Shown piece by piece: positions 1-61,645 of a stretch of DNA of 61,645 bases. The stretch spans positions 1 to 61,645 of the forward strand of contig JBEKHC010000018.1 in the NCBI GenBank assembly GCA_050012475.1, in the 5' to 3' direction. The position numbers and the translations under genes were made by a program. Source of the DNA: Candidatus Velthaea sp. Lineage in GTDB: Bacteria > Vulcanimicrobiota > Vulcanimicrobiia > Vulcanimicrobiales > Vulcanimicrobiaceae. Every line of letters starts with the position of its first letter. The stretch's first letter is position 1. The notes beneath the pieces are model-generated. The model was not told the origin of the DNA, did no database searches, and saw nothing but the letters and a program-made list of their open reading frames with translations.

Positions 1-28
1 TCCAGGTACATCATGTACAAACGACGCA

Positions 29-298
29 TTAGAATACGTCGAAAGCATCGTGCAACTGCTCATCGTTGATCCCGCCGGCGCGATAGGCAGCCTGCACCGC
101 TGACATCCGCGCATCGAGCTCTTTGAACTGGCGGCTCTCAAGCAAGTGACGCGCTTGCACCTTTGACAATGGAGCGGCAGTCGGCCTTGAGACATCGGTG
201 CCCGCCACGCGGCCCGGGCCCGAGCAGCCAGTGAATGCGATCACTATCAGCAACACGGGGAGCTGGCGTGACCACTTGATCTCACGCGATCTGCTCAT
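29..298 (-). CDS. Short predicted lipoprotein, possibly a truncated DUF4034-like N-terminus
   Basis: ATG at 298; basic N-terminus, hydrophobic stretch and FTGC lipobox; helical segment LLESRQFKELDARM; stops after 89 aa. Confidence 0.45.
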   Translation of the reverse strand: MSRSREIKWSRQLPVLLIVIAFTGCSGPGRVAGTDVSRPTAAPLSKVQARHLLESRQFKELDARMSAVQAAYRAGGINDEQLHDAFDVF

Positions 299-479
299 GG
301 GTTCGATCTGCGACGCGGGTCTGCATGCCATTCTAAGAACACCCAATATGCGGACACGCAGTCGGCACCCAATTTCGTGAGCCAGGTCCGCTACAGGCGA
401 ACATGGTGGCCCCAACCCCTGCCATCAGGCTCGACAGGGTTGGTGAGTTGCGCCCATGCCGGCCGGGTCGGACAATCCG

Positions 480-493
480 TGACACGATTGTCA
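480..493. promoter_or_regulatory. Palindrome TGACA-N4-TGTCA, candidate operator between divergent genes
   Basis: tgacacgattgtca, about 45 nt upstream of the 539 ATG. Confidence 0.3.
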
Positions 494-538
494 GATTTTT
501 CCCGGGTTAGGATTCACAACCCCTAGGTGGAGCAAAGC

Positions 539-1084
539 ATGGAAGTCAAAGGTGCAACGCTTTTGTACACATTGGCGGGCCTGATGATTACGTTCGCCGG
601 GTTCTCGGCGCTCTTGTTGGCCGTCCGACCGGCCGCTGGAGCGAGGTTGTCACTGCTTGACAGATACCTTGCAAAAACCGTCATGACGTACATTTTCGTA
701 TTGACGGCGGGAGCGCTGCTGCCGGCGCTATTGTCGCTCTACGACATTCAGGAAACGTGGATTTGGCGAGGCTCTGGTGTGCTTTTCGCCCTGCCGATGC
801 TGTCTCTTCAGGTCACCTATCCAAGCCGACGCCGCAAGGTGGTCGGCGAAGGACCGCCGCCCGCAATATTCGCGGTCTTCGTTGTGTTCGGTTCCGCTGT
901 GACATTGGCGATGCTTGGCTATATTTTAGGAGGGCTCCGACACGGCGCCGCAGTCTACATCACGGCGTTGACGCTCGACTTCTTTACGGTGGTTTTCGGC
1001 TTCGTGACCGCGCTCGATGTCATCGCGCTCGATGTCGTGATGCAACAGTCAATGGAGGTGCCGGAGCGGCCGGCGCCCCACTAG
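539..1084 (+). CDS. Hypothetical integral membrane protein (about 5 TM helices)
   Basis: GGAG then ATG at 539; several long hydrophobic segments. Confidence 0.75.
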   Translation: MEVKGATLLYTLAGLMITFAGFSALLLAVRPAAGARLSLLDRYLAKTVMTYIFVLTAGALLPALLSLYDIQETWIWRGSGVLFALPMLSLQVTYPSRRRKVVGEGPPPAIFAVFVVFGSAVTLAMLGYILGGLRHGAAVYITALTLDFFTVVFGFVTALDVIALDVVMQQSMEVPERPAPH

Positions 1085-1511
1085 CTTCGAGTCCTAGCCA
1101 AGAGGGTTTCGAGCGGGGACGGGACGCGGCGTCTTGTCCCGACGCCTCTACCTCGAAGACCACGTCAACGATCGCGCGTGCCGGCGCATCGATTTGCAGC
1201 GCCGTGGTCTGGTCGTCCGTCGGGTAAACGCGTTGGGAGCTTTCTTTGGCTTCGTTTTCGGCGCTTTGGGCGTAGTCGATGCCGATCTCTCGCGTCGCGA
1301 TGGCTGGTCGGCCTACGGCGTGCGCCGCGAGCGGCTCGTCGAGGGGAATTCCGCCTTTAGGTTTTTGGGCGTCCCTTTTGCGAAGGGGAAACCGTTACGG
1401 GGCGGGCCTCGTCTTTTGACATCTCAAGGGACCCCTTTCGGGCAAAGCGATGCGGTCCTGTGGATGTCTCTGAAAGATCGAAGTCCAGTTCTGCAAAAAT
1501 AGAGTTGACGC

Positions 1512-1877
1512 ATGGCATTTGACTCGAACTGTTCGATTGTTGCCGAGCTCGCTCGTTGGGTAAGGGCGAACGAAGTTGCCGTCCGTGAAGCAGGCATCGA
1601 AATGATCTTTCGCCAGCCTTGGGCTGACTCTCCGTGGAAATCCGGAGTCGGATTTATCCATAACGACATCGTCGTGGATTACACGGTCTGGGAGCGAACG
1701 ATATTCCAAACCTCGCTCGTCGTCTTGAACGGACTCAGCAAGAAGACCCTTGTGAGTGATGACAACGAGCCGAGCGAGTCATCTGTAGTGCGCCGCGACT
1801 TAGACACCATCGTGCGAAAACTCGTCGACGGAACTTTCGCAAACATGAAACCGGATCAAAAATTCAAGGGAAGGTGA
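1512..1877 (+). CDS. Hypothetical protein, lower GC, immunity-protein-like size
   Basis: 121-aa ORF with globular composition and visibly more A/T than its neighbours. Confidence 0.6.
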   Translation: MAFDSNCSIVAELARWVRANEVAVREAGIEMIFRQPWADSPWKSGVGFIHNDIVVDYTVWERTIFQTSLVVLNGLSKKTLVSDDNEPSESSVVRRDLDTIVRKLVDGTFANMKPDQKFKGR

Positions 1878-2237
1878 CGTCCCTTGGGCGGGATGCAAAA
1901 GGGAACCCTTTTGAGCGCTCTATGAAGATCTCGTCGTGCGAGATGGTGCGGACGCCGCGATCGCGCAGTTCGCGCTCGATAGAGAGTGCCATCTCGTGCT
2001 CGGCCTTCCGTTCGGCCGGGCCTTCTCCGAGGCTTGAACGGTCGGCGACGCGAACCGCATCGCGCCGGTCTGCTCGTCCTTGAGCGGAAAGTCGAGATTC
2101 ATAAGCGCGTCTCTCCAAGCGCCCACGCATCGCGCTTCGACGTTCTCGAAGGCCGACGCGGAGACCGCGATCATGGAGCGGGTCAGAGGCGCGACGAAGG
2201 CGGAGGATCGCGCCTTGGAAGTCGATCGGCGAGGCAT
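1864..2237 (-). pseudogene. Frameshifted hypothetical gene
   Basis: Frame MPRRSTSK...ASEKAR joins frame AERKAEHEMALSIERELRDRG if one G is added near 2016 (gag aag gcc cgg [g]cc gaa). Confidence 0.4.
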
Positions 2238-2293
2238 TTTCGGTGGGCGAAAAAGGAGACTCCTGGTACAGGCTTGCGGCTCGGAGCGCTTCC

Positions 2294-2322
2294 TTGACAG
2301 CGCAACGTTCACGTGTTACGAA
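2294..2322 (+). promoter_or_regulatory. sigma70-type promoter of the aro operon
   Basis: TTGACA (2294-2299), 17-nt spacer, TG-n-TACGAA (2314-2322); predicted TSS at about the leader ATG 2329. Confidence 0.7.
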
Positions 2323-2328
2323 AAATGG

Positions 2329-2418
2329 ATGACGCCGTCGCCCTTTGCGCTTTCGAGCTGGACGTTTTTTGCGTTTCGTGGCACCACGAGACTCGGGAGT
2401 GGGTTTTTGCGCCGATGA
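2329..2418 (+). CDS. Phe/Trp-rich leader peptide of the aro operon (MTPSPFALSSWTFFAFRGTTRLGSGFLRR)
   Basis: 29 codons with a W-T-F-F-A-F core; all five Phe codons are TTT; lies between promoter and terminator. Confidence 0.75.
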   Translation: MTPSPFALSSWTFFAFRGTTRLGSGFLRR

Positions 2419-4577
2419 AGATGATAGCGCGCGAATCCTACGAAGCTCCCGAGTCGCACGACCGGGAGTTTTTTACGTCAGTCACCGTCACGCCCGCGCA
2501 GCGGCTCTCCGGTTCGCCGGCCGTTCCCGGCGACAAATCGATCTCGCACCGCATGCTCATGCTGGGCGCGCTCGCACACGGCGAGACGCGCATTACCAAC
2601 TTACTCGACTCGGCCGACGTGCGCTCGACGCGCGGCGTGATCGAAGCGCTCGGCGTGCCGGTGTCCGACGTCGACGGCACGGTGGTGGTTCAGGGACGCG
2701 GACCCGCGGCGCTGCACGAGCCGGCCGCGGTGCTCGATTGCGGCAACTCCGGAACCACGATGCGGCTCATGGCGGGCGTGCTCGCGGCCCAACCGTTCGT
2801 CAGTCAGCTCGACGGCGACGACTCGCTGCGCTCGCGCCCGATGCGCCGTGTCGCCGAGCCCTTGTGGGCGCTGGGCGCCACGATCGAGCTGGGCCCCGAT
2901 GAACGCGCGCCGATCGTCGTTCGCGGCGGCAACCTGAGCGGAGCGCACTACGACTTGCCGCTGCCCAGCGCGCAGGTCAAGAGCGCGCTGCTCTTGGGCG
3001 CGCTGGGCGCCGTCGGCGAAACCGTAATCGGCGGCGAGCTGGGGGGCCGCGACCATACCGAGCGCCTCTTACGCCATTTCGGCGTTGAGCTGGAGGTCGG
3101 CGAGCAACTGCGCCTGCGCGGCGGACAAACGCTGCAGGCGGCCGACCTGCGGGTTCCGGGCGATCAGTCCTCGGCTGCATTTTGGCTGGCCGCGGCGACG
3201 ATCGTGCCCGGCAGCTCAGTCCGGGTGGAGGACGTCGGCGTCAATCCGACCCGAATGGGATTCGTGCGCGTGCTCCAGCGCATGGGTGCCAAGATCAGCG
3301 TGACCAGCCCGCAGGGCGACTGCGAACCGGTTGCAACGCTGGTGGCCGAATACGCCGACTTGCGCGCGACCACGATCGACGCCGACGAAGTTCCCGCGCT
3401 CATCGATGAACTGCCGCTCATCGCCATCTTGGCGACGTATGCCGTCGGCCTGACCGAAGTCCGCGGCGCCCGCGAACTGCGCGTCAAGGAGAGCGATCGC
3501 ATCGAAGCGATCGCGGTCAACCTGCGCGCGATGGGCGCCCAAGTCGAGGTGCTCGAGGACGGCTTCCGGATCGCCGGCCCGCAGCCGCTCAATGGCGCAA
3601 AGATCCGCACCTTCGGCGATCATCGCATCGCGATGGCCTGCGCGATCGCCGCGCTCGGCGCGTCTTCCCCGACGACGATCGATGATGCCGCCTGCGTCGC
3701 GATCTCGTATCCCACGTTTTTCGCGACGCTGCGCGAGCTGACCGGCAGCCCGGTGCACGCCGGCGTTCTGGGCTCGTCGCTCGCGCACTCGCGCTCGCCC
3801 GATATTTTCGCCTGGCTCGCTCGCGCGACGGGGACGAACGTTGCCTACGAACGTTTCGAGCGTTCGGAGGGCGATGTGGTCGCGCTGTTCGAGACGATCC
3901 GGCGCGATCCGGCCTTGATGGGCTGCAACGTTACCGTGCCGTACAAGGAGCTGGCCTACCGGCTCGTCGACCGCCGTTCGCCGGTCGCCGAGACGGTCGG
4001 CGCGGTCAACGTCGTGGCACGCCGCGGGGACGGCACGCTCGACGGCCACAACACCGATGTCATCGGGATCCTGGCCACCCTCGACGCGCACGAGATGAAT
4101 CTGCGCGGGAAACAGGTGTGCCTGCTCGGTGCCGGCGGCGCGGCGGCCGCCGCGTTCTACGCGCTCGCGCAGCGCGGTCCAGCCCAGATCGTCGTTGCCA
4201 ACCGCACGCCGGAGCGGGCGGTCGCGCTCATCTCCCGGTTCGCCCGCCACCTGCCCGGCTTATCGCTGCGAGCCGACCCCAAGCCGCGCGAAAAGTTCGC
4301 CCTGGTAGTCGATGCGACCCCGGGCGTCGTCGGCGGCGAAATCGCCTTCGCGCCCGGCAGCTGGGCCTTCGATCTCAAGTACGGTGCGATGCCCTCGCCG
4401 TTCCTGACCCACGTTAAGGCGGCCGGGCTGGCGCAAACCGTCGACGGACTCGAGATGCTCGTCGCGCAGGCGCTGGCCACCTTCGAGATCTGGTTTCGCG
4501 ACGGACGCCCGTTCCCAAGCGACGAAAAAGCGCGCTATATGGACGGATTGCTCGCTCATCTCCGGCACGCGCGATGA
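2415..4577 (+). CDS. aroA: EPSP synthase fused to shikimate dehydrogenase (AroA-AroE); start uncertain (ATG 2415/2421 or ACG 2475)
   Basis: AroA motifs GDKSISHR, SAQVKS, RDHTE, KESDR, DHR; then AroE motifs SRSP, NVTVPYKE, GAVN, NTD, GAGGAA, MLVAQA in one frame. Confidence 0.93.
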   Translation: MKMIARESYEAPESHDREFFTSVTVTPAQRLSGSPAVPGDKSISHRMLMLGALAHGETRITNLLDSADVRSTRGVIEALGVPVSDVDGTVVVQGRGPAALHEPAAVLDCGNSGTTMRLMAGVLAAQPFVSQLDGDDSLRSRPMRRVAEPLWALGATIELGPDERAPIVVRGGNLSGAHYDLPLPSAQVKSALLLGALGAVGETVIGGELGGRDHTERLLRHFGVELEVGEQLRLRGGQTLQAADLRVPGDQSSAAFWLAAATIVPGSSVRVEDVGVNPTRMGFVRVLQRMGAKISVTSPQGDCEPVATLVAEYADLRATTIDADEVPALIDELPLIAILATYAVGLTEVRGARELRVKESDRIEAIAVNLRAMGAQVEVLEDGFRIAGPQPLNGAKIRTFGDHRIAMACAIAALGASSPTTIDDAACVAISYPTFFATLRELTGSPVHAGVLGSSLAHSRSPDIFAWLARATGTNVAYERFERSEGDVVALFETIRRDPALMGCNVTVPYKELAYRLVDRRSPVAETVGAVNVVARRGDGTLDGHNTDVIGILATLDAHEMNLRGKQVCLLGAGGAAAAAFYALAQRGPAQIVVANRTPERAVALISRFARHLPGLSLRADPKPREKFALVVDATPGVVGGEIAFAPGSWAFDLKYGAMPSPFLTHVKAAGLAQTVDGLEMLVAQALATFEIWFRDGRPFPSDEKARYMDGLLAHLRHAR
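2445..2474 (+). terminator. Attenuator terminator of the aro operon
   Basis: Hairpin gctcccg-a-gtc-gcac-gac-cgggag followed by T6; its 5' arm can alternatively pair with gactcgggagt (2390-2400). Confidence 0.7.
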
Positions 4578-5740
4578 GCACGCTGCGCTACCTGACCGCC
4601 GGCGAGTCGCACGGCCGGGCGTTGGTGGGAATCATCGAAGGGGTTCCAGCCGGACTCGCGCTCGACGTGCCCTCGCTGCACGCGCAGCTCAAACGCCGCA
4701 AACTCGGCTACGGCCGCGGGAATCGCCAGACCATCGAGACCGACGAGGTCGAAATTCTGACCGGAGTGCGCTTCGGCGAAACGCTGGGCAGCCCGATCGC
4801 GCTGGTGATCGCCAATCGCGATTGGCGCTCCTGGACCGAGATCATGGCCGCCGAACCGCCGATGCGCGAAGGCCGGCGCAAGGTTACGGTGCCGCGGCCC
4901 GGGCACGCCGACTATGTCGGCGGTCTGAAGTATGCGCACGGCGACATGCGCAACGTTTTGGAACGCTCGAGCGCGCGCGAAACGGCGATGCGGGTTGCCC
5001 TGGGCAGCGTCGCCCGGGCCTTTCTCGCCGTCTTCGACATCCATATTGCGAGCCGGGTGACCGCGATCGGACGGGTGAGCGACACCCGAGCGCTCGACGT
5101 TCCGGTCGACGGGCTCAACGCATTGCTCGATGACCGGCCGCTGCGCGTGCTCGACGAGGCGGCCCAAGCGCGCATGGTCGCCGAGGTGGACGCCGCCAAA
5201 GCCGCCGGCGATACGCTCGGCGGCATCTTCGAGGTCTATGCGTCGAGCGTGCCGGTCGGTCTGGGCAGCTACGTGCAGTGGGATCGGCGCCTGGAGGCCG
5301 AGATCGGGCGTCAGTTCCTGAGCCTCAACGCGATCAAAGGCGTCGAAGTCGGCGGCGGCTTCACCAGCGCCGCGCGGCGCGGCTCGCAGGTTCACGATGA
5401 GTACTTGCCCGGTGACGAGCGGCTGCGCTATGCCAGCAACAATTCGGGCGGCATCGACGGCGGGATGAGCACCGGCGAGATGCTCGTCGTGCGGGCCGGC
5501 ATGAAACCGATTTCGACCCTCATGAAACCGCTGCGTTCGGTCGATCTTGCCACCGGCGAAGCGACCAGCGCGCACATCGAGCGCTCGGATACCGTTGCCG
5601 TTCCGGCGGCGGCGGTGATCGGCGAGTCGTTGCTCGCACTGGTGCTGGCCGAGGCGCTGCTGGAGAAATTCGGCGGCGACAGCATGGGCGAGATCGTCCC
5701 GCGCGTTCGAGAATGGCAGCACCTTGCGCTGCGCTCCTAA
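4574..5740 (+). CDS. aroC: Chorismate synthase
   Basis: TAGESHG, RPGHAD, ERSSARETA, MKPISTL motifs; ATGA overlap with the upstream gene. Confidence 0.97.
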   Translation: MSTLRYLTAGESHGRALVGIIEGVPAGLALDVPSLHAQLKRRKLGYGRGNRQTIETDEVEILTGVRFGETLGSPIALVIANRDWRSWTEIMAAEPPMREGRRKVTVPRPGHADYVGGLKYAHGDMRNVLERSSARETAMRVALGSVARAFLAVFDIHIASRVTAIGRVSDTRALDVPVDGLNALLDDRPLRVLDEAAQARMVAEVDAAKAAGDTLGGIFEVYASSVPVGLGSYVQWDRRLEAEIGRQFLSLNAIKGVEVGGGFTSAARRGSQVHDEYLPGDERLRYASNNSGGIDGGMSTGEMLVVRAGMKPISTLMKPLRSVDLATGEATSAHIERSDTVAVPAAAVIGESLLALVLAEALLEKFGGDSMGEIVPRVREWQHLALRS

Positions 5741-5764
5741 CGGCGCCGCGATTGCGCGATTGGT

Positions 5765-6841
5765 GTGAGGACGGTACGGTTCGCCCTCGGCTCGCGCGCG
5801 TACGACGTGCAGATCGCTGCCGGGGCGATCGATGCCGCAGCGGCACTGGCCGCGCCGGCCGGGCTCGACGATGCCGGTGCCTACGCAATCGTCGCCGATC
5901 GAGCAGCGGGAACGGCGCTCGAGCGCATCGCGCGAGCGCTGCGCGCGAGCGGGAAGCCCGTGCACGAGATCGTGCTCGACGTCGCCGAGTCCAGTAAATC
6001 GATGGCGGGTCTCGACGCGCTCTACGGGCGCTTCATCGACGCCAAGCTCGATCGCAGCGGCGTCGTGGTCGCCTTGGGCGGCGGCGTGATCGGCGATCTT
6101 GCCGGCTACGCGGCGGCGACGTTTTTGCGCGGCGTGCGCTATATCGGCGTGCCGACGACACTACTGGCTGCCGTCGACAGCTCCGTCGGCGGCAAGACTG
6201 CGATCAACCATGCGCGCGGCAAGAATTTGATCGGCGCGATCCATCAGCCGTCGCTCGTCATCGTCGATCGCACGGCCTTCGCGAGCTTACCGCGGCGCGA
6301 GCTGGTTTCCGGGTACGGCGAGATGATCAAATACGGGCTCGCGCTCGACGCACCGTTATGGGACGAGCTGCGGGCGCTCGATCCGAGCGCGGTCGGCGAC
6401 GCGCAGATCGAACGCTGCATCGCGCTCAAGGCGGCGATCGTCGCCGCCGACGAACGCGACGATAAGGGTATTCGCGAAACGCTGAATTTTGGTCACACGA
6501 TCGGTCACGCGCTCGAAGCGGCAACCGACTATGCGTATTACCGGCACGGCGAAGCGGTCGTGGTCGGGATGCGCGCCGCGGTCCATCTGTCCGCTGCGCG
6601 TGCGCACTGCAGCGCGCAGCTTGCGGCGGCCGTGGACGCCCAACTCGCCGCGGTCCCGGTTCCCGCGCTGCCGCCGCTCGACGCCGAGGCCATCGTCGCG
6701 GCGGTCGGACGGGACAAGAAACGCGCCGGCGGCGGTGCCACGCGTTTCGTGCTGCTGCGCGCGATCGGCGAAACGGTCAACGATGCCGGTGTCGATGCGC
6801 GCGCGCTGCACGAAACGCTCGCCTTCCTGCGGACGGCGTAA
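5765..6841 (+). CDS. aroB: 3-dehydroquinate synthase
   Basis: GGGVIGDLAG, PTTLLAAVDSSVGGKT, LNFGHTIGHALE, HGEAV. Confidence 0.96.
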   Translation: MRTVRFALGSRAYDVQIAAGAIDAAAALAAPAGLDDAGAYAIVADRAAGTALERIARALRASGKPVHEIVLDVAESSKSMAGLDALYGRFIDAKLDRSGVVVALGGGVIGDLAGYAAATFLRGVRYIGVPTTLLAAVDSSVGGKTAINHARGKNLIGAIHQPSLVIVDRTAFASLPRRELVSGYGEMIKYGLALDAPLWDELRALDPSAVGDAQIERCIALKAAIVAADERDDKGIRETLNFGHTIGHALEAATDYAYYRHGEAVVVGMRAAVHLSAARAHCSAQLAAAVDAQLAAVPVPALPPLDAEAIVAAVGRDKKRAGGGATRFVLLRAIGETVNDAGVDARALHETLAFLRTA

Positions 6842-6871
6842 CCGCGGCTGGGCGAAGCCGAGCCGAATGCA

Positions 6872-7543
6872 TTAGTGGTGGTCGCCGCCGCCGTGCTCGG
6901 CATGCCCTTCGGCATGAGCGTGCCCTGCGGTATGAGCGTGACCTTCGGCGTGGGTGGCGTGCCCTTGGGGCGCGGGATGCCCATAGTAGCCGCCGTGCGC
7001 GGCCGGAGCGACGAAGTCACGTCCGTGAAAATCGCCGCCCGGCCGGCGATAGATTTCGTTGACATGCACGTTGTTGTACACCCGCGCTCCGCCGACGTAG
7101 TGGTAGCCGCCGTAGAACGAGCGGCCGTGCCACCAGCCGGGATTGCCGAAGAAGAAGCCCAGGCTGATGCTCGGTCCGTAGTAGTTCCACGGATGGCCGG
7201 CATAGTACGGATAACCGCTGTAGAAACGGTACGGCGTATCTATTTCATTGGCGGAAAAATAACTGCCCGCATTGTAACCGAGGATGCTCACGATCATTCC
7301 GGGCGCAAGCGTTAAACCGGTCGGATTGATGATCGTCCCGGGATGCAGCTGAACGTTGTCGACGTAGCCGCGTTCGTCGCGCACGGCGAGGTTGTAGCCG
7401 CCGTCGAAATTGAGAACGCGGCCGTGGATATTTTGATCCGCGGGGTAGGGTTGATTCGCATACGACGGGAGGTCCTGGGCCTGCGCCGCGATCGGCAGCA
7501 GAAGGCAGAATGCGGCAAGTGCGCCGATGATGCGTTGTATCAT
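6872..7543 (-). CDS. Secreted hypothetical protein with Tyr/Gly-rich region and His-rich tail
   Basis: Signal peptide ending AQA; OB-fold-like N-domain; tail GHATHAEGHAHTAGHAHAEGHAEHGGGDHH. Confidence 0.8.
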   Translation of the reverse strand: MIQRIIGALAAFCLLLPIAAQAQDLPSYANQPYPADQNIHGRVLNFDGGYNLAVRDERGYVDNVQLHPGTIINPTGLTLAPGMIVSILGYNAGSYFSANEIDTPYRFYSGYPYYAGHPWNYYGPSISLGFFFGNPGWWHGRSFYGGYHYVGGARVYNNVHVNEIYRRPGGDFHGRDFVAPAAHGGYYGHPAPQGHATHAEGHAHTAGHAHAEGHAEHGGGDHH

Positions 7544-7673
7544 AACGACTCAGAAACGAACGCCGGCCGCACTTCGGTGCTGCTATTTTGCTAAGAAGGT
7601 TAAACCTGGATGAATCTTCCCTCGCCGTATCTGATTTAAGGTGAGTCCCAGGCAACCACGCGCGGCTTCGCGT

Positions 7674-7679
7674 TATGAT
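7674..7679 (+). promoter_or_regulatory. -10 element giving a probable leaderless transcript
   Basis: TATGAT 6 nt before ATG 7686. Confidence 0.5.
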
Positions 7680-7685
7680 CGGGAC

Positions 7686-8261
7686 ATGAAACACGCAATC
7701 GCCCTTTCGCTCGCTCTGGCTTTGGCGCCGGCGTCCGCCCTTGCCCAGGGTGCACCTCCGCCCGGACCGCCGGGCATGGGCGACGCTGCGCCGAGTGCAG
7801 CCCAGATGTCGGCCATGCGCCAAGTTCACGCGCAGGCCGAAACACTGCACGTCCAGGCGCGTTCGCGCCTGATCGCGGCGTTGACGCCGGCGCACCGGGC
7901 AGCGGTCGCGAACGTCTTCGGTCAGCTCGCGCTGTCGGCCAGCCCCGATCCGCGGGCGGCCGCGCAGGCGCTCGACGCAATCTTGTCGCCGGCAGAGAAA
8001 CAATCGGTCGTCAACATTGCGGCGGCTGAACGCTCCAACATGCATGCGCTCATGCAGCAAGCGCGGGCGACGTTCGAGTCGACACTGACGGCCGAGCAGC
8101 GGGCGAAGATGGTCCAACATCGGGCAAATATGCAAGGCATGCACAAGCACCGCGCGCTGCCGCCCGGCGCGGCGGATCCCGGCGCGATCGTGCTGCGCAC
8201 GCTGGGCAGCTTCGGCGGCCCGGGGATGCACGGCCCGGGCATGCGGCCACGCGCCTTCTAA
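7686..8261 (+). CDS. Secreted Spy/CpxP-like helical protein
   Basis: Signal peptide ending ALA; LTPAHR, LSPAEK, LTAEQR repeats resembling LTxxQ; Met/His-rich. Confidence 0.7.
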
Positions 8262-8376
8262 CCACGCGCGGCGGCGAACGCCGAGCTTGCGAACGCCCGG
8301 GGCGACCCGGGCGTTTTTGCGCCCAGGCCTCACGCCCGCGCGGCGGAAAATGCTGCGTGGCGCGGAAGGCCGGTGG

Positions 8377-9129
8377 GTGGCTTCGTCAGACAAAATCGCG
8401 GTAATAACTGGCGCCGGGAGCGGCATCGGGCGCGCAACGGCGCTGGCGCTGGGTGAGGCCGGCTTCGTGACGGTTCTGGCTGGGCGAAGGCGCGAGCAAC
8501 TCGAGGAGACCGCGGCGCTCGGGCAGTCCGGCCGAGCGCTGGTGGTGTCGACCGATGTCGCCGATCCGGTGTCGGTCGACGCGCTGTTTGCGAGCACGGC
8601 GCAATCGTTCGCGCGCATCGACGTGCTGTTCAACAACGCCGGGACGAATGCTCCGCCGGTGCCGTTCGAGGAGCTGACCTTCGCGCAGTGGTCGAACGTC
8701 GTGGCAGTCAATCTGAGCGGGATGTTCCTGTGCGCGCAGGCCGCCTTCAAGCTGATGAAAACGCAGACGCCGCAAGGCGGCCGGATCATCAACAACGGTT
8801 CCATTTCCGCGCACGCTCCGCGACCGAATTCCGCGCCGTACACGTCGACCAAGCACGCCATCACGGGCTTGACCAAATCGATTTCGCTCGACGGCCGCGC
8901 GTATGATATCGCTTGCGGACAGATTGACATCGGCAATGCGCTCACCGCGATGGCGGCGGCGCAGACCAAAGGCGTGATCCAAGCCAACGGCACGATCGCG
9001 ATCGAGCCCACGATGGATGTCGGCGAAGTCGCCCGGGCCGTGGTGTACATGGCGGGCCTTCCGCTGAGCACGAACGTGCAATTCATGACCGTCATGGCAA
9101 CGAAGATGCCGTTCATCGGGCGCGGTTAG
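8377..9129 (+). CDS. Short-chain dehydrogenase/reductase
   Basis: [17 protein letters not shown]. Confidence 0.92.
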
Positions 9130-9131
9130 CG

Positions 9132-10127
9132 ATGAACATCGTGATGACCGGCGGAAATGGATTCATCGGCCGCCGTCTGGCCCGTCAGTTGTTGGCCGAC
9201 GGTGCAGCGCTCGGCGCGGACGGTGTGCGGCATCCGCTCGAGAAGCTCGTGCTCTTCGACATCGCCCGCCTCGATGACGACCTGGCACGCGATCCGCGCA
9301 TCGAGCAAGTCGTCGGCGACGTCGGCGATCCGGCGACGCTGTCCGCCGTTATCGGGCCGCGCACGGCTGCCGTGTTTCACTTCGGTGCCGTCGTGAGCGC
9401 CGGCGCCGAGGCGGATTTCGATCTCGGCATGCGCGTCAATCTCGACGGCACGCGCAACGTGCTCGAAGCCTGCCGCCGGCTGCCGTCGCCCGCCCGCGTC
9501 GTCTTCGCCAGCAGTCTTGCCGTGTACGGCGGCGATCTCCCCGAGCTCATCGACGATGCGACCCCGTTGTACCCGCAGACGTCCTACGGTGCCCAGAAGG
9601 CGTGCGGCGAACTGCTCGTTTCCGATTACAGCCGCAAGGGCTTCATCGATGGGCGCGCGCTGCGGTTTCCGACGATTTTGGTGCGGCCCGAACCCAACCT
9701 CGCTGCGTCGACGTTCGCGTCGACGATCATTCGCGAACCGCTATTGGGCCGGGAGACGACGTGTCCGGTCGAACCGCGCTCGGTGATGGCGGTCATGTCG
9801 ATCGCCCGGCTCACCGAGTGCATCATGCTGGCCTATACATTGCCCGCCGACGCATTCGGCGTGCGGCGCGGCTTGTTGTTGCCGGCGATCTCCGTGTCGG
9901 TCGAAGCGATCATCGCCGCAGTTGGACGCGTCGGCGGCGAAGCGGCGGTCAAGCGCATCGCACTGCGCACGGACCCCAAGACGCAGGACATCGTCGACGG
10001 CTGGCCCGGCGGTGTGTCTGCGGCGCGCGCCGAGGCGCTCGGACTGCACGCCGATGCGACGGTCGAAGAAATCGTCGGCACGTTCGTGCACCAGGATCTT
10101 CCGGCAATGCTGGCCGCTGCGCGTTGA
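9132..10127 (+). CDS. denD: NAD-dependent epimerase/dehydratase, D-erythronate dehydrogenase-like
   Basis: GGNGFIG, AVVSAGAEADFDLGMRVN, SYGAQK, DYSRKGFIDGR. Confidence 0.8.
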   Translation: MNIVMTGGNGFIGRRLARQLLADGAALGADGVRHPLEKLVLFDIARLDDDLARDPRIEQVVGDVGDPATLSAVIGPRTAAVFHFGAVVSAGAEADFDLGMRVNLDGTRNVLEACRRLPSPARVVFASSLAVYGGDLPELIDDATPLYPQTSYGAQKACGELLVSDYSRKGFIDGRALRFPTILVRPEPNLAASTFASTIIREPLLGRETTCPVEPRSVMAVMSIARLTECIMLAYTLPADAFGVRRGLLLPAISVSVEAIIAAVGRVGGEAAVKRIALRTDPKTQDIVDGWPGGVSAARAEALGLHADATVEEIVGTFVHQDLPAMLAAAR

Positions 10128-10156
10128 TGGGACGGCGCGGCGAAAACGGGGGCGGC

Positions 10157-10531
10157 ATGGTAATCGACCACATCGACTTACGGGTCGTCGACGTCGCGGC
10201 GGCGCGGCCATTCTACGATAAGTTTTTGAAAGCGTTCGGCTTTCGCGGCCAGCAGCAGACGAACGGAGATATCGTGTACTACCGCTTCGCGGAGCGGCGC
10301 GTGCAAGAAGCCGTGGCATTGATCGGGGCCGCCGGGCACGTCGCCAACGACGTTCGGCTGGCATTTCATGCCGCCGATGTCGAGGAAGTGGACCGGATCG
10401 CCGCGATCGCCGCCGCCGCCGGCGCGCTCCGCTTTGAGGCGCCGCAATGGTGCCCCGAGATCGCCGACCGCTATTACGCCGCATTCTTCGAGGATCCGTC
10501 GGGCAATCGGCTCGAGGTCGTCCACCGTTAG
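10157..10531 (+). CDS. VOC/glyoxalase family protein
   Basis: IDHIDLRV, YYAAFFEDPSGNRLEV. Confidence 0.88.
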   Translation: MVIDHIDLRVVDVAAARPFYDKFLKAFGFRGQQQTNGDIVYYRFAERRVQEAVALIGAAGHVANDVRLAFHAADVEEVDRIAAIAAAAGALRFEAPQWCPEIADRYYAAFFEDPSGNRLEVVHR

Positions 10532-10776
10532 CGAGGCGGCTTTCCCGCCTGCTCGTCCAGCAGCGACAAGAATAGCTCGGCTGCAGGAATATTAGGTACG
10601 GCTAAATTATAGTATAGCCTTGCCTCCGCAGCGCTCGGTAGCTCGTCGTACCGGCCTTCGGCCTTTCCCTTGCTGAGCAACGGCGGTGGAACGGTCTGGC
10701 CCGGGCGACGGAAGCGATGGCTTTGTGGTCTGCCCCGATTTGGCAACTGGTCCGAACGCCCTATAGGAGACCTTTG

Positions 10777-12318
10777 ATGAGGCCTTTTCTTCCGCCGTGC
10801 CGACGACGCTCGGTTTTTACTTTTGTCCTCGCCGCCGCGCTGGCGGGCTGCTCGAACGGCAGCAGCAGCGTGGCGTCCCGCTCGGTCAATGCCGCGGATT
10901 TGCCCAACCCGCCCGAGATCGTCAGCACCAACGGCGTCGCACGAGTCGTGTTGCAGGCGGTCATCAATCCGGCCACCGGCGGCCCGGCGGTGCAGTACGA
11001 TGGTGCGCTGGTCCCACCGACGATCCGCGTTTCGCCCGGCGACACGATCGCCGTCACCTATACCAATTCGTTGCCGCCGATGAGCCAAGAGCCGCTCAAT
11101 GCGACGAACCTGCATTTCCACGGGCTTGCGACGTCGCCCAATCCCCCGGCCGACGATGCGATCGACATTTTGGCGATGCCGGGACAAACGCTGCACTACG
11201 TCGTCCCGGTGACCAAAACGCAGCCGCCCGGTTTGTACTGGTACCACATGCACGCCCACGGCGAAGCCAACTGGCAACTGTACAACGGCATGTCGGGAGC
11301 CATCGTGGTCAACGGCACCGCTTCGTACGCATCGCAAACGACCGGTCTGCCGGAACGGATCATCGTGCTGCGCAACCTGCTCGGCCGTCCGGAATTCGAC
11401 GCGCTCTCGATCGCGCGCCGCGTCGCCGCCCACCAACGCCGGACACGCGCGGTTCGTGGAGCGTTGGATGACGACGGCATTTGCGCTCAGCCGTTTGCTA
11501 TCGACAGCGAGTACACGACGATCAACGGACGCGCCGTGGGAGCGACGGTTGCGATGCAGCCGGGCAGCCGGCAATTGTGGCGCGTGGTGAACGCTTCGGC
11601 CGACGGTTACTACGATCTGAGCATCGACGGCCAGTTGTTGCACGTGGTTTCGATCGACGGCGTTCCGCTCAAGATGTATCCCGGTGGTCAGGAACAAGAC
11701 GTCCACGACGTCGTGGTACCGCCCGCCGGCCGAGCGGAATTCATCGTGACCGGACCTGCCGCGGCTGCGGCGTTTCGCACGACGTGCTTCGATACCGGAC
11801 CCGACGGCGATCCCAATCCCTCTCAAGTTCTCGCCGAGATCGTCCCCGGCATCCCGGCCGTCGGCACGGTGCCGCGCGCCGGCGCCACCGCACCGCCGGT
11901 CGGAACGTTTGGGACCGCCCTGGGAGGCGCGTTTGCGCAGCAGCGGACGCTGCAGTTCACCGAAGACGACAACGGCTTTTATCTCAACGGCGGCGCGTAC
12001 GCTCCGGCGGGCCCGCCGATGTTCGTCGCGCAGTCCGGGACGATCGAGCGCTGGACGCTGTTGAATACGACGGGTGAGGTGCACGCCTTCCACATTCACC
12101 AATTGCACTTCATCGCTCAGGATGTCGACGGCGTCGTGCAGCCGCCGGTGTGGCGCGACACGGTGAATCTTCCGATTGCGCACGCCGACGGCACGCCGTC
12201 CGCCACGCACGTCGTGCTGGATTTTCGCGATCCGGTCATCCGCGGCGAGTTCTTGTTTCACTGTCATCTGCTCGAACACGAAGACGGCGGCATGATGGCC
12301 AAGATCCGCGTGCAATAA
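10777..12318 (+). CDS. Multicopper oxidase, probable Tat-exported lipoprotein
   Basis: AGGAGA SD; RRRSVF and LAGC; copper ligands HFHG, WYHMHAH, HAFHIH, HCHLLEHEDGGMM. Confidence 0.93.
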   Translation: MRPFLPPCRRRSVFTFVLAAALAGCSNGSSSVASRSVNAADLPNPPEIVSTNGVARVVLQAVINPATGGPAVQYDGALVPPTIRVSPGDTIAVTYTNSLPPMSQEPLNATNLHFHGLATSPNPPADDAIDILAMPGQTLHYVVPVTKTQPPGLYWYHMHAHGEANWQLYNGMSGAIVVNGTASYASQTTGLPERIIVLRNLLGRPEFDALSIARRVAAHQRRTRAVRGALDDDGICAQPFAIDSEYTTINGRAVGATVAMQPGSRQLWRVVNASADGYYDLSIDGQLLHVVSIDGVPLKMYPGGQEQDVHDVVVPPAGRAEFIVTGPAAAAAFRTTCFDTGPDGDPNPSQVLAEIVPGIPAVGTVPRAGATAPPVGTFGTALGGAFAQQRTLQFTEDDNGFYLNGGAYAPAGPPMFVAQSGTIERWTLLNTTGEVHAFHIHQLHFIAQDVDGVVQPPVWRDTVNLPIAHADGTPSATHVVLDFRDPVIRGEFLFHCHLLEHEDGGMMAKIRVQ

Positions 12319-12319
12319 C

Positions 12320-12706
12320 GTGCGTCCGTTTTTATCGCGCAAGGCGTTCGCCGCGCTAATCGCCGCAGCGCTGCTGACCGGGCTGCTCGTCGTTCGGCCC
12401 AATGTCGTCGAGCGTTGGGGCATTTACGCCTCGACGACCGGCGGCGCATCCGACACGTACGCGCTGTTTTTAGAGCCGTTTCCGACGCGGGCATCGTGCG
12501 AGGTCGAAGCGCGGATCATCGTTCGCAGCGGCGGTCACGCACAGTGCCGCAGCCGTTTCAAGCTCGTGGCCGGAACGAACGAACAGGATCTGTTGATGTC
12601 GCAATTCTGGCCGTCCGCGCGCTGGATCGCATTCTGTGAGGCGCAATACCGCGGACGCGCCAAACAACCGTCGCGCCTCGCAAGCGATGCGGTAACGGGC
12701 CGCTAG
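12320..12706 (+). CDS. Small membrane-anchored or exported protein with three Cys
   Basis: N-terminal hydrophobic helix; tightly packed between the oxidase and SCO genes. Confidence 0.6.
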   Translation: MRPFLSRKAFAALIAAALLTGLLVVRPNVVERWGIYASTTGGASDTYALFLEPFPTRASCEVEARIIVRSGGHAQCRSRFKLVAGTNEQDLLMSQFWPSARWIAFCEAQYRGRAKQPSRLASDAVTGR

Positions 12707-13341
12707 TGAATTCGCCTCGGCTTCGCTCGACGAATCCATCGCGTTCGGCGGTGCAGGCGGCGGGCGCCGGAAGGCGTGCGTTCGTGGCGGTTCGGGCGGT
12801 GGTCGTCGTCGTGCTCGCGGTGATGGCGGCGGCGGTCGGGTGGCGAACGTTCGACACTCGGCGTGCGTCGGCGCCCGACTTCACGCTCGTCGACCAAGAC
12901 GCGCGGCCGTTCACGCTTTCGGCGCAACGCGGGCATCCCGTCGTCCTGTTCTTCGGTTACACGCATTGCCCCGACGTCTGCCCGACCACGCTTGCGCATC
13001 TCGCCCAAGCGCTGCATGCGCCCGGTGCGCCCAGCGACGCTCGCATCGCGTTCATCACCGTCGATCCCCGCCGCGATTCTCCGGCGGCCCTCAAACGCTA
13101 CGTTCGCCTTTTCGACCCGCACTTTATCGGGCTCACCGGCAGTCTCCCAGCGCTAAACCCGGTCTATGCGGCCTATCACGCGGCGCCCCGGACGATTCCG
13201 GCCGGGGCCGCGCACGGGGACTACGCCGTAGCCCACGCGACGTCGGTGTTGTACATCGGACGCGACGGCGCCACCGCCGGCCTCGGAAGCTGGGACGATG
13301 CGACCGCGGACATCGCCCGCGACCTCAAGGGAGTGCAATGA
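12706..13341 (+). CDS. SCO1/SenC family copper chaperone
   Basis: FFGYTHCPDVCP, FITVDP, conserved His in YAVAH. Confidence 0.92.
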   Translation: MNSPRLRSTNPSRSAVQAAGAGRRAFVAVRAVVVVVLAVMAAAVGWRTFDTRRASAPDFTLVDQDARPFTLSAQRGHPVVLFFGYTHCPDVCPTTLAHLAQALHAPGAPSDARIAFITVDPRRDSPAALKRYVRLFDPHFIGLTGSLPALNPVYAAYHAAPRTIPAGAAHGDYAVAHATSVLYIGRDGATAGLGSWDDATADIARDLKGVQ

Positions 13342-13354
13342 AGGGCAGCGCCGG

Positions 13355-15136
13355 TCAATGCGAGTCGCGCGGGATCCCCATCGTATGCGCCACGTCGCGA
13401 AAGGCGAGTGCGGGTTCGAGACAGCCGCCGGTTTCGAGCTGACCGACTTCCCCGCGGTAGATCTCTTGCCACGGCGTTTGGTTCGTGAGCTGCGGCGCCT
13501 TCCAGGTCCGGCGGCGCGTTTCGATCTCGGCGATCGGGAGCAGCAGGTTGACTTCGCGCTTGGCCAGATCGATGCGCAGTTTGTCGCCGGTGTGCAGCAG
13601 CGCGAGTCCGCCGCCGATCGCGGCTTCCGGCGAAACGTGCAGGATCGACGGGCTCGCCGACGTGCCGCTTTGCCGGCCGTCGCCCATCGTCGGCAACGTC
13701 GTGATCCCGCGTTTGACCAGCGCATCGGGCGGCGTCATGTTGACGACTTCGGCGGAACCCGGATAGCCGACGGGTCCGCAGTTGCGGATGACGAGGATCG
13801 CGTGCTCGTCGATTGCCAGCGCGGGGTCGTTGATGCGTGCGTGATAGTCCTCGGGTCCGTCGAACACGATCGCGCGCGCGACGTAGGCGTTGGGATCGGC
13901 CGGATCGCTCAAGTGCGCGGCGCGAAACGCGGCACTGATCACGCTCGTTTTCATGATCGCCGAATCGAAGAAATTACTGCGCAACACCAAAAAGCCGGCG
14001 TCGGTCACCAGCGGATCGTCGTACGGGCGGATCACGGCGCGGTTCTTGCTGCGCGCCGCCCCGACGTTGTCGGCCACGGTTCGGCCGTTCGCGGTCAGCG
14101 GTTCGCCGTGAATTTTGCCCGCAGCGAGTAGTTCGCCCATCACCGCCGGAACGCCGCCCGCGCGATGATAGCCTTCGCCCAAGTACTCGCCCGCGGGCTG
14201 ACAATTGACGAGCAGTGAGACCGGGTGCCCCAAGCGCTGCCAATCGTCGAGATCGAGCGGCACCCCGACATGGCGAGCGATCGCAATGAGATGCGGGACG
14301 CAGTTCGTCGAGCCGCCGATGGCAGCGGCGACGACGATGGCGTTCTCGAAGGCCGCGCGCGTCATGATCTTGGCGGGCGTCAAGTCTTCGAGCACCATCT
14401 CGACGATGCGCCGGCCGGTCTCGTAGGCGATCTGACCGCGCTCCCGATACGGCGCCGGAATCGCGGCGCACCCGGGCAGCGACATCCCCAGCGCTTCGGC
14501 CAGCGAATTCATCGAAGTCGCCGTGCCCATCGTGTTGCAGTGGCCGGCGCTGAGCGTCGACGACGCGACGAGGTCGATGAAGCCTTCGCTGTCGATCTTG
14601 CCCGCCGCGAGCAGCTCGCGGGCTTCCCAGACGATCGTGCCCGAGCCGGCGAGGCGGTTCTGATAGTGGCCGTCGAGCATCGGGCCGCCAGACAGGACGA
14701 TCGCGGGCAGACCGACCGTCCCGGCGGCCATGAGCGCTGCGGGCGTGGTCTTGTCGCAACCCGTCGTGAGCACGACACCGTCGAGCGGATAGCCGTAGAG
14801 CACTTCGACCAGACCCAGATAGGCGAGATTGCGGTCGAGTGCTGCCGTCGGGCGCTTCCCGGTTTCTTGCAGCGGGTGCACGGGAAACTCCATGGCGACA
14901 CCGCCGGCGGCGCGGATCCCGTCGCGCACACGTTCGGCCAGCTGCAGATGGTGCCGGTTGCAGGGCACCAGGTCGTTACCGGTCTGCGCGATCCCAATGA
15001 TCGGCTTACCCGATTGCAGCTCCCCGCGCGTAAGCCCGTAGTTCAGGAAGCGCTCGAGATAAAGCGCAGTCATGCTCGGGTTGTGCGAATTGGTAAACCA
15101 CTGCCGGCTGCGCAGCGCGGGATTGGCGTCGCTCAT
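13355..15136 (-). CDS. IlvD/Edd family dehydratase, sugar-acid (xylonate/arabinonate) type
   Basis: PCNRHH, TGCDKTTP, GHCNTMGTA, GGSTN, GDGRQSGTS. Confidence 0.92.
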   Translation of the reverse strand: MSDANPALRSRQWFTNSHNPSMTALYLERFLNYGLTRGELQSGKPIIGIAQTGNDLVPCNRHHLQLAERVRDGIRAAGGVAMEFPVHPLQETGKRPTAALDRNLAYLGLVEVLYGYPLDGVVLTTGCDKTTPAALMAAGTVGLPAIVLSGGPMLDGHYQNRLAGSGTIVWEARELLAAGKIDSEGFIDLVASSTLSAGHCNTMGTATSMNSLAEALGMSLPGCAAIPAPYRERGQIAYETGRRIVEMVLEDLTPAKIMTRAAFENAIVVAAAIGGSTNCVPHLIAIARHVGVPLDLDDWQRLGHPVSLLVNCQPAGEYLGEGYHRAGGVPAVMGELLAAGKIHGEPLTANGRTVADNVGAARSKNRAVIRPYDDPLVTDAGFLVLRSNFFDSAIMKTSVISAAFRAAHLSDPADPNAYVARAIVFDGPEDYHARINDPALAIDEHAILVIRNCGPVGYPGSAEVVNMTPPDALVKRGITTLPTMGDGRQSGTSASPSILHVSPEAAIGGGLALLHTGDKLRIDLAKREVNLLLPIAEIETRRRTWKAPQLTNQTPWQEIYRGEVGQLETGGCLEPALAFRDVAHTMGIPRDSH

Positions 15137-15255
15137 CGTGCTCCCTTGGGATCGCGCTGCGCGCGATCTGGTGCGTTTCGGCATTATGTCTCGGCTGCGC
15201 CGAAGCCGCCGCATCCGGCGAGCTTACGCCAACGGGGCTGGAAATCCAGCGCCGC

Positions 15256-15654
15256 CTACTGCGAGCGGGGCTCGAATTCCAATGCCAGCGAGTTGATGCA
15301 ATAGCGCTGCCCCGTCGGCGCCGGTCCGTCGTCGAAGACGTGACCCAGGTGCGAGCCGCAGGCTTTGCAGCGCACTTCGGTCCGCGTCATCCCGTGCGAG
15401 CGATCCGCGATGAGTTCCACGTTGTCGCTGGCTTTGGGTTGGTAGAAGCTCGGCCAACCGCTGCCGCTCTCGAACTTGGCGTCGGACGAAAAAAGTTCGG
15501 CCTTGCACGCTCCACACTGATACGTGCCCGTTTCCTTATTGTGATAGAGCTCGCCGCTAAAAGGGCGTTCGGTCGCTGACTCGCGCAGGACGGCGTATTT
15601 GTCCGCAGGCAGCTCCGCCTGCCATTCGGCATTTGTTTTCTTTACGGTATCCAC
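15256..15654 (-). CDS. msrB: Methionine-R-sulfoxide reductase
   Basis: KFESGSGWPSF, HLGHVF, RYCINS, two CxxC zinc pairs. Confidence 0.96.
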   Translation of the reverse strand: MDTVKKTNAEWQAELPADKYAVLRESATERPFSGELYHNKETGTYQCGACKAELFSSDAKFESGSGWPSFYQPKASDNVELIADRSHGMTRTEVRCKACGSHLGHVFDDGPAPTGQRYCINSLALEFEPRSQ

Positions 15655-15695
15655 GCTCCTAAGACGTTTGCGTGCCTAAAGACGGTTTCGCCAAT

Positions 15696-15857
15696 TCAAA
15701 CGTCGCCGGGTTGAACGTCAGCCTGGGCGCACTCGGGCCGGTGGCCGGCCGAGGCCGTGAGGATCGCGCCGCAGCTCGGGCAGACCAAATGCAGCCAGCA
15801 GGCGATGTCGCCGCCCAGATCGTCGGACGCCGCGTCGAGATTTGGGGGCTCACGCAT
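15696..15857 (-). CDS. 53-aa zinc-finger microprotein (not in the ORF track)
   Basis: MREPPNLDAASDDLGGDIACWLHLVCPSCGAILTASAGHRPECAQADVQPGDV; CPSCG plus HRPEC; fills the gap between SRPBCC and msrB. Confidence 0.75.
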   Translation of the reverse strand: MREPPNLDAASDDLGGDIACWLHLVCPSCGAILTASAGHRPECAQADVQPGDV

Positions 15858-15869
15858 CGCCAGCGGCCT

Positions 15870-16346
15870 TTACGCCGGGTGGGCGCGGGCGATCTCGGCA
15901 CGCAGCCCGCGCAGGCCCTGGCGCATCGTATAGTCGTGGTTCGCCGCAAAGACCGGGCGCAGCCAACGGCCGAAACGGTGCAACAACGGCTTGTTCGCGC
16001 GGACGCGCCAATCGTAGGTGATGTCCACTTCGTCGCCGTCCTGGGTGAGCGTCCAGCGGCCTTCGCCTTCGAGGTCGCCGTCGGCGACGATGCGCGAACC
16101 GTGCGGGTAGCTCTCTTCGACGACGGTGAAGCGCCAATGAATCGCGTAGGGCAGAAAGCCTTTGGTCGTCACCTCGACGCGCCGGCCCAACCCGTGCGCG
16201 CCGCCGCGTTCGACGATGCTGCACTCCCGGTACACGGACGGCCACCAGCGCGCAATGCGATCGGTATCGGCGAGCACATCCGAAACGCGCTCGCAGGTGC
16301 CGCACACGCGCCAGTGCGTCAAGAACCGATATTCGTCGCTGTTCAT
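15870..16346 (-). CDS. SRPBCC/polyketide cyclase family protein
   Basis: YRFLTHWRV, RWWPSV, GDLEGEGRW, FAANH. Confidence 0.85.
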   Translation of the reverse strand: MNSDEYRFLTHWRVCGTCERVSDVLADTDRIARWWPSVYRECSIVERGGAHGLGRRVEVTTKGFLPYAIHWRFTVVEESYPHGSRIVADGDLEGEGRWTLTQDGDEVDITYDWRVRANKPLLHRFGRWLRPVFAANHDYTMRQGLRGLRAEIARAHPA

Positions 16347-16504
16347 CTCACTCGTCTCCGGCGTCCGTAATCGAAACGAAGCGCGACGCGCGGTGGATTC
16401 GAGCGCACGCGCCGATTGGATTATCCGGCGACCGGCGAACGTAGTCAGGCCAAACAAGCGTTAAGGGTCATTGATCCGTGAGGTCGTCGAACGGGAGAAT
16501 ATGA

Positions 16505-16518
16505 TTGATTCTTGTCAA
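16505..16518. promoter_or_regulatory. Crp/Fnr-type box TTGAT-N4-GTCAA
   Basis: One mismatch from TTGAT-N4-ATCAA in an AT-rich intergenic patch upstream of SRPBCC-zinc finger-msrB. Confidence 0.45.
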
Positions 16519-16576
16519 TGACGCCCACCGCGGATGCATGCTCGATGCTCGGCAAGCCCCGCGCGGCCGGTGCGGA

Positions 16577-16996
16577 TCAGTTCGACGGATCGAAGTCGAC
16601 TTCGACGACGTAACGGCCGCCGACGGCATGACCGTTCATGCTCGCGGCTTGATACGTCGACGAGCGCACCGCCTCGAGCGCGCTTCGATCGAAGCGAGCG
16701 CGACCGCTCGACGCCAGCAGTGCGGCGTTCGTGAGCGATCCCCGTGCGTCCAAGTCGACTTCGACCCGGACGGTACCGCCGATATTCGCGAGTTGCTCGA
16801 ACGCCGGCATTTCGGCGGGTGTGCTGCGGACGATTCTGGCTTCGGTCCGCGTTTGCGCGGATAGCGCGTCAACATCGCGGCTGAGATCCGTCACGAGGAC
16901 GACCCGTGAGCCCAGCGTATCTTGCGCGACTGCGGGCGCAGCCGCTGCAGCGAGGAGCACGGCACCGGCCGCGAACGCGAAATGAAGTTTGCGCAT
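16577..16996 (-). CDS. Secreted TonB C-terminal domain protein
   Basis: Signal peptide; GTVRVEVDLDARG, SSG-x-x-x-FDRSAL. Confidence 0.85.
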   Translation of the reverse strand: MRKLHFAFAAGAVLLAAAAAPAVAQDTLGSRVVLVTDLSRDVDALSAQTRTEARIVRSTPAEMPAFEQLANIGGTVRVEVDLDARGSLTNAALLASSGRARFDRSALEAVRSSTYQAASMNGHAVGGRYVVEVDFDPSN

Positions 16997-17181
16997 GGAG
17001 GTTCTCCCAGGAAAAAGCAGGAGCGTGCTTTCGGCGAGCAGGCTCTCGGAGGGAACGGCGAACGGCGCAATGGCCGCGATTCGATGGCAATCGGTAGCGG
17101 CGCGTTGTGCGGGCGCCGTGCGGCGTTGGTCCCGCCGTTCCTCGATGATGCCGCATCAGGACGCGCGCGAACATGCACAGC

Positions 17182-17203
17182 CATACAGTTTGCTCATACA
17201 GTT
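17182..17203. repeat. Direct repeat CATACAGTT x2, 13-nt period
   Basis: 17182-17190 and 17195-17203, between the divergent TonB-domain and regulator genes. Confidence 0.6.
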
Positions 17204-17462
17204 GCGGCGTCGCCCGTGACGACCAGTACGTAAGACCGCTCGCGAGCGACGCTCGGGAGGACCGCGGCTCCCCGCAGCTCTACACACCTTGCTTAGAGCG
17301 CTGCGCCGCGGCGGACGGCGGCAGGGTGAAGGTGTGAAACGGAGCGCGCAGCCGGCTGGCGGCCGGCCGATCACAAGAGGTGTTGGCCGAGCGAGCCCGG
17401 ATGAACCCAGTCGGCAGCGGGGCCTTGGCGCGCGCGACCGCCGGACGACCTAGCGCGAAACG

Positions 17463-19937
17463 GTGAAACGTTTGGAAGAACAAGTCCCGTCGTCCGCGTT
17501 CGGAGCGCTGCTGCGGCGGCACCGGTTGGCAGCCGGTCTTTCGCAAGAGGCGTTGGCGGAGCGCGCCCGGATGAGCGCGGTGGGGGTTAGCGCGTTAGAG
17601 CGTGGCCAGCGCCGCGCGCCCTACCGTGAAACCGTTGCGTTGCTCGCGCGGGCGCTCGACTTGCCGCCCGCCGCTGCGGCAGCGTTTGCCACGGCAGCGG
17701 CGGATGCGCGTCAGCGCACGCCGCACCGCGACAGCCCGGCACCGGCTGCTGCCAATAATTTGCCGCCGCACCTCACCTCGTTCGTCGGGCGGCAGCGCGA
17801 AGTCTGCGAGATCGCCGCCTTGGTCGCGGCGCACCGTCTCGTTACGCTCGTGGGCGCAGGCGGGATCGGCAAAACCCGCATCTCGCTCCACGTCGCCGCA
17901 CAACGGCTCGCGGACTGGAGCGACGGCGTTTGGCTCGTCGAGTTGGCGCCGCTGGGGATGGGCGAATACGTGCCCTCGACGGTCGCTCGCGCGATGGGAA
18001 TCACGCTCGCCGGCGACCGTAATCCGCTCGATGATCTCGTGCGTTTTCTCGCGTCGAAGCAGGCATTACTCGTCTTCGACAACTGCGAACACGTCATCGA
18101 ATCGGCGGCGCAGGCCGTCTCCGCAATCGTGCGCGGTTGCCCGCGCGTGACGGTCATGGCGTCGAGCCGTCAAGCGCTCGGGATTGCGGGCGAACAGACG
18201 TACCGGCTGCCGTCGCTCGATCTCCCAACGGTCGGTGATCTGGGGATCGTCAAAGCGCGCGACGCGCTACGGTTCGAGGCGATCGCGCTATTCGTCGAGC
18301 GTGCGCGCACGGTCGACAAGAATTTCGCGTTGAGCGATGACACGGCGTCGGACGTCGCGTGCATCTGCCGGCAGTTGGACGGCATTCCGTTGGCGATCGA
18401 GCTGGCCGCGTCGCGGGTCAAGGTTTTGAGCCCGCGCCAACTGCGCGACCGTCTGGCGGAACGATTTCGTTTGCTCACGGGCGGAAGCCGTGACGTCCTG
18501 CCGCGGCATCGGACGCTGCACGGGCTCATCGACTGGAGCCACGACCTGCTCGACGAACCCCAGCGCGTGCTCTTTCGCCGGCTCTCGATTTTCGCCGGCG
18601 GTTTCACGCTCGAGGGAGCCGCCAGCGTCTGCAGCGACGGCGACTCGACCGAGTTCGAGATCCTCGATGTACTCGCGTCGCTCGTCGACAAGTCGCTGGT
18701 CCTCGCCGAAATCTCCGGGGACGTGCCGCGCTACCGCTTGCTCGAATCGACGCGGGCATATGCTGCGGAGAAGCTGACGCAAGCGGGTGAGGCGGAGGGC
18801 ATTGCGGATCGTCACCTGCGCTATCTGTGCGACCGCTTCGAAGCGCTGCGTGAACGCATGGAACGGACCGCGCGTGAAACCGAACGCGATGATGCCTTTG
18901 GCACGGACTTGGACGACATTCGCGCCGCGCTCGACGCCGCCCAGCGGCGCGGGGATGGGCTGGGGGGCGCGGCACTCTTGGCCGAGATCGGAGACGCCTG
19001 GATTGCGCGCGGTCTGAGAGCGGAGGGCATACGCCGTTGCGAGACGTTGCTCGAAACGGTGCCGCGCAATGAGTCACTCCTGCTGACCCGGTTAGCGACG
19101 GCCTTGAGCTGTCTTGTCGGTCGGGAGTCGCAGGAACGCTCGGTAGCCGCCGCTGCGCAAGCAATTGTCTACGCGCGCGAAAGCGGAAGCCGTTTGCAAC
19201 TCGGTTACGCACTCAGCCGGTACGCCTGGGGAAACTTATCGATGGGCCGTACCGGCGAGGCGGATATCGCGCTGACGGAAGCCGAAACGGTTCCCGACGT
19301 CTCAACCTGGCTACGCGTGGATTTGCTTCGGAGCCGGGCATTTCTTGCGTATCTGAGCAACGACGCCGAGACCGCCGCGCGCATTTGGGTTCGGGTGCGC
19401 ACGGAACAGCGCACCGCGGGAAATGTGCGTGGTGAGCTGTTAGCCGCACTCAACCTCGCCGAGGTCGAGTTCGGCCGGGGGCAAACGCAGCGAGCGATTG
19501 CCCTTGCTCACGAAACGCTTTCCATGGTGCGGGGCGGCACTGATGCCGACATGCTTGCCAATGCGCTCTCGAATCTGGCCGGCTATCTCATCGCGACGGA
19601 CGATCTCGACGACGGCGTGGCGGCGGCCGGCGAGGCGATCCGCCTGCTCGCGGTGCGCGATCCCGTGCACGCCAACATCCTGTTGGCGATCGATCGCCTG
19701 TCGCTCGTTTGTGCGCTGCGCGGCGACCTGACGCGAGCGGCCACGCTCGATGGATACGTAGCGGCTGCATTCGAGCGAGCCGGATACCAGCGCGAGTCGA
19801 CCGATGCGATCACGCACGACCGTCTGATCGCGTTGCTGCGCCTGGGCCTCGACCCCGGCGACCTCGCACGCTTCGCGGCGGAAGGTGCTGCATACTCGCC
19901 CGAGGCGGCGATCTTCTTGGCAACCGAAGAGCGTTAG
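17463..19937 (+). CDS. XRE-HTH + STAND/NB-ARC ATPase + TPR transcriptional regulator
   Basis: GLSQEALAERA HTH; Walker A GAGGIGKT; VFDNCEH; LDGIPLAIELAA; helical C-terminus. Confidence 0.92.
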   Translation: MKRLEEQVPSSAFGALLRRHRLAAGLSQEALAERARMSAVGVSALERGQRRAPYRETVALLARALDLPPAAAAAFATAAADARQRTPHRDSPAPAAANNLPPHLTSFVGRQREVCEIAALVAAHRLVTLVGAGGIGKTRISLHVAAQRLADWSDGVWLVELAPLGMGEYVPSTVARAMGITLAGDRNPLDDLVRFLASKQALLVFDNCEHVIESAAQAVSAIVRGCPRVTVMASSRQALGIAGEQTYRLPSLDLPTVGDLGIVKARDALRFEAIALFVERARTVDKNFALSDDTASDVACICRQLDGIPLAIELAASRVKVLSPRQLRDRLAERFRLLTGGSRDVLPRHRTLHGLIDWSHDLLDEPQRVLFRRLSIFAGGFTLEGAASVCSDGDSTEFEILDVLASLVDKSLVLAEISGDVPRYRLLESTRAYAAEKLTQAGEAEGIADRHLRYLCDRFEALRERMERTARETERDDAFGTDLDDIRAALDAAQRRGDGLGGAALLAEIGDAWIARGLRAEGIRRCETLLETVPRNESLLLTRLATALSCLVGRESQERSVAAAAQAIVYARESGSRLQLGYALSRYAWGNLSMGRTGEADIALTEAETVPDVSTWLRVDLLRSRAFLAYLSNDAETAARIWVRVRTEQRTAGNVRGELLAALNLAEVEFGRGQTQRAIALAHETLSMVRGGTDADMLANALSNLAGYLIATDDLDDGVAAAGEAIRLLAVRDPVHANILLAIDRLSLVCALRGDLTRAATLDGYVAAAFERAGYQRESTDAITHDRLIALLRLGLDPGDLARFAAEGAAYSPEAAIFLATEER

Positions 19938-19976
19938 CGGCGCCGGTCGTTCGTCCCCGAATGCGGTCCCCGGAGG

Positions 19977-20819
19977 TCAGCGATGTTTGGCGCGGCGCGC
20001 AAACGTCAGTCCGATCGCGACGATGGCGAGCGTGCCGGCCAACGTGAACGCCGCGACGATGTCGGCGCCGTCGTACAGATTGGAGATCTGCAGCGAGACG
20101 GTATCGGTCAAACCGCGGATGCGGCCCGAGATCACGGCGACGGCGCCGAATTCGCCCATCGCGCGGGCGTTGCACAGCAGCACGCCGTTGAGGAAGGCGC
20201 CGCGGATCTCCGGAAACGTGACCCGCCGAAATGCCTGCCACGTCGTTGCGCCCAACGAGATCGCGGCCTCTTCCAATTCGCGGCCCTGTTCGCTCATGAG
20301 AGCGATCAGTTCGCGAGCGACGTACGGGAAGGTGACGAAGATCGTTGCGACCACGATGCCCGGCCGGGCGAAGGCGATCGGAAACCCGTGATGCGCGAAC
20401 CACGCGCCCAGCGGCGAGCGCGTTCCGAACGTCAGCAACAGCGCGAGCCCGGCGACGACGGGGGACACGGTGAGCGGCAAGTCGATGAGTGCCTGCAGGG
20501 CGGCTTTGCCCGGGAAGCGATATTTGGTGAGCGTCCAGGCCGCGATCAAACCGAAAGCGGCGTTGAACGCGACCGCAATGAGCGCAGCGCCGATCGTCAG
20601 CGCGATGGCGGCTTGCGTCTCGCGATCCGCGAACGTCGCCAGCATGCTTCCGAGCCCGGCCCGCGCGGCTTCGTAGACGATCTCGCCCAGCGGCGCAACG
20701 ATGAAGACCGCGAGCAGCAGCGCGGCGAGACCGATCGCGGCGCGGGCGCGCCAACTCAACGTGCGGCGGTGCGCCGCGGGCGCGTCATTCACGAGCGGAC
20801 GCCGGGCGGCCGCGATCAC
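19977..20819 (-). CDS. cysW: Sulfate ABC transporter permease
   Basis: LIDLPLTVSPVVAG, EEAAISLGA, ARAMGEFGA; GTG overlaps the cysT stop. Confidence 0.9.
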   Translation of the reverse strand: MIAAARRPLVNDAPAAHRRTLSWRARAAIGLAALLLAVFIVAPLGEIVYEAARAGLGSMLATFADRETQAAIALTIGAALIAVAFNAAFGLIAAWTLTKYRFPGKAALQALIDLPLTVSPVVAGLALLLTFGTRSPLGAWFAHHGFPIAFARPGIVVATIFVTFPYVARELIALMSEQGRELEEAAISLGATTWQAFRRVTFPEIRGAFLNGVLLCNARAMGEFGAVAVISGRIRGLTDTVSLQISNLYDGADIVAAFTLAGTLAIVAIGLTFARRAKHR

Positions 20820-21640
20820 AGCGCAGTGCGGGCCAGCGTCATGCGGCGCTGAAAGCCGTTGATGGCCAGCAGCATTGCGAACGAGACGCCGAGCAGAACG
20901 ACCGCGATCGCCGCGGCGCCGGCGTAGTCGTATTCTTCGAGCCGGGTGACGATCAGCAGCGGCGCGATCTCGGTATGACTGGGGATGTTGCCGGCGATGA
21001 AGATGACCGACCCGTATTCGCCCAGCGTGCGCGCGAGCGCGAGGGTGAGCGCCGTGAGCAGCGCCGGCGCGAGCAGCGGCAGCGTCACGCGCACAAAGAT
21101 GGTCCATTCGCTCGCGCCCAGCGAGGCGGCAGCTTCGGTGAACGCTGCCGGAAGCTGCGAGAGCGGTTCTTGCACGGTGCGGACCACGAACGGAAATGCG
21201 ACGAACGACAGGGCGACCCCGATGCCGAGCTGCGTATAGGCCACGTGGAAGCCGTGCGCTTCGAGCCAACCGCCGAAAGCGCCGTGCACACTGTAGAGCA
21301 TCGCGAGGGTGATGCCGGTGACCGACGGCGGCAACGCGAACGGGATGTCAACGAGCGCGTCGAGCGCGGCGCGACCGGGAAAGCGATAGCGCACGAGGAT
21401 CCACGCGACGAACAGACCCGCGACCAAGTCGACGCCCGACGCTCCCAGCGCCGCGCCGAAGGTTAACCGGAATGCCGCCAATGCGCGCGGCGCGAGCACC
21501 GCGTTCGCAAACGCCGCCGCGCCGACGCCGTGCAGCGAGAAGACCAGTGCCGCCAGCGGGATGACGACCACCGCCGTGACGAGTGCCAGCGTCGTTCCCA
21601 ACAGGAGCGGACGGCCGGGAATGGTTTCGCGCGCGCTCAC
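20816..21640 (-). CDS. cysT: Sulfate ABC transporter permease
   Basis: [29 protein letters not shown]. Confidence 0.92.
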
Positions 21641-22644
21641 TTGCCGGAGATTTGGTCGAAGACGGCGCCGTCGGCAAAGAAGCGCGCCTGAACCGCGTTC
21701 CAACCGCCGAAGCTGTCGATCTTCACCAGGTCGGTGCGCGGAAACGCCGTTCCGCACGAACCGAGCACCGTCGCCAGCGTCGGGCGATAGCCGAATTTGC
21801 AGGCCAACCGCTGCGCCGCAGGCGTGTACAAGAACTCCAGATAGGCTTTGGCCGCGTCGGCGGTTCCGTGCCGTTGCACGTTGGCGTCGATCCAGGCGAC
21901 GGACGGCTGCGCGAGCACGCTTACCGACGGCACGACGATCTCGTACTCGCCCGGCGTTTTGGAGGTGATGAAGTGGGCTTCGTTTTCCCACGCCAGCAGC
22001 ACGTCGCCGATGCCGCGCTCGACGAAGGTCGTCGTCGAGCCGCGCGCACCGCTGTCGAGGACCCCGACATTTTTATACAGCGCGGCGACGAAGTCGCGTG
22101 CCTTGCCGTCGGCGTTGTGATTGCGCTTGAGCGCGTAGGCGTACGCGGCCAGAAAATTCCAGCGCGCGCCGCCGCCGGTCTTCGGGTTGGCGGTGACGAC
22201 GTTGACGCCCGGCGCGACGAGGTCATTCCAGTCCCGGATGTGTTTGGGATTGCCCTTGCGCACGACGAAGACGATGGTCGACGTGTACGGGCTCGAGTCG
22301 TGCGGCAGCCGGTGTTCCCAGTCGTGGGCGATCGATCCCGTCTTCTGGGCGATGGCATCGACGTCGTAGGCCAGCGCGAGCGTGACGACGTCGGCGTCCA
22401 GCCCTTCGATGACGGCCCGCGCCTGCGCCCCCGAGCCGCCGTGAGACTGATTGACCGTCACGCTCTGGCCGGTTTTCGATTTCCAATACGCGACGAAGAG
22501 CGGGTTGTACGCGGCGTAAAACTCGCGGGTTGGATCGTAGGAAACGTTGAGCAGCGTGATCGGCGGCGTGTCGGCCGCGCGCACCGGAGCAGCCAGCAGC
22601 AGCGCACCGAGCGCCAAAACGGCGCCGCGCAAGAGAACGTGCAT
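21637..22644 (-). CDS. sbp: Sulfate/thiosulfate-binding protein
   Basis: [33 protein letters not shown]. Confidence 0.95.
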
Positions 22645-22650
22645 GACGGC

Positions 22651-23631
22651 CTAACTCGCCGCTGCGGCGAAGGTATGCGTGCGGCGCGGCGCGAGGAACA
22701 CCCGGCCGCCGACGTGCGGTGCGATGGTCTGCGCTTCGCCGTCGGTTATTTCCGCGCTGATGTCCTGCCCGTCGTCGGTCACGACGTCGATTTGCACGCG
22801 CCAGCCCAGCCGCACGATGCGGCGCACCGAACCGGCGAGCGCGTTGCCGAACGGCCGGTTTTGCAGTTCGAATTCGTGGGGACGCACGTAGAGCGCGGAT
22901 TTGTCGTCGCCGTTGATGACGTTTGCCGTGCCCAAGAAGCGCATTGCGAACGGCGACTGCGGCGCGGCGTACAGTTCCTGCGGCGTTCCGGTTTGCGCGA
23001 CGCCGCCGTCTTCGAGCAAGATGATGTTGTCGGCCAACTCCATCGCTTCGTCGGCATCGTGCGTGACGAGGATCGTCGTGACGTGCGTGCGTTCGTGCAG
23101 ATCGCGCAGCCAAGAGCGCAGGTCGCGCCGGACGTGCAGATCGAGCGCAGCGAACGGCTCGTCGAGCAGCAAGATCGATGGTTCCGCGGCCAGCGCCCGG
23201 GCCAAGGCGACGCGCTGGCGTTGACCGCCCGAGAGTTCGCGCGGCAAGCGCGATTCGTAGCCGTCCAACCGCACGAGCGCGAGCAATTCCTTGACGCGCG
23301 CGGCCGTGCTGCGGCGCGGCAGGTTGCGCACGTCGAGGGCAAAGCCGACGTTCGCGCCGACGGTCATGTGAGGAAAGAGCGCATAATTCTGCGCCACGAA
23401 GCCGATGCCGCGGCCGCGCGCCGGAACGTTCGAGACGTCCTTTCCTTCGATGCGGATTGCGCCGCGGTCGGCATGATCGAAGCCCGCGATGATGCGCAGC
23501 AGCGTCGATTTGCCGCAGCCCGAGGGGCCCAGCAGCGCGGCAAGCGAGTTCCGTTCGACCGTCGCGCCGACGTCTTTGAGCGCGCGCACCGGGCCATACG
23601 CTTTGGTGATGTTTTCGAGAACGATGCTCAT
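22651..23631 (-). CDS. cysA: Sulfate ABC transporter ATPase
   Basis: GPSGCGKS, LSGGQRQR, LLLDEPF, TOBE-like C-terminus. Confidence 0.92.
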   Translation of the reverse strand: MSIVLENITKAYGPVRALKDVGATVERNSLAALLGPSGCGKSTLLRIIAGFDHADRGAIRIEGKDVSNVPARGRGIGFVAQNYALFPHMTVGANVGFALDVRNLPRRSTAARVKELLALVRLDGYESRLPRELSGGQRQRVALARALAAEPSILLLDEPFAALDLHVRRDLRSWLRDLHERTHVTTILVTHDADEAMELADNIILLEDGGVAQTGTPQELYAAPQSPFAMRFLGTANVINGDDKSALYVRPHEFELQNRPFGNALAGSVRRIVRLGWRVQIDVVTDDGQDISAEITDGEAQTIAPHVGGRVFLAPRRTHTFAAAAS

Positions 23632-24167
23632 GCTGCCACCGCCGCGTCCAGGTAACCGGCGCGTTCCAGATGTTGAACGATCGCCGCGACGCTCTCTTCG
23701 ACCGTCTGGGTGGCGCTGTTCACGATCACGTCGGGCGCTGCGGGTTCTTCATAGGGGTCGGACACGCCGGTGAAGTTCGCGATCTCGCCGCGCAGTGCGC
23801 GGGCGTACAAACCCTTGACGTCGCGCCGGGCGAGCTCATCGAGCGGGCAGTTCACGAAGACTTCGACGAAATTCCCGATCGCTTCGCGGGCCGCCAGACG
23901 CGCTTGGGCATAGGGTGAGATCGCCGCAGTGATCACGACGACGCCGTGTAGGGTCAGCAGTTTGGCGACGAACGCGATCCGCGCGACGTTCGCGTCACGA
24001 TCCGCGCGCGAGAAGCCCAAGCCCGCGGAAAGATGCGTGCGGACCTCATCGCCGTCGAGAATCTCGACCGCGCGGCGACGGGCTGTTACTTCCGCGTGCA
24101 ATCGCTCGGCGATCGTCGATTTCCCGGCGCCGGACAATCCGGTCAGCCATACGGTCACGCCTGGCAC
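23628..24167 (-). CDS. cysC: Adenylylsulfate kinase
   Basis: WLTGLSGAGKST, LDGD, RDVKGLY, FTGVSDPYE; AAGGAG SD before GTG. Confidence 0.95.
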   Translation of the reverse strand: MPGVTVWLTGLSGAGKSTIAERLHAEVTARRRAVEILDGDEVRTHLSAGLGFSRADRDANVARIAFVAKLLTLHGVVVITAAISPYAQARLAAREAIGNFVEVFVNCPLDELARRDVKGLYARALRGEIANFTGVSDPYEEPAAPDVIVNSATQTVEESVAAIVQHLERAGYLDAAVAA

Positions 24168-24871
24168 GGTGGGTTCTCCTTTGCAGCCTCGCTGGTGGCT
24201 CCCGGATAGTGCAGCCCGCATTCCGTTTTTGTGAAGCCGGCCCAACGTCCGGCGCGCGCGTCCTCACCGGCACCGACGCGGCGCGTGCACGGAACGCAGC
24301 CGATGCTCGCGTAGCCCGCATCGACGAGCGGATTGTGCGGAATGCGGTGTTCATCGGCGTAGGCCGCCACGTCGGCGTCGGTCCACGACGCAAGCGGGCT
24401 GACCTTCATAACGTTCGATCCAGCGTCCCAAGTGATGGGCAGCACATCCTGACGCGAAGCGATGGCCGCTCGGTGCAGACCGGTGATCCACGCGTCGTAC
24501 TGCTTGAGAAAGGCCCGTTGCGGTTGAACTTTCCGGATCGCGCAGCACGCATCCGGATCTCGTTCCCAAAGCGCGTCGCCGTGGATGCGGGCCTGCTCAT
24601 CGAGCGAGATCTCGGGCTGCACGGCGCGTACCGAAATTGCATAGCGCGCTTCGATCTCGCGAATGAAGGCATAGGTCTCGGGAAAGAGCAGGCCGGTATC
24701 GAGGTAGTACACGGGAAGCGTCGGCTCGATGCGCAGCGCGATATCGAGCAGCACGAGGCCGCCGAGTCCGCCGAAGGAAGCGGCAAGCACGATCCGTTCC
24801 CGGTACGTACGCAACGCCCAGTGCAGGGTCTCCGCTGCGCTCTCGATCGTGGGTGGTGATACGCTGATGAT
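24155..24871 (-). CDS. cysH: APS/PAPS reductase; probable ATC start at 24871
   Basis: LDTGLLFPET, CCAIRK, SIGCVPCT, RAGRW, KTECGLH; the CC and CxxC pairs suggest the Fe-S type; reading frame extends upstream of the first TTG. Confidence 0.9.
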   Translation of the reverse strand: MISVSPPTIESAAETLHWALRTYRERIVLAASFGGLGGLVLLDIALRIEPTLPVYYLDTGLLFPETYAFIREIEARYAISVRAVQPEISLDEQARIHGDALWERDPDACCAIRKVQPQRAFLKQYDAWITGLHRAAIASRQDVLPITWDAGSNVMKVSPLASWTDADVAAYADEHRIPHNPLVDAGYASIGCVPCTRRVGAGEDARAGRWAGFTKTECGLHYPGATSEAAKENPPCQA

Positions 24872-24905
24872 GGCTGGCCTCTACCTGTTCTTCGGAGTTC
24901 AGACG

Positions 24906-24938
24906 AAAAAAAAGAACCTCGCCGACCGGCGAAGCTCT
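24906..24938 (-). terminator. Attenuator terminator upstream of cysH
   Basis: Minus strand agagcttcgcc-ggtc-ggcgaggttct followed by a T run. Confidence 0.85.
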
Positions 24939-24977
24939 TTCTCACGAACGTTTGTCAGCGTTCTGCGCACGAAGAGT

Positions 24978-25037
24978 TCACGCCGATCGAAAACGACCGC
25001 CGGGACAACACGAACAACAACACGACAGGGAAAACAT
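24978..25037 (-). CDS. Poly-Cys leader peptide MFSLSCCCSCCPGGRFRSA
   Basis: Five Cys, all TGT; ATG 6 nt after the -10; terminator downstream. Confidence 0.88.
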   Translation of the reverse strand: MFSLSCCCSCCPGGRFRSA

Positions 25038-25043
25038 CTGGAG

Positions 25044-25073
25044 AACATACCATGGGGCCGCCGGTTGCGTCAA
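25044..25073 (-). promoter_or_regulatory. sigma70-type promoter of the cysH operon
   Basis: TTGACG-18 nt-TATGTT with TG extension. Confidence 0.75.
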
Positions 25074-25139
25074 TAAAAGCAAGCAGGCGTGCCGCGCCGC
25101 CGCTCCTGCTTGCCTCGCCGCTCCGAACGAGACGGCCGC

Positions 25140-25168
25140 TTGACGGTACCCCCGGAACGTGCTAACGT
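25140..25168 (+). promoter_or_regulatory. sigma70-type promoter of the sulfite reductase gene
   Basis: TTGACG-17 nt-TAACGT with TG extension. Confidence 0.7.
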
Positions 25169-25177
25169 CCTCGCCAT

Positions 25178-25255
25178 ATGACGAAACCGTCATGCCGTTG
25201 TTGGGAATCGATGTGTTGCCGCGGGCGGTTGCGGCGGCGTTTCATCTTGGAGTAG
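25178..25255 (+). CDS. Cys-rich leader peptide MTKPSCRCWESMCCRGRLRRRFILE
   Basis: Four Cys in nine codons; directly after the promoter; terminator downstream. Confidence 0.75.
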   Translation: MTKPSCRCWESMCCRGRLRRRFILE

Positions 25256-25285
25256 AGCGGAAAACTCGGACCGCCGTCCCGTGTG

Positions 25286-25320
25286 AACCTTCGCCCTCCG
25301 GATTCGGCGAAGGTTTTTTT
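25286..25320 (+). terminator. Attenuator terminator upstream of the sulfite reductase
   Basis: aaccttcgcc-10 nt-ggcgaaggtt followed by a T run. Confidence 0.85.
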
Positions 25321-25396
25321 GTATCGATAAGATCCTTTCGTATCACTTGAAACGTGCGACCTCGCTGGGGTCCACGGAGGTTTGGTAGATCAATCG

Positions 25397-27049
25397 ATGA
25401 GTAAGCTCGATGTCGAGGCCGTCAAAGTCAACAGCCAGGGGTTGCGTGGTCCCATACCCGAGGAACTCGCGGCGCCCACCGATCACTTCGGCGAGGAGGC
25501 CTCGCTGCTGCTCAAGTTTCACGGAACGTACCAGCAAGACGATCGCGACGCGCGCAAGACGATGCGCGAACGCGGTGCTCCGGGACGCGATTATTCGTTC
25601 ATGGTGCGCACCAAAAATCCGGGCGGGTTTCTGCCGGCTGATTTTTACCTCGCCGTCGACCGGCTGGCTGACGAGTTCGGCAACGGAACGATCCGCGTCA
25701 CCACCCGCGGCGGACTTCAATTGCACGGGATCCGCAAAGCCAATCTGCGTGAAACGATCGCGCAGATCAACGCGCATCTGGGCTCGACGCTCGGCGCGTG
25801 CGGCGACATCAACCGCAACGTGATGGCCTCCCCGTTCCCCTTCGCGAGCCCGCCGTACGTCGCGGCGCGCAAGGCGGCCCACGAGATCGCGGAGCTGTTG
25901 ACCCCGCGCGCGACGGCGTACTACGAGATCTGGCAAGACGGCGAGATCGCGCATACAACGGAGCCGGCCGACGAACCGCTTTACGGCAAAGCATTTTTAC
26001 CGCGTAAATTCAAGGTCGCGGTCGCCGTGCCGGGTGACAACAGCGTCGACTTGTACACCAACGATCTGGGCGTCGTGCCGATCGTCGAGACCGGCGGCGG
26101 CGTGGCGGGGTACGATCTCACGGTCGGCGGCGGATTGGGCATGACGCACGGGAAAACGGCGACCTATCCCCGGTTGGCCGACGAGTTTGCGTTCGTGCCC
26201 GCGGCGCGGCTGCTCGACGCCGTGCGCGCGATCGTCATCGTTCAGCGCGACAACGGCGACCGGAGCGACCGCCGGCATGCGCGGCTCAAATATCTCATCG
26301 CCGACCGCGGGTTGGCTTGGTTCCGCGAGCAGGCCGAAGCCGTCGCGGGTTTCCGGCTGGAAAACTGGCGTCCGCTGCCCGCTTGGACGTCGCCCCAATT
26401 CCTGGGTTGGCAGGCGACGGGGGACGGCACCTGGTTCTACGGCCTTTCGATCGCCAACGGCCGCGTCGGCGGCGGGCTCAAAGCCGCGCTGCGCGACGTC
26501 GTGCGTGAAACCAAAGCGGACCTGGTCGCAACGCCCGATCAAAACCTCATCGTGACGGGGATCGGTCCGGCCGGGAAAGCAGCCGTCGATGCCATCCTGG
26601 CAAAGCACGGGGTTGCCGCTCCCGAGACGCTGTCGGTGCGCGAAAAAGTCGCGATGGCCTGTCCCGCGCTGCCCACGTGCGGGTTGGCGCTCGCCGAGTC
26701 TGAACGCGTGCTGCCCTCGATTGTCGGTCAGATCGACGCGGCCTTGACGCGCCTCAATCTTGCCGCCGATCCGATAACGATCCGCATGACCGGCTGTCCG
26801 AACGGGTGCGCGCGCCCGTATATGGGCGAGATCGGCATCGTGGGCGTCAGCGCCGACAAGTATACCTTGTATCTAGGCGGCAACGCCGCGTCGACGCGGC
26901 TCAATCGCGTCTATCGCGAAGGCGTGCGTGCGGCGGAGATCGCCGACGTGCTGACGCCGCTCTTCGCGCGCTGGGCGGCGGAACGCACGCCGGGCGAGGA
27001 ATTCGGCGATTTCTGCGTGCGTGCGGCGTGGGAGAAGATCGCTTCTTGA
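25397..27049 (+). CDS. sir: Sulfite reductase hemoprotein (siroheme/4Fe-4S; Sir/CysI family)
   Basis: KFHGTYQQDDRD, LPRKFK, ACPALPTCGLA, MTGCPNGC. Confidence 0.93.
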   Translation: MSKLDVEAVKVNSQGLRGPIPEELAAPTDHFGEEASLLLKFHGTYQQDDRDARKTMRERGAPGRDYSFMVRTKNPGGFLPADFYLAVDRLADEFGNGTIRVTTRGGLQLHGIRKANLRETIAQINAHLGSTLGACGDINRNVMASPFPFASPPYVAARKAAHEIAELLTPRATAYYEIWQDGEIAHTTEPADEPLYGKAFLPRKFKVAVAVPGDNSVDLYTNDLGVVPIVETGGGVAGYDLTVGGGLGMTHGKTATYPRLADEFAFVPAARLLDAVRAIVIVQRDNGDRSDRRHARLKYLIADRGLAWFREQAEAVAGFRLENWRPLPAWTSPQFLGWQATGDGTWFYGLSIANGRVGGGLKAALRDVVRETKADLVATPDQNLIVTGIGPAGKAAVDAILAKHGVAAPETLSVREKVAMACPALPTCGLALAESERVLPSIVGQIDAALTRLNLAADPITIRMTGCPNGCARPYMGEIGIVGVSADKYTLYLGGNAASTRLNRVYREGVRAAEIADVLTPLFARWAAERTPGEEFGDFCVRAAWEKIAS

Positions 27050-27078
27050 CGTGAGCTTTCGGCACCGGGCGGCCGGCG

Positions 27079-27621
27079 TCAGCCGGCTTCGTCGGCTTCC
27101 GCCGAGCCGTGCTTGTGTTTGGTCAAGTAGAGCGCGACAGCGATGAGCGCGATGCCGATCGCGAGATAGAGCAGATCTAATGCGGTGCGCGGCGTCGATT
27201 CGAGCGCGTACTCGAAATAGCGCACGATCAGAATGAGGAACACGACCTTCGCCAGGCGCTCTTTGAGATCGTCGAGGCTGCGAATGAGCAGCAGACGGGC
27301 GGCGATCGTCGAGTTTTCGATCGCGTCGATCTTGTTGATGAAAAGTTCGTACAACCCCAAGGCGAAGATGATGAGGATCGTCGCAAAGAGATAGCCGTCG
27401 ACGATTTCGGCGACGTGCGATACGACGCTGGCGTGCATTTTGTCGCGCGCCACGGCGTCGAGGACCGGGTAGTGCAGCACCTCCCGGCTCAGAAAATACG
27501 CGTCGGTCGTGGCGACGTAGAACATGACGAACGATACGACCAGACTCGCGATCACCGCGACGAGGGTCACGAGGCGGCTGCTCCAAAGCAGCTTCTCAAA
27601 GCTGCGTTCGACGGCTCTCAT
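27079..27621 (-). CDS. YqhA/UPF0114 family membrane protein
   Basis: FEKLLWSSR, IFALGLYELFI, SLDDLKERLAKV. Confidence 0.85.
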   Translation of the reverse strand: MRAVERSFEKLLWSSRLVTLVAVIASLVVSFVMFYVATTDAYFLSREVLHYPVLDAVARDKMHASVVSHVAEIVDGYLFATILIIFALGLYELFINKIDAIENSTIAARLLLIRSLDDLKERLAKVVFLILIVRYFEYALESTPRTALDLLYLAIGIALIAVALYLTKHKHGSAEADEAG

Positions 27622-27628
27622 CACGCTT

Positions 27629-28198
27629 TCACCGTCCCGGATCGATGAGCTGCTCGAACCGGTCGCGCAACGCCGCGAACGCAAGCGGCTCGGCGACGTC
27701 GGTCGCCGGCGGTCGTAACGTGCGCTGCCACCACGCAGTGTCGTGCCACGCCCCGAATTTGTAGCCGACATTGCGATAGACGCCGACAGGTTCGAAGCCC
27801 AAAGCGCGATGCAAGCCGATGCTGGCTTCGTTGGGCAGCGTGATGCCCGCGAACGCGTTATAATATCGCTGCGCGCGCAAGATCGCAAAGAGCGCTTGGT
27901 ACAGGCGCCGGCCGATGCCGCCCCGGCGCCCCTGCTCGGCCACGTACACCGAAACGTCGACGGACCAGCGATACGCCGCCCGCGCGCGGTGCTGCGCGGC
28001 GTAGGCGTAGCCGAGAACGCTGCCGTTGCTGGCGATCAGCCACGGCCACTGCTCCTCGGCCGCCGCGATGCGCCGCGCGATCTCCGCGGCGTCGGGTGCG
28101 GCGACCTCGAATGAGATCGTAGTGCGCTCGACGATCGGTGCATAGATGGCCGCGATCCCTGCCGCATCGCCGGCCGTGACGATGCGCAGCGCGGTCAC
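27629..28198 (-). CDS. GNAT acetyltransferase, phosphinothricin/arsinothricin acetyltransferase-like
   Basis: ISFE, RAAYRWSVDVSVYV, NEASIGLH, GYKFGAWHD. Confidence 0.9.
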   Translation of the reverse strand: MTALRIVTAGDAAGIAAIYAPIVERTTISFEVAAPDAAEIARRIAAAEEQWPWLIASNGSVLGYAYAAQHRARAAYRWSVDVSVYVAEQGRRGGIGRRLYQALFAILRAQRYYNAFAGITLPNEASIGLHRALGFEPVGVYRNVGYKFGAWHDTAWWQRTLRPPATDVAEPLAFAALRDRFEQLIDPGR

Positions 28199-28232
28199 CG
28201 CGGGCGAGCCGTCGCGGGCGAGCGCAACTGCA

Positions 28233-29246
28233 TCAGCGCCCGATGCGCGTGCGCAGGCCGACGACCGCCAGCAAACCGACGTTACGATCCGATAAGCCGC
28301 CGCGTCCGCCCACGTAGCTCGACGTATAGTTCAAATAGCGCAGTCCGATGATCGCCTCGCTGTGCGTTCCGATGGAATGCACGTACCGCACGCCGGTATC
28401 GATCTGTCCGGCTTTCTCGGGGTTGATCCGCGGCGCGTACTGCGCCACGTCGTACGTGGTGTATTGCGTGCCGACCATCGCGGGAGCGTAGTTGAAAACG
28501 GCCTCGAACCGGCCGGCGTGATACGGCACGGCGTACCCGGCTTGATACGTCAAGCCGGTAACGCGCGAGAATTGCCGTTCACCCGTGCCGGCGATCTCGA
28601 CGGGATCGAGATAATGCGTCGACTGGTTGTACAGTGTTTGGCCGATGCCGGCGCTGAAACGGTGCAGCGGGTCCCACACGCGCAACATTCCGGTGAAGAC
28701 CGACAATTGGGTCGACGTGCGGCCTTGCGTGATGTCGTCCGAGCGCACCGAGGCGACTCCCGGCAAGCCGCTCAGGTCGAGTTCGAACGGTCCGTAGCGT
28801 TCGCGAAACTCGATGAGCGGAATGGGGACCGGCGGCACGTGGACGCGGTCGTTGAAGCTCTCGTGCAGACCGTAGAGCACCGGATTGAGCGTGAGGCCGA
28901 GGTCGGCCGACGCCTCGTCGGCGCGCGCGGTTGAAGAGACGCTCGTCCCGAGCGCGCAGATCGCGAGGAGGACCGCCGGCAGCCGGCGCGGGCGCTTTTT
29001 CGGACGCTCGTCCGCAACGCAGACCGTGAGGGCTTTCCCGTCCAGCGAAAAACCGGAAAAAACGTCGATCGCGGCCCGGGCGCGCTCGGCATCGGGAATT
29101 TCGACGTAAGCGAAGCCTTTGCGGCGGCGCGTGCGGCGGTCGCGCGGCAGAACGACTCCGGTTTCATTCGCTCCAAACTGCCGGAAGAGCCGAACGATGT
29201 CGTCCTTGTTCGCCCTCTGCGGCAGGCCGCCGACGAAGATGCGCAT
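28233..29246 (-). CDS. RRM RNA-binding domain + internal signal peptide + beta-barrel-like domain
   Basis: RNP2 IFVGGL, RNP1 KGFAYVEI; RPKKRPRR-LPAVLLAICALG-TSVSSTARA/D; alternating amphipathic strands to the C-terminus. Confidence 0.8.
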   Translation of the reverse strand: MRIFVGGLPQRANKDDIVRLFRQFGANETGVVLPRDRRTRRRKGFAYVEIPDAERARAAIDVFSGFSLDGKALTVCVADERPKKRPRRLPAVLLAICALGTSVSSTARADEASADLGLTLNPVLYGLHESFNDRVHVPPVPIPLIEFRERYGPFELDLSGLPGVASVRSDDITQGRTSTQLSVFTGMLRVWDPLHRFSAGIGQTLYNQSTHYLDPVEIAGTGERQFSRVTGLTYQAGYAVPYHAGRFEAVFNYAPAMVGTQYTTYDVAQYAPRINPEKAGQIDTGVRYVHSIGTHSEAIIGLRYLNYTSSYVGGRGGLSDRNVGLLAVVGLRTRIGR

Positions 29247-29645
29247 TCCTCAACGTCAATGGGATACGCGGCGTGCCTCTCCCTTTGTCGGGCTCCGGCT
29301 CCGCAGAGTCAGGAGGCATGCCGCGGTCGCGATCTTCCTGTCGTGGCACGTTCGCGGCTCGAGTCACTCTTTGTCCGCACTAGGACATTCTGCTCTTGTT
29401 AATCTAGGGGCAAGCGGCGATCATCGGTTGCACTACGGAGTGAACGCTTGTTCCGGCTGTATCCCTAGGCCAGCGGCCTGTCCGCCTTTTTGCTGGCCGG
29501 ATGCGTACCGGCGCCTTCGGCTTCGCGGTCTTTTTCAGTCGTGCTTTTCGTCCGAAAGGCGCTTGGTTCGGGACGATCGCGTACGGTTCTTGGGCTGACC
29601 CGATGCGGCGTATCGATCGCTTCCAGGCGATGGAGAGTTCAGGGT

Positions 29646-32600
29646 ATGCGCATCGACTTCTTCCGGCGGTCCCTCATCATTGCGTGGGTCGTCGCGTTCG
29701 TTGGTGCGAACGCGCTCGCGGTCCCCAGTTCAGCAGCTGGCGTGATGCCGCGCGGGGCGCAGATCGTCAGCGGCGCAAGCAGCGCCGTTGACACGCGTCT
29801 GGGTGTGAACCTCGACGATCTGGCGCAAACCGGAAGCGTCGTCTTCACCGACGCCATGAAACAAGCCGCGCCGTGGACGAGCGATCGCGCGCTGTCGCTC
29901 GATGCGAACGGCAATGTCACCCAGCTCGCGCCCGGGCAAGTTGCGCAAACGCTCATCTACCCGTATGCGGTGTATCCGTCGGGCGATTACACCCTGCTCT
30001 ATGACGGACGCGGAACGATCGACATCGATCCGCAATCGGGAACCATCACGCGCGTCGCCGCCGGCCGCGCCGTCGTGCACGTCGCGGCGCGTCTCGGCTA
30101 CGGCATCCGCTTGCAATTGAGCGCGACGGATCCCGCCAACTACGTCCGCAACGTGCGGCTCGTCGTCCCAGGCTTCGAGTCGGCTTATCAAAATCAACCC
30201 TTCGCGCCCGCGTTTCTTTCCCGGCTGTCGGGCTTCAACGTCTTGCGATTCGTCCACTGGTCGCACGGCGACACCTCCGCCGTGCCGCTGACCTGGCCGA
30301 TGCGGCCGGCGGTTGCTGCCTTCACCCAAGCCGGCTCCGCCGGTGTGGCTTGGGAGTACCAAATCGCCCTGGCCAACGCCGTGGGCGCCGATGCCTGGTT
30401 CGTCGTGCCCGCCGGCGCGACGAACTTCTACGTGACGCAGCTTGCGGCGCTCGTGCACGCGCGTCTCGATCCGCGTCTGCATGCCATGTTCGAATACGCC
30501 GACGGCGCTTGGCGGCCCGGCTCGCCGGCCAACGGCTATGCCGTGATGGCCGGCCGCAATTTCCATTTGGCGTCCGATGCGCAAAGCGCCGCGCTGGCCT
30601 GGTACGGCGCTCGTTCGAGCCAGATCTACGCGCTGGTCAGCGAAGTTTTCGGCGCGGATGCCGGGCGCATCGTGCGCGTTTTGGGCGGCGCTGCGGCGTT
30701 GCCGCGCTCGCCGGCTGAAAGCGTCGATCGCACGATCTTCGCGGCGGCAGGCGCCGCGCAGCACGCCGACGCCTTCGCCGTCGATACCACCGGCGCGGCC
30801 CCTGCCGCGATCGCGAACACGCATGCGCTGCTGGCCGGAACGCGCATCGAGCTCATCGCATCCGGCGGTGCGGCCGCGTTTACCAGCGCGCAGAATGTCG
30901 CCCCGGCAACGCGCGCGCAGCTCGATGCCTGGCGGACGGCCGGGGGCGGTTTGTTTGCGGCGAGTTCGGTCAACGGCGCGTTCGCCGCGGCCGGGCTGCT
31001 GAGCCGGTTGTCCGTCGCGCTTGAAGCGCAAGTCGACGCGTTGCGTTCCGCTGCCCTTGCCGCGTACGCGCAGCTCCATCCCACCGCGCACCTGACCCCG
31101 CTTCCGCTCGCAGCGCAGAGCGTGCTGGCGCCGATCGTGCACCCCAACACCTACGTGCCGAGCGCAACGGCGAAAAAGGCGCTGGCCGTCACCGCGGCGG
31201 CCGGAACCGACGTCCTCGCAATCAACGCCGGCGGTCCGGCGACCGGAAATTTCGCCGCCGACGAGTTCTTCAGCACGGCCGATACGTGGACGTACACGAC
31301 CACGACGGCGGTCGCGACGGCCGGCGTTACGAACGCAGCGCCGGCGGCCGTCTATCAGACGCAGCGCACCGGCGTCTTCACCTACACGCTGCCGAACCTG
31401 ACCGCGGGCACCGCATATACCGTGCGGCTGCATTTTGCGGAACTGTACTTCAAGGCTGCGTCCCAGCGGGTCTTCAACGTCAGCGTCAACGGCGCGAGCG
31501 CCGTCACGAACCTAGATGTCTTCAGCGCGGCAGGCGGCGCGAACAAGGCGCTGGTCGAGAACATCAACGCAACGGCCAACGCGGCGGGCCAAATCGTGAT
31601 CGCTTTCTCGGCGGTCACCAACAACCCGATCGTCAACGGCATCGAAATCGTCGCCGGCAGCGGCGGAGCGACACCCACGCCGACGCCCACCGCAACCGCG
31701 ACACCGATTTCGGGCTCTGACGTGGTGGCCATCAACGCCGGCGGCCCGGCAACGGGCACCTTCGCCGCCGACGAGGACTTCACGTCGGTCAGCACCTGGA
31801 CGTTTACCACCGCGACGACGGTCGCCACGGCCGGGGTCACCAATCCGGCGCCGGAGGCCGTGTATCAATCGCAGCGCGCCGGTACCTTCGGCTATACGAT
31901 TCCTGGTCTGACGGCTGGGGCGACCTACACGCTGCGCCTGCATTTCGCGGAGTTGTACTTTAACGCCGCGGGCCAGCGGGTCTTCAACGTCAGCGTCAAC
32001 GGTGCGAGCGCCTTGACGAATCTCGATGTGTTCGCGACCGCCGGCGGTTCGTTCAAAGCGCTTGTCGAGAATCTCTCGGCCACCGCGAACAGCGCGGGGC
32101 AGATCGTGATAACGTTCTCGGCGGTCACCAATAACCCGATCGTCAACGGCATCGAAGTGCAAACCGGCGGCGGCGGCGGTGGACCGACGCCGACGCCGAC
32201 CCCGACCGTCGCGCCGACGGCGACCCCGGCGGGATCGCCGGCCGACGTGCCCCAGTACCATAACAACACCGGGCGCACGGGCTGGAACTCGTCGGAAACC
32301 ATCCTGAACACGACCAACGTCGCGTCGTCGAAGTTCGGGCTGCGGCAAGTCCTCACCGTCGACGGGCTGGTGATGGCGCAGCCCTTATATATCGCGAACT
32401 ATCCGGTCAACGGCGCCAATCACAACGTGCTCGTGGTTGCTACCGAGCACAACTCGGTCTACGCCTTCGACGCCGATAGCGGCGCCGTGTTGTGGCAGTA
32501 TTCCTTCGGCGTGACGCAATCGTCGTCCACCGATGTGGGCTGCAGCGATATCGAGCCGGAGCTCGGCATCACCAGCACACCCGCCATCGACCGCTCGACC

Positions 32601-33767
32601 GGGACCATCTACGCGGTGTACGCGAGCAAGACGGCATCGGGAACGTTGACCACCAACGTCGGCGCGCTCGATCTGGGCAGCGGCACGGTGAAGATCCCGG
32701 CTGTGCGAATCGCAGCATCGGCGACCCTGAGCAACGGGTCGGTCGTGAGTTACAACGACACGCAGGAAATGCAGCGGGCCTCGGTGCTCTTGGCAAACGG
32801 TTCGATCTATCTCGGGTTCGGCTCGCATTGCGATTACGGCTTGACGACGAATTCCGGCTGGCTGATGCGCTACGCCGAATCGAACCTCGCCCAGCTGGCG
32901 GCGTTCAATACCATCGAGGACGGCGTGAGCGCCGGCGGCACCGAGTTGGGCTCGATCTGGGGCTCCGGCTTCGGGCCTTCGGCCGATGCTGCGGGCAACA
33001 TCTACACCGTCACCGGGAACGGCGCGTTCGACGCCAGCAGCGGCGGACACAATTACGGCATGAGCGTGCTGAAATTCTCGCCCACGCTGGCCGGCGGTCC
33101 CATCGACTGGTTCGCCTATAAGAACGAAGCGGCCGACAGCGACAACGACGACGATTTCGGCTCGGGCGGGTCGATGCTGTTGCCGCCGCAAGCCGGGAGC
33201 TTCCCCAACATTCTCGTGCAGATGGGCAAGACCGACAACATCTATTTGCTCAACCAGAACAACTTGGGCCACTTCTCGACGACCGATGCGGGCGCGCTGC
33301 AAGTATTCTTCCCGGGCGCCGACTCGACCAACGAAGGCGTGTGGGGCGGCGGTGCGTATTACAACGGACCGAATGGGCCGACGGTCTTCTACCAAGCCAG
33401 TGAAAGCGTGATGCGCGCCTTCAAGCTCACTACCGGCAGCGGCAATCCGCAGCTGAGCGTGAGTTCGCAAGGAACCGTTCAGCCGTACGATTTCGGCGGC
33501 ACCATTCCGGTCGTCTCGTCCAACGGCAGCGCGGCGGGCAGCGGCATCGTCTGGACAATCGACTCACCGTATAACGCGAGCGCGACGATTGCCGCGCTCA
33601 AGCTCGAAGCGTACGACGCGAGCAACGTTGCGACCCATCTGTTCTCAGCGTCGTCGGGCAGCTGGTCGCATGCGAAGACCAATACGTTCATCACGCCGCT
33701 GGTGTCGAACGGGAAAGTCTACGCTGGTGGTTACAAAACCGTGTACGTCTTCGGTCTAACGCCGTGA
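29646..33767 (+). CDS. Large secreted protein: glycoside-hydrolase-like domain, two malectin domains, PQQ-type beta-propeller
   Basis: Signal peptide; AINAGG...VRLHFAELY...RVFNV...NGIE twice; PT linkers; YHNNTGRTG, GITSTP, DFGSGG. Confidence 0.85.
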   Translation: MRIDFFRRSLIIAWVVAFVGANALAVPSSAAGVMPRGAQIVSGASSAVDTRLGVNLDDLAQTGSVVFTDAMKQAAPWTSDRALSLDANGNVTQLAPGQVAQTLIYPYAVYPSGDYTLLYDGRGTIDIDPQSGTITRVAAGRAVVHVAARLGYGIRLQLSATDPANYVRNVRLVVPGFESAYQNQPFAPAFLSRLSGFNVLRFVHWSHGDTSAVPLTWPMRPAVAAFTQAGSAGVAWEYQIALANAVGADAWFVVPAGATNFYVTQLAALVHARLDPRLHAMFEYADGAWRPGSPANGYAVMAGRNFHLASDAQSAALAWYGARSSQIYALVSEVFGADAGRIVRVLGGAAALPRSPAESVDRTIFAAAGAAQHADAFAVDTTGAAPAAIANTHALLAGTRIELIASGGAAAFTSAQNVAPATRAQLDAWRTAGGGLFAASSVNGAFAAAGLLSRLSVALEAQVDALRSAALAAYAQLHPTAHLTPLPLAAQSVLAPIVHPNTYVPSATAKKALAVTAAAGTDVLAINAGGPATGNFAADEFFSTADTWTYTTTTAVATAGVTNAAPAAVYQTQRTGVFTYTLPNLTAGTAYTVRLHFAELYFKAASQRVFNVSVNGASAVTNLDVFSAAGGANKALVENINATANAAGQIVIAFSAVTNNPIVNGIEIVAGSGGATPTPTPTATATPISGSDVVAINAGGPATGTFAADEDFTSVSTWTFTTATTVATAGVTNPAPEAVYQSQRAGTFGYTIPGLTAGATYTLRLHFAELYFNAAGQRVFNVSVNGASALTNLDVFATAGGSFKALVENLSATANSAGQIVITFSAVTNNPIVNGIEVQTGGGGGGPTPTPTPTVAPTATPAGSPADVPQYHNNTGRTGWNSSETILNTTNVASSKFGLRQVLTVDGLVMAQPLYIANYPVNGANHNVLVVATEHNSVYAFDADSGAVLWQYSFGVTQSSSTDVGCSDIEPELGITSTPAIDRSTGTIYAVYASKTASGTLTTNVGALDLGSGTVKIPAVRIAASATLSNGSVVSYNDTQEMQRASVLLANGSIYLGFGSHCDYGLTTNSGWLMRYAESNLAQLAAFNTIEDGVSAGGTELGSIWGSGFGPSADAAGNIYTVTGNGAFDASSGGHNYGMSVLKFSPTLAGGPIDWFAYKNEAADSDNDDDFGSGGSMLLPPQAGSFPNILVQMGKTDNIYLLNQNNLGHFSTTDAGALQVFFPGADSTNEGVWGGGAYYNGPNGPTVFYQASESVMRAFKLTTGSGNPQLSVSSQGTVQPYDFGGTIPVVSSNGSAAGSGIVWTIDSPYNASATIAALKLEAYDASNVATHLFSASSGSWSHAKTNTFITPLVSNGKVYAGGYKTVYVFGLTP
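31209..32156 (+). repeat. Intragenic tandem duplication of a malectin domain (31209-31646 and 31719-32156)
   Basis: Highly similar units at a 510-nt offset. Confidence 0.9.
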
Positions 33768-33775
33768 GGAATATC

Positions 33776-34099
33776 ATGCACAATCGCGGGTCATTTCTGG
33801 TCGCCGCCGGAGCGTTCGCGGCGAGCGCGGTTCCGCTCGCGGCGATGGCCGCTCCGGCGACGAACCGGGTCACGGGGGTCGTCGTTGCGGTCAGCAACAA
33901 CGCGCTGCTCCTGCAGAAGCGTGACGGCACGAAGCTCATGGTCGATCTGACGGAAGCGCGGGCCAAGTCGCGAGTTGGGGTGCTCGCGCCGGGGCGGGCC
34001 GTCGAAGTCTACGGGACGTATTTAGCCGATGGGACGTTCCATTGCGTTGCCACCGGACACGCCGCGCAGATCGTCCGCTCCTGGCAGCCGGATCGGTAA
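33776..34099 (+). CDS. Small secreted OB-fold-like protein
   Basis: GAGGA SD; signal peptide; VTGVVVAV...GRAVEVYG. Confidence 0.75.
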   Translation: MHNRGSFLVAAGAFAASAVPLAAMAAPATNRVTGVVVAVSNNALLLQKRDGTKLMVDLTEARAKSRVGVLAPGRAVEVYGTYLADGTFHCVATGHAAQIVRSWQPDR

Positions 34100-34121
34100 C
34101 GGTCCGGGTGCCGCCTGACGC

Positions 34122-35216
34122 TTACGGCGTTGGGCGGTCGCGGAACGCCGGCCAATCGCCGGCTTCGATGGCGGCGCGGGCCTGCGTCATGAGCGCGTCG
34201 AGCATGAAAACGTTGTGATACGACACTAAGCGCATTCCCAACAGTTCCCGCGCGCGAAAGAGATGCGCGAGGTAGGCCCGGCTGTACGTCGCGCAAACTT
34301 CGCACGCGCAGACCGGATCGAGCGGCGTGTAGTCGCGCGTGAACCCGGCGTTGTGCAGGTTCAATTCGCCGGCTCGCGTGAGCGCGCGGCCGTGGCGGCC
34401 CGAACGCGTCGGATAGACGCAGTCGAACATGTCGATGCCGCAATCGATGCCGGCGATCAAATCGCGAACCGTCCCGACGCCCATGAGATAGCGCGGCTTC
34501 GCCGTGGGCAGCAGCGCGGCGGTGAACCGCGCCATGCGCACCATCTCCTCGCGCGTCTCGCCGACCGACAAACCGCCGATCGCATAGCCGCTGACGTCGA
34601 GGGTGACGAGATTGGCCGCACTGCGCATGCGCGCGCGTTCGTCCAGCGCGCCCTGGACGATCGCGAACAGCGCGGTCGGGCCGCGGCGCCAAACGTCGGC
34701 CGCCCGCCGTGCCCACAGGCTCGTCCGCCGCACCGAGTCGTCGACGGCCGCCGCGGACGCCGGAAGTTTGATGCACTCGTCGAGCACCATGGCGATATCC
34801 ACACCCAACTCTTCCTGAAACGCGATCACGTTTTCGGGCGTGAACCGGTGGCTGCTGCCATCGATATGCGAACGGAAGGTGACCCCGTCATCGTCGAGCG
34901 TCCGGCGCGACTCGAGGCTGAAGACCTGATAGCCGCCCGAATCGGTGAGGATCGGTCCGTCCCAGGCCATGAAGCGGTGCAACCCGCCGCCGGCAGCGAG
35001 CGTCTCACGCCCGGGCCGGAGCCAGAGGTGATAGGTGTTGGCCAAGATGATCTGCGCACCGGCTTCGCGCAGATCGCGCGGCGTGAGCGCTTTGACGGTC
35101 GCGGCCGTGCCGACCGGCATGAACGCCGGCGTCTCGACGGCGCCGTGCGCGAGCGTGAGCCGGCCTCGCCGGGCGTCGCCCGAAGTCGCCTGCAGGGCGA
35201 ACGCGAGCGAACTCAC
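34122..35216 (-). CDS. tgt: tRNA-guanine transglycosylase
   Basis: TPAFMPVGT, LTDSGGYQ, PRYLMGVG, DMFDCV, CACEVC zinc site. Confidence 0.96.
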   Translation of the reverse strand: MSSLAFALQATSGDARRGRLTLAHGAVETPAFMPVGTAATVKALTPRDLREAGAQIILANTYHLWLRPGRETLAAGGGLHRFMAWDGPILTDSGGYQVFSLESRRTLDDDGVTFRSHIDGSSHRFTPENVIAFQEELGVDIAMVLDECIKLPASAAAVDDSVRRTSLWARRAADVWRRGPTALFAIVQGALDERARMRSAANLVTLDVSGYAIGGLSVGETREEMVRMARFTAALLPTAKPRYLMGVGTVRDLIAGIDCGIDMFDCVYPTRSGRHGRALTRAGELNLHNAGFTRDYTPLDPVCACEVCATYSRAYLAHLFRARELLGMRLVSYHNVFMLDALMTQARAAIEAGDWPAFRDRPTP

Positions 35217-36109
35217 TCGCGCAGAAAGGCCAATGCCGCGAGATAGTCCGCCGGCGGCTCGACCTCGAAGGCCAAGAATTCTTTGGTCAGCGGATGTTTG
35301 AATTCGAGCTTCCAGGCGTGCAGCGCTTGTCCGGGCAGCGCGAGCCGCGAATCCGGGCGGCCGTAGAGCGGATCGTTCACGAGCGGATGACCCAGCGCCG
35401 CCAGGTGCACGCGAATCTGATGCGTCCGTCCGGTCTCGAGCCGAAACGCAAGTTCGGCGGCGTTGCGCAGCCGCTCGCGAACGGCGTAATGGGTCACCGC
35501 CGGTTTGCCGTCGCTGCGGATCGCGTACCGCATGCGGTTGCGCGCGTCGCGCCCGAGCGCGCCGCGAATCGTGCCCTCCGCATCGCGCGGGACGCCTTCG
35601 ACCAGCCCGCGATATTCGCGCTTGATGTAGCGCTTCTGCATCGCGCGCCCGAGCGTCGCCAGCGCGGCCTCGGTTTTCGCCGCGACGAGCAGACCGGACG
35701 TATCGCGATCGAGCCGATGGACCAAACCGCCGCGAACCGGTTCGCCCGGCAGCGAGCCGATACGCGCGAGCAGCGCGTTGACCAAGGTGTGGTCGGGCGA
35801 ACCATGCGCGGGATGCGAGACGAGCCCGGCGGGCTTGTTGACGACGATGAGGGTATCGTCCTCGAAGACGATGTCGAGCGGCAGCGCTTGCGGGCGGACC
35901 TCAAAGCTGGGCGGCGGCTCGATCGCAAAGCGCAGCAGGTCGCCGGCTTCGAGGATCCGGCTGGGTTTGGCGACCGTGCCGTTGACGTCGACGGCACCGC
36001 CTTTGATCGCGTGCGCCACGTAACTGCGCGAAAGCCCGGTCAGGCGCGTGACGAGAACGTCGGTCCGCGTGCCGACGTCGGCGGGATCGACGCGGACTTC
36101 GGTTACGAT
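35213..36109 (-). CDS. rluD: RluA/RluD family pseudouridine synthase with S4 domain; probable ATC start
   Basis: NKPAGL, HRLDRDTSG, TGRTHQIR, QALHA. Confidence 0.9.
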   Translation of the reverse strand: MVTEVRVDPADVGTRTDVLVTRLTGLSRSYVAHAIKGGAVDVNGTVAKPSRILEAGDLLRFAIEPPPSFEVRPQALPLDIVFEDDTLIVVNKPAGLVSHPAHGSPDHTLVNALLARIGSLPGEPVRGGLVHRLDRDTSGLLVAAKTEAALATLGRAMQKRYIKREYRGLVEGVPRDAEGTIRGALGRDARNRMRYAIRSDGKPAVTHYAVRERLRNAAELAFRLETGRTHQIRVHLAALGHPLVNDPLYGRPDSRLALPGQALHAWKLEFKHPLTKEFLAFEVEPPADYLAALAFLRE

Positions 36110-36552
36110 CGGCGTTCCTCGCGCCGCAGCGACGAGACGATCAGCAAGAACACGCCGATCGTGATGCACGAATCGGCCACGTTGAAGACGTTGGGCCAGA
36201 TCGTCTTGAAATCGATGAAATCGACGACGAACTGCTGCTGCACGCGATCGACGATGTTCCCCGCGGCGCCGCCGACGATCGCACCGAACGCGACGCGCAC
36301 GACGAGCGAGCGCTGCGCGGCGTCGCGGAACGCAAACGCGAACAGGGCCAAGACCGCTAACGCCAAGACGATGAGCAGCATCGGCGAACTGCCGAACAAT
36401 CCGAACGCACCGTGGGTGTTCTGCACGTAGGTCCACCACAGCAGGTGCGGGATCACGATCCGGCTTTCGCCCGGCATGAACGACGCCAAGATGAGATGTT
36501 TGGTGAATCGATCGAGGATGAACACGACGATCGCGACGACCCAGAGTATCAC
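36103..36552 (-). CDS. lspA: Lipoprotein signal peptidase II
   Basis: NTHGAFG, GNIVDR, VVDFI, FNVAD. Confidence 0.94.
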   Translation of the reverse strand: MILWVVAIVVFILDRFTKHLILASFMPGESRIVIPHLLWWTYVQNTHGAFGLFGSSPMLLIVLALAVLALFAFAFRDAAQRSLVVRVAFGAIVGGAAGNIVDRVQQQFVVDFIDFKTIWPNVFNVADSCITIGVFLLIVSSLRREERRS

Positions 36553-37274
36553 AGACTCGGCGGTTTCACGTATTGATAGAAGAATCCGGCGATCCGGGTG
36601 AACGATCCCGTGACGAGCACGCAGCCGGTGGCGATGAGAAACGCGCCGGCGCCGATTTCGATCGCACCCAGGTAGCGCTTGATCCGGTTCAGCAAGCCGA
36701 GCGCCTGGGTGATGGCGGCGGCGGTCAACAGAAACGGTATCGCCAAGCCCATCGAATACACGAAGAGTAAGAACGCCGCCGCCCCGATCTGTTCTTGCGA
36801 AGCCAACAGTATGATGCCGGAGAGGATCGGCCCGATGCACGGCGACCAGCCGGCGGCAAAGCCCAGGCCGACCAGAAACGACGCCAGGAGCGACCGATTG
36901 GCGCTGCGCATCGCGAACCGTTTGTCCATCGCCAGAAACGGAATCCGGAACACGCCGACCATGTTGAGCCCCAGCACGATGATAACGATCCCGCCGATCC
37001 GCGCGATCCAGTCTTTGTAGTCGGTGAAAATCGAGCCGACGGCGCTGGCCGAGAGCCCGATGAGCATGAAGATCAACGTAAAGCCGCAGACGAAGGCCAG
37101 TGCATGAAGCAGGACGCGGGTGCGGCGGGTGGCATCACGGTCGGCTTTGAGTTCTTCCAGACTCGATCCGGTGAGGAACGAGAGGTACGCCGGGATCAGC
37201 GGCAGGACGCACGGCGACACGAAAGAGAGAAGCCCTGCCAGGAACGCCGTCGCAATATTGAGCTGGGGATGCAC
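36549..37274 (-). CDS. ccdA: Cytochrome c biogenesis/disulfide transporter CcdA
   Basis: SPCVLPLIP, WSPCIGP, YSMGLAIPF. Confidence 0.93.
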   Translation of the reverse strand: MHPQLNIATAFLAGLLSFVSPCVLPLIPAYLSFLTGSSLEELKADRDATRRTRVLLHALAFVCGFTLIFMLIGLSASAVGSIFTDYKDWIARIGGIVIIVLGLNMVGVFRIPFLAMDKRFAMRSANRSLLASFLVGLGFAAGWSPCIGPILSGIILLASQEQIGAAAFLLFVYSMGLAIPFLLTAAAITQALGLLNRIKRYLGAIEIGAGAFLIATGCVLVTGSFTRIAGFFYQYVKPPSL

Positions 37275-37414
37275 GGCTCTCCGTTTTCCGCCGCCGGCCC
37301 CGCACCGCCTCGTGAAGCGTCCGTGACAAGCTCTCGGCGCGGGCCCCTCTCCGGCCCAAGCAAGCGCGCCCCGAACGCGCGGAAGTCCCCAACGCTCCGG
37401 CGTATCTCGGCACG

Positions 37415-38224
37415 GTGACCCACTGGTTTACGTATCCCAACATCGATCCGATCGCGTTTCGCTTGGGTCCGATCGCCGTGCATTGGTACGGCCTGTCGTA
37501 TCTGTTCGGGTTCATCTGCGTCTTTTTGTGGATGAATCGCCCGGCCGGGCGGCGGCGCCTGGGGTTGACGACCGATGAGATTCAGGATTTCCTCGTGTAC
37601 GCGCTGGTCGGCGTGCTCGTCGGCGGCCGCGTCGGCTTCGTCATCGCCGACATCATCACGCAGCACAACGCGCACGAGTATCTCGCTCATCCGCTCAATT
37701 TCATCGCGGTGTGGCAAGGCGGCATGGCGTTTCACGGCGCGCTCATCGGCGTCATTTTGGCCGGCGCGCTCTATCTGCGCAAACATCGGGGGCTCGACTT
37801 CAACGTTCTCATGGACGAAGTCGTCATGCTGCTCCCGATCGGCATCGCCCTCACCCGGGTCGTCAACTTCATCAACGACGAGCTGGTCGGCAAGGTCTGC
37901 GATCCCGACCAGCCCTACTGCGTCGCGTTTCCGAACTACACCGGTTACCGCTATCCGTCGCAGATCTTCGAGGGCATCCTCGACATTTTGGTGCTGCCGA
38001 TTCTGCTCCTGATCTACCGCCGCCGGCCCGCCGACGGGGTCGTGGCCTGGACGTGGTTCACGCTCTACGGCGTCACCCGCTCGATCGCCGAAATCTGGCG
38101 CGAGCCGGGCTTCACCGTCGCGGGTCTGTCGGGCGGCCAGCTCGCTGCGATCCCGCAGATCTTCCTTGGTTTGGGATTGTTAATCTGGTCCATACGTCGC
38201 GGGAAGCACACCCGGGCGCGGTGA
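37415..38224 (+). CDS. lgt: Prolipoprotein diacylglyceryl transferase
   Basis: HWYGL, GGR, GGMAFHG, NFINDEL, YPSQ. Confidence 0.94.
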   Translation: MTHWFTYPNIDPIAFRLGPIAVHWYGLSYLFGFICVFLWMNRPAGRRRLGLTTDEIQDFLVYALVGVLVGGRVGFVIADIITQHNAHEYLAHPLNFIAVWQGGMAFHGALIGVILAGALYLRKHRGLDFNVLMDEVVMLLPIGIALTRVVNFINDELVGKVCDPDQPYCVAFPNYTGYRYPSQIFEGILDILVLPILLLIYRRRPADGVVAWTWFTLYGVTRSIAEIWREPGFTVAGLSGGQLAAIPQIFLGLGLLIWSIRRGKHTRAR

Positions 38225-38236
38225 AGTGTGCGGGCC

Positions 38237-38902
38237 ATGGACCTTACCGCGTCCGTGGCGAACTTGCGCGAACGAGTCGACGCCTTGTCGATCGCCGTGC
38301 AACGAGCACCGGGTTCGGTCACCATCCTCGGCGTTACCAAGATGCAACCGCGAGAAACCGTGATAGCGGCGATCGCGGCCGGCTTGACCGACATCGGGGA
38401 GAACTACCTGCAAGAAGCACGCACCAAATACGCCGGGTTGCCGGCGGTGCGCACTCATTTCATCGGTCACGTGCAAACGAACAAAGCCAAAGCCATCGCC
38501 GCGCTCTTCGACGTCGTGCAAAGCGTCGACCGTCTCGAATCCGGACTCGCGCTCGCCAAGGCTGCGCAGGCGACCGGCAAACCGCTGCGCGCGCTCGTGC
38601 AGATCAATATCTCGCCCGCCGAGCGATTCGGCATTGGACCGGCCGAGGCGCCGGCACTGGCCCGCCGGCTGCGGGACGAGGGTTTGGCGATTGACGGCGT
38701 CATGGCGATTGGGCCGCTGACCGGAAGCGTCGACGATGCCTTCGCGTTGGCTGCGCAGACGTTCGCAAACGTCGGCGGTTCGACGCTGTCACTCGGGATG
38801 TCCGGCGATTGGGAACGCGCGATCGCCCACGGATCGACGATGATCCGCATCGGAACCGCGATTTTCGGTCCGCGCCCGGCGCGGGAAGGTGCACTCGCAT
38901 GA
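38237..38902 (+). CDS. yggS: PLP homeostasis protein
   Basis: VTK, GENYLQE, HFIGHVQTNK, LSLGMSGD, RIGTAIFG. Confidence 0.95.
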   Translation: MDLTASVANLRERVDALSIAVQRAPGSVTILGVTKMQPRETVIAAIAAGLTDIGENYLQEARTKYAGLPAVRTHFIGHVQTNKAKAIAALFDVVQSVDRLESGLALAKAAQATGKPLRALVQINISPAERFGIGPAEAPALARRLRDEGLAIDGVMAIGPLTGSVDDAFALAAQTFANVGGSTLSLGMSGDWERAIAHGSTMIRIGTAIFGPRPAREGALA

Positions 38903-39345
38903 GCATGTTCGTCAAGCTTGGTTCGTGGTTCAAGATCCCCGAGGACGAAGACGAGGAACTCTACGAAACCGAGCCCCCCGCCTCCGGGAAGCGCAACGTC
39001 GTGCCGATCGGCGATGGGCCGCGCCGCAGCGGCGGCTCGGTCGCCGTGTTCGCGCCGCGCAGTTTCGCCGACGTCACCGAAGTGGCCGACTCGCTGCGCT
39101 CGCGGCAGGTCTGCATCGTCAACCTCCAAGGCGCCGACCGCAACCTGCTTCAGCGTGTGGTCGACTTCACTTCGGGCGTGGCGTACACCATCGACGGGCG
39201 GATTCAAAAGCTCGCGGATGCAATCTACCTCATCGTCCCGGCCGGCGTGAACGTCAGTTCTGACGGGCTCAAGGAACAGATCGGCGTCGACGGGCTCGTC
39301 GATTTGGCACCGAAGCTCCACCAAAACGGGAACCGATTCTCATGA
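38899..39345 (+). CDS. sepF: Cell division protein SepF
   Basis: CIVNL, RVVDFTSG, YLIVP; position after yggS. Confidence 0.92.
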   Translation: MSMFVKLGSWFKIPEDEDEELYETEPPASGKRNVVPIGDGPRRSGGSVAVFAPRSFADVTEVADSLRSRQVCIVNLQGADRNLLQRVVDFTSGVAYTIDGRIQKLADAIYLIVPAGVNVSSDGLKEQIGVDGLVDLAPKLHQNGNRFS

Positions 39346-40010
39346 GCAAAGTCAGCGTCGTCGATATCCAGCACAAAACGTTCAAGAAACAGCTGCAAGG
39401 CTACGACCGCGCGGAGGTCGATGCGTTTCTCGACGAGGTGATCGAGTCGATCGAGGACGAAGCGACGGCGCGCGCCGCGCTCGAAGCCGACGTCGCCGAT
39501 CTGCGCGAACGGATCAGTCACTTCAAAGCGATGGAAGAGTCTCTGCAGCATACGCTCGTGCTTGCCCAGCGCACGGCCGACGAAGTCAAGGCCGCCGCGC
39601 ACAAGGAAGCCGACCTGATCAAACAGGAGGCGCGCATGCACGCTGAACGGCAGATCGCCGACCTCGGCGACCGCATTTCCGAAGCGCGCCGCGAATATCA
39701 GCGCTCGCTCGATACGGCCGCTCAGGCCAAGAGCGAACTGCGTTCGCTGCTCATGTCGCATCTGTCACTCATCGACCGCCCCCCGGCGCCGCACGAACTG
39801 CGTCACGCCGCCACGGCGCTCAACGGCGCCGAGCCGGCTCCCGCCGCCGCTTCCGCTCCGGCTACGGCGGCCATCCCCACCGCGACCCCGGTCTCCGAAC
39901 GGCCGACCATCCGGTCCGAAGAACTCGAGGCCGAACTCGAGGGGGAGTCGATGCCCGAACCGGCACCGGTGCTCATCCGCAACGGGGTTACCCACACCTT
40001 GGTCAAGTAG
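39342..40010 (+). CDS. divIVA: DivIVA domain protein
   Basis: F-x4-GYDRAEVDAFL, coiled coil. Confidence 0.93.
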   Translation: MSKVSVVDIQHKTFKKQLQGYDRAEVDAFLDEVIESIEDEATARAALEADVADLRERISHFKAMEESLQHTLVLAQRTADEVKAAAHKEADLIKQEARMHAERQIADLGDRISEARREYQRSLDTAAQAKSELRSLLMSHLSLIDRPPAPHELRHAATALNGAEPAPAAASAPATAAIPTATPVSERPTIRSEELEAELEGESMPEPAPVLIRNGVTHTLVK

Positions 40011-40281
40011 CGGCCCGGCGAACGCATCCGGCGCCGCGGCGCGCTGTCGGCCACGATCGCGCACCGCGCCTCGAAACGGACGCCCGGGCGCCGGCATAGC
40101 GCGAAACGCTCCGTACCGGCTTTGGCCCCCTTTCTCCCGCCGCTCCGGCTCGGTCGGCAGGCGGCGCAGGCTTCGTCGCCGTGCCGGGGTCATGCCGCGC
40201 GTGCCGCATCAGACCCGAGGCGGTTTGAATGCCTGGTCGGGTTGGCCGGGAGAATCTCAGAAATCCCTGCCGCGACGGCAT

Positions 40282-40308
40282 TAATTCCTGCCCTCCCGCA
40301 ACCGATCA
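40282..40308 (+). promoter_or_regulatory. sigma28-like promoter
   Basis: TAAT-N15-ACCGATCA compared with consensus TAAA-N15-GCCGATAA. Confidence 0.5.
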
Positions 40309-40373
40309 CGGAGTTATGGGAGCATGCGTTGACGTCGCGCACACGGCGCGAGCGGCTTTGAGATGACCAGCGC

Positions 40374-42677
40374 ATGAAGAGTGGCGCGCATCGTGCGGGT
40401 TCCGAACCTGCCGCGGACGACCCGATGTGCCTGCTGCAGGCTGCGGTCGTCAATGCTGCCGATGCCGTTATCATCGCTGAAGCCGGAAGCGCTCACCGCG
40501 AAGGCCGCATCCTGTACGTCAATCCGGCCTTCACCCGCATGACGGGGTACACCGCGGAAGAAGCTCTCGCGGGCAGCCCGCGGATGCTCCAGGGCCCCGA
40601 CACCTGCCCGGTGAGCCGCGCGAAGATGCGCGAGGCGATCGCGCAGCACCAATCCGCGACGGTCGATCTGCTCAACTACCGTAAAGACGGCACGGCCTAT
40701 GTCGTCGAGATCAGTCTTATCCCCGTGATCGATGAAGGCGGGGCGTGCACCCACTGGATCGCGATCGAACGCGATATTACCAAGCGCCGGCAAGACGAAG
40801 AGGCCCAGGCGCGCGAGCGGATCGCCGAAGAAAAACATGCGGTGCTCGCCTCAGAGATCAAAGAGCGGGAACGGGCACAGGCCCAGCTGGCCTACAAATC
40901 GGTGCACGACGATTTGACCGGACTCTTCAACCGCGCGCATTTCATGCGCAATTTAGAATTTGCCATCGCGCGCGCGCAGATCGACAGCACGTATCGATTC
41001 TCGATCGTTTGCCTGGATCTCGATCGCTTCAAACTCATCAACGATCACCTCGGCCACCGCATGGGCGATCGCATTCTGCGCGACTTGGCGCGCCGGTTCG
41101 AGCCGTTGGCCGGCTCCCGCGACACGCTGGCGCGCATCGGCGGCGACGAGTTCGGCTTGCTCATCGATTCCCCCGACGACCCACAGGAGGCCCTCGATAT
41201 CGTGGGCCGGCTCTTGGGCGAGATTGCAAAACGGGCGAGTTTTCGAGTCGACGACGTGGTGCTCGGGGCGAGCATCGGCATCGTTCATTCAACGACCGAA
41301 ACGGACGACGCCGAGATGCTCATGCACGACGCCGAAATCGCGCTGGGCCACGCGCGCCGTACGGCCGGCGGCGGCACGTACGCGGTGTTCACGGATGAGT
41401 TGCGCTCCAAGGCGGCAGCGGCGGCGCAAACGCGCAGCGATCTGTACAGCGCCGTGGAGCGCGGCGAGATGCGTTTGTTTTATCAGCCGCTGGCCGACAT
41501 CGCCACCGGCGGAATCTACGGTTTCGAGGGGCTCGTGCGCTGGGCGCATCCGGCGCGCGGCTTGGTCATGCCCGACGAGTTCATCTCGGTTGCGGAAGAG
41601 ACCGGCCTCATCGTCGAACTCGGCCGTTGGGTTCTCGCCGAAGGCTGCTGCAAAGCAGCCGAGTTCGCGTGCACCGCGGGACGTCCGCTGATGATGAGTC
41701 TCAACGTCTCGAGCCAGCAGCTCTTGCATCCCGATTTCCTGCGTCACTTGCAAGAAGCGCTCGACGTCAGCGGGATCGATCCACGCCTGTTGCAGCTTGA
41801 AGTCACCGAGAGCGTTTTTCTTGCGGGCGGCGCGGTGGTGGGTGCCGTGTTCGCGCGTATTCGCGCGCTCGGCGTTCAGATCGCGTTCGACGACTTCGGA
41901 ACCGGTTATTCGTCACTGAGCTATCTCGAACGCTTTCAGATCGACACGCTCAAAATCGACCGTTCGTTCGTCGCCCGGATCGACGATGCGTCGTCCAAAT
42001 CAGAAATCTTGCGCATGATCATCTCGCTCGCGCATGCGCTGGGCGTCGACATCGTTGCCGAAGGCGTCGAGAATCGAGCGCAGCGCGATGCGCTGGGCGT
42101 CCTCGGCTGCACGCATCTGCAAGGGTATTTGTTTAGCCCCGCATTACCGGCGGCGGATGCCGCGCGGATGCTGACGCCGGGCGACGAAGGCGAAACGGCA
42201 CTCGAGCGGTTGTTGGGCGAAACGCTCGCCGACGGCAGCCATGCCGAGTTGAGGGCCGAACAGCGCGCCGAATTGCGCGAGCAAGTCGAGTTGGCGATCA
42301 AGACCCACTACCGTTGGATCGACCTCCTCAATACCGCCGTCGCCTCCGGGGAGTCGCCGTTCGATCTCACCGAAGTCGCGCGCGAGGATTTGTGTCCGAT
42401 CGGCGTTTGGCTCACCTACACGATCGATCCGGTCCTGCGTACCATGCCGTTGTATTTCGTCACCAAGTCGCGGCACGCGGTGTTTCACCGCAGCATGGCC
42501 CGCTTATTGGCGGGAGCCGTCGCGCGTCAGCCGCAAGCCGTGCTCTCGATGCGCCCCGACGGCGATATGATGATGGTTGCGGCGTCACTCTTGCGCACGC
42601 TCAACGATTGGCTTGCCATCGCCACGGCGGACGAGGCAGCTCCGCTGCCTCAAGTAGCGAGCGTTCGCGACCGATAG
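40374..42677 (+). CDS. PAS-GGDEF-EAL-CZB c-di-GMP signalling protein
   Basis: YVNPAF/NYRKDG PAS; GGDEF; EGLVRW, DDFGTGYSS; C-terminal HYRW...CPIGVW...HAVFH. Confidence 0.92.
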   Translation: MKSGAHRAGSEPAADDPMCLLQAAVVNAADAVIIAEAGSAHREGRILYVNPAFTRMTGYTAEEALAGSPRMLQGPDTCPVSRAKMREAIAQHQSATVDLLNYRKDGTAYVVEISLIPVIDEGGACTHWIAIERDITKRRQDEEAQARERIAEEKHAVLASEIKERERAQAQLAYKSVHDDLTGLFNRAHFMRNLEFAIARAQIDSTYRFSIVCLDLDRFKLINDHLGHRMGDRILRDLARRFEPLAGSRDTLARIGGDEFGLLIDSPDDPQEALDIVGRLLGEIAKRASFRVDDVVLGASIGIVHSTTETDDAEMLMHDAEIALGHARRTAGGGTYAVFTDELRSKAAAAAQTRSDLYSAVERGEMRLFYQPLADIATGGIYGFEGLVRWAHPARGLVMPDEFISVAEETGLIVELGRWVLAEGCCKAAEFACTAGRPLMMSLNVSSQQLLHPDFLRHLQEALDVSGIDPRLLQLEVTESVFLAGGAVVGAVFARIRALGVQIAFDDFGTGYSSLSYLERFQIDTLKIDRSFVARIDDASSKSEILRMIISLAHALGVDIVAEGVENRAQRDALGVLGCTHLQGYLFSPALPAADAARMLTPGDEGETALERLLGETLADGSHAELRAEQRAELREQVELAIKTHYRWIDLLNTAVASGESPFDLTEVAREDLCPIGVWLTYTIDPVLRTMPLYFVTKSRHAVFHRSMARLLAGAVARQPQAVLSMRPDGDMMMVAASLLRTLNDWLAIATADEAAPLPQVASVRDR
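42650..42677 (+). promoter_or_regulatory. sigma28-like promoter inside the 3' end of the upstream gene
   Basis: TCAAG-N15-ACCGATAG. Confidence 0.5.
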
Positions 42678-42750
42678 TTTGTAAGTCGCACCGAACCTGC
42701 AGCATGGCCGCATTGATGCCGCGGCGGCATTGAGCCCTGAGCGAGAGTTT

Positions 42751-44670
42751 ATGATTCCTCCTCCCCTCTTACCAAACGAATCGGAGCGTCTCGAGGCGCT
42801 CGAGCGGTACGAGGTGCTTGATTCTCCGGCCGAAGCTGCGTTTGACGAACTCGTTGCGTTGATCGCATCGGTGTGCGAAGCACCGATTGCGCTGGTGTCG
42901 CTGGTCGGTGCCGACCGGCAGTGGTTCAAGGCCAAGGTCGGTTTAACCGTCGACGAAACCCCGCGCGACCACTCATTCTGCACCCATACGATCGCGCAGC
43001 CCGGCCGGCTGATGGTCGTTCCCGATGCGGCGATCGACCCGCGGTTCCGCGACAGTCCGCTGGTGACCGGGCCGGCGAAGATCCACTTCTACGCCGGCGC
43101 TCCGCTCGTTTCGTCCGACGGCTTCACGCTGGGCGCGCTGTGCATCATGGATACCAAGCCGCGCTTCATCACCTCGCAGCAAGAAGATGCGCTGCGCATC
43201 GGCGGCCGTGCGGTAATGATGCTGCTCGAACAACGCCGGACGATCGCCGACCTTCGCCTGGCCACCGAAGCGCAACGCCGCGTCGAGGAAGAACTGCGGG
43301 CCGAAATCGCCCAACGGCGGATCATCGAACAGCAGTTGAATTTCACCTCGTCGCACGACGGCTTGACACGGCTGCCGAATCGTGCGGAGTTCGTGTCCCG
43401 CCTGCGCGCCGCGCTCGAGCGGCTGCACTCGCCGGAAAAGCGCCGCTTTGCGGTGTGCTTCATCGATTTGGATCGCTTCAAACAGGTCAACGATACGCTG
43501 GGTCATTCGGTGGGCGATATGCTGCTCGTCGACGTCGGACGGCGGTTGAACGAAGTCATCCGCATCGGCGACGCGGTCGCGCGGCTGGGCGGAGATGAGT
43601 TCACGATGCTCATCGACGGCGTCGAACATGACGGGGCCGCACTGGCGTTGGCTCGGCGCATCGCGAGCGTGCTGGCGACGAAATTACGGCTGGGCGAAAC
43701 GGAGTTCGGCGTGACGGCCAGTGTCGGCGTCTGCCTGGTCGACGAGACCTATGCGCTCGTCGAGGAGATTCTGCGCGACGCCGACATCGCGATGTACGCA
43801 TCGAAAGATCGCGGCCGCAACCGGTGCACGATTTTCACGCCGTCACTGCGCGATCAGTTTCATTCCGCCAACGAAATGCAAGTGACGCTGCGGCAGGCGC
43901 TCGAGCATCGCCACTTCCGGCTGGCCTATCAGCCGATCGTCTCGCTCCAATCCCCGCGCGAGCGCCCGGCCGCGTTCGAATCGCTGCTGCGCCTCAAGCA
44001 GGCCGACGGGACGTGGCAAAGCGCGGGTCAATTCATCGAGGCCGCCGAGCAGACCGGGCTCATCGTCGAACTGGGTGAGTGGGTCTTGGGTGAGGCTTGC
44101 GCGCAAGCGCAGCGCTGGCAGATCGACTGCGTCGATCCGGTCGTCACCACCGTCAACGTGTCGGCAAAACAGCTGGCCGAGCCGGATTTCGCCGCAACGG
44201 TCAAAGCAGCGATCTCACGCGCGGCTTTGGAGCCGCGGCTGCTGGCGCTCGAAGTCACCGAGAGCATTCTCATCGCGGACGTCGACGCGTCGCTGGAGAT
44301 CTTGAACGAGTTGCGGAATTTCGGGGTGAAGATTTACCTCGACGACTTCGGCACCGGCTATTCGTCGCTCAGCTATCTGCGAAAATTCCCGGTCGACCGG
44401 ATCAAGATCGATCGCTCGTTCGTCAGCGGCGCAGGCGACGACCTTGCCGATCCGCTCATCATCAACTCGATCATCTCGTTGGCCCACAAGCTCAACGTGG
44501 AGGTCGTTGCCGAGGGCGTCGAAACCGAGTCGCAGCGCGCCGCGCTCGCGGTGCTGGGCTGCGATTGGGCGCAAGGCTTTTTGTTCAGCCAGGCCGTCCC
44601 GGCAGGCGAGGCATCGACGCTCTTGCGGATGTGGGGCACGGCCGACCTGCGCGCGATCAACGCAGCATAA
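42751..44670 (+). CDS. GAF-GGDEF-EAL c-di-GMP signalling protein
   Basis: RQWFKA, SFC, FYAGAPL GAF; GGDEF; ESLLR, DDFGTGYSS. Confidence 0.93.
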   Translation: MIPPPLLPNESERLEALERYEVLDSPAEAAFDELVALIASVCEAPIALVSLVGADRQWFKAKVGLTVDETPRDHSFCTHTIAQPGRLMVVPDAAIDPRFRDSPLVTGPAKIHFYAGAPLVSSDGFTLGALCIMDTKPRFITSQQEDALRIGGRAVMMLLEQRRTIADLRLATEAQRRVEEELRAEIAQRRIIEQQLNFTSSHDGLTRLPNRAEFVSRLRAALERLHSPEKRRFAVCFIDLDRFKQVNDTLGHSVGDMLLVDVGRRLNEVIRIGDAVARLGGDEFTMLIDGVEHDGAALALARRIASVLATKLRLGETEFGVTASVGVCLVDETYALVEEILRDADIAMYASKDRGRNRCTIFTPSLRDQFHSANEMQVTLRQALEHRHFRLAYQPIVSLQSPRERPAAFESLLRLKQADGTWQSAGQFIEAAEQTGLIVELGEWVLGEACAQAQRWQIDCVDPVVTTVNVSAKQLAEPDFAATVKAAISRAALEPRLLALEVTESILIADVDASLEILNELRNFGVKIYLDDFGTGYSSLSYLRKFPVDRIKIDRSFVSGAGDDLADPLIINSIISLAHKLNVEVVAEGVETESQRAALAVLGCDWAQGFLFSQAVPAGEASTLLRMWGTADLRAINAA

Positions 44671-45146
44671 CAGGATTCGCAGCGCTGAACGCGCCGCGAA
44701 TCCATGGTGTTGGCGCTCCGCCCTTCGGAGCCGCGCTCGTCGTCTCCGAGTGCTCTCATCGTCGTCATTGACCTCAAGGTTGACGCCTTTCGCAGCCATC
44801 GCAATGAACCCATCGGCGCGCGCTTGGAGATCGGCCATGGCTCGCCGTATCGGATTGACGCTCGTGCCAACCATCACCCCGAAAAAGATCGCGAAATCGC
44901 CTGTCCCGCTTCGCACCTGCAATGCCACGGCATAGGTTGGCCCCAACGATGAGCAACCGTACGGCGTATTGGGCAAACAGCCGCCGCTCTTCATACCGTA
45001 GAGCACCGGGTACTCCGTCGGGCGCTCGATCGTTGGGCTTCAACTCGGGCGGAACGGATAGATTGGCTTGCCAAGCGCCCGGAAAATCGACTGAGTCACC
45101 GATTGTCGGCTAGAAAAAGTCGGCCATATGGGGAATCCGGGTTAAG

Positions 45147-46002
45147 ATGAAAGCGATACGCGTGCATCGCTTTGGTGGACCGGAAGTCCTCGTAGCTCGA
45201 GGACATTCCAGTTCCTGCACCCGACACCAATGAGGTGCTCGTCAAAGTGGCTGCAGCGGGCGTTGGCCCGTGGGATGCGCTCATACGCACGGGAAAAAGT
45301 GGCGTTGCACAAACGCTCCCGCTGACGCCGGGCTCGGACATCGCCGGCGTCGTCGACCGTGTAGGTTCGAATGTAACCGCCTTCGCAGTCGGCGACACCG
45401 TGTTCGGCTGTACCAATGCATTCTTCGTCAACGGCTATGCGGAGTTCGCACGAGCAGAGGCGGGCATGATCGCGGCCGCGCCGACGTCGATCAATGCCGT
45501 CGAAGCGGCATCGGTTCCCGTCGTCGCAGTTACGGCATGGGAGATGCTGTTCACGCATGCCGATCTCAAGTCCGGCGAAACCGTGCTGATTCTGGGTGCG
45601 TCTGGGAACGTCGGCGGATATACCGTACAACTCGCACGAAGTGCCGGTGCCCGGGTCCTTACCGCCGCTGAGAACGACAAGGTAGACGTCGTCATCGACA
45701 CCGTAGGCGGCGATATACAGCGAGCCTCGTTCGATGACCTTAAACGCGGCGGTCGGCTCATCTCAAGCGTCTCTCAGCCGGATGCCGATCTTGCGACCAG
45801 ATACGGGGTCCGCGTAGGATTCTTTATCGTCTCGGTTACGACGCAAGGTCTCGAGCGTATTTCGAAGCTCATCGACGCCGGAAAAATCAGCGTAACCGTC
45901 GGTTCAGTGCTACCGCTGGCGCAGGCACGCGTCGCGCACGAAATGCTCGCCGGGACCGTTTCACACAAACGCGGCAAGATCGTTCTCGAACTTCAACCGT
46001 AG
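45147..46002 (+). pseudogene. NADPH:quinone oxidoreductase (MDR family) with a +1 frameshift
   Basis: MKAIRVHRFGGPEVL is one base out of frame with LEDIPVPAP...EVLVKVAAAG; extra base within 45192-45195. Confidence 0.8.
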
Positions 46003-46327
46003 CTTCCACCGCGCGGTCCGTCGATTAAAATCCGCGGTCGCCCATCCAGCCGCGCACGTTTGGCGAGCTTGAGGCCGCCCTCGGGATTCGCGGCTATGCC
46101 GGTCTCCAACCCAACCTCTTCCATCAGCGCTGCGAAGCGCTGAACGGCCTTCGGCCGAGCCGCGGACGGTCTTGCGGTTCGCGGCACGCTGGCGGCATGG
46201 GGCGGAGCTAGGCTACAGGCATGACGTCTGTGCTGCTGCCGCCGCTTCGTTCCTTCGCGCGGGACGCGATCGCCGTCTGCCCTCGCTCGGCATTTGCGCT
46301 TCGGGCCGGCGCTGTGGCGAGCGTTCG

Positions 46328-48295
46328 ATGAACGCCCAGCGCGTGCAAACGGTCATCCGCATCGGATGCGTGCTCGCGGCGATCCTTGCCGGCGGCACGG
46401 CGGTTGCCGAGTCGGGGAACGCGGCGCAAACACCGCAGCGGGTCCAGCTCGTGGCGCAGTTCGGCCTCGGCGACCTCGTCGGCGCCGGGAAAGACCTCGC
46501 GGTCAAATCGGCGCTGTCCGCCTTCGGCAAGTCGCTCGGCGATCAGCTGCCGATCGTGGTTGCGGCCAACGACGCGTATCCGACGGTCCCGTCGTTGCCG
46601 GGCGCCGCGTTCGCGCCGGCCGATGCGCCCGATATCAGCGCGGCGCTGCGCGCGTCGCGCGACGGAACGATCGCGCTGCCGCCCGGCGATTACGAGTTCC
46701 CGGTGGGAGTCTTCTGCATGCGCGCGACGTCCGGAAGCCCGCCCGGCCACCGCTATCTCGTCGCGCCGCTGCGGGGGAGCGCCGCCGACATCGTCACCGC
46801 GCTGGACGCACGTATTCCGTCGTACCCGACGGATCATCACGTGCTGCAAGTCCTGTCTTGGGACATCCAAGCCGGCATGGCGTATTCCGCGATGCAGCCC
46901 GACCAGCGCGCCGCCGTCGATCGCATCATTCCCGACTATCGCAGCCGGCTGAACGGTGACGTCTACCAAAACATCCGCGACCAGTATCAGAAGACCGCCG
47001 GGAGCGTCCCCGGCATGCCGTCGTTCGAAGATGCGCTCACGCGCATCGGACCCGTCGGCGCGCAGGTCGTCGCGCTGCAGAATCTGCGGCAGCAACTCGC
47101 CCAGCCGCCGCCCACGTTCGACGAACTCGCGCGCCGGCTCGTCCCAATCTTGCCCGCGCCCAAAACACCCGAGGGCGCAGGGCCGACGCCCTGGAGTCGC
47201 TACTCCGATCGGGTCTTCGTTCGATTCGTCACCGACGGCAACTATGCCACACCCGGAACGTACCAGGTGCGCGTCCTTGCGCCGGCCGGTTCAGCCGCAC
47301 CCGGGCCGGCGGGAGCCGCAGCGTCAGGTCCGCTCGGACCATCGGGCTCGGCCGCCCCGGCCTCCGCCGGCGTCCCGTTCACGAATACCGTCAACAATCC
47401 CGGCAGCGACGCCATTCAGCCCCTCACGCAGACGCCGTCGGCGCCGGTCGGCTATCATCCGCCGGGACCTCGTGCGCGCCCGACGCCCCCCGAGCCGAAA
47501 ATCATCTCCGAGACCGCTGCGACGATCCCGGCGAACCGGGCACGCACGCTCATCGGCGTCGGTGAACTCGTCATGCTCACGTTCACGGGCGGATCGGCCC
47601 TCTGGCACATCAACGGCCTAGGCGGGATGCTGCAGCCGGTCGGTCCGGACACCGCGCTGTATCGCGCTGCGCCGCAGGCCGCCTACGAAACGATCACCGC
47701 GACCGGCGTGCACGGCTCAGCGACGATCAGTTTCCAGGTCATCCCGCCGACCGGCGTCATCGACCGGGTCGTCGAGGGAACCTTGGATCTGCATCACCAC
47801 GATCGGCCGGACTCGGGCGTTCTCGTGCACACGTTCCTGACGCCCGACACCGTATCGTTCCAATTCATCCTGGTGATCGAGCGCGAAGTCGGCGCGGTCG
47901 GCAGCGGTGTATTCTTGCCCTTTAACAATATTGGGCATCATCCGCTCGACGTTTTCCTGCCGGTGGGCCCCGTCGTCCCCGGGCTTGGTTCGCCGATGCA
48001 ATCGGTCGACACCGCCTACTCCGGCGATCCGTGCACAGCGCCGCCGTTCGCTCCCGGGACCCTTGTCTTTTACATTCCGTACGAGTACGAATTGCGCGGC
48101 ACGACCCAGTCGTATCTGTTCCCGAGATCGGTCGTGCAGACCAGCGAAGTGCTGCTCGGCGGCAGCAACCTCCAAACCGCAAAGGCCGGAGCGTTCATGA
48201 CCGGACGCATCTCGGATCCGACGACGACCGCAAGACGGGGATGCGCGGATCCGCCCGACCCGCCGCCCGCTCCGCCGAAAAAAGCCAAGCACTAG
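46328..48295 (+). CDS. Secreted two-domain protein: thioester-like N-domain, Pro-rich linker, unknown C-domain
   Basis: Signal peptide; FCMRATSGSP...Y and LQVLSW; linker; IISET...RARTLIGVGE domain. Confidence 0.75.
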   Translation: MNAQRVQTVIRIGCVLAAILAGGTAVAESGNAAQTPQRVQLVAQFGLGDLVGAGKDLAVKSALSAFGKSLGDQLPIVVAANDAYPTVPSLPGAAFAPADAPDISAALRASRDGTIALPPGDYEFPVGVFCMRATSGSPPGHRYLVAPLRGSAADIVTALDARIPSYPTDHHVLQVLSWDIQAGMAYSAMQPDQRAAVDRIIPDYRSRLNGDVYQNIRDQYQKTAGSVPGMPSFEDALTRIGPVGAQVVALQNLRQQLAQPPPTFDELARRLVPILPAPKTPEGAGPTPWSRYSDRVFVRFVTDGNYATPGTYQVRVLAPAGSAAPGPAGAAASGPLGPSGSAAPASAGVPFTNTVNNPGSDAIQPLTQTPSAPVGYHPPGPRARPTPPEPKIISETAATIPANRARTLIGVGELVMLTFTGGSALWHINGLGGMLQPVGPDTALYRAAPQAAYETITATGVHGSATISFQVIPPTGVIDRVVEGTLDLHHHDRPDSGVLVHTFLTPDTVSFQFILVIEREVGAVGSGVFLPFNNIGHHPLDVFLPVGPVVPGLGSPMQSVDTAYSGDPCTAPPFAPGTLVFYIPYEYELRGTTQSYLFPRSVVQTSEVLLGGSNLQTAKAGAFMTGRISDPTTTARRGCADPPDPPPAPPKKAKH

Positions 48296-48392
48296 TTGAT
48301 CGACTTCGTCGATCCTTCGCCTTCGAGCTTCGCTCGAGCCGTCGCCCGCCGGGCAAAAGCCCGACGGGCTCCACAGGAGAGCCGCAACACCG

Positions 48393-48995
48393 ATGCGCAA
48401 AGCAATTGTGATCCTTGCTCTAGCGGCCCTCTGCACTGCGACCGCCGGCACGGCCGCCGCGCAAGACGTCAATGCGGTCAATACGCCGTTGCTGCAAGCG
48501 GCGCAACATTCATTGGATGAATTCGTCAAGACCAAAGCGCCGACGCCGTTTGAATTTGCGCTCGTCGATCTCGAGCATGTCAAGGTTGCGGCGGTCCCCG
48601 GGGCGGAACGGGATCGCGTGAGCGGCGCGTGGTTCGGCCTCTTCCGCGCGCTCGATGCCGTCAAGGATCCCTCGTTCGATCCGAAGGACGTTCCGCAACT
48701 CCACCTCGTGCCGCCGCCCGATCGCGGCGTAATCTATCCCGCCGGCGTCGATCCGAGTGCCTTGTCCGATCCGGCCGCGCGGGCGACGTACCAACAAGCG
48801 CTCAGCGAGAACCAGACCAAGGCCAAACGCTTTGCCGCGGCCTACCCGCTCTACGATCTCGACACGCGCGCGCAAGCGGCATTCCGGCTCTATCGCGCAA
48901 GCGCGTACACGACGTCCGCCGCCGACGCCGCCGACTTGCGGCGCGCGCTGGGCACGAGCGGCTTGTCGGCGGTGCGGCAGAAAGCGTTGTTCTAA
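48393..48995 (+). CDS. Secreted hypothetical protein, probable partner of the upstream protein
   Basis: Signal peptide AAA/Q; DPSFDPKDVP...PAGVDP...DPAARATYQQAL. Confidence 0.8.
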   Translation: MRKAIVILALAALCTATAGTAAAQDVNAVNTPLLQAAQHSLDEFVKTKAPTPFEFALVDLEHVKVAAVPGAERDRVSGAWFGLFRALDAVKDPSFDPKDVPQLHLVPPPDRGVIYPAGVDPSALSDPAARATYQQALSENQTKAKRFAAAYPLYDLDTRAQAAFRLYRASAYTTSAADAADLRRALGTSGLSAVRQKALF

Positions 48996-49013
48996 AGCGG
49001 TGCCGCGCGTCGG

Positions 49014-50108
49014 TCAGGTAAGCGCGGCGGTTGGGGTGGAGCGGGCCAGTCCGGCGATGACGGCGTCGGCGAAGCCGGCGGTGGTGGCAGCTGATTCGCC
49101 CGATGCGCACAGGTCGGCGGTGCGCGGACCGCGGGCGAGCGTTGCGGCGACCGCGCTTTCGATCGCGTCGGCGGCGGCGTGTTCGCCCAATGAAAAGCGG
49201 GCCAGCAAGGCGGCCGAAAGGATCGCGCCGGCCGGATTGGCGCGGTTGGTCCCGGCGATGTCCGGGGCGGTTCCGCTGATCGGCTCGTATAAGCCGAATC
49301 GCTCCGCGCCGTCGGCTGCGCCGAGGCTCGCGCTGGGTGCCGTGCCGATCGATCCGGTGATCATCGCGGCTTCGTCGGACAAGATGTCGCCGAACATGTT
49401 CTCGGTGACGATGACGTCAAAGCGCCGCGGATCGCGGACCAGCTGCATCGCGGCGTTGTCGACGAGCATGTGCTCGAGTTCGACGTCCGGATAGTCCGCC
49501 GCGCGTTCGGTGACGATCCGGCGCCAGAGCTGCGAACTCACCAGCACGTTGTTCTTGTCGATCGAGGTCAGCCGTTTGCGCCGCGAGCGGGCCAACTCGA
49601 AGGCGAACACGACGACGCGTTCGATCTCCGGGGCCGTATAGATCAGCGTTTCCCGCGCGGTCATCACGCCGGCTTCGAGCTCCAGCGATTTGGCGCCGAA
49701 ATACAAGCCGCCGGTCAGCTCGCGCACCAGCGCAAGGTCCATCCCGCGCACGATCTCGGTGCGCAGCGGCGAGCGCTCTTCGAGGCCCGCGAACACGTGC
49801 GACGGGCGCAGATTGGCGAACAGCCCGAAGCGTTTGCGCAGGCCCAAGATCCCGGCTTCCGGACGCTGCTCGGGCCGCACGCCGTCGAATCCGGGACCGC
49901 CGACCGCGCCGAACAAGATCGCCTTCGACGCGGCGCAGATAGTCAGCGTTTCGTCCGGCAGCGGCGTTCCGTGCGCAGCGATCGCCGCGGCGCCGACCGC
50001 CGCCGGCACGAAGGTAAGCTCGGGGAGGATCGTGGCGAGCACACGCTGCGCGGCGGCGGTAATTTCGGGTCCGATGCCGTCGCCGGCCAGGACGGCTACT
50101 TGCGACAA
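49014..50108 (-). CDS. leuB: 3-isopropylmalate dehydrogenase
   Basis: GDGIGPE, RELTGGLYFG, NMFGDILSD, APDIAG; GGGAGG SD and TTG start. Confidence 0.95.
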   Translation of the reverse strand: MSQVAVLAGDGIGPEITAAAQRVLATILPELTFVPAAVGAAAIAAHGTPLPDETLTICAASKAILFGAVGGPGFDGVRPEQRPEAGILGLRKRFGLFANLRPSHVFAGLEERSPLRTEIVRGMDLALVRELTGGLYFGAKSLELEAGVMTARETLIYTAPEIERVVVFAFELARSRRKRLTSIDKNNVLVSSQLWRRIVTERAADYPDVELEHMLVDNAAMQLVRDPRRFDVIVTENMFGDILSDEAAMITGSIGTAPSASLGAADGAERFGLYEPISGTAPDIAGTNRANPAGAILSAALLARFSLGEHAAADAIESAVAATLARGPRTADLCASGESAATTAGFADAVIAGLARSTPTAALT

Positions 50109-50626
50109 GCCGCCTCCCACGCCCGAACCGTTGCGATCTTGGAGGCCAAATACGGCAAGAAGCCGCCGCCGGTGATGAACGCTTTCCGCAGCGCGTCGAG
50201 CTCGAACGCGATCGGCGCGCCGCCGTCGAGACGGACCGTCTGATCGTCGACGTCGATCACGGCCCGCGTCGCGGCTGCGAACGCGGCCAGCTGCGCCGGA
50301 GCGATGACGATCGGAACGATCGCGTTGTTGTAGGCATTCTCGAGAAAGATGCGCGCGAAGCTGGGCGCGATCACCGCCCGAAAGCCGCGGTCGCGCAGCG
50401 CCCACGCGGCGTGTTCGCGCGACGAGCCGCAGCCGAAATTTTCCCCGGTGACGAGGATTGCGGCGTCGGGCACGCGGGCCAGCAATTCAGCGCCGTCGGG
50501 CATGCCGCTCAGGCAATACTGGCCCATACCGTCTTCGTCGATGCTCGTGAGGTAGTGCGCGGGGATGATCTGATCGGTGTCGATGTTGGGGCGCGGGATC
50601 GCCAAGATGTGGCCGTCGATGATCAT
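50096..50626 (-). CDS. leuD: 3-isopropylmalate dehydratase small subunit
   Basis: NIDTDQIIP, NFGCGSSREHA. Confidence 0.95.
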   Translation of the reverse strand: MIIDGHILAIPRPNIDTDQIIPAHYLTSIDEDGMGQYCLSGMPDGAELLARVPDAAILVTGENFGCGSSREHAAWALRDRGFRAVIAPSFARIFLENAYNNAIVPIVIAPAQLAAFAAATRAVIDVDDQTVRLDGGAPIAFELDALRKAFITGGGFLPYLASKIATVRAWEAACRK

Positions 50627-51957
50627 GCCGGCACCGCTTCGCGAACGTCGATCTCGGCCGGCGACCCGATCCGGCCGAGGATTGCGCTGGCTGCGACGAC
50701 GACGGGTGAGGCCAGGTGCACGCGTCCGCCGGCGCCCATGCGGCCGGGGAAGTTGCGATTGGTCGACGAGATGCAGCGCGCCCCAGGCGCGATGACGCCC
50801 ATCGACATGCCCAGGCACGGCCCGCACGACGAGTGCGTCCACAAACAGCCGGCGTCTTGGAAGATATCGTGCAGGCCTTCACGTTCGGCTTGTCGCCGCA
50901 CGGCTTGCGAGCCGGGCGTGACGATCGTCGGAACGCTGACTTTGCGGCCGCGGAACACGGCCGCCGCCGCGCGCAGATCCGAGATGCGCGCGTTGGTGCA
51001 CGAGCCGATGAAGGCTTGGTCGATGGCGATGCTGGTCAGCTCCTGACCGACCTGCAGGTCCATGTATTCGAGCGATACGGGGTCAGCGCCGGCCGGGACG
51101 CGGCCATTAATGGGCGCGGATTCTCCCGGATTGACGCCCCATGAAACCAGCGGCCGGATCGCGCTGCCGTCGATGGTGACGGTCGCGTCGTAGCGAGCGT
51201 CGTCATCGGCGCGTTCCATACCGTAGCCCGTCGGCGCGAGCGGCGTGGTGCCCAGATACGCGCTGGTCGTGTCGTCCGCGGCGATGATGCCGCTGGTGGC
51301 GCCCGATTCGATCGCCATGTTGCACAGCGTCATGCGTTCTTCCATGGTCAATGCGCGGATCGCCGAACCGGTGTATTCGAGCACGTATCCCGTGCCGCCG
51401 CGGAAGCCGATCGTCGCGATCACGCCCAGCGCGAGGTCTTTTGCTGTGGCGTCGGACGCCAGTTTCCCGCTGACCTCGACCCGCATGACCTTGGGCCGCT
51501 GCAAAATCAAACATCCGGCCAGCATCGCGCCGGCCTGCGCGGTGGTGCCGATCCCGAGCGCGAACGCGCCGAACGCACCGAGCGTGCAGGTGTGGCTGTC
51601 GCCGCAGCACACCGTCATCCCGGGCGTAACGTAACCGCGTTCGGGCACGATGACGTGACAGATGCCGTTGTCGCCGATGTCGTGCATCGTGATACCCTGC
51701 CGTTTCGCCCACTGCCGCACGACCTGGGCCTGAATGGCCGTGGCGGTGTCTTTGGCCGGCGAGACGTGGTCGTTCATCGCCACGATGCGGTTCTTGTCGT
51801 ACAGCCGGTCGCCGAATTCTTTCTGGATCGCGATCGCACCCTGCGGCGTCGTGATTTCATGCGCGACGACGAGATCCATGAACACCAGGGCGTTGCCGCC
51901 GGCGAGCTCCTCGACGACGTGCGCGTCCCAAACTTTGTCAAACAGCGACCGGTTCAC
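50623..51957 (-). CDS. leuC: 3-isopropylmalate dehydratase large subunit
   Basis: DSHTCT, GSCTN, CGPCLG, TNRNF. Confidence 0.95.
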   Translation of the reverse strand: MNRSLFDKVWDAHVVEELAGGNALVFMDLVVAHEITTPQGAIAIQKEFGDRLYDKNRIVAMNDHVSPAKDTATAIQAQVVRQWAKRQGITMHDIGDNGICHVIVPERGYVTPGMTVCCGDSHTCTLGAFGAFALGIGTTAQAGAMLAGCLILQRPKVMRVEVSGKLASDATAKDLALGVIATIGFRGGTGYVLEYTGSAIRALTMEERMTLCNMAIESGATSGIIAADDTTSAYLGTTPLAPTGYGMERADDDARYDATVTIDGSAIRPLVSWGVNPGESAPINGRVPAGADPVSLEYMDLQVGQELTSIAIDQAFIGSCTNARISDLRAAAAVFRGRKVSVPTIVTPGSQAVRRQAEREGLHDIFQDAGCLWTHSSCGPCLGMSMGVIAPGARCISSTNRNFPGRMGAGGRVHLASPVVVAASAILGRIGSPAEIDVREAVPA

Positions 51958-53131
51958 GAGTTCCTCCTAGTACGCGCGCGGCGATCGCGATCAGATCGTT
52001 ATCCGTGACGATCGTGCGCGTTTGTGAAAAATCGATGACGGCGGCGGCGAACGCGCGTTCTTCGCTTTCGTCGATCGCGCAGCCCAGCTCTTGCGCCCGG
52101 GTCACGATCGCGTGCCGTCCGGAGTTGCGGCTGATCGTCAACATCGTGCGCGCGCCGACGATCGCGGCGTCGAGGATTTCATACGTCCGGCGATCCTTGA
52201 GCACGCCGTCTTGATGGATGCCGGACTCGTGCGCGAACGCGTTCGCACCGACGATCGCCTTGTTCTTTTGGACCGGCATGTGGGTTGCTTCGGAGACCGC
52301 CTTCGACAAGTTGTGCAGCCGGTCGAGCGCGACGCCCGACGTATACGGCAGCACGTCGCGCCGGACGTAGAACGCCGAAACGATCTCTTCGAGCGCGCAA
52401 TTGCCGGCTCGCTCGCCAATCCCGTTGATCGTGCATTCGACTTGGCGCGCTCCGGCCTTCACCGCCGCCAGCGCGTTCGCCGTCGCCAGCCCGAGGTCGT
52501 TGTGGGTGTGCACGCTGATGACCGCGCCCGCGATGCCTTCCGTGCGGTCGCGGATCGCGGCGATCGCCGCGCTCATGTCGTCGGGCGTCGCATAGCCGAC
52601 GGTATCGGGGAAACTCACGGTGGTCGCGCCGGCCCGGATCGCGGCGGCGAAGACCTCGATGACGAAGTCGATGTCGCTGCGTGACGCGTCCTCGGCCGAG
52701 AACTCGACGTCGTCGGTGAACCGGCGCGCGAAACGCACCGAATCGGTGACCCGCTGCACGGCGGCCTCGCGCGTGATGCGCAGCTTTTTGGCGAGATGCA
52801 AATCAGAGGTGGCGACGACCACGTGAATGCGCGGCGCTTCCGCTTCGGCCAGGGCCGCCGCCGCCGCTTCGATGTCCGCGTAGGTGCAGCGCGCGACGGC
52901 GGCAATGCGCGTGCCGCGCACGCGCTTCGCGATTTCGGCGACGCTGGCCGCGGTAAGCGCCGAGGCGGCCGGGAAGCCGGCCTCGATGCAGTCGACCCGC
53001 GCTTCGGCCAGCAATTCGGCGATGCGCAGCCGATCGGCCGGAGTCATCGTCGCGCCCGGCGACTCTTCACCGTCGCGCAACGTGGTGTCGAAGATCAGGA
53101 CGTTTTCCAACGCCGCGTCGCCGTTCGACAT
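51938..53131 (-). CDS. leuA: 2-isopropylmalate synthase, short form (397 aa)
   Basis: DTTLRDGE, HTHNDLG, GIGERAGN, HESGIHQDG; no C-terminal regulatory domain. Confidence 0.9.
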   Translation of the reverse strand: MSNGDAALENVLIFDTTLRDGEESPGATMTPADRLRIAELLAEARVDCIEAGFPAASALTAASVAEIAKRVRGTRIAAVARCTYADIEAAAAALAEAEAPRIHVVVATSDLHLAKKLRITREAAVQRVTDSVRFARRFTDDVEFSAEDASRSDIDFVIEVFAAAIRAGATTVSFPDTVGYATPDDMSAAIAAIRDRTEGIAGAVISVHTHNDLGLATANALAAVKAGARQVECTINGIGERAGNCALEEIVSAFYVRRDVLPYTSGVALDRLHNLSKAVSEATHMPVQKNKAIVGANAFAHESGIHQDGVLKDRRTYEILDAAIVGARTMLTISRNSGRHAIVTRAQELGCAIDESEERAFAAAVIDFSQTRTIVTDNDLIAIAARVLGGTREPVAV

Positions 53132-54135
53132 TATTTCGCCGCTGCCGGTTCGCGCAGCCAGGGCATCAGGCCGCGCAGCCGCTTGCCGATGTCTTCGATC
53201 GGGTGCTTCGCCGCTTTGGCGCGGAAAGCGTTGAACGACGGTTTGCCCGCGGCGTGTTCGGCAACCCATTCCTGGGCGAATTGACCGCTTTGAATCTCGC
53301 TCAGAATCGTCTTCATCGCGGCGCGCGTTTCGGCCGTGACGATTCGCGGGCCGCGCGTGTAGTCGCCGTATTTGGCGGTGTTGCTGATCGCGCCGCGCAT
53401 GCCTTCGATGCCGCGCTCGTACACCAGATCGATGATCAGCTTCATCTCGTGCAGCACCTCGAAGTACGCCATCTCGGGCGCATACCCGGCCTCGGTGAGC
53501 GTATCGAAGCCTGCGGTGATCAGCTCCGACACGCCGCCGCACAGCACGGCCTGCTCGCCGAACAGATCGGTCTCGGTCTCTTCCTTGAACGTGGTTTCGA
53601 GGACGCCGGCGCGGCCGGCACCGATCCCCGCAGCATAGGCGAAGCCCAGTTCGCGCGCCTTGCCCGTGGGGTTTTGGTAGACGGCAACGAGCGCCGGCAC
53701 GCCGCGTCCGGCTTCATATTCGCTGCGCACTAGGCGTCCGGGGCCCTTGGGGGCGATCATGAAAACGTCGTTCCCGGCCGGCGGAACGATCGTGCCGAAG
53801 TGGATCGCGAAGCCGTGGGCAAACACCAGCGCGGCCGCCGGCTTGAGGTTTTCCTTGACGCTGCGCAGGTAGGTGGCGGGCTGCTCTTCATCCGGGATGA
53901 GCATCATCACCAGGTCCGCGCGCTTGACCGCGTCGGCGACGTCGGCGACGTTGACCCCGTCGCGCCGCGCTTCTTCGCGCTTGGCGGAGTCCGGCCGCAT
54001 CCCGACGACCACGTCGAGACCTGAATCGCGCAGGTTCAGCGCGTGGGCGCGGCCCTGGCTGCCGAAGCCGATGATCGCGATCGTCTTCCCGTCGAGCGCG
54101 TGCCGATCGATGTCGGCGTCGTAAAATGCTTGCAT
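53131..54135 (-). CDS. ilvC: Ketol-acid reductoisomerase
   Basis: [27 protein letters not shown]. Confidence 0.96.
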
Positions 54136-54200
54136 CTGCTGTTATGCTCCCGCCGCGTTGATTGCAGCGCTACTCTGGGCTTCCACGGCGGCTCCTCATA

Positions 54201-54231
54201 GAAAAGCCCCCCGCCGACGGGCGAGGGGCTT
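54201..54231 (-). terminator. Attenuator terminator upstream of ilvC
   Basis: Minus strand aagcccctcgcc-cgtc-ggcggggggctt then ttct. Confidence 0.8.
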
Positions 54232-54259
54232 GAAGTGTGCGATCCGAGGTCGTTTCGCG

Positions 54260-54337
54260 CTACAACAAAGCCGCTCGCTGCCCGGTAAGGAGCGCGAGAA
54301 GCCCGAGGAGCGACAGGGAACGACCGGCTACGGACAT
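54260..54337 (-). CDS. Leu-rich leader peptide MSVAGRSLSLLGLLALLTGQRAALL
   Basis: Seven Leu in ten codons; between promoter and terminator of ilvC-leuACDB. Confidence 0.85.
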   Translation of the reverse strand: MSVAGRSLSLLGLLALLTGQRAALL

Positions 54338-54346
54338 CGTGCTCGT

Positions 54347-54376
54347 TTTGTACCATGACCCTCCTGAAGGCGTCAA
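54347..54376 (-). promoter_or_regulatory. sigma70-type promoter of the ilvC-leu operon
   Basis: TTGACG-18 nt-TACAAA with TG extension. Confidence 0.7.
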
Positions 54377-54540
54377 GCGCACCGGCGCGCGCCCTGAGCC
54401 CAAAGCCCTAGCCTGCGGGGTCGAGCGATACCGTCGGGCGACCGGGGTTGCCACGTACACTAGTCGACACAAGCTTTACGACCGCCCCGATGCTTGCCGG
54501 TTCGCAGCCCGGCCGGCGACGACACTTTGGAGAGCCAACG

Positions 54541-54900
54541 ATGTCCGACATCCACCAACTCATCGCCGAATTTCGCCGCGCCGGGGCGATCATCGAACTG
54601 GGCGGCGGTGACCGGGTGCGGTTCAAGCCGGGCCATGGACCGGTGCCGCCCGGACTGCTGGCCGAGCTTCGCTCGCGCAAGGCCGAAGTGATCGCCGCGC
54701 TGGGCGGATCGCCGGTGCCGCCGCGCCGCGAAGACTATATCCCGGTCTGCCCGGAGTTCGTCGGCTCACGAACCATCTTGCGCCACCCCGGGTTCGCCTG
54801 CGGCCGCTGCGGGAACCGCTACGATCGCCACGCCGAAGCCGGCAAGGCTTCCGCAGCGCCCGAGGTCCTCGAGTTCTTGGCGGCGCTGCTGCGCAAGTAG
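54541..54900 (+). CDS. Small protein: TubC-N-like docking domain plus Cys/His zinc-finger-like tail
   Basis: GGAG SD; LIAEFRRAGAIIEL..GDRVRF...LLAELRSRKAEVIAAL; C..H..CGRCG..H. Confidence 0.7.
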   Translation: MSDIHQLIAEFRRAGAIIELGGGDRVRFKPGHGPVPPGLLAELRSRKAEVIAALGGSPVPPRREDYIPVCPEFVGSRTILRHPGFACGRCGNRYDRHAEAGKASAAPEVLEFLAALLRK

Positions 54901-54926
54901 GCACCGGCGTGCGCGCTCGCTCTGCC

Positions 54927-54953
54927 TAACGAACGAAGCACGGATGCCGATAT
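54927..54953 (+). promoter_or_regulatory. sigma28-like promoter
   Basis: TAAC-N15-GCCGATAT. Confidence 0.6.
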
Positions 54954-54983
54954 TCCCCTTGATTGGATGGTGGGGAAACCCGA

Positions 54984-55562
54984 ATGCGGAATTCTTTCGG
55001 CCGTTGTTGCGCGCGAACGTTGCTTGCTGCGCTCATCGTCGTGCCGCCAACCATGTTTTCGAGCGCGTCCGCCGGCGATGAACGCTATCTCATGCATCCG
55101 ACCGCGCTCATCGCCGTGCGCAACGCGCCCGTTGCGGTCACCGGCTGCCGCTTCAACAATCACCCGTACTACGTGTTCCTCGGCGACGTCGAGGTCGCGA
55201 ATCGGAGCGACCGGTTTCTCCGATCGTTCACCGTCCGCTGGACGCTGTTCGATCGCGCCGGCGCGCCGATGGGGCGGAGAGACCACGTCTACGCCCTGAG
55301 CAACGGCCTTGCACCGGGCGAAAGCGCGATGCTCGTCGAGGGCTTCGATATCCGGCGGACCGAACCGGCGGCCGCAATCACGCACGTGACCTGCCGGCTC
55401 GAAGCGGTCAAGCTCGAGGGCAACCAGATCTGGACCTACGGCCATCCGTGGGGCCGCGGCGCTCGGGCGGTCAAGGCGCCGATCTCTGCCCGGACATCGC
55501 CGGACGATCCGGCTGACGCGGCGCGCAACGGATCGGCCGGCGCGCCGGCGGTCAGCCAGTAA
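54984..55562 (+). CDS. Secreted Ig-like (FxLYD-like) hypothetical protein
   Basis: Signal peptide; VANRS...WTLFDRAG...LAPGES; Cys pair. Confidence 0.7.
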   Translation: MRNSFGRCCARTLLAALIVVPPTMFSSASAGDERYLMHPTALIAVRNAPVAVTGCRFNNHPYYVFLGDVEVANRSDRFLRSFTVRWTLFDRAGAPMGRRDHVYALSNGLAPGESAMLVEGFDIRRTEPAAAITHVTCRLEAVKLEGNQIWTYGHPWGRGARAVKAPISARTSPDDPADAARNGSAGAPAVSQ

Positions 55563-55569
55563 GGGCGTC

Positions 55570-56721
55570 TCAGGCCCGAACCGCGGCTTCCCCCAGAGCG
55601 AGCTCGACCATCAGGTCGTGGCCGACGACGAGCGCGTGCTCGTCGATCTCGAAGCGCGGGCTGTGATTGGGAAAGGCGGTCGCATCGCTGCTGCGCGTTC
55701 CGACCAGAGCGTACCCGCCGGGGCGCTGTTCGTGCATGAACGCCATGTCTTCGGCCATCATGATCACTTCGTGCTCGAGGACGTTTTTCGCGCCGATCGC
55801 GCGTGTCCCGGCGGCGCGAACGAGGTCGGCCATCGCGGGATCGTTCACGGTCATCGGATAGCTGTACGCGTACGTGAAGCGATGCTCGACGCGCAGCGCA
55901 TCGCAGATGCCGTCGACGATCCGTTCGATCCGTTCGGGCATCGTCCGCCGCACCTCGCTCGCGAAGCAGCGGACGGTTCCGCGCAGCGTCGCGGTATCGG
56001 GGATGACGTTGAAGGTCGTGCCCGCGTGTACGGCGCCGATGCTGACGACGACAGGAGCTTCGGGCGCGATTTCGCGGCTCACGATCGTCTGCAGCACCGT
56101 AATGACGTGACCGGCGGCAACGATCGGATCCCGCGCCGTGTGCGGCATCGCGCCGTGGCCGCCGCTGCCGAGGATCTCGATCGTGAAGCGATCGGACGAC
56201 GGCAGAAACGGACCGTCGCGGATGCCGATCTTGCCGGCAGCCAGGCCGCTATAGAGGTGCAGCGCAAAGACCCGGTCGACGTGCGGGTCCTCGAGCGCAC
56301 CCGCTTCGATCATCAGCCGGTTGCCGGCGCTGCCTTCCTCGCCGGGCTGGAAGCAGAACACGATCGTCCCATGAACTTCGTCGCGCCTGCCGCAGAGCGT
56401 TTGAGCGGCGCCGAGCAGGATGCTGACGTGCCCGTCGTGGCCGCAGGCGTGCATCACGCCGGGAGTCGTCGAACGGTACGGCGCCGCTCCCAACTCTTCG
56501 ATCGGCAACGCGTCCATATCGGCGCGCAGCAGCGTGACCGGACCGGGGTGCGCGCCGCGCAGGGTTGCCAGCACGCCGGTTTCCGCCACGCCCGTGCGAA
56601 TCTCGTCGAATGGCAGCGCACGCAGCTTTTCGAGGACGTAGGCCGACGTCTCGAACTCGCGCATCGAGAGTTCGGGGTGCGCGTGCAAGTGGCGGCGCAT
56701 CGCGACGAGCGCTTCTTTCAC
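55570..56721 (-). CDS. M20D amidohydrolase
   Basis: HPELS, RADMDALP, MHACGHDGH, FQPGEE, GGHGA. Confidence 0.93.
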   Translation of the reverse strand: MKEALVAMRRHLHAHPELSMREFETSAYVLEKLRALPFDEIRTGVAETGVLATLRGAHPGPVTLLRADMDALPIEELGAAPYRSTTPGVMHACGHDGHVSILLGAAQTLCGRRDEVHGTIVFCFQPGEEGSAGNRLMIEAGALEDPHVDRVFALHLYSGLAAGKIGIRDGPFLPSSDRFTIEILGSGGHGAMPHTARDPIVAAGHVITVLQTIVSREIAPEAPVVVSIGAVHAGTTFNVIPDTATLRGTVRCFASEVRRTMPERIERIVDGICDALRVEHRFTYAYSYPMTVNDPAMADLVRAAGTRAIGAKNVLEHEVIMMAEDMAFMHEQRPGGYALVGTRSSDATAFPNHSPRFEIDEHALVVGHDLMVELALGEAAVRA

Positions 56722-56877
56722 GGCCCTGGGCTTACGCCGGCGCGCCCGCCTCCCCCGCCCGAACGCGCGTCCGGTCCGCAACGCGCGTCGCTTGCCTGGC
56801 AGAAAAGCTCGCTCCCTCCTCGGCGGCCGGGCCGCCTGCGGAAGCCAGGGCCATAGGAAGCCGGCCTCCTCCCGCCG

Positions 56878-56901
56878 GATATGCTACTTTTGTCGCATAT
56901 C
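56878..56901. promoter_or_regulatory. 24-bp near-palindrome, candidate operator upstream of the monooxygenase
   Basis: GATATGCtAC-tttt-GTcGCATATC. Confidence 0.5.
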
Positions 56902-56960
56902 GCAATGGGCGCCGGCGCGATGAGCGCCGGGCCAGGTGCCGCGCGAACGGGGGGTCGACG

Positions 56961-58604
56961 ATGTCGGATGCTGCAACATCGGGTGCCGATACCGGAGCGG
57001 ATTCGGCCAGCGAATTCGACGCGATCGTAATCGGTGCGGGTTTCGCCGGGATGTACGCGCTCTACCGTTTGCGCGACAAACTCGGACTGAGCGTGCGCGT
57101 ATACGAGGCGGGCGACGGCGTGGGCGGGACGTGGTATTGGAACCGCTACCCCGGCGCGCGCTGCGATTCGGACAGTTATATTTATTGTTACACCTTCGAC
57201 GACGAGCTGCTGCAAGAGTGGGAGTGGTCCGAGCGCTATCCCGAGCAGCCGGAGATTCTGCGTTACCTCAATCACGTCGCCGACCGCTTCGACTTGCGCA
57301 AGAGTATCCGCTTCGCAACGCGCGTTACCGCTGCGACGTACGATGACGTGGTGAAGCGCTGGAGCGTGCGCACGGACACCGGCGACATCGTTACGGCGAA
57401 GTACGTGATCGGCGCCGTCGGCTGTCTGTCGGCGTCGAACGTGCCGAACATCCCGGGCAGCGAAACCTTTGGCGGCAAGAGTTATCACACCGGCAGCTGG
57501 CCGCACGCGGGCGTCGACTTCACCGCCAAACGCGTTGCCGTGATCGGCACGGGCGCGTCGGCGGTGCAAGCCATCCCGGTCATCGCGCAGCAGGCGAAGC
57601 AGCTGACGGTCTTTCAGCGCACGCCCAACTATTGCGTGCCGGCGCGCAACGGCAAAGTCGATCCGGACGTCGTAAAAGCGCGCAAGGCCGATTACGGCCG
57701 GATCAAAGCGAACATCCGCGCGTCATACTTCGGCTTCGAGTTCAATTTCATCGCGCAATCGGCCCTCGAGGCCGCGCCCGACGAACGCGAACGCGTCTTC
57801 AACCAGATGTGGGATCAGGGCGGCTTTCTGTTTTGGCTCGCCAACTATCAGGACATGTTTTTCAGCCCCGAGGCCAACGACGTCTGCGCCGAGTTCCTGC
57901 GCAAAAAGATTCGCGAAGCCGTCAAGGATCCGGCGGTTGCCGAAAAACTCATCCCCCGGTCGTATCCGTACGGCACCAAGCGTCAGCCGCTCGATACCAA
58001 TTATTTCGAGACGTTCAACAAGCCCAATGTGCTGCTCGTCGACGTCAACGAGACGCCGATCGAAGCGATCACGCCGGCCGGTTTGCGCACCAGCGACAAA
58101 ACGTACGAGTTCGATATCATCGTGTTCGGAACGGGCTTCGATGCGATGACCGGACCGTTGAAAAAGATCGACATCCGCGGTCGCGACGGCCGCTCGCTGG
58201 CCGCATGCTGGGCCGACGGCCCGCAAAGTTATCTGGGCCTGATGATCGCAGGGTTTCCCAACCTGTTCACGATCACCGGACCCGGCAGTCCGTCGGTGCT
58301 CAGCAACATGCCCGTCTCGATCGAGCAGCACGTCGAGTGGATCGCGGATTGCATCGCGTACCTGCAGCGCAGCGGCGTCGCCGCGATCGAGGCGACGTCC
58401 GCTGCGCAAGTCGCCTGGACCGCGCACGTCGCTGAAGTAGCAAACGCGTCGCTCATGCCGGCGGCGAACTCGTGGTACATGGGCCGCAACGTCCCGGGCA
58501 AACCGCAGGTCTTCATGCCGTACCTAGGCGGCGTGGGCCCGTACCGCAAAAAGTGCGACGAGATCGCCGCCAAGGGCTACGAAGGGTTCGCCCTCGTAAC
58601 CTAA
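56961..58604 (+). CDS. Type I Baeyer-Villiger monooxygenase
   Basis: GAGFAG, GGTWYWNRYPGARCD, FGGKSYHTGSWP fingerprint, GTGAS. Confidence 0.94.
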   Translation: MSDAATSGADTGADSASEFDAIVIGAGFAGMYALYRLRDKLGLSVRVYEAGDGVGGTWYWNRYPGARCDSDSYIYCYTFDDELLQEWEWSERYPEQPEILRYLNHVADRFDLRKSIRFATRVTAATYDDVVKRWSVRTDTGDIVTAKYVIGAVGCLSASNVPNIPGSETFGGKSYHTGSWPHAGVDFTAKRVAVIGTGASAVQAIPVIAQQAKQLTVFQRTPNYCVPARNGKVDPDVVKARKADYGRIKANIRASYFGFEFNFIAQSALEAAPDERERVFNQMWDQGGFLFWLANYQDMFFSPEANDVCAEFLRKKIREAVKDPAVAEKLIPRSYPYGTKRQPLDTNYFETFNKPNVLLVDVNETPIEAITPAGLRTSDKTYEFDIIVFGTGFDAMTGPLKKIDIRGRDGRSLAACWADGPQSYLGLMIAGFPNLFTITGPGSPSVLSNMPVSIEQHVEWIADCIAYLQRSGVAAIEATSAAQVAWTAHVAEVANASLMPAANSWYMGRNVPGKPQVFMPYLGGVGPYRKKCDEIAAKGYEGFALVT

Positions 58605-58627
58605 AGCGGCGACCGGCGGGCGGAACG

Positions 58628-59719
58628 TCAGGCGCGGGCGGTTGCGCGTTTTGCCGTCGGTTTCGTGCCGACGGGACTCGCCAACAACTCGCCGAGGATG
58701 CGGTCGATCTGCGCCGTGAATTCCGCGTCGATGCCGAAGAGCGCGAGGTGTCCGCCCAAGCTTCGCAGGACGCGCAACTCGCTTCCCGGGATGAGCTTTT
58801 GTTCCGCTTCGCAATCGCGCGGCGGGAAGAACATGTCCTCATCGATCGGCATCACGAAGGTCTTGGCTTTGATGCGCCCGAGAGCCGCGCGCAGATCGCC
58901 GCCGGTGTTGCGGCTCACGTCGCCGCGTTGCCACTTCCAGCCCATGCAGAGCAGATCGTTCGGATCCATCGCGGTAAAGTACGGTTCCATGAATCCGGTG
59001 ACGAAGGCATCCGCGGTCCCGAAACCCAGCGGCTTGTACTGCTGCCGCCGGAAAAACTCGGTGCTCCAGCCCATGACCGTCCAGAGATGCGCCTGACGGC
59101 GCAGACCATCGGCGACCTCGGCGTTCGAGCGATACTCGCCGCCGTTCCAACCCGGATCCGATTGGATTGCTTCGTTCAAGGTTTGCGTAAAGATGAAATC
59201 GTGCTCGGTGTTGCGTGCCGTGCCCGCGATCGGAGCCGCGCGCTTGACCATGTCGGGATAGCGCACCGCCCATTCGTAGGTCTGTTGCGCACCCATCGAG
59301 CCGCCGGTCACGAGCGCAAGCTGCGTGATTCCCAGCATTTCGGTGAGCAGCTTGTGCTGCGCGCACACGTCGTCGCCGATGCGAACGTGGGGAAATTGGG
59401 ACATGCCGTGCGGAGCGGGCGTGTTGTGCGGCGAGGACGACAGTCCGTCGCCGATCTGGTTGACGACGACGATGAAGTACTTGTCGGGATCGAGCGCGCG
59501 GCCTTTACCGATATAGACCTGCTCCATGATCTTACTCGTGCCCGAGTACCAGGTCGGCACCAGAATCGCATTGTCTTTCGCCGCGTTGAGCTTGCCGAAG
59601 GTAACGTACGCGAGCTTGCAGTCGGGGATGGTACCGCCGTCTTCCAACGCCAAATCACCGATATTTGCGATCTCGAACGGTCCGTGATTCTCCTGAGAAT
59701 AGAACGGATTGTCGACCAC
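58628..59719 (-). CDS. Homoserine-acetyltransferase-like alpha/beta hydrolase (MekB/AcmB-type acetyl esterase)
   Basis: ENHGPFE, PTWYSGTS, GGSMGA nucleophile, DMFF, GGHLA; GAGGAG SD. Confidence 0.85.
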   Translation of the reverse strand: MVDNPFYSQENHGPFEIANIGDLALEDGGTIPDCKLAYVTFGKLNAAKDNAILVPTWYSGTSKIMEQVYIGKGRALDPDKYFIVVVNQIGDGLSSSPHNTPAPHGMSQFPHVRIGDDVCAQHKLLTEMLGITQLALVTGGSMGAQQTYEWAVRYPDMVKRAAPIAGTARNTEHDFIFTQTLNEAIQSDPGWNGGEYRSNAEVADGLRRQAHLWTVMGWSTEFFRRQQYKPLGFGTADAFVTGFMEPYFTAMDPNDLLCMGWKWQRGDVSRNTGGDLRAALGRIKAKTFVMPIDEDMFFPPRDCEAEQKLIPGSELRVLRSLGGHLALFGIDAEFTAQIDRILGELLASPVGTKPTAKRATARA

Positions 59720-59845
59720 TGGCCTCTCCTCGTGCTGCAGAAGGGTGCGTTGCCCGTACGGTATCGCCGATTCTAACACGGTTCGCGCCGGACCGCTCGT
59801 TTGGACTGCATCTCTTCGCCGGCTGCAAGCCTCATGAGAAGCGCC

Positions 59846-60847
59846 ATGTCCTTGCCGCTTAGCATTTTGGATCAATCGCCGATCGTCGCGGACGCCTCGC
59901 CAGGCGATGCGATTGCGGCGACGATCGCGCTCGCTCGCCGGGCAGAGCAACTCGGTTACCGCCGCTATTGGCTCGCCGAGCATCACGCCATGCGCGGGCT
60001 TGCCGACGCCTCGCCGGAACTGCTGTTGGCTCGCCTGACCGCGGAAACGTCGCAACTGCGCTTGGGGACGGGCGGCATCATGCTGCCGCACTACAGCGCG
60101 CTCAAAGTCGCCGAATCGTTTCGCATGCTCGAAGCGCTGGCACCCGGGCGCATCGATTTGGGCGTGGGTCGCGCGCCGGGCGGTTCGGGCCTCGTATCGG
60201 CCGCGCTTCAAAGCCGCGACGTGGCGGACTTTCCGCAACAAATCATCGACGTCATCGACTATCTCAACGCGACGACGCCTGCCCGCAGCCCGTTCGCGAC
60301 GCTGACCGCCATGCCGAGCGGCCGCAGCTCTCCCGATGTGTGGCTGCTCGGCTCGTCCGATTACGGCGCGCTGCTGGCTGCGGAACTCGGTTTGCCGTAT
60401 ACGTTCGCGCATTTCATCGCCGGGGACGGCGGCGCGGTGACGCGCACGTATCGCGAGCGTTTCAAACCGTCGGCGCAGTGTGCTGCGCCGCGCGTCATGC
60501 TTGCGCTCGGCGCGATCGTCGCGCCGACCGATGCTGAAGCCGAAGCGCTGACGTGGCCGGTTGCGCTGTGGCGAATGCGCCTGTTCCGGGGCCGCGCAAC
60601 GACCGTTCCGTCTCTCGCCGAAACCGAACGCTATCCGTGGACGCCGCGCGAGCGCGACGAGGTCGAGACAACGCGGCGGGTGGTTTTCGGCTCGCCGTCG
60701 ACGGTGCGGGCGAAGATCGAAGCGCTCGTCGCCGCGCATGCCGCCGATGAAGCGATGATCGTCACGATCGCGCCCGACTATGCGTCGCGCCTGCGCTCGT
60801 ACGAACTACTCGCGCAAGCGTTCGCCGTTCGAGAACGCGCGGCATGA
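59846..60847 (+). CDS. Luciferase-like (LLM class) flavin-dependent oxidoreductase
   Basis: LSILDQ, YWLAEHH, PGRIDLGVGRAPG, WLLGSS. Confidence 0.92.
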   Translation: MSLPLSILDQSPIVADASPGDAIAATIALARRAEQLGYRRYWLAEHHAMRGLADASPELLLARLTAETSQLRLGTGGIMLPHYSALKVAESFRMLEALAPGRIDLGVGRAPGGSGLVSAALQSRDVADFPQQIIDVIDYLNATTPARSPFATLTAMPSGRSSPDVWLLGSSDYGALLAAELGLPYTFAHFIAGDGGAVTRTYRERFKPSAQCAAPRVMLALGAIVAPTDAEAEALTWPVALWRMRLFRGRATTVPSLAETERYPWTPRERDEVETTRRVVFGSPSTVRAKIEALVAAHAADEAMIVTIAPDYASRLRSYELLAQAFAVRERAA

Positions 60848-60930
60848 TACAGCGGGCCACGGCTTACGAGCAGCCGTGGTCCGCAGCAGCGAGTGGTGAG
60901 ATCCATTTGATGCGGCTCGGCGAAGCCGAA

Positions 60931-61645
60931 CTACGTCGAGCTGACGACGACGTTCCGAACTTGATGGAAGTCGGTCGCTAAGCCGGTCGACGCCGCGAAC
61001 CCGAGGTAGACGCGCGCCGGAAATGCTGGCTGTCCGGTAACGTTGAAACTCAGCGCGGCGATATAGGTGACGCCGCCGACGGCCACGCTGACCGTGTCGC
61101 TTGCGGTGTTGATGACAACTTGGACGTGCAGCGCGGTCGGGCGCGTTTTACTGCTGGAGTCGTCGAGGCTGAACGGCAGCGTCGCCCCGATCCCGCCGAG
61201 GTAGACGTAGCCGGTCGAAGCCGCACCGCGGACGGCAATCGTATCGCCCAAGAATCCGGCTCCGCCGGTCGCGCCCGGCGGATTCGCTACGGTAAAGTTT
61301 CCAAACGAGTCGAGCCCAACGCCGAGATAGCCGTTCGCGATTCCGGGCGTCGTCCCGGCGTACCCGGCGTAGCCCAGGCTGCCCCCTGGCGAGCCGGCGG
61401 ACGTTGGAGGCGGTTGGTTTGCGTCGAGGATGAAGACGCTCAAACCGTCGGCGTGGGTGCCGGAATACGCGAAGTAATCGAAGCTGATGGTCAGGCTGGT
61501 CGCCGGAGCGATGATCGCCGTCTTGGAAATCACGAATCCGATTTGGCTCGGTCCGTTGTCGGTCAATTGCAGCGTGCCTGAGCCCGACACGTCCGTCGCA
61601 CCCGAACAGGCCGGGACGGACGACGTCGGAGTAGTCGCGGAGCCG
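60931..61645 (-). CDS. C-terminal legume (L-type) lectin-like domain of a gene that starts beyond the window
   Basis: LQLT, ADGLSVF, GVGLDSFGN, LGFAASTG; frame is open to the window edge. Confidence 0.85.
   Translation of the reverse strand, partial: GSATTPTSSVPACSGATDVSGSGTLQLTDNGPSQIGFVISKTAIIAPATSLTISFDYFAYSGTHADGLSVFILDANQPPPTSAGSPGGSLGYAGYAGTTPGIANGYLGVGLDSFGNFTVANPPGATGGAGFLGDTIAVRGAASTGYVYLGGIGATLPFSLDDSSSKTRPTALHVQVVINTASDTVSVAVGGVTYIAALSFNVTGQPAFPARVYLGFAASTGLATDFHQVRNVVVSST

Follow-up and report, generated by a model that had tools for sequence, protein, structure and literature searches.

In a Vulcanimicrobiaceae (Eremiobacterota) bacterium we found a single gene that joins an RNA-binding RRM domain, in one reading frame, to an internal signal peptide and an outer-membrane-type beta-barrel. 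We hold, with moderate confidence, that it encodes a natural polyprotein derived from two fused operon neighbours behind rluD-tgt, and that its two products work independently. The two proteins would probably end up on opposite sides of the inner membrane although made from one precursor. The gene occupies the minus strand of 28233-29246 in the window (the whole stretch of DNA analysed, 61,645 nt), where all 337 codons are open without an internal stop (ORF translation); the order of its parts, RRM, basic tail, internal signal peptide and beta-barrel, follows from an alignment of 40 full-length clusters. On the same strand the RRM domain covers 29007-29246 (aa 1-80), the basic tail, which would serve as n-region, 28983-29006 (aa 81-88), the h- and c-region of the signal peptide 28920-28982 (aa 89-109) and the mature barrel 28233-28919 (aa 110-337), which has an OpcA/omptin-like fold and belongs to a family that Pfam does not model. 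A one-frame fusion is what the preliminary description had read here, and both parts were confirmed; its further proposal of one polyprotein with a cytoplasmic RRM, an internal signal of the cleavable type and an outer-membrane-type barrel is supported as well, where cleavage and location are what we infer from the features of the chain.

That an assembly or strain artefact joined two separate genes appears extremely improbable. Split forms do exist, and two database entries (P0012 and P0052) have frameshifted N-termini, as such an artefact might leave. However, contigs from two other runs cross the junction (X2, 28004-29105; X3, 28909-29371) with 0 differences and 0 gaps; the check used X2 and X3 out of 20 runs containing the sequence, together with two RNA runs, and excluded X1, the possible source run. 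Furthermore, single fused frames are present at 8 of 24 metagenome loci, separately assembled, and when relatives were sought, 40 of the 60 best proteins (8000 candidates scored; query included) covered at least 99% of the query and carried RRM_1. They represent at least 40 full-length clusters at 90% identity, i.e. this protein and 39 others (52-84% identity, 334-358 aa). The contigs of the two runs, the 8 loci and the clusters together refute the artefact. In the RNA runs (X19 and X20; share 0.10-0.11) contigs cover solely the barrel and its 3' boundary, not the RRM. One of the frameshifted entries, P0012 (266-kb contig), has a barrel 100% identical to the one described here and an RRM part read in another frame; an indel error in a long-read assembly would probably account for this frame change, or else it may reflect a strain variant.

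The fusion is restricted to a single clade, since among the best 150 of the 50%-identity representatives retrieved by an exhaustive profile search one full-length entry and one fragment span both parts. Record titles of the carriers name Vulcanimicrobiaceae, Ca. Velthaea and kin, which form one group of bacteria from peat and soil. Of 348 family genomes, G000 and G003 carry the fusion intact and G263 carries a damaged form; the G001 contig ends inside the barrel. The fusion has been retained in two genera or more, at a divergence of about 50%. Purifying selection acts on the RRM (dN/dS 0.04-0.17 over 10 gene pairs) as well as on the barrel (0.10-0.40), and the junction gives 0.18-0.52 (one junction value saturated). 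We conclude that the fusion is real, conserved and apparently undescribed, a variant of the polyprotein split by signal peptidase.

The claim of a complete RRM at aa 1-80 stood. RRM_1 (PF00076) spans aa 3-73 with 54 bits against a gathering cut-off of 20.7 (Pfam), and the motifs are in place: RNP2 (IFVGGL) at aa 3-8, an arginine-rich loop at aa 35-43 and RNP1 (KGFAYVEI) at aa 43-50. The best solved relative is the bacterial RRM PDB 7jly (E 9e-12). The RNP aromatics are retained, with F/Y at aa 4 and Y/F at aa 47 in 40/40 proteins each; aa 45 is F in 26/40, including this protein, and V or I in 14/40. The NCBIfam model Rbp_regulator (NF058537) scores 55 bits, under its curated cut-off of 100. 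In the host genome (94% complete) this is the sole RRM_1 match, and G003 and G263 likewise have no other RRM that we found. The basic tail (aa 81-88) is the same as the C-terminus of a stand-alone RRM in sister genera. Fourfold-site identity is flat along the gene (0.44-0.62 per 20 codons), with no local drop in synonymous change of the kind an RNA element would leave, and we ruled out a conserved RNA element on this ground.

Behind the RRM, the basic stretch RPKKRPRR (aa 81-88) runs into a hydrophobic segment (aa 89-100) and then A107-R108-A109/D110, just as the preliminary description had it. Signal peptidase I is predicted from the sequence to cut after A109. The conservation of the columns is concentrated at the site, with 88% identity at -3 and 97% at -1, compared to 46% in the h-region and 35% in the c-region; both -3 and -1 are small residues in 40/40 and a strict A-x-A is present in 34/40. 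The n-region carries a net charge of +4 to +6 in 40/40, and a helix is modelled over the h-region. Kyte-Doolittle hydropathy over the best 12 residues comes to 2.44, and to 2.47 for 18 stand-alone signals that belong to this barrel family (p 0.67). Basic n-region, h-region length and small -3/-1 residues are thus those of a Sec/signal peptidase I substrate; the N-terminal position is not, as the signal starts at about aa 81. Two other signal types were rejected: the strict Tat motif S/T-R-R-x-F-L is found in 0/40 proteins, with no RR in 6/40 and the loose RRx[FL] in 27/40, and the lipobox cysteine pattern of lipoproteins in 1/40. In its composition the junction would behave like a cleavable signal, from which we infer cleavage and the location of the products.

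Could the protein remain uncleaved and span both membranes, like the Dma anti-sigma factors, or hold its barrel at the inner membrane? The order of the parts is that of Dma1, for which the available part of the source describes a cytoplasmic regulator, an inner-membrane helix and an outer-membrane barrel in one chain (PMC10927553). However, Dma1 as described there stays whole and crosses the periplasm on a long disordered linker that leads to an 8-stranded barrel; here there is no such linker and the peptidase site is conserved. From the cleavage site to a conserved Asn (aa 121) there are 10-11 residues in 40/40 proteins, so that the chain cannot span the periplasm as Dma1 does. The A-x-A site is kept and the helix is short, with a hydrophobicity no higher than that of cleaved signals. 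We consider a spanning or inner-membrane-held form very improbable.

The C-terminal part (aa 110-337) has no Pfam match. In an AF2 model with the 40-row alignment (pLDDT 84.4) the RRM is followed by a helix (89-103), a stretch of low confidence (101-109) and, between 113 and 335, twelve strand elements; folded without an alignment the barrel reached a pLDDT of 30, and the model in use is the one from the 40-row alignment. Structure comparison returned OpcA (Z 20.6, rmsd 2.3 over 200 residues), Dot/Icm porin I (Z 19.8) and pOmpT (Z 19.8), Foldseek placed omptins first, and the Atlas neighbours OpcA, OMP_b-brl and autotransporter lie at 0.96-0.98, all of which bears out the outer-membrane-type barrel of the preliminary description. 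OpcA and the omptins are 10-stranded barrels. By likeness to OpcA, the twelve elements group as about ten membrane strands, and hydropathy alternates in 10 (hand-chosen) strand segments. The fold is that of the OpcA adhesin and of the omptin proteases; however, the barrel is without their Pfam matches (for Omptin, PF01278, no match at E 0.1 here nor in 18 relatives), and identity to OpcA, Dot/Icm porin and pOmpT is 8-14%, so that a function cannot be transferred from OpcA or the omptins. Tandem barrels of the same family occur in nine proteins (P0068, P0092, P0101, P0102, P0111, P0117, P0128, P0131 and P0136), each as one chain of 477-575 aa with a single N-terminal signal peptide and, by eye, no second signal in the linker.

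Across relatives the locus holds every state at once, which makes it a testable model of how polyproteins form and break. In the first state, an RRM of about 90 aa with the same basic tail stands alone behind rluD-tgt (7 loci, two of them from the unpublished genomes G022 and G024; the point holds on the other five), and in 7/7 loci examined it is the syntenic orthologue behind tgt. After the RRM stop of one of these loci (L009, genome G019) we observed REP-type short palindromic repeats, and similar ones at the same place in L005 (G024). In the second state the barrel stands alone behind tgt (genera g78 and g87; in g78 its start often overlaps the tgt stop), and no RRM_1 was found in the barrel-only genomes G271 and G272. 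In the third state (G257), RRM and barrel are encoded by separate genes, the stop of one overlapping the start of the other. In the fourth, the two genes overlap by about 15 codons (eight metagenome loci, L036-L043, and G192), and the barrel ATG is formed across the Val-Cys codons at RRM aa 75-76. In L036-L043 and L080 the barrel signal peptide is overprinted on the last ~15 RRM codons (codons 75-91), and its basic n-region is the RRM tail read in the other frame. The fifth state is the fusion. In the sixth and last, the fusion has been broken again: RRM remnants precede an intact barrel in G002, L034, P0040, P0043 and P0049, and G263 (one assembly) has an intact RRM followed by a barrel with a deletion and an early stop. 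One indel at the last RRM codons turns the third or fourth state into the fifth. In the tgt+rluD tree G257 lies outside the fused clade, which suggests that two coupled genes preceded the fusion. The overlapping-gene clade is nested among fused forms in this tree (99/93, with L044, whose contig ends before the junction), and grouping all fused forms together is not rejected (p-AU 0.16); for the barrel tree (13 of 77 rows removed as near-copies or, in two cases, long branches) the constrained topology outscored the free search by 11 log units (p-AU 0.64). The tests are compatible both with a split of the fused gene and with a fusion of the separate ones.

A further reading, which we regard as quite improbable, is that there are two translation products, most of the barrel being translated from a start codon inside the frame close to the junction, with the form that includes the RRM as a minor product or dead end. 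The preliminary description had stated that no Met or other start codon lies before the signal; this holds for ATG, GTG and TTG but not for CTG, of which two lie in frame (aa 68 and 89), neither with a conserved counterpart. Besides these two codons, an internal start is favoured by a GTG at V75 in 4/9 fused genes, which would yield a normal signal peptide, and by the separate-gene relatives, which begin the barrel at the very same place in the other frame. However, no in-frame ATG, GTG, TTG or CTG is common to all 9 fused genes examined, V75 is GTC in this gene, L033 has none of the four codons in aa 50-100, and GTG is a common Val codon here (135/408). The rare GTA that forms the barrel start is found in 9/9 split loci but in 1/9 fused genes (and at 2/124 Val codons in the tgt genes of split loci); a used start therefore leaves a visible mark, with GTA fixed in the split forms, and the fused genes lack it. 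A programmed frameshift giving a free RRM was likewise rejected, as no shared slippery site was seen by eye in the junctions.

For the cleaved polyprotein with two independent products, which we prefer, the following course can be proposed. The RRM would fold in the cytoplasm, and its own basic tail (+5), acting as n-region, would keep the N-terminus inside; the h-region would enter SecYEG as a loop with the RRM left behind, signal peptidase I would cut after A109 and the 228-aa barrel would go to BamA. The 109-aa remnant would be an RRM tethered to the inner membrane on a short anchor, which RseP may free as it does other signal peptides. The RRM might act as a broad post-transcriptional RNA binder like Rbp proteins, and the barrel might serve at the surface as an adhesin or form a small channel. 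The fusion would be tolerated as the peptidase undoes it, and would at most fix 1:1 co-expression. In the AF2 model, 3 residues separate the predicted site from the first strand. BamA, RseP and signal peptidase I (two genes) are encoded in the host, and a cultured member of the family has an outer membrane and a Gram-negative envelope, according to the available part of its description (PMC9758169). Separate-gene, RRM-deleted and barrel-damaged forms at the same locus speak for independence, since the two parts have been separated or deleted there several times. Counting against this reading, export by a signal behind a folded 80-aa domain would be unusual, and the fusion has lasted longer than a purely neutral join might. 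If it holds, nature would here have placed a folded, conserved cytoplasmic domain at the head of a cleavable signal peptide, a clear example suggesting that Sec and signal peptidase can deal with a signal 80 residues into a chain and that a functional protein can be left over as the remnant.

We think it unlikely, if worth considering, that the protein is an export-coupled RNA regulator, i.e. that the membrane-held RRM is released by signal peptidase and RseP and reports Sec/BAM flux or envelope stress, or anchors envelope or photosynthesis mRNAs. The long life of the fusion would fit this, as would the stronger conservation of the RRM relative to the barrel (83% vs 76% column identity in the 40-row alignment), its being the only RRM found in G000, G003 and G263, and the nesting of the separate-gene clade among fused forms in the tgt+rluD tree, by which the fusion may be old. 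Precedents for the single steps are, as far as the available parts of these sources go, RsiV (PMC4183432), RtmR (PMC12265689) and mRNA targeting by Rbp2/3 (PMC12232666). However, at the same locus some lineages have the gene in two parts and others no RRM or a damaged barrel, no feature of the junction differs from ordinary signal peptides, and there is no synonymous dip marking an RNA element. Reaction-centre genes are present in 9/10 genomes whatever the architecture and were not found in the fused G263 (86% complete); they do not track the fusion, and we rejected a link to phototrophy. Because relatives make both products from separate genes, have deleted the RRM or carry a damaged barrel, the link between RRM and barrel looks dispensable and two independent products are indicated; the suggestion of the preliminary description that the fusion could link export of the barrel with post-transcriptional control, or position mRNA at the membrane, is not borne out by these relatives. 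The specific form in which an RRM regulator is the signal-peptide remnant of an outer-membrane protein, one per barrel exported, with RseP setting its release, is doubtful to us; were it true, post-transcriptional control would be wired directly to secretion flux, and a tether with a regulatory role would connect RNA control with protein export in a new way.

In line with the preliminary description, which knew of no example, we found no RRM-signal-barrel protein in the full-text literature (few subscription papers, main texts only; a table of RRM architectures in a supplement might list it). The FbcH cytochrome b/c1 polyprotein of Bradyrhizobium also consists of two fused operon neighbours with an internal signal peptide and is split by cleavage. 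FbcH yields two subunits of one membrane complex, whereas the products here are without a known common function and would reside in the cytoplasm and the outer membrane. Each ingredient appears to have a precedent by analogy: a membrane RRM in RtmR, an internal signal peptidase site in RsiV and FbcH, and a regulator with a barrel in Dma1. RtmR (VF_2432) of Vibrio fischeri is a membrane-embedded RRM protein (PMC12265689) and hence a published exception to the generalization, made in the preliminary description, that bacterial RRM proteins are stand-alone and cytoplasmic. As far as its available account goes, it shares with the present protein a single bacterial RRM on the cytoplasmic face of the inner membrane and likely broad RNA binding; however, it has two N-terminal helices and a C-terminal RRM, with neither barrel nor cleavage in that account, whereas here the RRM begins at aa 1, one helix follows and the tether would be a by-product of barrel export. 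RsiV of Bacillus subtilis, in the accessible part of the report, has a cytoplasmic N-terminal part, one helix and an A-x-A cut at 66/67 by signal peptidase, after which RasP, a site-2 protease, cuts (PMC4183432); the order of cytoplasmic part, helix and conserved A-x-A deep in the chain is shared. In RsiV cleavage is lysozyme-gated and the repressor is destroyed, whereas here cleavage would be routine and needed for barrel folding, and the cytoplasmic part would bind RNA. Rbp-type RRM proteins, i.e. cyanobacterial Rbp1-3 (PMC12232666) and Bacteroides RbpB, are stand-alone; these and the ~90-aa tgt-linked RRM share the fold, the RNP motifs and the basic tail but, as described in the available parts of the sources, have no signal and no barrel, unlike this gene.

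Around the gene, a GNAT acetyltransferase gene follows downstream (27629-28198, minus strand; Pfam), the same neighbour as in G003, L026, L027 and L034. The tgt gene (queuine tRNA-ribosyltransferase; 34122-35216, minus strand; Pfam and neighbourhood comparison) lies upstream, with an rluD-type gene before it. In most relatives tgt is directly upstream of the RRM gene, whereas here a malectin gene is inserted between them: the insert (29490-34099, plus strand) comprises a 1425-aa ORF, whose product has two malectin domains and ends in a propeller-like part, together with a small DUF5666-like gene, and is absent from this place in G003. A promoter scan of 27000-29750 returned one site, at chance level, and none before the RRM-barrel gene. 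C1 of G192 carries the reaction-centre L/M genes three times, near 537-539, 974-975 and 982-983 kb, and two of these sets are broken in the same way, which may be an assembly duplication. Elsewhere in the window, on the plus strand, an 824-aa ORF (17463-19937) has an N-terminal XRE-type helix-turn-helix and ~750 remaining residues without a Pfam match (E 1e-5), and a 707-aa ORF (46172-48295), likewise without a Pfam match (E 1e-5), shows a coding-like GC3 bias. On the same strand, 2313-4577 encodes EPSP synthase fused to shikimate dehydrogenase in a 754-aa frame, followed by chorismate synthase and DHQ synthase.
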